Of a DNA stretch of 64,000 nt, positions 1-64,000 are shown one piece after another; the first letter of the stretch is position 1; every line of letters begins with the position of its first letter. A program made the position numbers and the translations under genes. The stretch is from Mustelus asterias (taxonomy: Eukaryota), in assembly GCF_964213995.1 (NCBI RefSeq), contig NW_027590274.1, forward strand, positions 434,001-498,000. Reading direction: 5' to 3'. Below the pieces are notes generated by a model. The model saw nothing but the letters and a program-made list of their open reading frames with translations, ran no database searches and was not told the DNA's origin.

Positions 1-540
1 TGCTGGTTTCAACTCCTTTACTGTGCTATTTCCCCATAGCCCTGTATTCCCCGATCTATCAAATATGTATCCACCTCCACTTTAAATACTTTTAACGATC
101 CAGCCTCCACCACCCTTTGGGGCGGGGAATTCCAGAGCTTCATCATCCTCTGTGAGAAGAAATTCCTGCACACCTCAGTTTTAAATGACTGACCTTTTAT
201 TTTGTTTGAAAATATCTCACCATCTACCCTGTCAAGCCCCCTCAGGATCTGAAATGTTTCAATAACTCCTTTGTCTTCAAAACTTCAAGGAACACAGACC
301 TTGACAATTTACTCCCTCGTGATAGGACAACCCTCCTATCCCAGGAATTAGCCTGGTGAATTTCCTTTGGACTATGTCCAATATTACTATATCCTTGTTT
401 AGATAAGGGGATCAAAACTGTATGCACTATTCCAGGTGAGGCATCACCAACACACTGTACAGTTGCAACAAAACCTCCCTGTTTTTAAACTCCAACCCCT
501 TTGCAATAAAAGCCAAAATGCCATTTTCCTTCTTAACTCG
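1..540 (-). mobile_element. CR1-type LINE, decayed 3' RT fragment
   Basis: Reverse strand resembles the CR1 ORF2 C-terminal region seen in better-preserved copies in this window. Confidence 0.65.
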
Positions 541-599
541 TGTGGGACCTGCCTGCTCGCCTTTTGTGATTCATAGAGAGAAACAGACTGAATGTGACC

Positions 600-958
600 T
601 AGAAATCATAGAAACCCTACAGTGCAGAAGGAGGCCATTCGGCCCATCGAGTCTGCACCGACCACAATCCCACCCAGGCCCTACCCCCACATATTTACCT
701 GCTAATCCCTCTAACCTACGCATCCCAGGACTCTAAGGGGCAATTTTTAACCTGGCCAATCAACCTAACCCGCACATCTTTGGACTGTGGGAGGAAACCG
801 GAGCACCCGGAGGAAACCCACGCAGACACGAGGAGAATGTGCAAACTCCACACAGACAGTGACCCGAGCCGGGAATCGAACCCGGGACCCTGGAGCTGTG
901 AAGCAGCAGTGCTAACCACTGTGCTACCATGTCGCCCGTCTGTGCTACCGTGCCGCCC
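600..958 (-). mobile_element. tRNA-derived V-SINE (HE1-like) with CR1-type tail and duplicated 5' head
   Basis: Reverse strand has A-box TAGCACAGTGG, B-box GGTTCGATTCC, core GGGTTTCCTCCGGGTGCTCCGGTTTCCTCCCACAGTCC and TTCTATGA tail. Confidence 0.9.
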
Positions 959-1149
959 GATTCATGCACAAGAACACCAAGATCCCTCTGTACTTCACTC
1001 ACCGGCAGCCTCTCTCCATTTAGATAATCTCCCTGTTGATTCCTCCAACTGAAATACATGACCTCACACTTCCCCACTTTAAACTCCATTTGCCAGGTTT
1101 TGAAGAGAGGGGTGACTTTATTGCATCTTCCCCAATGCCCGTTTCATCT

Positions 1150-1408
1150 TTCCCAGGCCCTATCCCTGTAGCCCTACATTTTTACCCCACTAATCCACCT
1201 AATCTACATCTATTGGGACACAAAGGGGCAATTTAGCATGGCCAATCAATCTAACCCGCACATCTTTGGACTGTGGGAAGAACCTGGAGAACTCAGAAAT
1301 CCACACAGACATGGAGAGAATGCGCATACTCCACACAGATTGTCACCGGGATTGAACCTGGGTCCCTGGCACTGTGAGGCAGCAGTGCTAACCACTGTGC
1401 TGCCATGG
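1150..1408 (-). mobile_element. V-SINE, degenerate
   Basis: Same head and core motifs, diverged. Confidence 0.75.
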
Positions 1409-1411
1409 CGC

Positions 1412-1810
1412 CATATCTAAATAAACTACAGATTTCTCTCGATCTACCCTCCTTCTTATATCCTCAAACAATTCAAGCAAATTTGTCAAACGTAATTTAT
1501 CTTTCTGAGAACCATGTTGACGAGGTTTGATTATATTCAGCTTTCCTAAATGATTAGCTATTTGCTCTTTGATTATTGACTCCAGCGTCTTGCCAATAAT
1601 AGATATTAAATTAACTGACTTATAGTTCCCTGCCTTCTGCCTTTCTCCCTTTTTGACCAAGGTAGTCACATTGACCGACTGCCAATCTTCTGATACTCTC
1701 CCGGAATCTAGCAAGTTACGAAAAATTTAAACAAAATTCTCCAGCAACCTCCATTCAAAAGCTAGCGTGCAGTTCATTGGGTCCTGGTGACTTGTCCGCC
1801 CTGAGTCACT
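1412..1810 (-). mobile_element. CR1 RT fragment
   Basis: ORF 1388..1714: DWQSVNVTTLVKKG..KAGNYKSVNL..QHG..LTNLLELFE. Confidence 0.85.
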
Positions 1811-2510
1811 GAAGGGAAAGGAAATGAGTCCAGTCTACCTCATCCATACATTTTTGGTCCAGTCATATAGACATATATCTGTCTGGCAGCCTGCATGGAG
1901 ATTTCCAGCTGTGTCCAGGACAGGAAACAGTGAGCATGGATCTGTCAATCAGCCTCAATCAGCACCTTCAGGAGAATTGGGAGGGTGAATATTAGATACA
2001 GCAGAGTGAGAATGGAGGGAGAGTGTGTGGGATGGAGATTTACAGTTTTTGGGGAATGAGAGAGAAAGGAATGTTTCATAGAAACTAGAACTGTCTGTTC
2101 TGAATTTCTATCCTGTACTGACACTGATGACTTTTGTAAATTCCTTTTACAGGATATCAGAAGGTGAGAATTTACAGACAGAAATCTCAAACCAAACATC
2201 ACATCAACATCTGACAGAGTCACTCAATTTATCGGGACCTGAATATCACTGACCTTTCAATCTAGAAGGGGAAAGGTTTCTCTGTTCTGTCAGCTTCTGA
2301 AGATTTTAAGTATCTGTGTGACTGGAAAAGCACCAAGACACACACACACCTGAGTCAGAGTGCTCCAGTGCACTGAGTGTGGAAAGAGCTTTAACCAGTT
2401 ACACCGCCTGAAAATACATCGCAGCATTCACAGCGGGGAGAGACTGTACCCTGTTCTGTGTGAGATTTAACTGATTGTTTAACCTGGAGAGTCACAAGGA
2501 CACCCGAACC

Positions 2511-3264
2511 ATGGGGAAACCGTGGAAATGTGGGGACTGTGGGAAGGGATACATGTGCCCATCTCGGCTGGAAATCCATCGACGCAGTCACACTGGCGAG
2601 AGGCCCTTCAGCTGCTGTGTGTCTGGGAAGGGATTCACTCAGTCATCCGAACTGCGGACACACCAACTAGTTCACACTGGGGAGAGGCCATTCACCTGCT
2701 CTGTGTGTGGGAAGGGATTCACTCAGTCATCCAGCCTGCAGGCACACCAGCGAGTTCACACTGGGAAGAAGCCATTCACCTGCTGCGTGTGTGGGAAGAG
2801 ATTCAGTCAGTTATCCAACCAGCAGAGACACCAGCGAGTTCATAATGGGGAGAGACCATTCACCTGCCCTGTGTGTGGGAAGGGATTCCGTCAGTTATCC
2901 ACCCTGCAGAAACACCAGCGAGTTCACACTGGGGAGAGGCCTTTCACCTGCCCTCAGTGTGAGAAAGGATTCTCCAACTCTTCCAGCCTGCAGACAGCGC
3001 ATTCACACTGGAGAGAGACCATTCACCTGCTCTCAGTGTGGGAAGGGATTTACTGCCTCATCCAGTTTGCAGACACACCAGCAAGTTCACACCGGAGAGA
3101 GGCCGTTCACCTGCCCGAAGTGTGAGAAGGGATTCACTAACTCATCCAGCCTGCGGACACACCAGCGAGTTCACACTGGGGAGAGGCCGTTCACCTGCTC
3201 TCAGTGTGGGAAGGGATTCAGAGTTTCATCCCAGCTGCTGCGACACCAACAAGTTCACGAGTGA
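2511..3264 (+). pseudogene. C2H2 zinc-finger gene ZNF-1, 9 fingers, frameshifted
   Basis: ATG 2511 MGKPWKC; TGERPF linkers; apparent 4-bp deletion near 2995 (CTGCAGACAGCGC); finger 2 has Cys to Ser; acceptor TTTTACAG ends at 2152. Confidence 0.9.
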
Positions 3265-3559
3265 TTCCAGGGGTTGAATTCTGCTGTTATTGTTTCTGCT
3301 CTCAATTACATCCAGGACTGCATTTTGTTCATTCTCACAGTTGGTCAATGGGGAGGGTCGGAGGGTTTCTTTCTGCTGGACTGGCCAGTCTCACCACTTT
3401 GCCTCCAGTGGGCTGATGCTCTTTGAGTCTTGTTGCGAATACCTGGTTTCAAATTTCACACGGATCACAGAGTGACAGGGTGTTAGGAAGTTAAGAGTCA
3501 CTATTTCTGTTTGAAACTTCCCAAATGCTCATCCAATTTCCTTTGTAATTGTTTATTGT

Positions 3560-3815
3560 CTCCACTTCCTCCACCCTCGGAGGCAGCGAGTTCCAGGTCA
3601 TTACCATTCGCTGCATCAGAATATTCTTCTTCACATCCCCCCCCCTCGCATCTCTGTTCCAAAACCTTAAATCTGTGCCCCCTCTCGTCCTTGTCCCATC
3701 AGTTAATGAGAACAGCTTTTCTTTGTCCACCTTATCTAAACCTGTCAGAATCTTGTCCACCTCTATCAAATCTCCCTTCAACCTCCTTTGCTCCAAGGAG
3801 AACAACCCCAGCCTG
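3560..3815 (-). mobile_element. CR1 3' fragment fixed in the ZNF 3' tail
   Basis: RLGLFSLEQRRLKGDLIEVDKIL; the same fragment recurs at about 20960-21235, 33330-33580 and 46220-46470. Confidence 0.85.
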
Positions 3816-4635
3816 ACATTGACAATAAAGAACAAACTAACATAATATGTTACTACCTGAAATTAAATGGGAATGTTTAATTTCTGTTTTAAAGATATTG
3901 TGAATATATTGTCCTGGCCAATAAAGAAATTGCAATAACTCACCTTGGGTGTGGTTGAATGGAATATATCAATCTGGTATCCACCTACAGTCCAGTGAAT
4001 GTCTGGAATGTGTAGCTGGAAATCCCTAACAGCACTGTGGGTGTACCTACACCTCAGGCATTGTAGCAGTTCAGGAAGGCAGTGTTGGGGTTGACCATGT
4101 CCGAGGCAGCTACAGACAGCCACATATCCTGTTATAATTGAAGGACTGCAGATTGAATGTGAGGCATTATGGGACTGGACTATCTTGACCACATTCCTGT
4201 GACTGCTCAGTTTCTGCAATCACGGACCATTAAAGCTGCTCAGCAGGGCCCCGACAGAGGACCTGGTGAGAATATTTACTCAGAATGACTTAGAATTAAA
4301 CTTATTCCAGGATCGGCTGGTGTTCAGTGGCTGAGATACTTGAATCTGTAAAAAGGGGGTCTGACCAATCAACAAACGATGATAGGTAGTTGGTTCAAAG
4401 CGTTCTCAGGCATTATTTAAATTATTTTATCATATATTTGTGACCTGATAGTTGGTGAAGTGACAGATACTCCAAGTAGCACTGGACTGAAAAGCGGACC
4501 TCAGAGTAGATTCTAATGGTTATAATCTTACCCAAGCATGGCCAGTGAAAAACCAGAGCTCGAGTGGGTACCGGACAGGTCTCTTACCTGCCATTTGGAA
4601 ACTAAGAACAAGAAACTTATTGATACAATGTTAAG

Positions 4636-4812
4636 AGAATAGAGCCAACGTTTTGAGTCTGGATTACACTTCAGAAGAGCTCTTATGAAAGGTCATCCAG
4701 ACTTGAAACATTGGCTCTATTCTCTCTCCACAGATACTGTCAGACCTGCTGAGATTTTCCAGCATTTTCTGTTTTTGTTTCAGATTCCAGATTCCGCAGT
4801 ATTTTACTTTTA
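4636..4812. mobile_element. Penelope-like pseudo-LTR with inverted 5' segment
   Basis: Imperfect palindrome of about 90 bp centred on AAGAGCTCTT with a decayed hammerhead core; paralogs at 34275-34452 and 43533-43710. Confidence 0.65.
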
Positions 4813-5389
4813 TGATAAAATGATTAGTTCTGATTGGAATCCCCACGACTCTCCCGCCAAATAGAGGGAGTGGTGGCAAAGGGAAAAAAGGATAAGGATG
4901 ATAAAGTCTGGGTTCTGATTCTCATGTAGAACTAACAAAATGAGTGAATCAGTTTATAAAGAACAGAAGTTACCCATCCCTAACAAAAACTGATCAAATT
5001 AAAATTATTCGGTTGAGGAAGAAAACAAAAAGAATAATAGATGAAGTTTAAAATTAAGATTGTTTTGTTGTTAGAGATTTTTTAAATTATGTAAAGAACA
5101 TAAGAACATAAGAAATAGGAGCAGGAGTAGGCCATCTAGCCCCTCGAGCCTGCCCCGCCATTCAATAAGATCATGGCTGATCTGACGTGGATCAGTACCA
5201 TTTAAAGTGATGTAATTGTGTGCCAAGTTTTTGCTGCTCACTCCCCACCCCTTTAGGTTCTGTAGAAAAGTTAACCCTTTCAGCAGACAGTTCATTTGTT
5301 TTTAAATCGCCCGGAAACGTATGTCTATTTTGCTTTATAATTGAGGATTTATGGGAACCAGTTAAATGTGGAAATTTTAAGCATAGCCA

Positions 5390-5756
5390 CTAAGACCATA
5401 TTCACTTGCGGTGTGACCCTGAGTCAGGAACAGTTTCAGAGTCAACAACCTGTTACTGAGAACATGGCAGAGGATCATGCTGCTGTGGATGTTCACCAGG
5501 AAATGGTTCCTGTGTTTCCAGCTTTGCCAGTTGACTCTGCTGTGGGAGTGGAAGAGGAATGTTCATGTACAGATTCTCAAACTGCCTCTTCACCTCCCAT
5601 TCCAGATCCACCATTACAAGATTTACCAGTCTTGTAATGGTGGATCTGGAATGGTCGCAATGCAACCACAAAGCTCCTGACAGACTTCCGTATCATTAAA
5701 GACATTACTTTGTTGTATTTCTGTCCTAATGGGGGATTGAAATTTAAGGGGAGAAG
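5390..5756 (+). mobile_element. Gypsy-like LTR retrotransposon 3' internal fragment with polypurine tract
   Basis: Paralog of 26380-26727; ends AAGGGGAGAAG followed by TGTTAC. Confidence 0.65.
5597..5654. repeat. Perfect 25-bp inverted repeat with 8-nt loop
   Basis: CCATTCCAGATCCACCATTACAAGA-tttaccag-TCTTGTAATGGTGGATCTGGAATGG. Confidence 0.95.
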
Positions 5757-6194
5757 TGTTACAGAGTGTTCTTCTCAGCCTCTCTCCCTTCTGAGCACGT
5801 GCGGGCTTTGGGCGGGGTTTCAGTCTGCAAGTCCAGGCTGGTTCCAATGCTCCTGTTTCCTTTTGTTTGCCAATGAGTTTTAAACGTTGTTATTTATTTA
5901 TATAAAGAAGATTCTGCTTTTAACAATGCATTTGACTACCTTATTTGTGGACTGACGTTCCCACAATTGTAAAGCAGGAGATTAGTTAAATGGACAGCCT
6001 GAATTGAGAGACAATTAAAGAATAAATGATTCATTAATACAGATGTTAGGCTGGAAATGTAAATTTGAACACAAAAGTTTATAACGTTTAGAATTATAAA
6101 GATATAAAGAATGTTTAAAATGCTGTGGGGATTATACGATGTTCCCTTCTGAGGCCAACAGAATAGAAAAAAAACAGATAACAAGACTTGTTCG

Positions 6195-6495
6195 CGTGGC
6201 GCGGTGCCACAGGTTCGCACTGCTGCCTCACAGCGCCAGGGACCTGGGTTCGATTCCCGGCTTGGGTGACTGTGCAGAGTCTGCACGTTCTCCCCGTGTC
6301 TGCGTGGGTTTCCTCTGGGTGATCCAGTTTGTTCCCGAAGTCCAAAGGACGTGTGGGTTAGGTGGATTGGCCATGCTAAATTCTCCCTCAGTGTACCCGA
6401 ACAGATGTCGGAGTGTTGCGACTAGGGGGATTTTCCCAGTAACTTCATTGCAGTGTTAATGTCAGCATACTTGTGACACTAATTAATAAACTTTA
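6195..6495 (+). mobile_element. V-SINE with alternative tail
   Basis: tRNA head and V core, then GTAACTTCATTGCAGTGTTAATG...AATAAACTT tail. Confidence 0.85.
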
Positions 6496-6819
6496 AAACA
6501 TTGTTAACCTTGACTGGAGGGAATGAATCGTCTCCTATTCAAGATGTCTCAACATTGAATGACTGATGTTAACCAATTATTGGTCGACACTCAGGCTTCC
6601 CCAAGCTAAGAGATATCATTTGAGAGAAAGAATTGTCTTAAAATTCAGACAATGTGCGCAATTAGCTAAAAACCAAACCAGTTTCATTATTGACAAGTTA
6701 TAGACCAATTGGCTAATTCCCAACAATTGGCTGAGCTGGGCTTTCTACATGTTGAAAGTATAAAAAAGGGGATTCAAGAAACCAATTTGGCAAAAGTTTT
6801 TAAAAGTTCAAGGTGTTTT

Positions 6820-7083
6820 TAAGCTTATTTATTAGTGTCACACATTCACACTGCAATGAAGTTACGCTGAAAATCCTTTAGTCACCACACTGGTGCCTGT
6901 TCGGGGAAACTGAGGGAGAATTTAACATGCTCAATGTACCTAACCAGCAAGTCCTTTGGACTTTGGGGAAAAAACCCCCACAGACAGGGGAGAATATGCA
7001 GACTCTGCACAGACAGTGACCCAAGGTGGAACTCAAACCCGGGTCTCTGGCGCTGTGAGGCAGCAGTGCGAACCACTGTGTCC
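6820..7083 (-). mobile_element. V-SINE with alternative tail
   Basis: Reverse complement of the same family. Confidence 0.8.
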
Positions 7084-7536
7084 AACAGAGAGGTATTGGG
7101 AGCTGTTGATTTTACAAGTTATCCGTGTTTTCAGAGCCACCACTTCATGTCCTGGTCTGAGAGGGATGGAGAGAAGTTAAAGTTAAGCTTTCTCCTTTAC
7201 TGTTGATCGATACTTTGCTTTTTTATCTTTCTGACTTGTTACATTTTTAATGGTGAATAAACTTTCTGAATTCACCATTTAAAGTGTTCTTTCTTGCCAT
7301 ATGGTTGAGTCACTGGAACCTGGGTGAGTTATGATTAGGGAGGTTGTTGTAAACAAGTGAACCCCATAAATCTTAGTTCAAACAAATCAAAATTCTTACA
7401 TATGGAATGCAATCCTTTATTACGAGAGAAATTAAACAGAGAAGTAAAGATGTTATGCTTCAGTTATATAGGGCTTTGCTGGAACTGCATCTTGAATAGG
7501 GGCTGCAGTTTTTGTCTCCTATTAAACAAAGGATTG

Positions 7537-7858
7537 TAGAATCCCTACAGTACAGACAGAGGCCGTTCTGTCCATCGAGTCTGTACCAAACACCATCCCA
7601 TCCAGGCCCTATTCCCATAACCACATGCATTTACTCCAGCCAGTCCGCCTGACACTAAGGGTCAATTTAACACGGCCAAATCAACCTAACCCACACATCT
7701 TTGGACTGTGGGAGGAAACCGGAGCACCCGGAGGAAACCCACACAGACACGGGGAGAATGTCCAAACTCCACACAGACAGTGACCCGGGCTGGAATTGAA
7801 CCTGGGTCCCTGGCGTTGTGAGGCAGCAGTGCTAACCACTGTGCTGCCGTGCTGTCCC
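7537..7858 (-). mobile_element. V-SINE with CR1-type tail
   Basis: Head, core and tail motifs present. Confidence 0.85.
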
Positions 7859-8255
7859 ATTTTATAAATACCATGGAAGCAGTTCAGAGGAGATTTACTA
7901 GATTGATTCCCAATCCAGTAGTGTGAAATATTAACACTGTTTCTCTCTCCATAAATGTTGCCAGACCTAATGCATTTTTGCAGTTCTTTCTGTATTTATT
8001 TCAGATCTACCTGTAGTGGTAGGAAAAACACTATTTACTATCCAGGATAAATAAATGTCCTTCATCAGCTTTTGTGGATCATTTCAGTGGAAATGTGCTC
8101 TCCCAGGCTCAAAGAGCATCAGCCCACTGGAAACAAAATTGTGAGACCGGCCAGTCCAGCAGAAAGAAACCCTCCGACCCTCCCACTTCACCAACTGTCA
8201 GAATGAACATGGTTCAGTCCTGGATGTGATTAATAGCAGCATCCAACCCCTGTCA

Positions 8256-9098
8256 TCATTCGTGAACTCGTTGGTGTCTCCGCAGGCTGGATGACTGAGT
8301 GAATCCCTTCCCACACACACAGCAGGTGAATGGTCTCTCCCCAGTGTGAACTCGCTGGTGCTCCCGCAGGCTGGATGACGTTCTAAATTTCTTTGTGCAG
8401 TGAGAGCAGCTGAACGGTCTCTCCTCAGTGTGAATGCGCTGGTGGATAACCAGATCCCGAGAACTTTTGAAACCACTGCCACAGTCAGAGCATTTAAAGG
8501 GTCTCTCCTGGGTGTGAGTGAGATTGTGACTCAGCAGGGTGGATGAATGAGTGAATCCCTTCCCACACACAGAGCAGGTGAACGGTCTCTCCCTGGTGTG
8601 AATTCGCTGGTGCTCCCGCAGGTGAGATAACGTTCTAAATGTCTTTGTGCAGTGAGAGCAGCTGAACGGTCTCTCCCCAGTGTGAATCCGCTGGTGGATC
8701 GTCAGTTCCCGAGAGCTTTTGAAACCACTTCCACAGTCAGAGCATTTAAAGGGTTTCTCATTGCTGTGAGTGACTTTGTGTTTTGACAGATTGGATAACT
8801 GCATAAATCCTTTCCCACACAACAAGCAGATGAATGGTCTCTCTCCAGTGTGAACGCGCTGGTGTCTCTGCAGATCGGGTAAATGAGCGAATCCGTTCCC
8901 ACACTCAAAGCAGATGAATGCTCTTTCTCCAGTGTGAACTAGTCGATGTCGCTGCAGATGATATAACCGAGTGAATCCCTTCCCACACACACAACAGGTG
9001 TACGGCTTCTCTCCAGTGTGAATACGTCGATGAGTTTGCAGCTCAGAGGAGGTTTTGCAACCCTTCCCACAGTCCCCACATTTCCACGGTTTCTCCAT
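8256..9098 (-). CDS. C2H2 zinc-finger protein ZNF-2, 10 fingers, no KRAB domain
   Basis: 280 aa (10x28), MEKPWKC start, intact ORF; acceptor at 9487; candidate donor at 10767. Confidence 0.92.
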   Translation of the reverse strand: MEKPWKCGDCGKGCKTSSELQTHRRIHTGEKPYTCCVCGKGFTRLYHLQRHRLVHTGERAFICFECGNGFAHLPDLQRHQRVHTGERPFICLLCGKGFMQLSNLSKHKVTHSNEKPFKCSDCGSGFKSSRELTIHQRIHTGERPFSCSHCTKTFRTLSHLREHQRIHTRERPFTCSVCGKGFTHSSTLLSHNLTHTQERPFKCSDCGSGFKSSRDLVIHQRIHTEERPFSCSHCTKKFRTSSSLREHQRVHTGERPFTCCVCGKGFTQSSSLRRHQRVHE

Positions 9099-9258
9099 GG
9101 TGCAGGTATCCTTGTGTTGCTCCAGGTTTGACCAGCAGTTGAAGTCTCACACAGAACAAGATTATAGTGCCCTGCTGTGATGGTGCAATATTTTTTCAGG
9201 CTGTGTAACTGGGAAGCTCTTTCCACAGTCACTGCATGGGAAAATCTCAGTTGATTTT

Positions 9259-9302
9259 GTGTGTGTGTGTGTGTGTGTGTATGTGTGTGTGTGTGTGTGT
9301 GT
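9259..9302. repeat. (GT)n microsatellite in the ZNF-2 leader
   Basis: About 22 GT units. Confidence 0.95.
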
Positions 9303-9929
9303 CAGTCCTGTTCCAGTCACACTGATGTTTAAAGACTGCTAAAGCCAACAGAACAGAGAAACATTTCTCCTTCTGGATTCAAAGACCGAAGATATTCAGG
9401 TCCCGATGAATTGAGTGACTCTGTCAGATGTTGATGTGATGTTTGGTTTGAGATTTCTGTCTGTAAAATCCTCAACTTCTGATGTCCTGTAAAAGGAGTT
9501 TACAAAGGTTATCACTGTCAGTACAGGATAGAAATTCAGAACAGACAATTCTAGTTTCCATGGAACATTCTTTCCTCTCTCATTCCCGAAGAGCTGTGAA
9601 TCTCCATCCCACACACTGTCCCTCCATTCTCACTCTGATGTATCTAATATTCACCCTCCCAATTCTCCTGCAGGTGCTGATTGAGGCTGATTGATAGATC
9701 CGGCTCACTGCTTCCTGTCCTGGACAGAGAGAGCTGGAAATCTCCATGCAGGCTGCCAGACAGATATATGTCTATCTGACTGGACTAACAATATGTGGAA
9801 CATACCAACTGGTTCACTTCCTTTCCCTTCAGTTGCTGCAAGTCCCCAATTTCCCCCAGAATGAGAAAAGAAATGGAAAGGGGGAGAAAAGAAAAAGTGT
9901 TTTAATCACAGATGTTGGCCTTTTGTAAG

Positions 9930-10305
9930 GTCAAACCAAATAAACAAACTCAAGTTAAATCAGGACAAAGTAAAAGGGGCAGCTCCCCAAAAGGAGGGGG
10001 AGCAGCCCAAACAAAAATCAAAGTACAAAGGAAACTTTAAAACATCAAATCATAATGTGATTATTAGGATCGATAACACATCCCAACCCCTGCAGTGCCC
10101 AACGGGGGCGGAAGGCGTCAACCGCACCCATGGACATCGCATGTTCCCTCTCCAGGGACACCTGGCCGCGAACGTAGCCACAGTAGAGGGGCAGACAGTC
10201 AGGATGGACGGCCCCCTCGATCGCCCGCTGCCTGGACCTATAAATGGCGCGCTTTGCCAGGCCCAGGACCAGGTTCACGAGGAGGTCGCCATCCTGACCC
10301 ACCCC
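9930..10305 (-). mobile_element. Tx1/L1-clade LINE, ORF2 C-terminus and 3' UTR fragment
   Basis: DLLVNLVLGLAKRAIYRSR...VSLE...F..RW resembles the Tx1 ORF2 terminus; T-rich 3' UTR follows. Confidence 0.65.
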
Positions 10306-10314
10306 TCTCTGCGA

Positions 10315-10492
10315 GGGTTTCCTCCGGGTGCTCCGGTTTCCTCCCACAGTCCAAAGATGTGCAGGTTAGGTCGATTGGCCATGCTAAAAAAATTGTCCCT
10401 TAGTGTCCTGGGATGCCTAGGTGGGATTGTGGTCGGTGCAGACTCGATGGGCCGAATGGCCTCTTTCTGTGCTGTAGGGTTTCTATGATTCT
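10315..10492 (+). mobile_element. V-SINE 3' half
   Basis: V core and CR1-type tail. Confidence 0.85.
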
Positions 10493-10539
10493 ATTGTCCC
10501 TCTGAAGACAGAGGTTCTGAACCAACCCCTGAAACCACG

Positions 10540-10910
10540 CCCATTGTGACCCGCCACCGACAGCAGCGCATGCGCTCCGTCTCCGCTGAAACAAGATGGC
10601 GGCCGATAACCGGGGCCTGTTCCCGGGATAAAAGCCTGGGAGCTGTAAACGCGGGACCTGCAGGGTCTTATTCGGGCCGTGCGGCCCACAGCGGATGTTT
10701 GTGAAGCCAGAGCTCCCTCCCTAACCCGACTCCCGGCTCCATTTCTCCCGCAGCCCCACCGACTCACCTGCTGAAAAAAGCATCTCCCGCATTCATAGGG
10801 CTCTGGGCAAAGTGACACTGCGCACGCTCCAGATATAGCACCGCGCCTGCGCAATAGGCTCCTGTGGAATGAATAGGACACGTTCACACCCGCAGGGGCA
10901 CCTGGGAATT
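10540..10910 (-). promoter_or_regulatory. CpG-island promoter and non-coding exon 1 (type A) for ZNF-2
   Basis: NRF1-like GCGCATGCGC 10566-10575; YY1-like AAGATGGCGGC 10593-10603; minus-strand donor CAG|GTGAGT at 10768/10767; homologous to 34880-35230. Confidence 0.7.
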
Positions 10911-11409
10911 AACGGCGTCATTGTCAATCAAAGACAATAATAGAAAATTATCTTGTGCAATTAAGATCAATTAATTTTTAAAAATGCATTCCTCGGAATT
11001 TGTGCGCTGCGATTCTCTATTCCTAAAATTGATTTAAACCAGTGCTCTCCTGTGGGAATACCCCGAGTTTTTAAAACTTTTCCCACTGGTTTCCTCTCGT
11101 CTCTCTGCTCTCCTGAAGGTGCTCACACTGGCTGGGTAAATCCCACAGAGACAGGTTTCTTTCACTTTCTTTCTCCTGATGCTGAATATTCTGTTTTATG
11201 GAACGATACATCACAGATGGAAACCATTTGGATCATCCTGCCCAGTCGGGCTGTCTTTAAGATCTGTCCAGTTAATCCCACAGCCCTGCTGGCAGAGTGA
11301 GAACAATGTATATATACTGCAGCAATGCGGGAGGTGAATGGAAAATGTTTTCCAGTTGCATACCTCTCAGACACACTCATCCCTCGAAAGATAAATTGGC
11401 CTGTGTACT

Positions 11410-12735
11410 AAGAACAAAGAAAACTACAGCACAGGAACAGGCCCTTCGGCCCTCCAAGCCTGCACCGACCATACTGCCCGACTTAACTAAAACCCACGAC
11501 CCTTCCAGAGACCATATCCCTCTATTCCCATCTCATTCATGTACATGTAGGGCGGCACGGTAGCACAGTGGTTAGCACTTCTGCTTCACAGCTCCAGGGT
11601 CCCGGGTTTGATTCCCGGCTCGGGTCACTGTCTGTGTGGAGTTTGCACATTCTCCTCGTGTCTGCGTGGGTTTCCTCCGGGTGCTCCGGTTTCCTCCCAC
11701 AGTCCAAAGATGTGCGGGTTAGGTTGATTGGCCAGGTTAAAAAATTGCCCCTTAGAGTCCTGGGATGTGTAGGTTAGAGGGATTAGCGGGTAAAATATGT
11801 GGGGGTAGGGCCTGGGTGGGATTGTGGTCGGTGCAGACTCGATGGGCCGAATGGCCTCCTTCTGCACTGTAGGGTTTCTATGATTTCTATGATTTCTATG
11901 ACTTGTCAAGACGCCGCTTAAAAGTCAATACCGTATCTGCTTCCACTCCCTCCCCCGGCAATGAATTCCAGGCACCCACCACTCTCTGTGTAAAATATCT
12001 GCCTCGTACATCTCTTTTAAACTTTACCCCTCGCACCTTAAACCTATTCCCCCTAGTAATTGACTCTTCCACCTTGGGAAAAAGCTTCTGACTATCCACT
12101 CTGTCCATGCCTCTCATAATCTTGTAGACTTCTATCAGGTCTCCCCTCAACCTCCATCACTCAAGTGAGAACAAACCAAGTTTCTCCAACCTCTCCTCAT
12201 AGCTAATGCCCTCCATACCAGGCAACGTCCTGGTAAATCTTTTCTGGACCCTCTCCAAAGCCTCCACATCCTTCTGGTAGTGTGGCGACCAGAATTGAAC
12301 ACTATATTCCAAGTGCAGCCTAACTGAGGTTCTATAAAGCTGCAACATGACTTGCCAATATTTAAACTCAATGCCCCAGCCTATGAAGGCAAGCATGCCG
12401 TATGCCTTCTTGACGACCTTCTCCACCTGCATTGCCACTTTCAGTAATCTGTGTACCTGTACACCCAGATCCCTTTGCCGATCAATATTGTTAAAGGTTC
12501 TGCCATTTACTGTATATTTCCTATCTGTATTAGACCTTCCAAAATGCATTACCTCACATGTGTCCGGATTGAACTCCATCTGCCATCTCTCCACCCAAGT
12601 CTCCAACTGGTCTATATCCTGCTGTATCCTCTGATGGTCCTCATCGCTATCCGCAAATCCACCAACCTTTGTGTCGTCTGCAAACTTACTAATCAATCCA
12701 GTTACATTTTCCTCCAAATCATTGAGATATATATA
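11410..12735 (-). mobile_element. CR1 LINE 3' end (young), containing a nested SINE and truncating ZNF-3
   Basis: KFADDTK...RLHLEYSVQFWSP..., complete 3' UTR and tail; joined to ZNF coding sequence near 12737. Confidence 0.92.
11550..11900 (+). mobile_element. Young V-SINE nested in CR1
   Basis: Near-identical to 600-940 and 27151-27490. Confidence 0.92.
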
Positions 12736-12736
12736 T

Positions 12737-13168
12737 CCTGTGTGAATTCGCTGGTGTGACCAAAGACTGGATGGCCCAGCAAAATCCTTCCCACACAAGG
12801 AGCAGGTGAACGATCTCTCCCCAGTGAACTCGCTGATGTGCACTGAGGTTGGATGAACATGAGAACCCCTTTCCACAGGTGGAGCAGCTGAACGGCCTCT
12901 CCTCAGTGTGAATTCGCTGGTGTAACAGCAGGTGGGATGAGATGGTGAATCCTTTCCCACACACAGAACAGATGGATGGCCTCTCTCCAGTGTGACTGTG
13001 TCTATGGTTTTCCAGCAAGTACGGATAATTGAATCCTTTATCACAATCATCACATTTCCATGGTTTCTCCATTTTCCCAGCCCCAATGTGACCGTGTCGA
13101 TGGGTTTCCAACCGGGATGGATAATTGAATCCTTTACCACAATCCTCACATTTCCATGGTTTGTCCAT
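12737..13168 (-). pseudogene. C2H2 ZNF-3 with duplicated first finger, frameshift and 3' truncation by CR1
   Basis: MDKPWKC...GKMEKPWKC; frameshift near 12825; about 5 fingers; acceptor at 13513. Confidence 0.88.
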
Positions 13169-14134
13169 GGTGCTGGTGTCCTTCTGTCTCTCCAGGTTGG
13201 ATGATTAGTTGAAGCCTCATCCACATACAGACCATGGTGTGATGTTTTTCAGGCTATGTAACTGGTTAAAGCTCTATCCACAGTCAGTTCACTGGAGCAC
13301 TCTCACTTGGGTGTGTGTGTGTGTGTGTCTCAGTTCTTTTTCTATCACATTGAATTTTGAAATTTTCTTCCACTGACAAAACAGGGAACGATTTATCCCT
13401 CGACTGTCAAAAGCAATCGTATTTAGGTCATGATGAATCGAATGACTCTGTTAGACTTTGATGTGAAGTTTAGTTTGAGTTTCCTGTCTGTGAATCTTCC
13501 TCTTCTAGTTCCCTGCACAAAGAGTTTTAAAAAACTGCTTCAGAACTGACAATTTCAGTTTCCACGAAACATTTCTCTGTCTCATTTATCTTGAGCTGTA
13601 ATCCCCATCCCACACACTCTCTTGTCCCTGAGCTAAAATCAAACTCATCCCCCATCTCCACTCTGAGCTCAGCTCTCTCTCCCTTCAGCTGGATTCAGTC
13701 CTCCAGACCATGTGCAGATTGAGAGGACAATCAAGAAGTCAATTATTTTCCTTCCAAGTCAGGGGACGTGCAGCCCCACTGACTCAGTTGTTACCACAAT
13801 GGGCACATGTGCCCTGCTCACCAATGAAACACCACAGTGACCATTAACATGGGCCTGTTCCTTGGAAAAGCTCCATTTTATTTGTGCCACAACAGCAGGG
13901 GAATTACCTCCTGCACAGGCACAAAGGTATCATCAGTCACAGAAAATAATTGCAGCTGGTGTTTCAAACCTCATTTTACCATTTGCTCTCAGACATTCTC
14001 AATTCAATTTTGAAATGCAAACTGAAATCTGGCATTATGGGGTAAATTAAACACATTTTAATGGTCATTTTCAGAATGACTATTCTCAAGAATTAATTCC
14101 CAAGTCAGAAAATTAAAATTCTCATCAGCAATGT

Positions 14135-14465
14135 AGGCAGCACAGTGGTTAGCACTGCTGTCTCACAGCTCCAGGGACCTGGGTTCGATTCCCAACTTGG
14201 GTCACTGTCCATGTGGAGTCTGCCCATTCTCCCCATGTCTGTGTGGGTTTTCTCCTGATGCTCTGGTTACCTCCCATCGTCCAAAGATATGCCAGTTATG
14301 TGCATTGGCTGTGCTAAATTGCCCCTTAGTGTCCTGGGATGAGTAAATTAGAGGGATTAGCAGGTTACATATGTGGGGTAATGGGAATAGGGCATCGGTG
14401 GATTGTTGTCGGTGCAGACTCGATGGGCCGAATAACCTCCTTCAGCACTGTAGGGATTCTATGAA
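14135..14465 (+). mobile_element. V-SINE
   Basis: Head, core and tail motifs present. Confidence 0.85.
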
Positions 14466-14729
14466 ATACTTTGGGAGAATTGCTATTTTAGTGGGTATTT
14501 TCACAAATGCTATAAAATGATTTTTCAAAACAAATTAATATTTTAATGATTAATAAATAAAAAGCATTTAATAAAACAACCACCCAGTGTGGGGTTCAGG
14601 ATTCTAACTCAGGGTTTCTGAGCTCCAGGAACCACTAACTGAACCAGCTGGGAATTGTCTCCACAAAACTTCCCCAACTCCCTCCCGGGAAAAAGCTGCA
14701 AACCCGGGAGCTGCAGCTTTTTACTGGGG

Positions 14730-15500
14730 GTGTTGGAGCCTCCAGCGGGTGTTTGTGAATCCTCCCCGCCCACCTCCCAGGGTTTCCTTCCTTCCCAGAG
14801 ATCAGAGTCCTCACTGATTTGAAGCCAAAGTGTTACCTCTGATTTATTGTCCCCCTCCCCCATCTTCTGATGTGAACCATCCTCCAGTGGCTGAGCCAGG
14901 ATGGGGCCGTTAACCTGGGCCTGTTCCCGGGAGGGAGGGAGGGAGAAGCCCCGCAGCTGCAAACCAGGGAGCTGACAATGATTCTGAAGGGTTTGCGGAT
15001 CCACAAAGTGTTTCCAAATCCTCCCAGCCACCGCCTAACGCTGACTCCGCTTCTCCGGGACAAACAAGCGCCAAGGACAGCAATGACACTGCGCATGCTC
15101 CACATCACAATGCCCAGGCGCTGATTGACGGCAGCTCCGGACCAATAGGAAGAGGGGGCGGGGTTGGAGGACCGAGCGGGAGCGGCTGATCCTCCAACCA
15201 ATCGGAGTGAATGAGAGGCGGGACCTGAAGCATGCGCAGTGCGGGTAATGGCGACGGACAGACGGTTATAACTTGGAAGCGAGATCAATACGAGGTAGAG
15301 GGCGGCGTGCGGGGAATGATAAATGTGGCGGGTGGGTGGAGAGACTTTGTAAACATGTTGTTCAAACCCAAACACCGGAAATGAACTTCCCGGTCCCCCT
15401 CTTTGTACCAAATGGAGCGGCAGCTTGTAGTGTTAGACCCGGGCTGACTGCCGCCATTGAGGCTGCATGTGGGAGGCCGGCAGGGATTGTGATCGGAGAG
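14730..15500. promoter_or_regulatory. CpG-island promoter (type B), possibly bidirectional
   Basis: Two TGCGCATGC motifs, two CCAAT boxes, GGGGCGGGG, ETS-like CCGGAAAT; 14730-15338 is a close inverted copy of 48622-49232; lies between divergent ZNF-3 and ZNF-4. Confidence 0.7.
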
Positions 15501-15502
15501 TG

Positions 15503-16016
15503 AACAAAGAACAAAGAAAGAACAAAGAACAGTACATCCTGGTAAACCTTCTCTGCACTCTCTCCAATGCCTCCACGTCCTTCTGGTAGTGTGGCGACCA
15601 GAACTGGACGCAGTACTCCAAATGTGGCCTAACCAGCGTTCTATACAGCTGCATCATCAGACTCCAGCTTTTATACTCTATACCCCGTCCTATAAAGGCA
15701 AGCATACCATATGCCTTCTTCACCACCTTCTCCACCTGTGTTGCCACCTTCAAGGATTTGTGGACTTGCACACCTAGGTCCCTCTGTGTTTCTATACTCC
15801 TGATGACTCTGCCATTTATTGTATAACTCCTCCCTACATTATTTCTTCCAAAATGCATCACTTCGCATTTATCCGGATTAAATTCCATCTGCTACCTCTC
15901 CGCCCAATTTTCCAGCCTATCTATATCCTGCTGTATTGCCCGACAATACTCTTCGCTACCGCAATTCCAGCCATCTTCGTGTCATCCGCAAACTTGCTGA
16001 TTACACCAGTTACACC
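15503..16016 (-). mobile_element. CR1 3' fragment with internal deletion
   Basis: ORF 15433..15888 has RT C-terminal motifs joined directly to the (TTCTTTG)n tail. Confidence 0.9.
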
Positions 16017-16217
16017 TGACGTCACAATGGAATGGGTGAGAGTGTGACGTCACAATGGAATGGGTGAGAGTGTGACGTCACAAAGGAATGGGTGTGGGTG
16101 TGACGTCACAATGGAATGGGTGTGGGTGTGACGTCACAAAGGAATGGGTGTGGGTGTGACGTCACAATGGAATGGGTGAGAGTGTGATGTCACAATGGAA
16201 TGGGTGAGAGTGTGACG
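16017..16217. repeat. 28-bp minisatellite x7 carrying CRE palindromes
   Basis: Unit TGACGTCACAATGGAATGGGTGAGAGTG starting at 16017, 16045, 16073, 16101, 16129, 16157 and 16185. Confidence 0.95.
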
Positions 16218-16777
16218 AGAGTTGTATAGAACGTTGGTTCGGCCGCATTTGGAATACTGCGCCCAGTTCTGGTCGCCACACTACCAGAAGGACGTGGAGG
16301 CTTTGGATAGAGTACAGAGGAGGTTTACCAGGATATTGCCTGGTACAGAGGGGCTTAGTTATGAGGAGAGATTGGGTAAACTGGGGTTGTTCTCCCTGGA
16401 AAGACGGAGAATGAGGGGAGATCTAATAGAGGTGTACAAGATTATGAAGGGGATAGATAGGGTGAACAGTGGGAAGCTTTTTCCCAGGTCGGAGGTGACG
16501 ATCACGAGGGGTCACGGGCTCAAGGTGAGAGGGGCGAAGTATAACTCAGATATCAGAGGGACGTTTTTTACACAGTGGGTGGTGGGGGCCTGGAATGCGC
16601 TGCCAAGTAGGGTGGTGGAGGCAGGCACGCTGACATCGTTTAAGACTTACCTGGATAGTCACATGAGCAGCCTGGGAATGGAGGGATACAAACGATTGGT
16701 CTAGTTGGACCAAGGAGCGGCACAGGCTTGGAGGGCCGAAGGGCCTGTTTCCTGTGCTGTACTGTTCTTTGTTCTTT
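16218..16777 (+). mobile_element. CR1 3' end (young)
   Basis: Open 160-aa RT C-terminus, 3' UTR and TTCTTTG tail. Confidence 0.92.
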
Positions 16778-16849
16778 GTCACAATGGAATGGGTGAGGAT
16801 TCCAGATGAGCTGAGACTGGGCTGGAGTCGGGCGCTGGCACTGACATGT

Positions 16850-17135
16850 GGCCCGGTGGCACAGTGGTTAGTGCAGCTGCCTAACAGCGCCAGGGACCCG
16901 GGTTCAATTCCAGCCTCAGGTCGCTGTCTGTGCAGAGTTTCTACATTCTCCCCGTGTCTGTGTGGGTTTCCTTCCACAGTCCAAAGATGTGCCGGTTAGA
17001 CGGATTGGCCATGATAAATTGTGACTTGGTATCAGGGGGATTAACAGGTAAATATGTGGATAGGGCCTGGATGGGATTGTTGTTGGTGCAGGCTCGATGG
17101 GCTGAATGGCCTCCTCCTACACTGTATTTTATGAT
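16850..17135 (+). mobile_element. V-SINE
   Basis: Head and tail motifs; core partly deleted. Confidence 0.8.
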
Positions 17136-17339
17136 TCATTATTATTAATTAATTACTATTCTGATTTCCAGCTGTTTCTGAGTTTTAACTGTATCCTCTA
17201 TTGTGAACACCAAAGCAAAATACTTGTTCAATTCATCTCCCAGCTCCTTATTTTTCATTATCAATTCCTGGACTCACTTTCTATTAGACAGTTAAGAAAT
17301 GGGGTAGAGCAAATGACTGAAATGTCAGTCAGGGAGCAC

Positions 17340-18010
17340 TATTGGGAGCAGCAATAATTTCAAATAGTTTTGGAAAAAGATAGGACAGGTCCACAGGTCA
17401 AGGCCCTAAACTGGAGCAGGGCCACTTTTGTGGGCATTAGGCAGGATCGAGCAGATGTCGATTCGGTGAGTTTGTTTGAAGGGAAAGGAATGACTGGCAA
17501 ATGGGAGGTTTTAAAAGTGTGATATCAAGAGTCCAGGGCAGTATATTCCTGTTAAGATGAAGGGAAAGAACGGTAAATTTAAGGATCTCTGGCAGGCAAG
17601 GGACATTGAGGCTCTGGTCAGGTAAAAGAAGGAAGCATACATTGGGTTTAGGCAATCGGGGACAAGTGAATCATTCTGACTATAAAAAGTGTAAGAAAAT
17701 ACTGAAGAGGGAAATCAGGAGGACAAAAAGAGGGTATGATATGGATCTGGCAGGTAAGATGAAAGAAAATTCCAAGAGGTTCTATAGCTATATTAAGAGT
17801 AAAAGGGTGGCTAGAGAGAGAATAGATCCCCTTAAAAATCAGTATGGCCATCTGTGTGTGGAGCCACAGGAGATGGGTGAGATTTTTAATGAATACTTCT
17901 CCTCTGTGTTTACTGCGGAGAGCACCATGGATGCTAAAGAAATAAGGGAAACAAGTGGTGATGTCTTGGGCACACGCATGTTACTTGGGAGGAGGTATCT
18001 GCAGCCTTAT
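17340..18010 (+). mobile_element. CR1 ORF2 inter-domain fragment
   Basis: KENSKRFYSYIKSKRVARE...FNEYFSSVFT. Confidence 0.85.
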
Positions 18011-18192
18011 AAAAGCAAATTACTGCGGATGCTGGAATCTGAAACCAAGAGAGAAAATGGTGGAAAGTCTCAGCAGGTCTGGCAGCATCTGTAAGGAGAG
18101 AAAAGAGCTGATGTTTCTTGTCTCGATGACCCTTTGTCAATGCTCTGAAACATCAGTTCTTTTCTCCGTACAGATGCTGCCAGACCTGCTGA
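18011..18192. mobile_element. Penelope-like pseudo-LTR fragment
   Basis: AAAGCAAATTACTGCGGATGCTGGAATCTG family with partial inversion; similar copy at 41040-41170. Confidence 0.6.
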
Positions 18193-18680
18193 GAATGGGG
18201 AGAGAGTGTGTGGGATGGAGATTTACAGCTTTTGGGAAATGAGAGAGGAAAGAATGTTCCATAGAAATTGTCTGTTCTGAATTTCTATCCTGTACTGACA
18301 CTGATGACTTTTGTAAACTCATTTTACAGGATATTGAAAGAGGAATCACAGGCTGAAATCGCAAATGTCACGTCTCGACGTGACAGAATCATATTCCTTG
18401 GGAGCTGAATATCATCGGACTTTGAATCCAGAAGGAGAAATGATTGTCCAGTCTGTCGATTTGAAAAGATTTGAAATGTCAGTGTGAGTGAAAAAGCATC
18501 AACACTCTGACACACTCGAGTGAGAGTGTTCCACTGCACTGACTAAAGAGCTTTAACCAGTTACACAGTCTGAATCAATATCACACCATTCACAGCGGGT
18601 AGAGACTGTAATCTTGTTCTGTGTGTGGACGAAGTTTCAACTAATTGTCCACTCAAGAGAGAGGTAAGGACACCTGCACC

Positions 18681-19607
18681 ATGGAGAAACCATGGAAATG
18701 TGTTGACTGTGGAAAGGGATACAGAGCCCCATCAGAGCTGGAAGCTCATCGGCGCATCCACACTGGGGAGAGACCATTCACCTGCTCTCAGTGTGAGAAG
18801 GGATTCATTCAGTTATCCGACCTGCAGTCACACCAGCGAGTTCACACTGGGGAGAGACCATTCACCTGCTCTCAATGTGGGAAGGGATTCATTCAGTTAT
18901 CCAACCTGCAGAGACACCAGCGAGTTCACACTGGGGAGAGACCATTCACCTGCTCTCAGTGTGGGAAGGGATTCCCTCGGTTATCCCTTCTGCAGACACA
19001 CCAGCAAGTTCACACTGGGGAGAGACCATTCACCTGCTCTCAGTGTGGGAAGGGATTCCCTCGGTTATCCCACCTACAGACACACCAGCAAGTTCACACT
19101 GGGGAGAGACCATTCACCTGCTCTCAGTGTGGGAAGGGATTCACTCGGGTATCCAACCTGCGGGCACACCAGCGAGTTCACACTGGGGAGAGGCCATTCA
19201 CCTGCTCCCAGTGTGGGAAGGGATTCACTCAGTTATCCAGCCTGCTGACACACCAGCGAGTTCACACTGGGGAGTGGCCATTCACCTGCTCTCAGTGTGG
19301 GAAGGGATTCCCTCAGTTATCCAGCCTGCTGACACACCAGCGAGTTCACACTGGGGAGAGACCGTTCACCTGCTCTCAGTGTGAGAAGGGATTCACTCAG
19401 TTATCCAACTTGCAGACACACCAGCGAAGTCACACTGTCGAGAAACCATTCACCTGCTCTCAGTGTGGAAAGGGATTCACTCGGTCATCCGACCTGTGGA
19501 GACACCAGCAAGTTCACACTGGGGAGAGGCCATTCACCTGCTCTGTGTGTGGGAAGGGTTTCAGCGTTTCATCCCGGCTGCTGAGACATCAACAAGTTCA
19601 CGAGTGA
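18681..19607 (+). CDS. C2H2 zinc-finger protein ZNF-4, 11 fingers
   Basis: Kozak-like GCACCATGG, MEKPWKC, 308 aa (11x28), intact; acceptor ends at 18329. Confidence 0.92.
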
Positions 19608-19827
19608 TGACAGGAGTTGGATTCTGCTGTTATTGTTTCTGCTCTCAGTTGCATCCAGGACTGCATTTTGTTCATTCTCACAGTTGGTCAATGGGAATGG
19701 TCGGAGGGTTTCTTTGTGCTGGACTGGCTGGTCTCAGCCTCCAGTGGGCTGATGCTCTTTGAGTCTTTTTACGAATACCTGGTTTCAAATGTCACAAGGA
19801 TCACAGAGTGACAGGAAGTTCAGAGAT

Positions 19828-20908
19828 ATTTAGTCAGAAGAAAACAGGTTGGCAATGCAAAGGTACCTTTCTGAATGGAGGGCTGTGACAAGTGACATTC
19901 CTCAGGGATCAGTGCTGGGACCGTTGCTGTTTGTGATATATATAAATGATTTGGAGGAAAATGTAACTGGTTTGATTGGTAAGTTTGTGAACGACACAAA
20001 GGTTGGTGGAATTGCGGATAGCGATGGGGACCGGCAGAGGATACAGCAGGATATAGGTCAGTTGGAGACTTGGGCGGAGAGTTGGCAGATGAAGTTTAAT
20101 CCGGACAAATGTGAGGTAATGCATTTTGGAAGGTCTATTACAGATGGGAAACATACAGTAAATGGCAGAACCCTTAAGAGTATTGATAGGCAGAGGGATC
20201 TGGGTGTACAGGTACACAGGTCATTGAAAGTGGCAATGCAGGTGGAGAAGATAATCAAGAAGGCATACGGCATGCTTGCCTTCATCGGCCAGGGCATTGA
20301 GTTTAAAAATTGGTAAACATGTTGCAGCTTTATAGAACGTTAGTTAGACCGCACTTGGAATTTAGTGTTCAATTCTGGTCACCACACTACCAGAAGGATG
20401 TGGAGGCTTTGGAGAGGGTACGGAAAATATTTATCAGGATGTGGCCTGGTGTGGAGGGCATTAGCTATGAGGAGAGGTTGGAGAAACTTGGTTTGTTCTC
20501 ACTGGAACGACGGCAGTTGAGGGGGGGGGGGGGCGACCTGATAGAAGTCTACAAGATTATGAGGGGCATGGACAGAGTGGATAGTCAGACGCTTTTTCCC
20601 AGGGTGGAAGAGTCAATTACGAGAGGCATAGGTTTAAGGTGCGAGGGGCAAGGTTTAAAGGAGATGTACAAGGCAGGTTTTTTACACAGAGGGTGGTGGG
20701 TGCCTGGAACTCGTTGCCGGGGAAGGTAGTGGAAGCAGATACGGCAGTGACTTTTAAGATGTGTCTTGACAAATATATGAATAGCATAGGAATAGAGGGA
20801 TATGGTCCCCGGAAAGGTAGGGGGTTTTAGTTCAGACGGGCAGCATGGTTGCTGCAGGCTTGGAGGGCCAAAGGGCTTGTTTCTGTGCTGTAATTTTCTT
20901 TGTTCTTC
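19828..20908 (+). mobile_element. CR1 3' portion inserted in the ZNF-4 tail
   Basis: [18 protein letters not shown] through the 3' UTR; absent from paralogous tails. Confidence 0.92.
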
Positions 20909-22423
20909 ATTCTGTTTGGAACATCCCAAATGCCCATTCAATTTCCTTTTTAATTGTTTATTGTCTCCACTTCCTCCACCCTCATAGACAGCGAGTTTCA
21001 GGTCATTACCATTCGCTGCATCAGAATATTCTTCCTCACCCCCCCCCCACCCCCCCACGGTCCCCTTGCATCTTTGACCCAAAACAAGAAATCTGTGTCC
21101 CCCCTCGTCCTTGTCCCTTCAGCTAATGGGAACAGCTTTTCTTTGTCCACCTTATCTAAACCTGTCAGAATCTTGTCTACTTCTATCAAATCTCCCCTCA
21201 ACCTCCTTTGCTCCAAGGAGAACAACCCCAGCCTGACATTGACAATAAAGAACAAACTAACAGAATATGTTACTGTCTGAAATCAAATGGGAATGTTTAA
21301 TTTCTGTTTTAAAGATATTGTGGATATATTGTCCTGGACAATAAAGGAATTGGAATTACTCACCTTGGGTGTGGTTGAATGGAATATATCAATCTGGTAT
21401 CCACCAACAGTCTAGTGAAAGTCTGGAATATGTACAAAGAACAATACAGCACAGGAACAGGCCCTTCGGCCCTCCAAGCCTGCACCGATCATGTGTTCCT
21501 AACTGGACCATCCGTTTGTATCCCTCTATTCCCAGTCTGTTCATGTGGCTATCTCAATAAGTCTTAAATGATCCTAGCATGTCTGCCTCAACCACCTTGC
21601 TTGGTAGTGCATTCCAGGCCCCCACCACCCTCTGTGTAAAATACATCCCCCGCATATCTGTACTGAACCTTGCCCCCCTTACTTTGAACTTGTGACCCCT
21701 TGTGTTTGTCATTTCTGACCTGGGAAAAAGCTTCCAACTGTTCACCCTATCTATTCCCTTCATAATTTTATAAACTTCTATAAGGTCGCCCCCTCAACCT
21801 CCGTCTTTCCAGGGAGAACAACCCTAGTTTACTCAATCTCTCCTCATAGCTAATACCCTCCATACCAGGCAACATCCTGGTAAACCTTTTCTGCACTCTC
21901 TCCAAAGCCTCCACATCCTTCTGGTAGTGCGGTGACCAGAACTGGACACAGTATTCCAAATGTGGCCTAACCAACGTTCTATGTAACTGCAACATCATAT
22001 GCCAACTTTTATACTCTATGCCCCGTCCAATAAAGGCAAGCATGCCATATGTCTTCTTCACCACCTTTTCCACCTGTGCTGCCACCTTTAAGGATCTGTG
22101 GACTTGCACACCCAGATCCCTCTGCGTGTCTCTGCTCCTGATGGTTCTGCCATTTATCGTATAGCTCCCCCCTGCATTAGATCTACAAAATGCATCACTT
22201 TGCATTTATCTGGATTAAATTCCATCTGCCATTTCTCTGCCCAATTTTCCAGCCTATCTATGTCCTGCTGTATTCTCTGACAATGTTCATCACTATCCGC
22301 AACTCCAGCAATCTTTGTGTCGTCCACAAACTTACTAATCAGACTAGCTACATCTTCCAAATCATTTATATATATCACAAACAGCAGAGGTCCCAGTACA
22401 GAGCCCTGCGGAACACCTGAGTC

Positions 22424-23545
22424 ATGATGTGGAGATGCCGGCGTTGGACTGGGGTAAACACAGTAAGAGTTTTAACAACACCAGGTTAAAGTCCAACAGG
22501 TTTATTTGGTAGCAAATGCCATTAGCTTTCGGAGCGCTGCTCCTTTCGACCACCTGCTCCATCTGACGAAGGAGCAGCGAACAAACAACGAACAATACAG
22601 CACAGGAACAGGCCCTTCAGCTCTCCAAGCCCACGCCACTCCCTGGTCCAAACTAGACCATTCTTTTGTATCTCTCCATTCCCACTCCGTTCCTGTGGCT
22701 ATCTAGATAAGTCTTAAACGTTCCCAGTGTGTCCGCCTCCACCACTTTGCCCGGCAGCGCACTCCAGGCCCCCACCACCCTCTGTGTAAAATACATCCCT
22801 CTGATATCCGTGTTGAACCTCCCCGCCACCCCCCCCCCCCCCCCACCTTGAACCTATGACCCCTCGTGAACGTCACCACCGATCTGGGAAAAAGCTTCCC
22901 ACGTTCACCCTATCTATGCCTTTCATAATTTTATACACCTCTATTAGGTCACCCCTCATCCTCCGTCTTTCCAGTGAGAACAACCCCAGTTTACCCAATC
23001 TCTCCTCATAACTAAGCCCTTCCATACCAGGCAACATCCTGGTAAACCTCCTCTGCGCTCTCTCTAAAGCCTCCACATCCTTCCGGTAGTGTGGCGACCA
23101 GAACTGGGTGCAGTATTCCAAATGCGGCCGAACCAACGTTCTATACAACTGCAACATCAGACCCCAACTTTTATACTCTATGCCCTGTCCTATAAAGGCA
23201 AGCATGCCATATGCCTTATTCACTACCTTCTCCACCTGTGACGTCACCTTCAAGGATCTGTGGACTTGCACACCCAGGTCCCTCTGCGTACTTACACCCT
23301 TTATGGTTCTGCCATTTATCGTATAGCTCCCCCCTACGTTAGTTCTACCAAAATGCATCACTTCGCATTTATCAGGATTGAACTCCATCTTCCATTTCTT
23401 TGCCCAAATTTCCAGCCTATCTATATCCTTCTGTAGCCTCTGACAATGTTCCTCACTATCTGTGCTCCGAAAGCTAATGGCATTTGCTACCAAATCAACC
23501 TGTTGGACTTTAACCTGGTGTTGTTAAAACTCTTACTGTGAACAC
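22424..23545. mobile_element. Penelope-like inverted pLTR pair split by a CR1 insertion
   Basis: pLTR (-) 22426-22545; pLTR (+) CCATCTGACGAAGGAGCAGCG resumes as GCTCCGAAAGC near 23464. Confidence 0.75.
22580..23461 (-). mobile_element. CR1 3' end (young)
   Basis: ORF 22873..23493 RT C-terminus, 3' UTR and tail. Confidence 0.92.
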
Positions 23546-25659
23546 CCTAGTCACAGCCCTCCAATCAGAAAAAGACCCCTCCATTGCTACTCTCTGTCTT
23601 CTATGGCTAAGCCAGTTCTGTACCCATCTCGCTAGTTCACCTTTGATCCCGTGAGGTTTAACCTTTTGCACCAGCCTGCCATGTGGGACCTTGTCAAATG
23701 CTTTACAAAAATCCACGTAGACGACATCCACGGCCCTTCCCTTGTCAATCATTTTTGTCACCTCCTCAAAAAACTCAACCAAATTTCCCTCATACAAAAC
23801 CATGTTGTCTATCGCTAATGAGACTATTCAGTTCTAAATGTGTATAGATCCTATCTCTAAGAATCTTCTCCAACAATTTCCCTACCATGGACGTTATGCT
23901 CACTGGCCTATAATTGTCCGGGTTATCCTTGCTACCCTTCTTAAATAACGGGACCACATTTGCTGTCCTCCAATCCTCTGGGACCTCACCTGTGTCCAAT
24001 GAAGAAACAAAGATTTCTGTTAGAGGCCCAGCAATTTCATCTCTTGTCTTTCTCAGTAACTGGAAGTCCCTTCCTCACAGCACTGTGGGTGTACGTACAC
24101 CTCAGGCATTGCAGCAGTTCAAGAAGGCACCCTTGGGGTTGGGGTTGACCATGGCCAAGGCAGCTACATAGCCACATATTCTGTTATAATTGAAGGACTG
24201 CAGACTGAATGTGAGGCATTGTGGGACTGGACTATCTTGACCATATTCCTGTGACTGCCCGGAAACTCATGTGTCTATTTTAGTTTATAATTGAAGATTT
24301 CTGGGAATAAGTTAAATGCGGAAATATTAAGCATCGCCTGGAGGAATTTGGAATAACTGAGAGTTTTATCCCCAGATAAAGAACAAAGATTTTGCCGGTG
24401 TTTGGGTGTAACGTGTTTGGGATTTTAAATCAACAAAGATGTTGCCTCTAAATCAATCCTTGTAAGTTGGCTTAAAAAAGGTGAAGTTATAATGAAGGAT
24501 ATTGTATCTGATTTTAATCAAGGAGTTATGAGCTTGTAGTGCTCTGTCGCTTTAAGAAGCTATAGCTGCGAGAGAGAATGCTGAGGATTCATTGGTTGAA
24601 ATTTACGAGCTGTGAGAATCTGTGTGTTTTGTTTGTTTTATGTGGATGTTTGTAGATGTGTTTTATCATTGTTTTGGGCTACATTTGTTAAGGTTTATCT
24701 TTCTGGAGAATTAACCTTACCTTGAGTCTTTAATTAAAGGCATTTTTGGAAGTTTAAAAACAGGATCACAAGAACGCTTAAGTAATTCATCCTGCTTATT
24801 GTTGTTGTAAAGCACATGCTGTGTTTCTCTGTTTGTGTGTGGATGATATTTGTGGGTTGAACACTTCAAGTTTTGAGGTTTTCTGTCTGTGATTTAAATC
24901 AAACAGATTTTTAAAAAAGGAAGTGTGATTAATAAAACTTTTTTGTTCAGAAGTTATGAACCTGGAGCCATATTTACTGGCCAGAGACAGGATTCCAGGA
25001 TATTTTATTAAACATGTGGGAATTTTAATCCGGATACAATTCACCCATGTGAGAATGAGAGTTTTAATTTGTAATGGTTATTTAAAATTTGACACATGTG
25101 AAATGATTCTGACCAATCCTGTGTTGGATTGATCTTGGGTTAAACTTCCTGTCAGGTCCAAAGATTTATTCCTGACGCAAGTAACACAAAGAAAAGGAAA
25201 ATTCTGGAATTGGATCCTGAAGAAGAGTTTAAAAAGAGAGAGTATTAAAGAGAAATGTTCCCAGACCATGTGGTCATTAGATTAAAACAAAGGAAGAGTG
25301 CTAACGTCCATTTGAGAACTTGTAATCCACCCCATTTCTAACTAAGGGAGTCTATGTACAAAGAAAGCCCAAGAAAGACCCCCCCCCCAAGGGGGGTCTG
25401 GAAAGCATCATGATGGGGGCACCTGTCCATGAGATGATCACAAAGCCCCATAATGCCCAGTTACTACTTTGATTGAACCTATAATGTATGTAATCTATCA
25501 CCATTCTGATTGGATTGTGTCCAGCCGGGATGGGCTGAGTAACTGGATAAGAATTGATGATATTCTGTGTTGGGTGGAGTTGCACATGGTCAGCCCCTGT
25601 GGCTTCTCCCCGCTGGCGTAACTCAATAAACTGTTTGTCGATTGAATCAGTCACAACAC

Positions 25660-26727
25660 ACTGGGTACATTACCACTTCATCCTTGGGAGTGGCCTGATA
25701 GGCCGTGCTCCAGACTAAATGTGGCCTTTGGGGGGCCTTTCATGAATCACATGTGTTTGGTCATTGTAAATGTGCATTCAAAATGGTTGGAAGCACAGAT
25801 CATGAGTAATATTCCAGCTCCTGTGGCAATAGAGAAGCTCTGTCAAATTTTCACTTGCCCTGGGTTACCAGATTTGCTTGTTTCAGATAACGACACTCTG
25901 TTTACAAGTGAGGTGTTTCAGGAATTCCTGTAAAGGAATGGTCTACGCCATGTGCGTACTGCACCGTTTCATCTGGCTACAAATGGTCTCGCAGAAAGAG
26001 CTGTTCAAACTCTGAAGGAGGGATTGAAGAGAATGGCAGGCGATACTTTAAGAACAAGCTCTCAAGATTTTTGTTCCAGTTTCGCATCACACCACAATCC
26101 ACAACCGGACTCTCTCCTGTGGAATTTTTAGGTAGAAGGTTGAGGTCACATCTGGATCTGCTTCATCCAGATCTCAGAGCAAAAGTGAGCAGGAAACAAG
26201 AGAAGCAGAAGGAGGGACAGGACTGCCACGCCAAAGAGAGGCAGTTCAAACCGGGTGATCAGGTTTACATCAGAAAGTTTGGGAGTAACCAAAGGTGGTT
26301 ACCGGGAATAATTTTAAACCAAAGTGGTCCAGTATCTTGGGTGGTGAGACTGTAAAATGGAAGAGTTGTTCACAGACACCAAGACCATATTCGCTTGCGG
26401 TGTGACCCCGAGTCAGGAACAGTTTCAGAGTCAGCAACCATTACTGAGAACATGGCAGAGGGTCATGCTGCTGTGGATGTTCACCAGGAAATGGTTCCAG
26501 CTTTGCCAGTTGACTCTGCTGTGGGAGTGGAAGAGGAATGTTCATGTACAGATTCTCAAACTACCTCTTCACCTCCCATTCCAGATCCACCATTACAAGA
26601 TTTACCAGTGGTATTGTACAGGTCGCAATGCAACCACAAAGCTCCTGACAGACTTCCGTATTGTTAAAGACATTACTTTGTTGTATTTCTGTCCTGATGG
26701 GGGATTGAAATTTAAGGGGAGGAGAAG
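25660..26727 (+). mobile_element. Gypsy-like integrase pseudogene with polypurine tract
   Basis: HPWEWPDRP, GPF, VSDN and NGLAERAVQTLKEGL rve motifs with stops and frameshifts; PPT AAGGGGAGGAGAAG 26714-26727 then TGTTAC. Confidence 0.85.
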
Positions 26728-27150
26728 TGTTACAGAGTGTTCTTCTCAGCCTCTCTCCCTTCTGAGCACGTGCGGGCTTTGGGCGGGCTTTCAGTCTGCA
26801 AGTCCAGGCTGGTTCCAATGCTCCTGTTTCCTTTTGTTTGCCAATGATTTTTAAACTTTCTTATTTATATAAAGAAGATCCTGCTTTTCACAATGCATTT
26901 GACTACCTTATTTGTGGACTGAAGTTTCCACAATTGTAAAGCAGGAGATGAGTTAAATGGACAGCCTGAATTGAGAGACAATTAAAGAATAAATGATTCA
27001 TTAATACAGATGTTAGGATGGAAATGTAAATTTGAATACAAAAGTTTACAACGTTTAGAATTATAAAGATATAAAGAATGTTTAAAATGCTGTGGGAATT
27101 ATAAAATGTTACCTTCTGGCACCAACCGAATAGAAAGAAACAGATCACAA

Positions 27151-27490
27151 GGGCCACACGGTAGCACAGTGGTTAGCACTGCTGCTTCACAGCTCCAGGG
27201 ACCCGGGTTCGATTCCCGGCTTGGGTCACTGTCTGTGTGGAGTTTGCACATTCTCCTCGTGTCTGCGTGGGTTTCCTCCGGGTGCTCCGGTTTCCTCCCA
27301 CAGTCCAAAGATGTGCGGGTTAGGTTGATTGGCCAGGTTAAAAAAATTGCCCCTTAGAGTCCTGGGATGCGTAGGTTAGAGGGATTAGTGGGTAAAATAT
27401 GTGGGGGTGGGGCCTGGTGGGATTGTGGTCGGTGCAGACTCGATGGGCCGAATGGCCTCCTTCTGCACTGTAGGGTTTCTATGATTTCTA
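27151..27490 (+). mobile_element. Young V-SINE
   Basis: Near-identical to the 11550 copy; absent from the paralogous site near 6183. Confidence 0.92.
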
Positions 27491-27502
27491 CGAAGACTTG
27501 GT

Positions 27503-27805
27503 GGCGTGGCGCGGTGCCACAGTGGTTAGCACTGCTGCCTCACAGTGCCAGGGACCTGGGCTCAATTCCCGGCTTGGGTGACTATGAGGAGTCTGCACGT
27601 CTCCCCCGTGTCTGCGTGGGTTTCCTCCGGGTGCTCCAGTTTCCTCCCACAGTCCGAAAGACGTGCTGGTTAGGTACATTAGCCATGTTAAATTCTCAAT
27701 CAGTGTAACCGATCAGACGCCAGAGTGCGGAAACTAAGGGATTTTCACAGTAACTTCATTGCAGTGTTAACGTAAGCCTACTGGTGACACTAATAAATAA
27801 ACTTT
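27503..27805 (+). mobile_element. V-SINE with alternative tail
   Basis: Paralog of 6195-6495. Confidence 0.85.
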
Positions 27806-28129
27806 AATACTTTCTTAACCTTGACTGGAGGGAATGAATCAGTTCCTGTTCAAGATGTCTCAACATTGAATGACTGATGTTAACCAATTATTGGTCAACA
27901 CTCAGGCTACCCCAAGCTAAGAGATATCGTTTGAGAGAAAGAATTGTCTTAAAATTCAGACAATGTGTGCAACTCGCTAAAAACCAAACCAGTTTCATTA
28001 TTGACAAGTTATAGACCAATTGGCTAATTCCCAACAATTGGCTGAGCTGGGCTTTCTACATTTTGAAAGGATAAAAAAGGGGATTCAAGAAACCAATTTG
28101 GTAGATGTTTTTAAAAGTTTAAGGTTTTT

Positions 28130-28382
28130 TAAAGTTTATTTATTAGTGTCACACATTCACACTGCAATGAAGTTACTCTGAAAATTCCCCAGTCACCACG
28201 CTCTGGCGCCTGTTCCGGTAAACCGAGGGAGAATTTAGCATGCTCAATGTACCTAACCAGCAAGTCCTTCGGTCTGTGGGAGAAATCCACACAGACTGGG
28301 GCAGAATATGCCGACTCTGCACAGACAGTGACCCAAGCCGGGTCCCTGGCGCTGTGAGGCAGCAGTGCTAACTACTGTGCCC
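28130..28382 (-). mobile_element. V-SINE with alternative tail
   Basis: Paralog of 6820-7083. Confidence 0.8.
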
Positions 28383-28778
28383 TACAGAGAGGTGTTGAAA
28401 GCTGTTGATTTTACAAGTTATCCATGTTTTCAGAGTGGTCACTTTTTGTCCTGGTCTGAGAAGGATGGAGAAAAGTCTGTTCAATTGTTCAAGTTAAGCT
28501 TTCTCCTTTTACTGTTAATAGATGCTTTGCTTTTTTTATCCTTCTCTCTTACATTTTTAATCGTTAATAAACTTTCCGAATTCACCATTTAAAGCGTTAT
28601 TTCTTGCCATTTGGTTAAGTCACTGGAACCTGGTGTGATTTACGATTAGGGAGGTTATTGTAAACAAGTGAACCCTATAAATCTTCATTTAAATAAATCA
28701 AAGTTTTTACAAATGGAATGCTATCCTTTATTACGAGGGAAATTGAACATCGGAAAGAGGATGTTATGCTTCAGTTAT

Positions 28779-29390
28779 GATGTGGAGATGCTGACGTTGG
28801 ACTGGGGTAAACACAGTAAGAAGTCTCACAACACCAGGTTAAAGTCCAACAAGTTTACTTGGCAGCAAAAGCCACTAGCTTTTGGAGTGCTGCTCCTTCA
28901 TCAGGTGAGTGGGAGTTCTGTTCACAAACAGGGCATATAAAGACACAAACTCAATTTACAAAATAATGGTTGGAATGCGAGTCTTTACAGGTAATCAAGT
29001 CTTAAAGGTACAGACAATGTGAATGGAGAGAGGGCCAAGCACAGGTTAAAGAGGTGTGTATTGTCTCCAGCCAGGACAGTTAGTGAGATTTTGCAAGCCC
29101 AGGCAAGTCGTGGGGGTTACAGATAGTGTGACATAAACCCAAGATCCCGGTTGAGGCCATCCTCATGTGTGCGGAACTTGGCTATCAGTTTCTGCTCAGC
29201 GATTCTGCGTTGTCGTGTGTTGTGAAGGCCGCCTTGGAGAACGCTTACCCGAAGATCAGAGGCTGAATGCCCCTGACTGCTGAAGTGTTCCTCAAGTTAA
29301 GGGAACACTCCTGCCTGGTGATTGTCGAGCGGTGTTCATTCATTCGTTGTCGTAGCGTCTGCATGGTCTCCCTAATGTACCATGCCTTGG
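28779..29390 (-). mobile_element. Penelope-like element 3' end: GIY-YIG endonuclease fragment and pLTR
   Basis: Reverse translation AWYIRETMQTLRQRMNEHR...HF...LIAKFRTHEDGLNRDLGFMSHYL* (stop 29117-29119); pLTR hammerhead is mutated. Confidence 0.85.
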
Positions 29391-30727
29391 GACAGGAGCG
29401 GTGCCAGAGGACTGGAGGACAGCTGATATGGTACCACTCGTCAAGAGGGAAGTAGGGAAAAAAACAACAAATTCCTGGCCAGTGAGTCTAACTTCAGCAA
29501 TAGGGAAACGATTGGAAAAAGTTCTGGGGGACAGAATTAATTTCCACTTGGGGAGGTGAGGATTAATCAAGGATGGGCAGCATGGTTTTGGCAAAGAGAG
29601 ATCATGCCTTACAAATCTGGTTGAATTTTTGAGGAGGTGACTCGGTGTGTAGATGAGGGGAGTTAAGTTGATGTCGTCAACATGGACTTCATTAAGGCTT
29701 TTGACAAGGTCCCACATGGGAGGCTGACGGAGAAGGTAAAAGCCCATGGGATCCAGGGCAATTTGCCAAACTGGACCCAAAATTGTGTTTGTGACTGGAT
29801 GCCTGTGTTTAGTGATGTTCTGCAGGGATTGGTGCTGCGTTGCTTGTTGCTTGTAGTGTACGTTAATGACCTGGATATGAATATAGGAGGTATGATAAGT
29901 AAGTTTGCAGATGACACAAAAATTGATGATGTGCTAAAAACCGAGGAGCAAAACCTTAGATTACAGGACAATATCGACAGGGCGGCACAGAGGCACTGCT
30001 GCCTCACAGTGCCAGGGACCCAAGTTTGATTCCCGGCTTGCGTCACCCTCTGCGTGGAGTCTGCACGTTCTCCCCATGTCTGCGTGGGTTTCCTCCGGGT
30101 GCTCCGGTTTCCTCCCACAGTCCAAAAGATGTGTTGATTAGGTGCATTGGTCATGCTAAATTCTCCCTCAGTGTACCTAAACAGGCGCTGGAGTGTGGCG
30201 ACTCAGGGATTTTCACAGTAACTTCACTGCAGTGTTAATGTAAGCCTACTTGTGACACTAGTAAATAAACCTTAAAACTTTAGTTAGATGGGCAGAACAG
30301 TGGCAAGTGGAATTCAACCCTGAAAAGTTTAGGTAATTTTTGGAGGACAAGCAAAGTAACGGAATGCACAATGAATGGTCAGATCTTAGGAAGTACAGAG
30401 GATCAGAGGGACCTTGGTGTGCATGTCCATAGATCTCTGAAGACAGCAGGACAGTTACATAAGGTGGTTCAGAACGCACATGGGATACTTGCCTTTATTA
30501 ACCAAGGCATTGAATATATGGCTGTAGAGATTCACATTCTAATCAGTATTCTGTAACTTAAGACTTCCCTGGTTAGTCACATGAGCAGCCTGGGAATGGA
30601 GGGATACAAACGATTGGTCTAGTTGGCCCAAGGAGCGGCACAGGCTTGGAGGGCCGAAGGGCCTGTTTCCTGTGCTGTACTGTTCTTTGTTCTTTGATTT
30701 TGTGCCTCTGTATGCCCTGTTTCCACT

Positions 30728-30764
30728 CCATCTGACGAAGGAGCAGCGCTCCGAAAGCTTATGG
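30728..30764 (+). ncRNA. Minimal type I hammerhead ribozyme
   Basis: CCAT-CTGACGA-A-GGAGC agc GCTCC-GAAA-GC-TT-ATGG. Confidence 0.75.
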
Positions 30765-30886
30765 TATTTGCTACCAAATAAACCTGTTGGACTTTAACCT
30801 GGTGTTGTGAGACTTCTTACTGTGTTCACCCCAGTCCAACACCGGCATCTCCACATCATGGCCCTGTTTGAGAGCAGATATCCACT

Positions 30887-30923
30887 CCATCTGACGAAGG
30901 AGCAGCACTCCGAAAGCTAATGG
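30887..30923 (+). ncRNA. Minimal type I hammerhead ribozyme, second copy
   Basis: CCAT-CTGACGA-A-GGAG cagca CTCC-GAAA-GC-TA-ATGG. Confidence 0.72.
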
Positions 30924-32360
30924 CATTTGCTACCAAATAAACCTGTTGGACTTTAACCTGGTGTTGTTAAAACTCTTACTGTGTTTACCCCAGTCCAACG
31001 CCGGCATCTCCACATCATTGAATATAAGGGCAGGGAGGTTATGATGGAGCTGTATAAAACACTGGATAGGCCACAGCTGGAGTACTGTGTGCAGTTCTGG
31101 TCGCCACACTATAGGAAGGATGTAATTGCACTGGAGAAGGTGCAGAGGAGATTCACCAGGGTGTTGGCTGGGCTGGAGTGTTTCAGCTATGAGGAGAGGC
31201 TGGATAGGCTGGTATTGTTTTTCTTGGAGCAGAGAAGGGTGAGGGGGACCTGATTGAGGTGTATAAAATTCTGAGGGGCACAGATAGGGGGCATAGGAAG
31301 GAACTTTTCTCTTTAGTCGAGGGGTCAATAATCAGGGGCCTGGATTTAATTTCAGGAGCAGGAGGTTTATAGGAGAAGTGAGGAGAAATCTTTTGACCCA
31401 GAGGGGGTGAGAATCTGGCACTCAGTGCCTGAAAGAGTAGTAGAGGTGGGAAGCTTCACAACATTTAAGAAGAATTTAGTTAAGCTTTTGAAATGCCATG
31501 GCATACAAGGTTACGCACAAAGAGTGGAAAATGGGATTGGAATAGAACGGTCCTTGATGGCCTGTGCAAACATGATGGGCCGAAGGGCCTCTTTCCATGC
31601 TGTAAAACTCCACGTTAGCAGCAAGTTCAATATCATCATCAGTCACAACCCCCCTGTATCTTCACTAACAGAAACAATCCATTTAAAACATTTTTAGTCG
31701 AGGAATGTAGCTGTTAGGAATATTTCTGTTAGGCCGGCATCCTGCATGGAGATTTCCAGCTGTGTGTGTCCAGAACAGGAAGCAGTGAGCATGGATCTGT
31801 CAATCAGCCTCAATCAGCACCTTCAGGAGAATTGGAAGGGTGAATATTAGATACAGCAGAGTGAGAATGGAGGGAGAGTGAGTGGGATGGAGATTTACAG
31901 CTTTTGGAGAATGAGGGAGGAAAGAATGTTCCATAGAAACTAGAATTGTTCTGAATTTCTATCCTGTAATGACACTGATCACTTCTGTAAACTCCTTTTA
32001 CAGGATATTGGAAGGGGAGGATTTACAGACAGAAATCTCAAACATAATGTCACATCAACATCTGACATCTTCACTCAATTCATTGGGATCTGAATATATC
32101 GATCTTTGATTCTCGAAGGAGAAATGTTTCCCTGTTCTGTCTGCTTCAAAAACTTTAATCATTTGTGTGACTGGAAAAGCACCAAGGCACTGATACACCC
32201 AACTGAGAGCATTCCAGTGCACTGAGAGTGGTAAGAGCTTTAACCAGTTACACTGTCTGAAAATACATCGCAGCATTCACAGCGGGGAGGGACTGTACCC
32301 GTGTTCTGTGTGAGATTTAACTGATTGTTTAACCTGGAGAGTCACAAGGACACCCGCACC

Positions 32361-33034
32361 ATGGAGAAACCGTGGAAATGTGGGGACTGTGGGAAGGGAT
32401 TCATATCCCCATCTCAGCTGGAAGCTCATCGGCGCAGTCACACTGGGGAGAGACCATTCACTTGCTGTGTCTGTGGCAAGGGATTCAGTCAGTTATCGAA
32501 TCTGCAGACACACCAGCGAGTTCACACTGGGGAGAGGCCTTTCACCTGCTCTCACTGTGGGGAGGGATTCATTCGGTTATCCAGCCTGCAGACACATCAG
32601 CAAGTTCATTCTGGCGAGAGACCGTTCACCTGCTCTCAGTGTGGGAAGAGATTCACTCAGACATCCCACTTACGAAAACACCAGCGAGTTCACACTGGGG
32701 AGAGACCGTTCACCTGCTCTCAGTGTGGGGACGATTCACTCAGTCATCCGCCCTGCGGAGACACCAACGAGTTCACACTGGGGAGAAGCTGTTCAGTTGC
32801 TCTCAGTGTCTAAAGGGATTCACTCAATTATCCCACCTGCAGACACATCAGCAAGTTCACACTGGGGAGAGGCCGTTCACCTGCTCTCAGTGTGGAAAGG
32901 GGTTCACTCAGTCATCCACCCTGCGGAGACACCAGCGAGTTCACACTGGGCAGAGACCATTCACCTGCTCTCAGTGTGGGAAGAGTTTCAGAACTTCATC
33001 CGCCCTGCTGAGACACCAACCAATTCACAAGTGA
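32361..33034 (+). pseudogene. C2H2 ZNF-5, 8 fingers, 1-bp frameshift
   Basis: MEKPWKC; TGTGGGGACGATTC near 32730 shifts frame; acceptor ends at 32003. Confidence 0.88.
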
Positions 33035-34879
33035 TTCCAGAGGTTGGATTCTGCTGACATTGTTTCTGCTTTCAATTACATCCAGGACTGCATTTTGTTC
33101 ATTCTCACAGTTGGTCAATGGGGAGGGTCGGAGGGTTTCTTTCTGCTGGACTGGCCAGTCTCATGACTTTGCCTCCCGTGGGCTGAGTCTTGTTGCGAAT
33201 ACCTGGTTTCAAATTTCACACGGATCACAGAGTGACAGGGTGTTAGGAAGTTAAGACATGTTCAGTCAGCATTTCTATTTGAAACACCGCCTAAATGCCA
33301 ATCGAATTTCCTTTGCAATAGTTTGTTGTTTCCACTTCCTCCACGCTCGTAGGCAGCGAGTTCCAGAACATTACCATTCGCTGCATCAAAATATTCTTCC
33401 TCACATCCCCCCCCCCCTGCATCTCTGACCCAAAACCATAAATCTGTGTCCCCCTCGTCCTTGTCCCGTCAGCTAATGGGAACAGCTTTTCTTTGTCCAA
33501 CTTATCTCAACCTGTCAGAATTTTGTCCACCTATATCAAATCTCCCCCTCAACCTCCTTTGCTCCATGGAGAACCCCAGCCTGACATTGACAATAAAGAA
33601 CAAACTGGTGACAGTCTGGAATGTGTAGCTGGAAAACCCTCCCTAACAGCACTGTGGGTGTACTTACAGTAGTTCAAGAAGGCAGTGTTGGGGTTGACCA
33701 TGGCTGAGGCAGCTACATACAGCCACATATTCTGTTATAATTGAAGGACTGCAGATTGAATGTGAGGCATTATGGGACTGGACTATCTTGACCACATTCC
33801 TGTGACTGCTCAGTTTCTGCAATCACGGACCATTAAAGCTGCTTAGCAGGGCCCCGATAGAGGATGTGGTGAGAATATTTACTCAGAATGAGTTCGAATT
33901 AAACTTATTCCAGAACACTGGCTGGTGTTCAGCAGCTGATATACCCGAATTTGTAAAAAGAGGGTCTGACCAATCAACAAACCACGGTAGGTAGTCGGTT
34001 AAGAAGTGAAGGAGCGTTCTCAGGCATTGTTTAAATTATTTTATCATAAATTTGTGATGAGAACTGTGAGGGACTTGTGACCCAATAGTCGGTGAGGTGA
34101 CGGTATACTCCAAGTAGCACTGGACTGAAAAGCAGACCTCTGAGAGTCGATTCTAATGGTTATAATCCTACCCAAGCATGGTCAGTGAAAAATCAGAGCT
34201 CAAGTGGGGACCGGACAGGTCTCTTACCTGCCATTTGGAAACTAAAAAGAAGAAACATATTGATAAAATAATTAGAGAATAGAGCCAACGTTTCAAGTCT
34301 GAATGACACTTCGTAAGAGCTCTTATGAAGGGACATCTAGACTCGAAATATTGGCTCTATTCTCTCTCCACAGATGCTATCAGACCCGCTGAGATTTTCC
34401 AGCATTTTCTGGGTTTTTTTTCAGATTCCAGCATCCACAGTATTTCACTTTTATGATAAAATGATTCGATCTGATTGGAATCCCCACGACCCTCCCGCAT
34501 TGTTCTGACTCTACCAGCTGGGCTGTGGAATTAATTGGATAGATCTTCCAGAGAGCCAGCAGAGACATAATGAGCCAAATGATTTCTATTTATGCTGTAT
34601 CATTCTCTAAAAGAGTGAATATTCAGTATCAGGGACAGAGAGAAGAACCAGTGACTGTGCGATTGAACCCAGCCAGAATCAGCACCATAAAGGGAGGAGT
34701 GAGAGGGAAACGGTGTAAAAGCTTTGAAACCATTACATGGTCCTGCAGCAGAACTTTGAGAAATGGAGCACAGCAATGTACCAATTCTCAATAATTCATT
34801 AATTTACCTCAAATGCTAACAATGTTATTTTTGAATTAACTGTATGAGGTTTCAATGGCGGTTATTACCCAGCATTCAC

Positions 34880-35230
34880 TGCGGGTGTGAAAGTGCCCTA
34901 TTCACTCCACAGGAGCCCAGTGCGCAGGCGCAGCGCTGTATCTGGGGCATGCGCAGTGCCACTTTGCTCGGAGCCCTGCGAGTGCTGGAGACGCTTATTT
35001 CAAGGGGTGAGAATCGGTGGGGCGGAGGGAGGAATGGAACCGGGAGCCGAGGTGGGGAGGGAACAGAGGCTTCACAAACATCTGCTGCAGGCCGCAAGGC
35101 CTGAATTAGAGCCTTCTGGTCCCGGGTTTGCAGCTCCGGGGATTTTATCCGGGATCAGGCCCAGTGCCGTAGCCGCCATTTTTGTTTAGCGTGGAGCAGA
35201 GCGCATGCGCGGCCAGTGGGCGGAGCTTCA
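34880..35230 (+). promoter_or_regulatory. CpG-island promoter and exon 1 (type A)
   Basis: TGCGCAGGCGCA 34921; GCATGCGCA 34947; donor-like GTGAGA 35007; YY1-like GCCGCCATTTT 35172; GCGCATGCGC 35201. Confidence 0.7.
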
Positions 35231-35364
35231 GGATTTGGGTGACCAGGAGAGACAATGTTTGAGTTATTGACTGATAGGCCGGGTTAATGGATGCTGCCTT
35301 TCCCGGGGGAAGGTGCTGCAGGGGGAATGTGCGGCCATTGGAATAACAGAATAAAAACATGATC

Positions 35365-35865
35365 AAAATTAGGAGCAGGAGGGGGCATCTAGACCCATCG
35401 AGGCTGCTCCGCCATTCAGTAAACACATGACTTAACTCAATTTTCCTCCAGCCCCAACCTCTCTAACTCATCACTCCCTGGTCGGTAAAATGGTATATAA
35501 CACAGTTTTGAATATACTCAATGAGCCGGCCTCTACTGTTCAATGAGGGAGAGAGTTTCACAGCTTACTGAACTTCTGAGAGAAGCAATTTCTCCTCATC
35601 TCTGTCTTAGATCATTATTTTTAAATTGTTCTCGCAGTTCCAGATTCCCTGTTGAGGGGTAAACCCTTTCAGCGTTGACTCTGTCAAGCACCTTCAGAAT
35701 CTCATATGTTTCAGTAAGATCACATCTCATTTATTTAAAATCCAATGAGCATAGATGCACCCTGCCTAACCTTTCCTCATAAAACAGACCCCTTCATGCC
35801 CAAAATCAGCGAGTGAACCTTGTCTGAATTGCTTCCAATGTAAGTATATTCCATCTTAAGTAATC
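35365..35865 (-). mobile_element. Old CR1 3' fragment
   Basis: Diverged CR1 3' UTR and RT end. Confidence 0.6.
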
Positions 35866-35929
35866 TTATGCTAGAAAACAGGAGAGGAGAATGTTATGGA
35901 TTTATATTCAGGACTGACAAATGACTGTT

Positions 35930-36278
35930 GGAGGTAACACAGTGGTTAGCACTTCTGTCTCATAGCGCCAGAGACCCGGTTCAATTCCAGCCTCGGGTGA
36001 TTGTCTGTATGGAGTTTGCACATTCTCCCTCTGTCCATGTGGGTTTCCTCTGGGAGCTCTGGTTTCCTCCCACATTCCAAAGATGTGCAGGTTAGGTTGA
36101 TCGATAGTGCTAAATTGTCCCTTTGTGTCCCAAGATGAGGGGGAAGGAAAGGGGAGGATTAGTGATGTACGTACATCAGGTTACAGGGATAGGGTCTGAG
36201 TAAAGGTGCTGTTAGAAACTTGGTGCAGACTCAATGGCCTAAAAGGCCTCCTTCTGCACTGCAGAAATTCTGTGATTT
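35930..36278 (+). mobile_element. V-SINE, diverged
   Basis: Head, core and tail motifs present. Confidence 0.8.
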
Positions 36279-36395
36279 TGGAATCTCCTTGGTTCGAAGA
36301 AGAGGATTTTCAAGCAATCTCAAACCCCCAAAAAATGTGTATCTCTTAATTTCAAGCCACAATTAACACATGACTCTTGTAATCTCCTTTTGCAG

Positions 36396-36499
36396 GGAGT
36401 TAGAATATTTGAAGATTGCAATTCTTCTCTGATTCCAGTGCTTCTGACATCTTTCCAGCCGCAGGTTTCAAATTAGAAAACACTGAAATTGTTTCAGAG
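36396..36499 (+). other. Candidate internal non-coding exon
   Basis: CTCCTTTTGCAG acceptor and GAG|GTGAGT donor, between a type A promoter and ZNF-6. Confidence 0.5.
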
Positions 36500-37077
36500 G
36501 TGAGTATTGTTGAACATTTACCTATAATTTTGAATTTTCCTGCTGTGCTCTGTTATCTGTACTCTGGTTCCACATCTCTGGGGCTGGTGTGACTCCGTTA
36601 CTGTGGATCTGAATCCATGTCCATCCATTGCTTTGTTTCACCTCTGCCCTCCCTGATCACCTCTCTGTCATTGTCAGTTCAGAGAAGGATCTGCAGGCTG
36701 ATACCTGGGATGAAGGTGTTGTTTTGTGAGGAAAGTTTGGGACTGTACTGACTGGAGTTTAGAGGTGATCATAGTATTGACATCAGATTGTGAGGTAGTG
36801 ATTAGTATCGATGAAGAGAGGATGTTTCCAATGTTGGGGATTCTAGAATTAGTGGGCAGATTGTCAAAATAAAGGGTCCCCCATTTCTGATGGCGAGGAG
36901 GAGAAATGTCTTCCCTCAGAGGGCCGTTAGTCTTTGCAATTCTCTTCCCCAGAGAGCAGTGGAGGCTGCATCATTAAATATACTCAAAACACAGAGATTT
37001 TTGATTGAAAAGGGAGTCAAGGGTGACAGGAAGAAAAGTGGAGTTCAGATCACAATCAGATCAGCCATGATCTTGAT

Positions 37078-37518
37078 GGGGAGGTGATGGCCTTGTGGTA
37101 TTATTGCTGGACTATTCATTCAGAAACTCAGCGAATGTTCTGGGGACCCGGGTTTGAATCCTGTCATAGAATCATAGAAATCCTACAGTACAGAAGGAGG
37201 CCATTCAGCCCATCGAGTCTGCACCGACAACAATCCCACCCCACAGCAGCTGGTGGAATTTGAATTCAATTAAAAATATCTGGAATTAAGAAATTCCTGA
37301 TGACCATGAAACCCTTTCGATTGTCGGAAAAACCTATCTGGTTCACAAATGTCCTTCAGGGAATGAAATCTGCCATCCTTAATTGGTCTGGCCTACATGT
37401 GACTCCAAAGCCACAACAATGTGGTTGACTCTCAACTGCCCTCCAAGGGCTACTGGGGATGGGTAATAAATGCTGGCCAGCCAGCAACATCCATGTCCCA
37501 TGAATGAATAAAAAAAAT
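37078..37518 (+). mobile_element. Second SINE family (tRNA-like head, ATGAATGAATAAAAA tail) with a small nested insertion
   Basis: A-box-like TGGCCTTGTGG, B-box-like GGTTTGAATCC, A-rich tail. Confidence 0.65.
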
Positions 37519-37639
37519 TCAATTGAACAGCTTGGTGAGCTGAAGTTCTAACTATTTCTTACGATCTGTCAGGAACATGAAATGGTGAGTGTCGATCAGC
37601 ATTAATTAGCACCTTCAGGAGAATTGGGTGGGTGTATAT

Positions 37640-37897
37640 TAAAGTTTATTTATTAGTCACAAGTAAGGTTTATATTAACACTGCAATGAAGTTACTGTGA
37701 AATTCCCCTAGTCATCACACTCTGGCACCTGTTCGGGTCAATGCACCGAACCAACACGTCTTTCAGAATGTGGGAGGAAACCCACGCAGACACGGGGAGA
37801 ATGTGCAAACTCCACACAGACAGTGACCCAAGCTGGAAGTCGAACCCGGGTCCCTGGCACTGTGAGGCAGCAGTGCTAACCACTGTGCTACCGTGCT
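37640..37897 (-). mobile_element. V-SINE with alternative tail, inserted in the ZNF-6 leader intron
   Basis: Head and tail motifs. Confidence 0.85.
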
Positions 37898-38201
37898 GCA
37901 GAATGCTAAATGGAATGAGAGAGAGAGTGTATGTGTGAGGGGCGTGGGTGGAGATTTAAAGAATGTTCCATAGAAACTACAATTGTCTGTTTTGAATTTC
38001 TATCATGTGCTGACAGTGATGATTTTATTGGAAGGAGAGGTTTGGAAAATGGAAATCTCAAAAGAGTCACTTGATTCATAAGGACGTGAAAATCATCAGC
38101 CTTTTTAACATCAGTGTGACTGGAAAAGCACTGAGATTCTCACACCCGTATCAGAGTGTTCCAGTGCACTGATTGTGGAGAGACACAAGGACTCCGACAC
38201 C

Positions 38202-38959
38202 ATGGAGAAACCATGGAAATGTGGAGACTGTGGGAAGGGATTCAGAGCCCCATCTGAGGTGGAATCTCATTGACGCAGTCACACCGGGGAGAGACCGTTC
38301 ATATGCTCCACTTGTGGGAAGGGATTCAATCATTCATCGAATCTGCTGAGACACCAGCGAATTCACACTGAGGAGAGGCTAGTCACCTGCTCACAGTGTG
38401 GGAAGGGATTCAGAGATTCATCCACTCTGCTGACACACCAAAAGGTTCACACTGGGGAGAAGCCATTCACCTGTTGTGTGTGTGGAAAAGGATTCAGAGA
38501 TTCATACACTTTGCTGACACACCACCTAGTTCACACTGGGGAGAAGCCATTCACCTGCCCTGAGTGTGGAAAGGGATTCACTCAGTCATCTAACTTGCTG
38601 ACACACCAGAGAGTTCACACCGGGGAGAGGCCGTTCAACTGCTCAGTGTGTGGAAAAAGATTCACTCAGTCATCCGCTCTCCTGACACACCAGCGAATTC
38701 ACACTGGAGAGAGGCCGTTCACCTGCTCTGTTTGTGGAAAGAGATTCACTCTGTCAGCCACCCTGATAGCACATCAGCGCATTCACACTGGGGAGAGGCC
38801 TTTCACCTGCTCCGTGTGTGGGAAGGGATTCACTCAATCATCAAATCTGCTGAAACACCAGCAAATTCACTTGGACACAAGCCTTTCACCTGCTCTGAGT
38901 TTGGGAAGTGATTCAGTGATTCATCCCAGTTGCTGAGACACCAGAGAGTTTACAAGTGA
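38202..38959 (+). pseudogene. C2H2 ZNF-6, about 9 fingers, premature stop
   Basis: MEKPWKC; TGA at 38271-38273 in finger 1; frameshift near 38875; shared splice acceptor deleted near 38025. Confidence 0.9.
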
Positions 38960-39264
38960 TAACAGGGGTCGAATTCTGTTGTACTGGCCAGTGTAATATT
39001 GTAATAGGTGGATCTTCATTTTAAAAATTCAAATTGTATAACCTGAAATGTGAGAAACTGCAGAGCTGGCAGAAATTGTTTAAACAAACAACTAATTTTT
39101 AAAAGCTACTGGACATCATATTCTGCCAAACTCCAGCTCAAAAATAAGGCTCATTATATAATCTGATCAAGATCAGCAACAGAGAAAGCTGCAGACTCGA
39201 TGGGCTGAATGGCCTCCTTCTGCACTGTAAGATTCTATGATTCTATGAGTTCACAAAATTAAAG

Positions 39265-39528
39265 TTAAAAGTTAAATTTATTTATTAGTCGCAAGTAAGG
39301 CTTACATTAACACTGCAATGAAGTTACTGTGAAATTCCCCGAGTCGCCACAGTCCGGCACCTGTTCAGGTCAATGCACCTAAACAGCGCATCTTTCAGAC
39401 TGTGGGAGGAAACCAGAGCACCCGGAAGAAACCCACACAGACACGGGGAGAATGTGCAGACTCCACACAGACAGTGACCCAAGCTGGGAATTGAACCCGG
39501 GTCCCTGGCGCTGTGAGGCAGCAGTGCA
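39265..39528 (-). mobile_element. V-SINE with alternative tail
   Basis: Core and tail motifs. Confidence 0.85.
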
Positions 39529-39942
39529 GACAGACAGTCAAGAAATCATCAATTCCACTCCCACCCGGAGCTATGGGGATATATTTATACATTATCTCAT
39601 TTCACAATAAAACCCACACACTGAGTTTCTGATTTGCTTCTGTTATTATTTTGGTGCCCAGCAGGTGGTCTCAGTGTGTGTGTGCGTGCGTGTGCGCATG
39701 AGTGCAGAAAGATAGAAACTAGAAGCAGGAGTAGGCCATTCGGCCCTCCGAGCCTGCCCCACCATTCATTTTGATCATGGCTGATCATCGAATTCAATAT
39801 CCTGATTCCCCCCTTCCTCCCATATCCCTTGATCCCTTTAGTCACATGATCTATATCTAATTACTTCTTGAAATCATATATGCGTGTCTGTGAATGTATT
39901 TGTGCATCTGTGAGTTTGTCTGTATCTAGAATCATAGACGAT

Positions 39943-40030
39943 TGACTCACCTGATGAAGGAGCAGCGCTCCAAAAACTTGTGATACCAAATAAACCTGTT
40001 GGATTTTAACCTGGTGATGTGAGACTTCTA
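39943..40030 (+). mobile_element. Penelope pLTR fragment with mutated hammerhead
   Basis: CACCTGATGAAGGAGCAGCGCTCCAAAA (GAAA changed to AAAA). Confidence 0.7.
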
Positions 40031-40034
40031 ACTC

Positions 40035-40352
40035 GAATCATAGAATCCAACAGTGGAGAAGGTGGCCATTCGGCCCATCGAGTCTGCATGACCACAATCC
40101 TATTCAGGCCCTATCCCCTTAACGCCATGCATTTACCCTAGCTAGTCCCCCTGACACTAAGGGGCAATTTAGCATGGCCAATCCACATAACCCGCCCATC
40201 TTTGATCTGTGGGAGGAAACTGGAGCATCCAGAGGGAACCCACGCAGACACGGGGAGAATGTGCAAACTCCACACAGACAGTGACCTGAAACTTGAATCG
40301 AACCCGGGTCCCTGGCGCTGTGAGGCAGCGGTGCTAAGCACTATGCCACAAC
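40035..40352 (-). mobile_element. V-SINE
   Basis: Head, core and tail motifs present. Confidence 0.85.
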
Positions 40353-40632
40353 GCAGTAATCCAGGGAACTGGATTAATTGTTGGATTACACAGTGATATG
40401 TTACAGAGCAGGAATCCAGGGGAACTGGATTAATTGTTAGATTACACAGTGATATGTTACAGAGCATTAATCCAGGAGAACTGGATTAATTGTTAGATTA
40501 CACAGTGATATGTTACAGAGCAGAAATCCAGGAGAACTGGATTAATTGTTAGATTACACAGTGATATGTTACAGAGCAGTAATCCAGGAGAACTGGATTA
40601 ATTGTTAGATTACACAGTGATATGTTACAGAG
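40353..40632. repeat. 56-bp tandem repeat x5
   Basis: AATCCAGGAGAACTGGATTAATTGTTAGATTACACAGTGATATGTTACAGAGCAGT; CACAGTG at 40389, 40445, 40501, 40557 and 40613. Confidence 0.95.
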
Positions 40633-41324
40633 TCTTAAAATCTGAAATAAAACAGTCAATGTCACAAATAGTCAACAGGCCCAGCAGCTTCTATGGAGGC
40701 AGAAACAGAGTGAAACATACAGCCAAACATCCATATGAATGAGGAGCAGCAGTGGACCATTGGGCCCCTCTGCTCCAGCATTTGACAAGATCCCGACTGA
40801 TCTGATTGAGGTCAGAACTCCACATTTCTGTCTCCCCCCAAATCCTGACTCTCTTGTCAATCAGGAATCCATTTATTCAGCCTTAAAAATATTCAATGAC
40901 TCTGTCTCCACTCCTCTCTGGGGAAGAGAATTCCACAGACCAAAGACCCTCTGAGAGAGAGAGAAAAATCTCGTTCTCTCTGTCCCTAACGTTTCAAGTC
41001 CAATGCGCTCTCCAGAGCCACACAAAGAAAATCAGGATAAAAGCAAATTACTGTGAATGCTGGAATCTGAAACCAAAAGAGAAAATGCTGGAAAATCCCA
41101 GCAGGTCTGGCAGCATCCGTCAGGAGAGAAAAGTGCTGACGTTTCGAGTCCAGATGACCCTTTGTCAAAGACTGACCTCTGAAGAATTGAGAGAGAGAGG
41201 AGACAAAATGAAAGATCTGCAAACTGACAAATGTTTCATGGCCCAAGACCAAAGCGAGTTGTAATGGGACAAGTAAAGACACAAAAGATGTTCTGGATGA
41301 GGTGTGAATAGCCGGTGAGCAATA

Positions 41325-42040
41325 GTCTGGGGAGTAGGTACAGAGGAGATGTCAGGGGTAAGTTTTTCACTCAGAGGGTGGTGGGTAGTGGAATCGGCTG
41401 CCGTCAGTGGTGGTGCAGGCAAACTCAATACGGTCTTTTAAGAGACTTCTCGATGAGTACATGGAACTTAATAGGATTGAGGGTGATAGGTAAGCCTATA
41501 TATAAGCCTAGGTAGGTAGGGACATGTCCGGCGCAACTTGTGGGCCGAAAGGCCTGTTTGTGCTGTATTTTTTTCTATGTTCTAAAAAACTCAATCAAAT
41601 TTGTGAGACATGATTTTCCACTCACAAAGCCATGCTGTCCCGAATCAGTCCTTCCATCTCTAAATGCCTGTAGATCCTGTCTCTCAAAATATCTTTGAGC
41701 AACTTAGCCACTGCAGATGTGAGGCCCACCCACCAGCCTGTAGTTCCCAGACTTTTCCCTGCAGCCCTTCTTAAACAAAGGCACAACATTTGCCACCGTC
41801 CAATCTTCAGGCACCTCACCTGTGACTATCGATGATTCAAATATCTCTGCTCGGAGATCCGCAATTTCCTCTCTAGCCTCCCACAATGTCCTGGGATACA
41901 CTTCAGCAGGTCCCCGGGATTTATCTACCTTGATGCACTTTAAGACTTCCAGCACCTCCTTCTCTGTTATATGTACACTCCTCAAGACATCACTATTTAT
42001 TTCCTCAAGTTCCCTAACATCCATGCTTTTCTCAACAAAG
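41325..42040. mobile_element. Two CR1 fragments: 3' end (+) 41325-41583 and RT N-terminal part (-) 41585-42040
   Basis: RGKFFTQRVV; IKVDKSRGP...VPEDWTVANVVPLFKKG. Confidence 0.85.
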
Positions 42041-42044
42041 GATT

Positions 42045-42668
42045 TCTCAAAGGATTGTGAATGAAGCCCAGTCCATTGCGCAAACCCGCCTCCCATCCAT
42101 TGACTCTGTGTACACATCCGGCTGCCTCGGAAAAGCAGCCAGCATAATCAACCCTCGCACCCCGGACATTCACTCTTCCACCTATTTCCTTTGGGAAATG
42201 AAACAAAAGTCTGAGCTCACGTACCAACCAACTCAAGAACAGCTTCTTTCCTGTTGCCGTCAGACTTTTGATTGGACCTATCTCGCACTAAGTTAATCTT
42301 TCTGTCCACCTTAGCTATGACTGTAACACTAAGAACATAAGAAATAGGAGCAGGAGTAGGCCATCTGGCCCTTCGAGCCTGCCCCGCCATTCAACAAGAT
42401 CATGGCTGATCTGAAGCGAATCAGTTCCACTTACCCGCCTGCTCCCCATAACCCCTAATTCCCTTATCGATCAGAAAACTATCTACCCGTGATTTAAACA
42501 TATTCAACGAGGAAGCCTCCACCACTTCAATGGGCAGAGAATTCCAGAGATTCATTACATCCTGCACTCTCTCCTTTCCTTCTCTATGAACTGTATGCCT
42601 TGTCTTGATAGTGTGCAAGAAACAATTCTTTTCACTGTATACTAGTACATGTGACAATAATAAATCTA
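42045..42668 (+). mobile_element. Rex1/Babar-like LINE 3' end with nested CR1 tail (-, 42331-42557)
   Basis: LPSIDSVYTSGCLGKAASII and NQLKNSFFPVAVRLL; ends in ACAATAATAAATC. Confidence 0.65.
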
Positions 42669-42924
42669 ATCAAGTGCATCCTCTGATCTTGTGGAAGGGT
42701 GGGGAAGAAATTGCAGAGGCTCTTGCAGAGATATTTGCTTCATCCCTTTCCACTGGTGAAGTTCTGGAAGACTAGAGTGTGGCTAATGTTGTTCCGTTGT
42801 TTAAGAAGGGTTGCAAAGAGAAGCCTGGTAATTACAGGTCGGTGAACCTGACAACAGTGGCGGGTAAGTTACTGGAGAGGATTCTGGCCAACCTTTGGAT
42901 AATCAAGGTCTGGTTAGGGATAGT

Positions 42925-43919
42925 TGTCAGAGATCCTGGGTACCAGCAACTTTAGGCATTCTTAGTCGACTTGAGTACAAACAGCACTGGACACCAGGCA
43001 TAATCCAATGTGGGGCCTTTAATGACTTGTGCACAAGGAGAAACCCTGTGCAGCTGTCCCGCAAGTGGTTCTGATGTTACAGAAAAATAACTTGGCAATA
43101 ATAGTCAATTACAGCAAATCAGAAACCAGGAATGTTTCTAATCCTTCATTGACGGACATATTCGCCAATTAAATCCTAGCTTTTCGCCCTTTCGCGTTCA
43201 AAATTGACTTCTGCTAATCTTTTATTTGCATAGCATATCCCCATATCTCGCCTTTGGTATTTGTTATGGAGAAATCTCGTCTTGCTCACCCTCTGGTGAA
43301 GGCCGAAAAGCAGAATGTTCTGGGGCCTACGTCAGTGAAGATTAGCCTGTTCATGCTGAAATAGCAGACACTGACTCCTTTGAAGGTCTGCAAGCCGATA
43401 AACATTTTCACTCGCTGTTAAAGAGAAGGCAGGAAACTTTAATCTGAGCATTTCCACATAGTCAGCACTGCTTCGTGCATGTGTTAGAGTGGGCCAAGGC
43501 TGAGGCAGCTGTCGTATATATATTTATAGAGTGAGAATAGACTAACATTTCGAGTCTGGATGACCCTTTGTCAGAGCTCTGATGAAGGGTCATCCAGACT
43601 TTAAATGTTGGCTCTATTCTCTCTCCACAGATGCTGTCAGACCTGCTGACATTTTCCAGCATTTTCTGTTTTTGTTTCAGATTCCAGCATCCGCAATATT
43701 TTGCTTTTATCTGTATTTATATATCCAAATGTGCTATGTTAACAAAATGGACCGTTACTAACCGTAATATAAAGCATCATGTGATTTAGCTGACTTGACC
43801 ATATTCCTATAGTTATTCAGTCATTAAAGACACAGTCATGGAGCATTAAACTTGCCGAGCAGGGCCCCTTGTATCAACACACAGGCAGCTGCTTTGTGAG
43901 ACTGCTGGCAGCACAGACA
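42925..43919. mobile_element. Putative solo LTR
   Basis: TGTC...GACA termini interrupting CR1-like GGGATAGT|AGTCAG; only a 3-bp flanking duplication; contains a Penelope pLTR at 43533-43710. Confidence 0.4.
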
Positions 43920-44743
43920 AGTCAGAGATTAGAGTGTCTTGAGAAGAGAGATTCATTGTGAAAGCTCAGGGACGGTTGATAAGATGTAGCAATTCTATGA
44001 TTCTAATGAACATTCTTTCCTCTCATTCCCCAAAAGCTGTGAATCTCCATCCCACACACTCTCCCTCCATTCTCACTCTGCTGTATCTAATACTCACCCT
44101 CCCAATTCTCCTGAAGGTGCTGATTGAGGCTGATTGACAGATCCATGCTCACTGCTTCCTGTCCACCACACACAAATCATAAGAAACAGGAGCTGCAGTT
44201 GGCCATTCAGCCCATCGAATTGCCTCAACCATTCATTGAGAATTGGCTGATCTACCGCAGCATCATTTCCCACGCTATCCCCCAGATAGAGAGAGAATAG
44301 AGCCAATGTTTGGAGTCTGGAGAGAGGAAAGAATGTTCCATAGAAACTAGAATTGCGTGTTCTGAATTTCCATCCTGCACTGACACTGATGACCTCTGTA
44401 AACTTGTTTTACAGGATACTGAAAGAGGAATCACAGGCTGAAATCTCAAACGTCACATCTAGATCTGACAGAGTCACATTCCTTGGGACCTGAATATCAT
44501 CGGCCTTTGAATCGAGGAGAAATGGTTGTCCGGTCTGATGACTTGAAAAGATTTCAAACATCAGTGACTGGAAAAGTGCCAACACACTGCCAGACTGGAG
44601 TGAGTGTGTTCCAGTGCACTGAGCTTGAACCAGTTACACAGCCTGAATAAATATCACACCATTCACAGCGGTGGGGAGGGGCGGGGACTGTTCTGTGTGT
44701 GGACGAGTCTTCAACTGAAGAGAGAGGAAAGGACACCTGCACC

Positions 44744-45922
44744 ATGGAGAAACCATGGAAATGTGGGGACTGTGGGAAAAGATACAAAGTCCCATCCCTG
44801 CTGGAAGCTCATCGGCGCAGCCACACTGGGGAGAGACCATTTACTTGCTCTCAGTGTGGGGAGGGATTCACTCGGGTATCCCATCTGCAGAGACACCAGC
44901 GAGTTCACACTGGGGAGAAACCGTTCACCTGCTCTCAGTGTGAGAAGGGATTCACTGATTTATCCACCCTGCGGACGCACCAGCGAGTTCACACTGGGGA
45001 GAGGCCGTTCACCTGCTCTCAGTGTGAGAAGGGGTTCAGTCAATTATCTAACCTGCAGACACACCAGCGAGTTCACACTGGGGAGAGGCCGTTCACTTGC
45101 TCTCAGTGTGAGAAGGGATTCACTGATTTATCCACCCTGCGGACGCACCAGCGAGTTCACACTGGGGAGAGGCCGTTCACCTGCTCTCAGTGTGAGAAGG
45201 GGTTCAGTCAATTATCTAACCTGCAGAGACACCAGCGAGTTCACACTGGGGAGACACCGTTCACCTGCTCTCAGTGTGGGAAGGGATTCACTCGGTCATC
45301 CAGCCTGCAGGCACACCAGCGAGTTCACACTGGGGAGAAGCCGTTCACCTGCTCTCAGTGTGAGAAGGGATTCACTGATATTTCCACCCTGCGGAAACAC
45401 CAGCGAGTTCACACTGGGGAGAGGCCGTTCACCTGCTCTCAGTGTGAGAAAGGGTTCAGTCAATTAGCTAACCTGCAGAGACACCAGCGAGTTCACACAG
45501 GGGAGAGACCTTTCACCTGCTCTCAGTGTGGGAAGGGATTCACTGATTTATCCACTCTGCGGAGACACCAGCGAGTTCACACTGGGGAGTGGCCATTCAC
45601 CTGCTCTATGTGTGGGAAGGGGTTCAGTCAGTTAGCTAAGCTGGAGGCGCACCAGCGAGTTCACACTGGGGAGAGACCATTCACCTGCTCTCAGTGTGGG
45701 AAGGGATTCACTGATTTATTCACCCTGCGGTGTCACCAGCGAGTTCACACTGGGGACTGGCCGTTCACCTGCTCTCAGTGTGAGAAGGGATTCAGTCAGT
45801 TATCCAACCTGCGGATACACCAGCGAGTTCACACTGGGGAGAGGCCGTTCACCTGCTCTCAGTGTGGGAAGGGATTCATAGTTTCATCCCAGCTGCTGAA
45901 ACACCAGCGAGTTCACGAGTGA
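44744..45922 (+). CDS. C2H2 zinc-finger protein ZNF-7, 14 fingers, minisatellite-like array
   Basis: MEKPWKC, 392 aa (14x28), intact; acceptor ends at 44414. Confidence 0.93.
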
Positions 45923-47229
45923 TTCCAGGGGTTGGATTCTGCTGTTATTCTTTCTGCTCTCAATTACATCCAGGACTGCATTTTGTTCATTCTCACAGTT
46001 GGTCAATGGGGAGGGTCGGAGGGTTTCTTTCTGTTGGACTGGCCGGTCTCATGTCTTTGCCTCCAGTGGGCTGATGCTCTTTGAGTCTTGTTGCGAATAC
46101 CTGGTTTCAAATTTCACACGGATCACAGAGTGACAGGGTGTTAGGAAGTTAAGAGTCACTATTTCTGTTTGAAACTCCCCCAGATGCCCATCCAATTTCC
46201 TTTGTAATTGTTTATTGTCTCCACTTCCTCGACCCTCGTAGGCAGCGAGTTCCAGGTCATTACCATTCACTGCATCAAAATATTCTTCCTCACATCCCGC
46301 CTTCCTCTCTGACCCAAAACCATAAACCTGTGTCCCTCTCATCCTTGTCCCGTCAGCTAATGGGAACAGCTTTTCTTTGTCCACCTTATCTAAACCTGTC
46401 AGAATCTTGTCCACCTCTATCAAATCTCCCCTCAACCTCCTTTGCTCCAAGGAGAACAACCCCAGCCTGTCATTGACAATAAAGAACAAACGAACAGAAT
46501 ATGTTAATACCTGAAATCAAATGGGAATGTTTAATTTCTGATTTAAAGAAATCATGAATATATTGTCACGTACAATAAAGGGATTTGAATAACTCAGCTT
46601 GGGTGCAGTTGAATGAAATGTATCAATCTCGTATCCACCCACAGTCTAGAGGAAGTATGGAATGTGTAGCTGGAAATCCCTCCCTAACAGCACTGTGGGT
46701 GTACTTACACCTTCGGCATTATAGCAGTTCAGGAAGGCAGTGTTGGCGCTGATCGTGGCCGAGGCAGCTACAGACAGCCACATATCCTGTTATAACTGAA
46801 GGACTGCAGATTAAATGCGAGGCATTGTGGGACATGACTATCTTGACCACATTCCTGTGACTGCTCAGTTTCTGCAATCATGAACCATTAAAGCTGCTTA
46901 GCAGGGCTCTGAAAGAGGACCTGGTGAGAATATTTACTCATAATGAGTTAGAATTAAACTTATCCCAGGACCGGCTGGTGTTCAGTGGCTGAGATTCCTG
47001 AATGTGTAAAAAGGGGGTCTGATCAATCAACAAACAGTGGTAGGTAGTTAGTTAAGAAGCGTTCTCATGCATTATTTGAATTATTTTATCATAAATTTGT
47101 GATCAGAACTGTGAGGGACTTGTAACCCAATAGTTGTTGAATTGACGGTAAACTCCAAGTAGCACTGGACTGAAAAGGGGGTCTGACCAAGAAGTGAAGT
47201 GATCTCAAGGCATTGTTTAAATTACATCA

Positions 47230-47530
47230 TCATTGGCCAACTTCCCCTTTGTGATGTCACAGTGGAGCCATCCTTGAATCAGCCAATAGGAATCACTCTG
47301 CTCCGCGGTGACGCCCCGGGTTCCAGTGAGCAGGCCCGGGCGCGCGGACCCGGGAGCCCCGCCCCCACCCATCGTTCCCCTCCCCCTGCACCACATCGAG
47401 CTAAGGTTTCCAGGCTGGCGGCTCCGGCCAGAGTGAGAAGCCGCTCGGTGATCTCCCCCTCCCCCCGGCCCGGGACTGCGCATGTCCAAGGGAGGGGGAA
47501 GCTGCGAATTGCAGGGCAGATCCTGCCCCC
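47230..47530. promoter_or_regulatory. CpG-rich segment with CCAAT, GC-box and TGCGCATG motifs
   Basis: ATTGG, TGATGTCA, GCCAAT, CCCGCCCC, TGCGCATG; target gene unclear. Confidence 0.45.
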
Positions 47531-47678
47531 TGACCTTCTGAGGTGTTGATTAATAGGAAGAGTTGAAGGACCGGAAGGACTCTGGTCCTCCAGCTGATCA
47601 GAGCGCGGGCTTTGCGTGAATGAAGATTGAGCTTCAGACAGACTGAAACTTCCTCCTGTCTCCAACATCAGAGAGGTT

Positions 47679-47751
47679 GTTTCTGTAGTGAAGTGGTTGT
47701 CACGTTTGCCTGACACGCGAAAGGTCCCCGGGTCAGAACCGGGCAGGAATG
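47679..47751 (+). tRNA. Degenerate tRNA-Val with anticodon GAC, probable pseudogene
   Basis: 73 nt, colinear with vertebrate tRNA-Val(AAC/CAC); anticodon 47712-47714; T-loop GTCAGAA instead of TTCGAAA. Confidence 0.85.
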
Positions 47752-47807
47752 TTAATTTGTTAATTCCAGCATCTGAAAGTGGGAAGGGGGAGGAAGGTGA
47801 GCTGTTG

Positions 47808-47903
47808 CCTGCCTGCCTGCTGTCCGGCCTGCCTGCCGTCCGGCCTGCCTGCCGTCTGGCCTGCCTGCCTGCCGTCTGGCCTGCCTGCCTTCCGTCCGTC
47901 CGC
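47808..47903. repeat. (CCTG/CCGT)n degenerate microsatellite
   Basis: Visible tetranucleotide array. Confidence 0.85.
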
Positions 47904-48384
47904 CCACTGGAGGGTGCTCTCTCCCTGGAGGGAGAGAGGACACGGAGTGAGTTTCTTTCTTTTTTCTTTCCATCTATGGGAGGGAGGACTGCATGTTTCA
48001 ACATCGAGGGACTGAGTGGTTGGGCTGGTGCCCTCATCATCAGAAGGTCGGTGCCTGAAAGGGATGGGGGGGGTGAAGTAAATTCAGACTGTTTTTTCCA
48101 TCTGCGGGCGGGCGGGCGGGCGGGTGGGGTGAAGACACCCCGGACTTGAACTGTTTGCGCCCAAAAGGGCTGGAGGAGTAAAGTCCCCCACCCACTGCTG
48201 CTGCCCCCAACACCGGCACCCCCTCCCCTCTTTCCCCCTGACTGGGGCACCGGCCCCCCTCCGTGCCTTGTCCCTCGTCCTCCCTCCTGCTCCTCCGACC
48301 TCCTCTCTCGCTCCGGGGAGAGAGCACCTCGATCCCCATCCACCTACCCTACCCTCCCTTATTTTTCCCTCCTCTTATACGCCC

Positions 48385-48620
48385 TGCCGTGGCAGAGCCT
48401 TCTCGGCCCACCTATGCGGGCGTGGCGGCTGCCAGAGCCCCCGCCGCTCCCAAGGCCCTGCCACCTTTTTCGTTGCTCACGCGGCAGCTCGGGGTGAAGT
48501 GCTACGCCCACCCCGACATGTCCATCGAGGCCTGTGTCAAGGCAATGGCTGGGGTTGTCGGCCCCTCAGCCATTGTCGCGGCCTCTAAGATGTACGGCCG
48601 GGCCGTATTCTTTTTGAAGG
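48385..48620 (+). mobile_element. Tx1-clade LINE ORF1 N-terminal fragment
   Basis: TYAGVAA...LTRQLGVKC...SIEACVKAMAGVVGPSAIVAASKMYGRAVFFLK resembles Tx1 ORF1 N-termini. Confidence 0.7.
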
Positions 48621-48621
48621 C

Positions 48622-49232
48622 CACCCACCCGCCACATTTATCATTCCCCGCGCGCCGCCCTCTACCTTGTATTGTTCTCGCTTCCAAGTTGAAACCGTCC
48701 GTCCGCCGCCGCCATTACCCGCACTGCGCATGCTTCAGGTCCCGCCCCTCATTCACTCCGATTGGTTGGAGGACCAGCCGCTCCCGCTCGGTCCTCCAGT
48801 CCCGCCCCCTCTTCCTATTGGTCCGGAGCTGGCGTCAATCAGCGCCCGGGCATTGTGATGTGGAGCATGCGCAGTGTCATTGCTGTCCTTGGCGCTTGTT
48901 TGTCCCGGAGAAGCGGAGTCAGCGTTAGGCGGTGGCTGGGAGGATTTGGAAACACTTTGTGGATCCGCAAACCCTTCAGAATCATTGTCAGCTCCCTGGT
49001 TTGCAGCTGCGGGGCTTCTCCCTCCCTCCCTCCCGGGAACAGACCCAGGTTAACGGCCCCATCCTGGCTCAGCCACTGGAGGATGGTTCACATCAGAGGA
49101 TGGGGGAGGGGGACAATAAATAAGAGGTTACACTTTGGCCTCAGATCAATGAGGACTCTGATCTCTGGGAAGGAAGGAAACCCTGGGAGGTGGGCGGGGA
49201 GGATTCACAAACACCCGCTGGAGGCCCCAACA
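48622..49232 (+). promoter_or_regulatory. CpG-island promoter and exon 1 (type B) for ZNF-8
   Basis: NRF1-like x2, ATTGG x2, GC boxes; inverted near-copy at 14730-15338. Confidence 0.72.
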
Positions 49233-49868
49233 CCCCCAATAAGACCCATTGGTTTTATTGTCAGTCTGCAGACAGGAGCTGGAGAACTGAACCCAGACAG
49301 AGGAGAGGGAGGGAGAAAACTGGGAGTGGAGGAAAGAAATGGTGAGATGGATTTGGATTTCAGCCCAGGGAGGAGGGAGAGTGTGTGGGACGGAGATTTA
49401 CAGATTTGGGGGAACAAGAGAGGAAAAAATGTTCCAGACGAACTAGAATTGTCTGTTCAGAGTTTCTATCGTGTTCTGACAGTGATGACTTTTCTAAACT
49501 GTTTTTACAGGATATTGGAAGTGAAAGATTGGCAGACAGAAAATTCAAACCGGACATCACATCTGACAAAGTCATTCAGTTCCTTCGGAGCTGAATATCA
49601 TTGGTCTTTGAATATAGAAAGAGAAATATTTGTCTGTTCTGCCTGTGGGCAAAGAAATTAAACATCAGTGTGACCGGAAAAGCATCGAGACAAACACACA
49701 CCCGAGTGAGAGTGTTCCAGTGAACTGAATGTGGAAAGAGCTTTAACCAGTTACACAGCCTGAAAAAACATCACAGTTCACAGCAGGGTGAAACTACGTG
49801 TATGTTGTGTGTGTGGATGAGGCTTGAACTGATCATCCAACCTGGAGAAACACAAGGACACCCGCACC

Positions 49869-50849
49869 ATGGAGAAACCGTGGAAATGTGTGGATTGTGG
49901 GAAGGGATTCGGTTTCCCATCACAACTGGAAGTTCATCGGCGCAGTCACACTGGGGAGAGACCGTTCACCTGCTCCGTCTGTGGGAAGGGATTCACCCAT
50001 TCATACAACCTTCTGACTCACCAACGGGTTCACACTGGGGAGAGGCCGTTCACCTGCCCTGTGTGTGGGAAGGGATTCACTCGCTCATCCCACATTGTGA
50101 CACACCAACTTGTTCACACTGATGAGAGAATGTTTACATGTTCTGACTGTGAGAAGAGTTTTAAATGCAAAAAGGATCTGCTGACACACCAACGAATTCA
50201 CACTGGGGAGAGACCGTTCACCTGCTCTGTGTGTGGGAAAGGATTCATTCAGTCATCCCACTTGCAGACACATCAACTTGTTCACTCTGATAACAAACTT
50301 TTTAATTGTTCCCACTGTGCGAAGAGCTTTAAAAATAAAAAGGATCTGCTAACGCACCAATATGCTCACACTGGGGAGAGGCCATTCACCTGCTGTGTGT
50401 GTGGGAAGGGATTCAGCCGTCCATCTGCCCTATTGAACCACCAGAGAATTCACACTGGGGAGAGGCCCTTCACCTGCTCAGACTGTGGGAAGGGATTCAC
50501 TCGTTCATCCAACTTATTGAATCACCAGCGAGTTCACACTGGGGAGAGGCCGTTCACCTGCTCTGTGTGTGGGAAGGGATTCAGTCAGTCATCCAACCTG
50601 CTGACACACCAGAAAGTTCACAGTGCGGAGAGGCCACTTACCTGCTCTGTCTGTGGGAAGGGATTTTCTCATTTATCTTATCTTCTGAAACACCAGCGAG
50701 TTCACACTGGGGAGAGGCCGTTCACCTGTAATGTCTGTGGAAAGGGATTTATTCAGTCATCCCACCTGCTAACACACCAGCGAGTTCACAAACGACTGCA
50801 AGGTTTGGATTCTACTCTTAATGATGCTGTTAATCATATCCAGGACTGA
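49869..50849 (+). CDS. C2H2 zinc-finger protein ZNF-8, 11 fingers plus C-terminal tail
   Basis: 326 aa, intact; tail [18 protein letters not shown]; acceptor ends at 49510. Confidence 0.93.
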
Positions 50850-51924
50850 ATCGTGTTCACTCTGACAGTCTTCATCCGTTGAGGTTTAATATTCTGAATA
50901 AATATGAAATAGACCAGCTTTGTTTTTTAAAATTGTTGTAGATTTTTGTCTTTCCCACCTGACTGTTTAACATCACCAGGCTGGAGCTCAGAAAAGACAA
51001 TCGGGGGTGGATCATATGGCAAACAGGACGCAGTCCTTCAGGGTCACAGAGGGACAAACAGCACTTTGCTCTTCCTCGTCTCTCTTCACGACAGCAAAGT
51101 ACCCGTGTGGTTTAATCCTGAGATGTGCAAGAATCTCAGTCACTCCCTTCTATGTTTCAGCGCTCCTAGACCAGGAACAGAAGTTCCTTTACAACTGTGT
51201 TTAGAGTCAGGAAGAACAACAGTGAATGCTGGAAGCATGCTGCTAAATCAGAGATTGGTGCAAAACTGGGATCTGTTCCTGACTGAGAGTGAAATGGCAG
51301 GATTAGATTTCCAGACTGAAAATGCAGAAAAGTCTAAAATATTTTAATGTGTTTGTGTGTCAGTGCCAGTTTATTGAACAGAAACCAGCTCAAAATAAAT
51401 TGGTTAAAGTCTGCATTAAAGTAGCAGCTGGAGAGTTCAAAGGAACCTGTTATCTGCTGGGACAATTAGACAACAATTTGATTCCCACTGAGACCCACAG
51501 TGAATGAGGCTCCCGCGGGCCTCATACAAAAAGTGACGCAGACGTTTCAGGGTCAGAGAAAAAGAGTCGGATCTCAACGAAAATGCGCAGGAAATGAAGG
51601 CCACAATACAGCCCCAGCTGAATAATATTCCCCCACTGAGCTCAGCCATTGTCAGTGTTGTGAAATGTCACATTTGCCATCCTATTATTCCCGGATCAAA
51701 TCCAACCATTCTCCGATCCCATCCGCACAAAATCTGCAGATTACCCCGGGTGAATAACTTCCTTAATCTGTACTTAGAAAAATTCTGGATTCGGTGCCTA
51801 TCTGCCCGGCGACACATTTTAAAAGTGATCTATTATCAAATGCAGCCTCAGAATTGTTCCATTTTCAAGTCCGTGGAGCAGAAATAATAACTGATTGAAA
51901 TCAGAGCTTTTCTATTTGGGGAAT

Positions 51925-52378
51925 AGAGGGGTACAGTGAAGATTTACTATGCTGATTCCTGGGATGGCAGCTCTGTCATATGAGGAGAGATTAAATCCGT
52001 TAGGATTATATTCACTGCGGTTTCGAATAGTGAGAGGGGGTCTCATAGAAACTTATAAAATTCTAACAGGGTTCGACAGGGTAGATCCAGAAGACTGTTC
52101 CCAATGGTGGAATCCAGAACCATGGGTCATCTTTTGAAGATAAGGGAAAAACTGAGGTGAAGGGAAATTCCTTCATCCAGAGAGTGTTGAATGTATGGAA
52201 TTCAATACCACCGAATGTAGTTGAGGCCAAAACGTTGTCTGATTTCAAGAAGAAATTTGATATAGCTCTTGGGGCTAAAGGGGTCGAGGGGGAAGGAGGA
52301 TCAGGATATTGAATTCCATGATCAGCTATGATTACGATGAATGGCGGAGAAGGCTCCTGCTTCTAGTTTCTATGTTAT
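51925..52378 (+). mobile_element. CR1 3' end
   Basis: IPGMAALSYEERL..LGLYSL..GLIETYKIL followed by 3' UTR. Confidence 0.85.
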
Positions 52379-52504
52379 GAGTCCGTGAAATATTTCCTGG
52401 TGCAGAGTTGAGTGACTACTTATCCCCGGTATACTTACAGCACTAACTATTAATTATGTTGAGTCCTGGATGCTACTCATTAATCCCTGTACGTTAGGCT
52501 GCTG

Positions 52505-52806
52505 AATCATTGAATCCCGACAATGCAGGATGGAGCCTGTCCCGACAACAATCCCACCCAGGCCCTATCCCCGTAACCCACATATTTACCCTGCTATCCC
52601 CTGACACTTAGGGTAATTTTGCGTGGCCAATCCAGCAAACCTGCACAGTTTAGGAATGTGGAGGGAAACTGGAGCACCTGAGGAAACCCACGCAGACACG
52701 GTGAGAAAGTGCAAACTCCACAGAGACAGTGACCCGAGGCTGGAATCGAACCCGTGTCCCTGGGGCTGTGAGGCAACAATGCGAACCACTGCGCCACCGT
52801 GTCACC
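52505..52806 (-). mobile_element. V-SINE
   Basis: Head, core and tail motifs present. Confidence 0.85.
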
Positions 52807-53033
52807 CATAAATGATTAAATTAGAAAAAAGGATCTGCCTTAAGAAAGATTGATGGACTGAGTTCTGAGGAAAGCGAGTTAACCAGTTAATGAGACAGAA
52901 TAAGTGATGATGTGGGAGAGAGCAGAGAGAGAGCAAAGACTTTAGAAATAAGTTTACGGCCAGGGAAGGAATGTGATTGGAAAGTGCCAGCTATATTAAA
53001 TCATTAACTAACAGTGATTGGTTCACTGGTTAC

Positions 53034-53356
53034 GGGGCGGCATGATGCCACAATGGTCAGCGCTGCTGTCTCACAGTGTCAGGGACCCGGGTTCAATTCC
53101 GGCTTCGGATCACTTTCTGTCTGAGTTTGCATGTTCTCCCAGTGTCTACGTGGGTCCCCTTCGGGTTCTCCTGTTTCCTCCCACAGTCCAAAGATGTGCA
53201 GGTTAGGTTGATTGGCCATGCTAAATTGACCCGAGCGTCAGGGGATACGCAGGGTAAATACATGGAGTTGCGGGAGTGGAGCCTGGGTGGTATTGTGACC
53301 GGTATAGACTCGATGGGGCGAATGGCCTCCTTCTGCACTGCAGGGATTTTATGATT
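53034..53356 (+). mobile_element. V-SINE
   Basis: Head, core and tail motifs present. Confidence 0.85.
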
Positions 53357-53359
53357 CGC

Positions 53360-53523
53360 AGCTGACGTCAGCTCAGGGAGATGAGCCAATCGCAGCACTG
53401 AGAAACGCCTCCCTGTTTCTGAATACTTGAAGCTGCCTCTGATCTGAGTTCACTCTGTGATATAAGACTAGAGGCAGCAACTTATTGTAAACATTGTCGC
53501 TGCTTACTGTCCAATCAGGAACC
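53360..53523 (+). promoter_or_regulatory. TCR V-segment promoter
   Basis: 14-bp palindrome AGCTGACGTCAGCT (CRE at 53363-53370), CCAAT at 53386, TATA-like GATATAAG near 53459. Confidence 0.7.
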
Positions 53524-53569
53524 ATGTATCTCCTGTGTGCTTTACTGATAACAATGACCACGCTGCCCG
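53524..53569 (+). CDS. TCR V leader exon
   Basis: ACCATG, MYLLCALLITMTTLP, phase-1 donor GTGAGT at 53570; 85-nt intron. Confidence 0.9.
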
Positions 53570-53654
53570 GTGAGTCTGAGCTCAGATCCTCAGTGTGTGT
53601 TTCATGGGTTATATTTGTTCACAGATTTCTCACACATTCTACATTTTGTTGCAG

Positions 53655-53961
53655 GAATCAATGGCCAAGATTCAGTTTCCCAGGACCCGGCTGAATTAAC
53701 GGTTCAGGAAGGATTGAACGTAATAGTGAATTGTAATTACACAACAACGGATGCTTTTCCAAATCTCTTCTGGTACATCCAGTATCCCGGGGAAGCTCCG
53801 AGATATTTACTGCAGAAATATAGCACGGGGGGCGGAGAAAAGTCTCCAGATTTCCCTGACCGGTTTTCTGCTGATTTGGACAAGGACAAGAAAACAGTTC
53901 CTTTAAATATCACTGGGGTCCATGTCTCTGACTCTGCCGTATATCACTGTGCGCTGAGCCC
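53655..53961 (+). CDS. T-cell receptor alpha/delta-type V exon (germline segment)
   Basis: TTGCAG acceptor; DSVSQ...VNCNY...LFWYIQYPGEAP...RFSA...VPLNI...DSAVYHCALSP; both Cys and Trp of the V fold; in frame with the leader. Confidence 0.92.
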
Positions 53962-54000
53962 CACACTGCTACAGAGGCGCAGTGAGCCCGTACAAAAACC
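53962..54000 (+). other. 23-RSS recombination signal
   Basis: CACACTG 53962-53968, 23-nt spacer, consensus nonamer ACAAAAACC 53992-54000. Confidence 0.95.
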
Positions 54001-54197
54001 TGCAAAGGCACTCTCACCTCCTCTCACTGAATCAGATCTGTGACCTGGATTGTGAACTGTTAATACAAACAGAACAATTGTATAACGAAGAGTTAGTCCG
54101 AATGTTCTCATTCCATGGTGCTGAATGTGCCATTCTTGTTTAAACACTCTGCAATGCTGAGACTGGGAGAAGTGAACAACAGGGGGCAGCATTGCAG

Positions 54198-55292
54198 CTT
54201 CCATTTTACTATTATTCCTTCCAAAGTGGATAAGCTCACACTTACCAACGCTATACTCCATCTGCCAGATCCTCGCCCACTCACTTAGCCTATCCAAATC
54301 TCTCTGCAGACTTACCGCATCCTCCACGCAATTCACTTTCCCACTCATCTTTGTGTCATCCGCAAACTTTGTTACCCAACACTCGGTCCCCTCCTCCAGA
54401 TCGTCTATGCATATGGTAAATACTTGAGGCCCCAGCACCAATCCCTGTGGCACGCCACTAGTCACCAACTGCCAACCAGAAAAGCACCCATTTATTCCAA
54501 CTCTCTGCTTCCTGTTAGATAGCCAATCCCCAATCCACGCTAACACTTTACCCCTAACTCCGTGCACCCTGATTTTCTGCAGCAACCTTTTGTGAGGCAC
54601 CTTATCGAACGCCTTCTGGAAATCCAAAAACACCACATCCACTGGTTCCCCTCTGTCAACCGCACTCGTTACATCAACATAAAAATCCAGTAAATTTGTC
54701 AAACACGACTTTCCCTTCATGAATCCATGCTGCGTCTGCTTGATCAAACCATTTTTTTCCAGGTGTCCTGCTATTTCTTCCTTAATGATGAATTCCAGCA
54801 ATTTCCCAACTACGGACGTTAAGCTAACCGGCCTGTAGTTACCCGCCTTTTGTCTACCTCCTTTTTTAAACAGTGGCGTCACATTAGCTGTTTTCCAATC
54901 AGCCGGCACTTCCCCAGAGTCCAGCGTATTTTGATAAATTACAACCAACGCATCCTCTATTACTTCTGCCATTTCTTTCAGTCCCCTGGGATGCATTCCA
55001 TCCGGGCCCGGGGACTTGTCTACCTTTAGTCCCATTAGCCTCCCAAGCACTACCTCTTTAGTAATAGTAATCATTTTAAGGACCTCATCCCCTACAGTCC
55101 CATGACCGTCAATTTTCGGTAAGCTATTTGTGTCCTCTACCGTGAAGACTGATACAAAAAACTTGTTTAAGGCCTCAGCCATTTCCTCGTTTCCCATTAT
55201 TAAATCCCCCTTCTCATCTACTAAGGGTCCAACATTTACTTTAGCTACTCTTTTCCTTTTTATATATTTGTAAAAACTTTTACTATCTCTCT
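54198..55292 (-). mobile_element. Young CR1 RT fragment, open for about 365 codons, truncated at both ends
   Basis: KSPGPDG, NYRPVSLTS, QHGF, DFQKAFDKV, GVPQG, FADD. Confidence 0.95.
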
Positions 55293-55294
55293 GT

Positions 55295-55490
55295 CCCTCC
55301 CCCCCCCCCCCTGGGCTTTGCCCCCCCCCCTGGGCTTTGCCCCCCCCCCCCCCGGGCTTTGCCCCCCCCCCCGGGCTTTGCCCCCCCCCGGGCTTTGCCC
55401 CCCCCCCCCGGGCTTTGCCCCCCCCGGGCTTTGCCCCCCCCGGGCATTGCCCCCCCCCGAGCATTGCCCCCCCCCGAGCATTGCCCCCCC
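55295..55490. repeat. GGGCTTTG/GAGCATTG-(C)n tandem repeat with G-quadruplex potential on the minus strand
   Basis: About 10 units separated by long C runs, adjoining a SINE remnant. Confidence 0.9.
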
Positions 55491-55559
55491 AACCCACACA
55501 TCCTGGGACACTAAGTGGCAATTGAGCATGGCCAATCAACCTAACCTGTACATCTTATA

Positions 55560-55718
55560 AACAGTAAGAAGTCTCACAATACCAGGTTAAAGTCCAACAG
55601 GTTTATTTGATCGCACGAGCTTTCGGAGCACTGCTCCTTCATCAGGTGAATGGCCACTCACCTGATGAACCTGGTGTTGTGTGCCCACCCCAGTCCAACG
55701 CCGACATCTCCACGTCAT
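55560..55718. mobile_element. Penelope pLTR with inversion
   Basis: Same family as the 22426, 28779 and 30720 copies. Confidence 0.75.
55614..55648 (-). ncRNA. Minimal hammerhead ribozyme
   Basis: Reverse strand CAC-CTGATGA-A-GGAGC agt GCTCC-GAAA-GC-TC-GTG. Confidence 0.7.
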
Positions 55719-56454
55719 CTTATGGACTGCAGATTGATTCTCTGGAGAATCCTGTTCTTTCTCTCTATCAACATTCCTCTGCAAGTTTTATTTCCTTCAA
55801 GTACCCATCCAATTTCATTTTGAAATGATTGAATCTTCTGTTCCACCATCCTCATAGGCAGCGAGTTCTAGATCATGTGCTCTCCCTACCTAAATATAAA
55901 TCTTCCTCAAATCCCTGCTCTACCACTACTCAAGTAATGTCCTGTATGTTACACTTTTATCCAGTATTATAGACATCTGTCTGGCAGCCTGCATGGAGAT
56001 TTTCAGCTCCCTGTGTCCAGGACAGGAAGCCGTGAGCATGGATCTGTCAATCAGCCTCAATCAGCACCTTCAGGAGAATTGGGAGGGTGAATATTAGATA
56101 CAGCAGAGTGAGAATTGAGGGAGAGTGTGTGGGATGGAGATTTACTGCGTTTGGGGAATGAGAGAGGAAAGAATGTTCCATAGAAACTAGAATTGTCTGT
56201 TCTGAATTTCTGTCCTGTACTGACACTGATGAATTTTGTAATCTCCTTTTGCAGGATATCAGAAGGTGGGGATTTACAGACAGAAATCTCGAATCAAACG
56301 TCACATCAACATCTGACAGACATTTGATTGATTGGGACCCGAATATCATTGGCCTTTCAATCTTGAAGGAGAAATCTTTTAATGTTCTGTCTGCGTCAGA
56401 ATTTTTTATAACATAAATGTGACTGGAAATACACCAAGACACAGACACACCTGA

Positions 56455-56562
<108 letters not shown>

Positions 56563-56576
56563 TGAGATTTAATTGA

Positions 56577-57035
<459 letters not shown>

Positions 57036-57889
57036 TGACAGGGGTTGGATTCTGTTTTATTGCTGCTGTTAATCACATCCAGGACTGAACCATGTTCATT
57101 CTGACAGTTGGTGAAGTGGGAGGGTCGGAGGGTTTCTTTCTGCTGGACTGGCCGGTCTCACGACTTTGCTTCTAGTTCGCTGATGCTCTTTGAGCCTGGG
57201 AGAGCACATTGCCACTGAAATGATCCACAAAAGCTGATGAAGGACATTTATTTTATCCTGGATAGTAAATAGTGTTTTTCCTACCACTACAGGTAGATTT
57301 AAAATAAATACAGAAAGGACTGGAAAAACACAACACGTCTTGCAGCATCTGTGGAGAGAGAAACAGTGTTAATGTTTCACACTACTGGATTGGGAATCAA
57401 TCTTGTAAACCTCCTCTGAACTGCTTCCAATGTATTTATATCCTTTGTTTAATAGGAGACAAAATTGTACCCTGTGTTCAAGGTGCAATCTCAGCAACGC
57501 CCTGCACAACTGAAGCATAACATCTTTACTTCTATGTTCAATTTCTCTCAGAATAAAGGATAGCATTCCATTTATAAGAACTTTGATTTGTTTGAACTAA
57601 GATTTATGAGGGTTCTCTTGTTTACAATAACCTCCCCAATCGTAAATCACACCAGGTTCCAGTGACTTAATCATATGGCAAGAAAGAACACTTTAAATGG
57701 TGAATTCAGAAAGTTTATTAACCATTAAAAATGTAACGAGTCAGAAAGATAAAAAAGCAAAGTATCGATCAACAGCAAAAGGAGGAGAGCTTAACTTCAA
57801 CTTCTCCATCCTTCTCAAACCAGGACATGAAGTGATGGCTCTGAAAACGTGGATAACTTGTAAAACCAGCAGCTCTCAACGTCTCTCTG

Positions 57890-58180
57890 TAGGGCACAGT
57901 GTGAGGCACTGCTGCCTCACAGCAGAGGGTTCGAGTCCCGGCTTGGGTCACTGGCTGTGCGGAGTTCGCCCATTCTCCCCGTGTCTGTGCAGGTTTCCTC
58001 TGGGTGCTCCGGTTTCCTCCCACAGTCCGAAAGACGTGCTGGTTGGGTACATTGGCCATGCTAAATTCTTCCTCAGTTTACCCAAACAGGCACCAGAGTG
58101 TGGCGACTGGGGGATTATCAGAGTAACTTCATTGCAATGTTAATGTAAGTCTATGTGTGACACTAATAAACAAACTATAA
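57890..58180 (+). mobile_element. V-SINE with alternative tail
   Basis: Inverted paralog of 6820-7083. Confidence 0.8.
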
Positions 58181-58839
58181 AAAAAGTTAACTTTTAAAAA
58201 CTTCTACCAGATTGGTTTCTCGAATCCCCTTTTTTATACTTTCAAAATGTAGAAAGCCATCCTCAGCTAATTGTTAGGAATTAGCCAATTGGTCTATAAC
58301 TTGTCAATAATGAAATTGATTTGGTTTTTAGCTAATTGCACATATTGTCTTAATTTTAAGACATACCTTTCTCTCAAACGATATCTCTTAGCTTGGGGTA
58401 GCCCAAGTGTTGACCGATAATTGGTTCACATCAGTCATTCAATGTTGAGACATCTTGAACAGGAGCCGATTCATTCCCTCCAGTCAAGGTTAACAAGTCC
58501 TTTCATCTTTCTTTATTCTGTCAGCATGGGAAGGGAACATCTTATAATTCCCACAGCATTTTAACCATTCTTAAAGTGTTTATAATTCTAAAAGCTATAA
58601 ACCTGTGTTCAAATTTATATTTCCAGCCTTTATAACATATGTATTAATGAATCATTTATTATTTAATTGTCTCACAATTAATGCTGTCTATTTAACTAAT
58701 CTGGCTGCTTTCCAATTGTGGGAACTTCAGGCCACAAAAAAGGTAGTTAGAGTCGTAGAGGTTTACAGCATGGAAACAGGCCTTTCGGCCCAACTTGTCC
58801 ATGCTGCCCAGTTTTTACCACTAAGCTAGTCCTAATTGC

Positions 58840-59000
58840 CCTGGAATATTACTCATGATCTGTGCTTCCAAGCATTTTGAATGTGCATCTACAACAAGCA
58901 AAAACATGTGATTCATGAAAGGCCCCCCAAAGTCCACATGTAGTCTGGACCACGGCCTATCAGGCCACTCCCGAGGATGAAGTGGTAATGTACCCAGTGT
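58840..59000 (-). mobile_element. Gypsy integrase fragment
   Basis: HPREWPDRPWSRLHVDFGGPF...VDAHSK. Confidence 0.85.
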
Positions 59001-59613
59001 GTTGTGGGGAATGAACTCAGAAGAATCATTCAACACTCAAACCTGATTCAATCGACAAACAGTTTATTGAGTTACGCCAGCGGGGAGAAGCCACAGGGGC
59101 TGACCATGTGCAACTCCACCCAACAAAGAATATCATCAATTCTTATCCAGTTACTCAGCCCATCCCGGCTGGACACAATCCAATCAGAATGGTGATAGAT
59201 TACATACATTATAGGTTCAATAAAATTAGTATCTGGGCATTATGGGGCTTTGTGATCATCTCATGGACAGATAGGTGCCCCCATCATGATGTTTTCCAGA
59301 CCCCCTCGTCTACCATCCTTGGGGTTTTCTTTGTACATAGACTCAGTTTGAAAAGGGGTGGATTAAAAATTCTCAAATGGATGTCAGCACCCTTCCTTTG
59401 TTTCAATCTAATGACCACACGGTCTGGGAACATTTCTATTTAATAATCTCTCCTTTTAAACTCTGTTCTTCAGTATCCAATTCCAGAATTTTCCTTTTCA
59501 TTGTGTTAATTGTGTCAGGATTAAATCTTTGGACCTGACAGGAAGTTTAACCCAAGATCAATCCAACACAGGATTGGTCAGAATCGTTTCATATGTACCA
59601 AATTTTAAATAAC

Positions 59614-60190
59614 TGAAGGGGGCGACCTTTATGCTTAATATCATGGATATTTTTACGTGTGTATATCAAATTTATTTTAAAATATTGTCAACAGTTCACA
59701 GCAATGCGATGACTCATGGAGAGGCTCCTTGCACCCCCTAATCACTTCAGACAGCCTTAATCACTTTAGACTCCAAGCAGGGAAACACAGACAATAGCTC
59801 AACTGATTAGATTATGCAAGAAGCTCAAATCACAAAGGGAGCCCTCCAGAAACAGATCAGCCCAGGGGAAATGGGATCAGCTCCACCTATCTATAATGGC
59901 TGTTTTAATATCTCGCTATTGTGCCACTGCTTTGTGTTATGAGCTGGTACTGATCATGTAACTTGTCGTAAATGTTGAACCTATTACCATATGTTTGGCA
60001 TGAAGTTCAAAACCCTATAAACTGTAAAGCGCATAATGGCCAGGCAGAGCAGTTGACGAGCAGCTGTCTCTCCCCAGGCCTGCGGTTTTGTTATTTTAAA
60101 CAGAGAATAAAATTTGTGTTGCCTTTTTGTACTGTACTCATGTCTGCTTGTCTTTCATGCTGGTAGGAAGTGAGAAAACTTCCCCTTACA
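59614..60190 (+). mobile_element. Solo LTR (577 bp) with 5-bp target-site duplication
   Basis: TGAAGGGG...CCCCTTACA; TSD ATAAC at 59609-59613 and 60191-60195; TATAAA and AATAAA inside; empty site in the paralog at 25077-25081. Confidence 0.9.
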
Positions 60191-61044
60191 ATAACCATGA
60201 CAAATTAAAACTCTCAATTTCATGAGTGAGTTTTATCTGGATTAAAATTCCCACACGTTTAGTAAAATATCCTGGAATCCTGTCTCTGGACAGTAAATAT
60301 GGCTCCAGGTTCATAACTTTTGAAAAAAAAAGCTTTATTCATTACACTTCCATTTTAAAAATCTGTTTGATTTAAATCACAGACAAAAAACCTCAAAGCT
60401 TAAAGCGTTCAACCCACAAATATCATCCACACACCAACAGAGAAACTTAGCATGTGCTTTACAATAATAACCAAAATTAATTACTTAAGCATTCTTCTGA
60501 TTCTGTTTTTAAACTCCCAAAAATGCCTTTAATTAAAGACTCAAGGTAAGGTTAATTCCCCAGAAAGATAAACCTTAACAAATGTAGCCCAAAACAATGA
60601 TAAAACACATCTACAAACATCCACACAAAAACAAACAAAACACACAGATTCTCACAGCTTGTAAATTTCAAACAATGAATCCTCAGCATTCTCTCTCGCA
60701 GCTATAACTTCTTAAAGCGACAGAGCACTACAAGCTCACAACTCCTTGATTAAAATAAGATGCAAGATCCTTCATTGTAACTTAACCCTTTTTAAGCCAA
60801 CTTCCAAGGCCTGATTTTATCAGCAACATCTAATCTTTGTTAATTTAAAATCCCAAACACGTTACCACCTGCAAACTCTTTGTTCTTTATCTGGTGTTGA
60901 GGTGACAACAAAATAAAATTCTCAGTTATTCCAAATTCCTCCAGGGTATGCTTAAAATTTCCACATTTAACTGGCTCCAATAAATCCACAATTATAAACT
61001 AAAATAGACACGAGTTTCTGGGTGATTTAAAAACAAGTTAAAAA

Positions 61045-63752
61045 CAAGATGCCAGAGGAAAGATAGAACAGGAGGAAAGAAAGGAGGGGGAGTTGCACTT
61101 TTGATTCAGGAAAACATCACGGCAGTACTGAGAGGGGATATATCCGAGGGTTCGCCTACTGAGTCAAAAGGGTTGAACTGAGAAAGAAGGGGGAAATCAC
61201 TTTGATATGGTTGTACTATAGGCCCCCAAATAGTCGGTGGGAAATTGAGGAGCAAATATGTAAGGAGATTACAGATAGTTCCAAGAAAAATTGGGTGGTA
61301 ATAGTCGGGGATTTTAACTTTCCCAACATTGACTGGGACAGCCATAGTATTAGAGGCTTGGATGGAGAGAAATTTGTTGAGTGTATTCAGGAGGAATTTC
61401 TCATTCAGTATGTGGATGGCCCGACTAGAGAGGGGCAAAAGTTCACCTCCTCTTGGGAAATAAGGAAGGGCAGGTGATAGAAGTGTGAGTGAGGGATCAC
61501 TTTGGGACCAGTGACCATAATTCCATTAGTTTTAAGATACCTATGGAAAATGATTGGTCAGGTCCAAAAGTTAAAATTCTAAATTAGGGAAAGGCCAATG
61601 TTGATGGTATCAGGCAGGAACTTTCGACAGTTAACTGGGGGAGTCTGTGGGAAGGCAAAGGGACGTCTGGTAAGTGGGAGGCTTTCAAAAGTGTTTTAAC
61701 CAGGGTTCAGGGTAAGCACATTGCTCTTAGAGTGATGGGCAAGGCTGGTAGAAGTCGGGAACCCTGGATGACTCGAGATATTGAAGCCCTCGTCAAGAAG
61801 AAGGAGGCACATGACATGCATCGGCAGCTGGGATCAAGTGGATCCCTTGAAGAGTTTCGAGGGTGTAGGAGTAGAATTAAGAGAGAAGTCAGGAGGGCAA
61901 AAAGGGGACACGAGATTGTTTTGGCAGATAAGGCAAAGGAGAATCCAAAGAGGTTCTATAAATACATAAAGTGCCAAAGAGTAACTAGGTAGAGAGTAGG
62001 GCCTCTTAAGGATCAACAAGGTCATCTATGTGCGGATCCACAAGAGATGGGTGAGATCATAAATGAATATTTTTCATCATTATTTATTGTTGAGAAAAGC
62101 ATGGATGTTAGGGAACTTGGGGAAATAAAGTGATGTCTTGAGAAGTGTACTTATAACAGAGAAGGAGGTGCTGGAAGTCACAAAGCGCATCAAGGTAGAT
62201 AAATCCCCGGGACCTGATGAAGTGTATCCCAGAACACTGTGGGAGGCTAGGGAGGAAATTGCGGGTCTCCTAGCAGAGATATTTGAATCATCGATAGTCA
62301 CGGGTGAGGTGCCTAAAGATTGGAGGGTGGCAAATGTGGAGCCTTTGTTTAAAAAGGGCTGCAGGGAAAAGCCTGGGAACTAAAGGGCGGTGTGATTCAC
62401 ATCTGTAAGTTGTCAGAAGGTATTTGAGAGACAGGATCTACAGGCATTTGGAGACACAAGGACTGATTAGGGACGGTCAGCATGGCTTTGTGAGTGGAAA
62501 ATCATGTCTCACAAATTTGATTGAGTTTTTTGAAGGGGTAACCAAGAAGGTAGATCAGGGCAGTACAGGTGATGCTGTCTACGTGGACTTTAGCAAGGCC
62601 TTTGACAAGGTACCGCAAGGTAGGTTGTTGCTTAAGGTTAAATCTAATGAAATCCAGGGTGAGTTAGCCAAATGGATACAAAATTGGCTTGATGACAGAA
62701 GACAGAGGGTGGTTGTAGAAGGTTGTTTTTCAAACTGGAGCCTGTGACCAGCGGTGTGCCTCAAGGATCGGTGCTGGGTCCACTGTTATTTGTCATTTAT
62801 ATTAATGATTTGGATGAGAATGTAGGAGGCATGTGTAGTAAGTTTTCAGATGACACCAAAGTTGGTGGCATTGTGGACAGTGGAGAAGGCTATCTAGGAT
62901 TGTAGCGCGATCTTGATCAATTGGGCCAGTGGGCTGACGAATGGCAGATGGAGTTTAATTTAGATAAATGCAAGGTAATCCATTTTGGGCGATCGAACCA
63001 GGACAGGACTTACTCAGTTAATGGTAGGGTGTTGGGGAGAGTTACAGAACAGAAATCTAGGGGTACAGGTACATAGCTCCTTGAAAATGGAGTTGCAGGT
63101 GGACAGAGTGGTGAAGAAGGCATTCTGCATGTTGGTCAGAACATTGAATACAGGAGTTGGAATGTCTTGTTGAAGTTTTACAAGACATTGGTAAGGCCAC
63201 ACTTGGAATACTGTGTACAGTTCTGGTCACCCTATGATAGAAAGGATATTATTAAACTAGAAAGACTGCAGAAAAGATTTACTGGGATGCTACCGGGACT
63301 TGATGATTTGAGTTATAAAGAGAGGCTGGATAGACTGGGACTTTTTTCCCTGGAATGTAGGAGGCTTAGGGGTGAACTTATAGAGGTCTATAAAATAATG
63401 AGGGGCATAGATCAGCTAGATAGTCAATATCTTTTCCCAAAGGTAGGGGAGTCTAAAACTAGAGGGCATAGGTTTAAGGTGAGAGGGGAGAGATACAGAA
63501 GGGTCCAGAGGGGCACTTGTTTCACACAGAGGGTGGTGAGTGTCTGGAAAAAGGTGCCAGAGGTAGTAGTAGAGGCAGGTACAATTTTGTCTTTTAAAAA
63601 GCGTTTAGACAGTTACATGGGTAAGATGGGTGTCGAGGGATATGGGCCAAACGTGGACAATTGGGATGAGCACAGGGGTTAAAAAAGGGGCGGCATGGAC
63701 AAGTTGGGCTGAAGGGCCCGTTTCCAAGCTGGAAACCTCTATGACTCCATGA
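61045..63752 (+). mobile_element. Long CR1 LINE (APE endonuclease part, RT, 3' UTR), decayed
   Basis: [46 protein letters not shown] and tail; multiple stops. Confidence 0.95.
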
Positions 63753-64000
63753 CTAAATCAACTGTCTGCTGAAAGGGTTAACTTTTCTACAGAACCGAAA
63801 GGGGTGGGGAGTGAGAAGAAACTTGGCACACAGTTACATCACTTTACATAATTTTTAAAAACTTCTCTAACAACAAAACAAAGTTGATTTTAAACTTTAT
63901 CTATGAATTCTTTTGTTCTCTTCCTCAACCTAATTATTTTAATTTGTTCAGTTTTTGTTAGGGATGGGTAACTTCTGTTCTTTATAAACTGGTTCACTCA

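Follow-up and report, generated by a model that had tools for sequence, protein, structure and literature searches.

A TCR alpha/delta V segment within a ZNF gene cluster

Analysis of the window, i.e. the whole 64,000-nucleotide stretch of Mustelus asterias DNA considered here, reveals a TCR alpha/delta V segment lying between two C2H2 zinc-finger (ZNF) genes, ZNF-8 and ZNF-9 (Table 1). The sequence-only reading had described a CRE promoter, a leader, an 85-nt phase-1 intron, an open V exon and a near-consensus 23-RSS, and all of these parts were located in the sequence. The CRE motif of the putative promoter is TGACGTCA. The V exon possesses both cysteines and the tryptophan, the leader, intron and exon have the form expected of a functional TRAV/TRDV segment, and the 3' 23-RSS has an intact CAC and nonamer, with a heptamer identical to that of array members in the same V family. 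An RSS of such quality occurs once in the window, whereas 100 mononucleotide-shuffled versions averaged 0.0. The exon matches the Pfam V-set family (E 1.4e-17), its best matches in the PDB are mostly TCR alpha chains and scFv, and the segment is closest to TCR alpha/delta V segments of J-alpha-linked arrays, whose promoter motifs, splice sites and RSS it shares. By itself, the V segment is ordinary.

Table 1. The V segment, the cassette that carries it and the flanking ZNF genes; positions are those of the window
Feature	Position	Strand	Remarks
ZNF-8 coding frame	49869..50846	+	11 C2H2 fingers; left neighbour, within the amplified block
Left junction	51486..51487		2-nt microhomology (CA) between ZNF 3' flank and V-array DNA; border of donor V cryptic heptamer TACTGTG
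Upstream-V stub and orphan 23-RSS	51488..51534	+	8-nt stub; CACAGTG at 51496, nonamer ACAAAAAGT
Inter-V spacer from array	51535..53359	+	SINE-like repeats
V promoter-like region (putative, motif-based)	53360..53523	+	CRE 53363, CCAAT 53386 and 53511, TATAA 53461
Leader exon	53524..53569	+	ATG 53524, 46 nt, phase 1
Intron	53570..53654	+	85 nt, GT-AG
TCR alpha/delta V exon	53655..53961	+	Open
23-RSS	53962..54000	+	CACACTG-23-ACAAAAACC, 1 heptamer mismatch
LINE reverse-transcriptase fragment	54137..55290	-	Up to 55002 common to 3 of 8 array loci
Right junction	55290..55484		C-rich repeat tract, then SINE upstream of ZNF-9 paralogue at 55484; no RSS, no target-site duplication
ZNF-9 coding frame	56613..57032	+	5 fingers, open frame

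A tblastn search of the window with six shark V, J and C proteins returned this V as the sole match, in line with the earlier statement that the 64 kb hold no further segment; that statement overlooked, however, an orphan 23-RSS with the 8-nt stub of another V. The V had also been placed between two intact ZNF genes. Both reading frames are indeed open, but ZNF-9 is intact as an ORF only: it has 5 fingers vs 7 in L093, the sole paralogue translated, and it is devoid of the CpG-rich promoter-like element found upstream of that 7-finger paralogue. At 55484-57032 of the window, the nearest promoter-like element upstream of ZNF-9 is now the putative V promoter, and it is conceivable that this promoter or the V leader drives ZNF-9. 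Far to the left, at 16017-16164, six further CRE motifs (TGACGTCA) follow one another with an exact 28-bp period, probably as a tandem repeat.

J-alpha/C-alpha units and the ZNF genes between V and J

The C genes were located with a perfect 12-RSS pattern, which gave 21 matches (control 6), 19 of them clustered on contig C8, one on scaffold C71 and one on contig C546; a genome search with Pfam DUF1968 recovered no TCR-alpha C. The 19 identical signals on C8 (50.18-51.08 Mb) are found in both orientations about 50 kb apart and probably mark an Ig minicluster array. A genome search with C-alpha exons revealed exactly two TRAC genes, one on C71 and one on C546.

C71 (20.4 Mb) carries an identical copy of the window V at 15.16 Mb (+ strand) and, 3.2 Mb away on the same strand (18.371-18.414 Mb), 34 J-alpha motifs followed by open C-alpha Ig, connecting and transmembrane exons; 32 of the 34 motifs pass a relaxed RSS/donor/frame test that was run without control. 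ZNF arrays lie directly 5' of the J unit, in 150 kb without a gap. Among 20 evenly spaced 10-kb samples of the V-J interval, 7 contain zinc-finger arrays (9 arrays, 6 of them with at least 8 fingers), which extrapolates to about 144 arrays between V and J (Poisson 95% about 66-273).

C546 (249 kb, examined whole) presents the same order in a compact form: 10 V-like matches on both strands (32-63 kb), four intact ZNF ORFs with 16, 11, 10 and 10 fingers (68-94 kb) that come after the V cluster and ahead of the J array, then a decayed D/J relic at 121 kb and a 200-N gap, and finally the 139 segments of the J array (137-237 kb) with the second open C-alpha. The V segments, the ZNF genes and the first D/J relic are in ungapped sequence, and the gap separates the ZNF genes from the J array; C71 is ungapped over homologous flanks. 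A 23-RSS-like match at C546:93388 was discarded as a chance match within ZNF coding sequence. Thus, the suggestion of a TCR alpha/delta locus interleaved with ZNF genes is supported as genome structure on both C546 and C71.

The two TRAC are 72% identical (Ig exon dS 0.25, dN 0.16) and share 58% and 52% identity with a Scyliorhinus sequence; since they are closer to each other than to the latter, they suggest an old lineage-specific duplication, both products of which were kept open. ZNF genes lie ahead of both J-alpha/C-alpha units (C71 18.366-18.432 Mb; C546 120-242 kb), as does the decayed relic of a D/J or J segment. On C71 the intron before the C-alpha transmembrane exon contains about 12 kb of short-period satellite (18.42-18.432 Mb), and the same intron on C546 is shorter than 2 kb.

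A pattern comprising the V end plus the heptamer has 163 matches in the genome (control 0); among those listed, 10 are on C71 between 4.5 and 17.1 Mb, 6 on the + strand and 4 on the - strand. The ZNF start motif has at least 2,165 genome matches, and the first 100 listed comprise 39 on C71 (3.8-6.4 Mb) and 61 on earlier contigs. A chromosome without J or C was named as evidence against the earlier reading; the C71 copy, with the J-alpha array and an open C-alpha downstream, speaks against that outcome, but on the window's own contig C242 (540 kb) neither J nor C was matched. Only one of the 13 copies found is on a J-array scaffold. At least in its C71 copy, which is in cis with J-C-alpha, the window V does not look like a lone orphon.

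Delta-type C units

With the C-alpha transmembrane exon as a query, we found 19 further related exons, and the matching Ig exon, of a delta type, is present in 19 copies without stops (82-100% identical). These are located on C71 at 7.14, 11.04 and 12.27 Mb and on 16 other contigs, each with a transmembrane exon nearby. In all four units examined the Ig and transmembrane exons are open; three have 2-3 J motifs upstream (the region fetched for the fourth was shorter). On C436 a NAR-type V is followed by a second V with a 23-RSS and then by J segments upstream of the delta-type C, and the order V-V-(J)-C is found in four NCBI models. Identity to TRAC is 31-38%. The 19 units are likely of the TCR delta type and resemble TCR-delta miniclusters; they were named from context, not by comparison with named TRDC. 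No delta-type C was matched beside the C71 J-alpha array or on C546, where the 200-N gap could hide sequence. A canonical TRA/TRD translocon (a single V-D-Jd-Cd-Ja-Ca with one TRAC) was rejected as a description, given the two TRAC and the 19 delta-type C elsewhere.

Amplification and age of the V-containing block

The V protein is encoded with 100% identity on 13 contigs, and 20 matches of 91-95% occur on other contigs (genome search, 150 of 1,922 candidates scored). The remaining 12 identical copies all have the same ZNF-V-ZNF context at 98-99.99% identity, the copy on C1203 being cut by the contig end. The amplified block measures at least 18.5 kb, and its left edges differ in all three copies followed. 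Outside the ZNF-9 region, the cassettes of the 12 copies differ from the window by 0.01-0.5%, and the V exon shows one synonymous codon difference from the window in 11 of the 12. Divergence from the array relatives amounts to 3.7% in the V exon (5-7 amino-acid changes, 3-6 synonymous codons) and 3.5% in the neighbouring spacer. The V exon shows no extra constraint relative to the spacer, and selection keeping the V intact is not supported. Because the copies are near-identical and the exon is as diverged as the spacer, intactness reflects youth and is no proof of use; the alternative of a "preserved" orphon that had been offered for this V finds no support in such young copies.

The same figures fit a V that is an inert hitch-hiker, intact only through its recency: segmental duplications of ZNF genes would have taken a young orphon with them, and T cells would use V segments of arrays and those near J alone. 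Stops are present in many of the other V segments on ZNF contigs, 12 of the 13 copies found are on contigs without TRAC, and on C71 the V copy is as far as 3.2 Mb from J. Against this, the promoter motifs, splice sites and RSS match those of array members, one copy shares scaffold and strand with an intact J-C-alpha unit, and on C546 even the nearest V segments have ZNF genes before J. We consider the hitch-hiker account unlikely, though one to be taken seriously.

Origin of the cassette

Judged by its flanks, the window V belongs to 4 kb of TCR alpha/delta V-array DNA fused between two ZNF paralogues. On the left the cassette begins within the upstream donor V, 8-10 nt ahead of its RSS, and retains the whole of that 23-RSS. 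The V-less ZNF paralogues examined (17 of 17) diverge from the window after 51487, and homology of the array loci to the window begins at 51486-51488 in seven of eight cases and at 51783 in the eighth. In the eight array relatives (10 kb each) zinc fingers are absent and V segments are mostly adjacent. Downstream of the V the cassette includes the LINE fragment, which we take to be CR1-like. The flanks derive from two different ZNF paralogues; this, together with the absence of a target duplication and the loss of the CpG-rich element of ZNF-9, argues for a rearrangement rather than a clean insertion. The spacer of the orphan 23-RSS (window 51503-51525) is largely palindromic in the ZNF-embedded copies, and two substitutions relative to the array copies extend the palindrome.

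Two other origins were rejected. RAG transposition of a signal-end fragment does not agree with the structure, as there is no outward-facing RSS pair and no 5-bp target-site duplication, the left end still carries 8-10 nt of coding sequence flanking the RSS, and the right end consists of LINE, poly-C and SINE sequence. A retrotransposed copy is ruled out by the intron, the promoter and 2 kb of upstream spacer, all of which are present. The observed junctions suggest instead that the V-array piece was joined between the ZNF paralogues in the germline by a microhomology-mediated process, after which the cassette, having neither transposon ends nor target-site duplications, would have spread by segmental duplication.

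RAG activity in shark germ cells has reportedly been observed, and RAG itself could have made the cassette in the germline through a cut of the VH-replacement type at the upstream V's cryptic heptamer, with the coding end then joined to ZNF DNA. In the donor arrays the left-junction point coincides within 0-2 nt with the 3' border of TACTGTG, and the accessible part of PMC3526766 gives this motif as the VH-replacement cryptic RSS, for which a nonamer is not required. The chance of such a junction, in a rough and post hoc estimate, is 0.4% per end or about 2% over five ends. Conversely, an RSS-like site is found at only one of the five informative junction ends, and not at the right end of the cassette, the C88 junction (which falls in spacer DNA) or either end of the C24 fragment described below. 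Furthermore, the ZNF side of the left junction is devoid of a heptamer, no 5-bp target duplication accompanies it, and its 2-nt microhomology is in keeping with ordinary end joining. We therefore regard a germline RAG cut as quite improbable and retain microhomology-mediated joining as the favoured route. The base-level survey covered the junctions of 3 of the 20 other V loci, and in one of these, on C71, the place where ZNF and V DNA meet is a 200-N gap.

A 370-bp fragment of the window V family, 94% identical, was found on the large chromosome C24 (L129, about 38,776,770-38,777,140). It comprises part of the leader, the intron and most of the exon, is surrounded by LINE sequence, does not end at an RSS on either side, and resembles a templated insertion.

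Reliability of the assembly

False duplication and mis-scaffolding could in principle produce the copies as well as their interleaving with ZNF genes. Small unplaced contigs hold most of the copies, the one on C165 shows 99.99% identity over 10 kb, the above-mentioned C71 join coincides with a gap, and at the left junction, where there is a unitig break at 51487, none of the read contigs listed bridges the two sides with 31 nt on both. This explanation is nonetheless highly improbable, as the window contains no N, the identical junction recurs on 12 other contigs, the block edges differ between copies, several percent of divergence separates the three delta units within C71, the two TRAC are separated by the dS given above, and on C546 the segment from the V cluster to the first relic is ungapped.

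The C71 scaffold, with one gap in the 610 kb fetched, runs through segmental duplications, and its long-range order is to be taken as provisional. Four read runs (from one study and at most three samples, possibly the assembly source) cover the V intron unspliced and thus look like DNA; their depth is not a measure of copy number. The copy numbers of V blocks and C units given here may include false duplications.

A proposed multiplied alpha/delta complex and its predicted consequences for T cells

Taken together, these data favour, with a probability of about 0.6, the interpretation that the window V comes from a 4-kb array piece that was joined into a ZNF cluster and amplified to at least 13 copies, and that it can likely be used as a V within a far-flung TCR alpha/delta complex that has multiplied, where joining to a downstream J would delete the ZNF genes in between. 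Under the 12/23 rule, a V segment with a 23-RSS joins by deletion if located on the J strand and by inversion if located on the opposite strand. RAG would have to reach J from ZNF-embedded V positions; joining of a same-strand V would then delete the intervening ZNF genes, and that of an opposite-strand V would invert them. On C546, where ZNF genes separate the V segments from J, ZNF deletion would follow for whichever same-strand V is used.

We infer from this arrangement a somatic loss of ZNF genes in T cells. It is likely to be a tolerated by-product and not a programme, as the ZNF family is highly redundant, with more than 2,000 members, many of them near-identical. A functional effect of the loss is doubtful for the same reason, namely the size of the family indicated by the start motifs.

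A bolder version of the multiplied-complex reading would have two working J-C-alpha and about 19 J-C-delta units spread across a ZNF-packed chromosome, with V cassettes seeded among the ZNF genes, some by germline RAG cuts at cryptic signals, and with T-cell clones deleting or inverting V-dependent sets of tens to hundreds of ZNF genes, so that they would differ heritably in transcription-factor content. We put this forward tentatively and think it doubtful as a whole.

Two long-diverged open TRAC and 19 open delta-type C would blur the line between translocon and cluster organisation, and multiplied TRAC and delta units would raise questions about allelic exclusion, locus exclusion and the reach of RAG.

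Comparison with known receptor loci

Scattered V segments have been described in elasmobranchs: in white shark, TCR alpha/delta V exons are dispersed over chr27 (8.2-17.1 Mb) in both orientations and mixed with NAR-TCR cassettes (accessible sections of PMC12227049). Table S1 of that work has one TCR-alpha C entry in each of four species and at most one delta C. The complex in M. asterias shares the scattered V segments and differs in its two TRAC, 19 delta-type C and the ZNF genes between V and J. The terms "zinc" and "ZNF" have no matches in the accessible text and supplements of PMC12227049; ZNF genes are possibly just unlisted there, as Table S1 covers receptor genes only. Our literature search found no published ZNF-interleaved or multiplied shark TRA/TRD locus; most of the subscription literature on the TCR loci of nurse shark lay outside it, and prior reports are possible.

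In the accessible parts of two reviews (PMC6795676, PMC2275272), TCR loci are called translocons in all lineages, including the conventional loci of sharks, and cluster organisation is reserved for shark antibodies and marsupial TCR-mu; in M. asterias, by contrast, multiplication, about 19-fold, extends to the delta-type J-C unit itself. The marsupial TRM clusters and shark Ig miniclusters treated there are the nearest parallels, as they likewise involve duplication of whole V-(D)-J-C units and two-V-domain chains. Salmon has one TRAC and one TRDC according to the accessible part of PMC8559430; no copy-number information was obtained from PMC5931798. The V-J distance of 3.2 Mb on C71 is about twice the length of the mouse TRA/D locus, 1.65 Mb as given in the available text of PMC2275272.

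The accessible text of PMC2275272 also describes the opossum orphon TRMV-OR2, which, like the window V, is a displaced V with an RSS near LINE DNA; unlike it, the window V has kept its promoter and leader, has been amplified and has one copy on a J-C scaffold. The resemblance to VH replacement concerns TACTGTG, located likewise at the 3' end of V in the part of PMC3526766 available; a germline cut is here only suggested, from one junction.

Unrelated multigene families are known inside TCR loci: TRB contains trypsinogen genes, and TRAV1 is surrounded by olfactory receptors (PMC2275272, available sections). Those passengers are small conserved insertions in single-copy translocons, whereas the shark shows recent, repeated segmental shuffling of V blocks with ZNF genes. 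The sequence-only reading took the arrangement as a candidate for an undescribed system, a claim too broad for its principle: in the human IGL locus ZNF280A, ZNF280B, PRAME and GGTLC2 are interspersed with the V segments, and use of a distal V deletes them (PMC9282919). Bystander genes in receptor loci and scattered shark V segments are thus already published, and what appears to be new is the multiplication of a TCR alpha/delta complex and its interleaving with ZNF genes. Human IGL involves four genes in a B-cell locus, with deletion documented (PMC9282919); in the shark the locus is one of T cells, the number of ZNF arrays is estimated at tens to hundreds, and deletion is inferred. ZNF genes between V and J would make the choice of V a predictor of somatic gene loss, on a scale far above that of human IGL.
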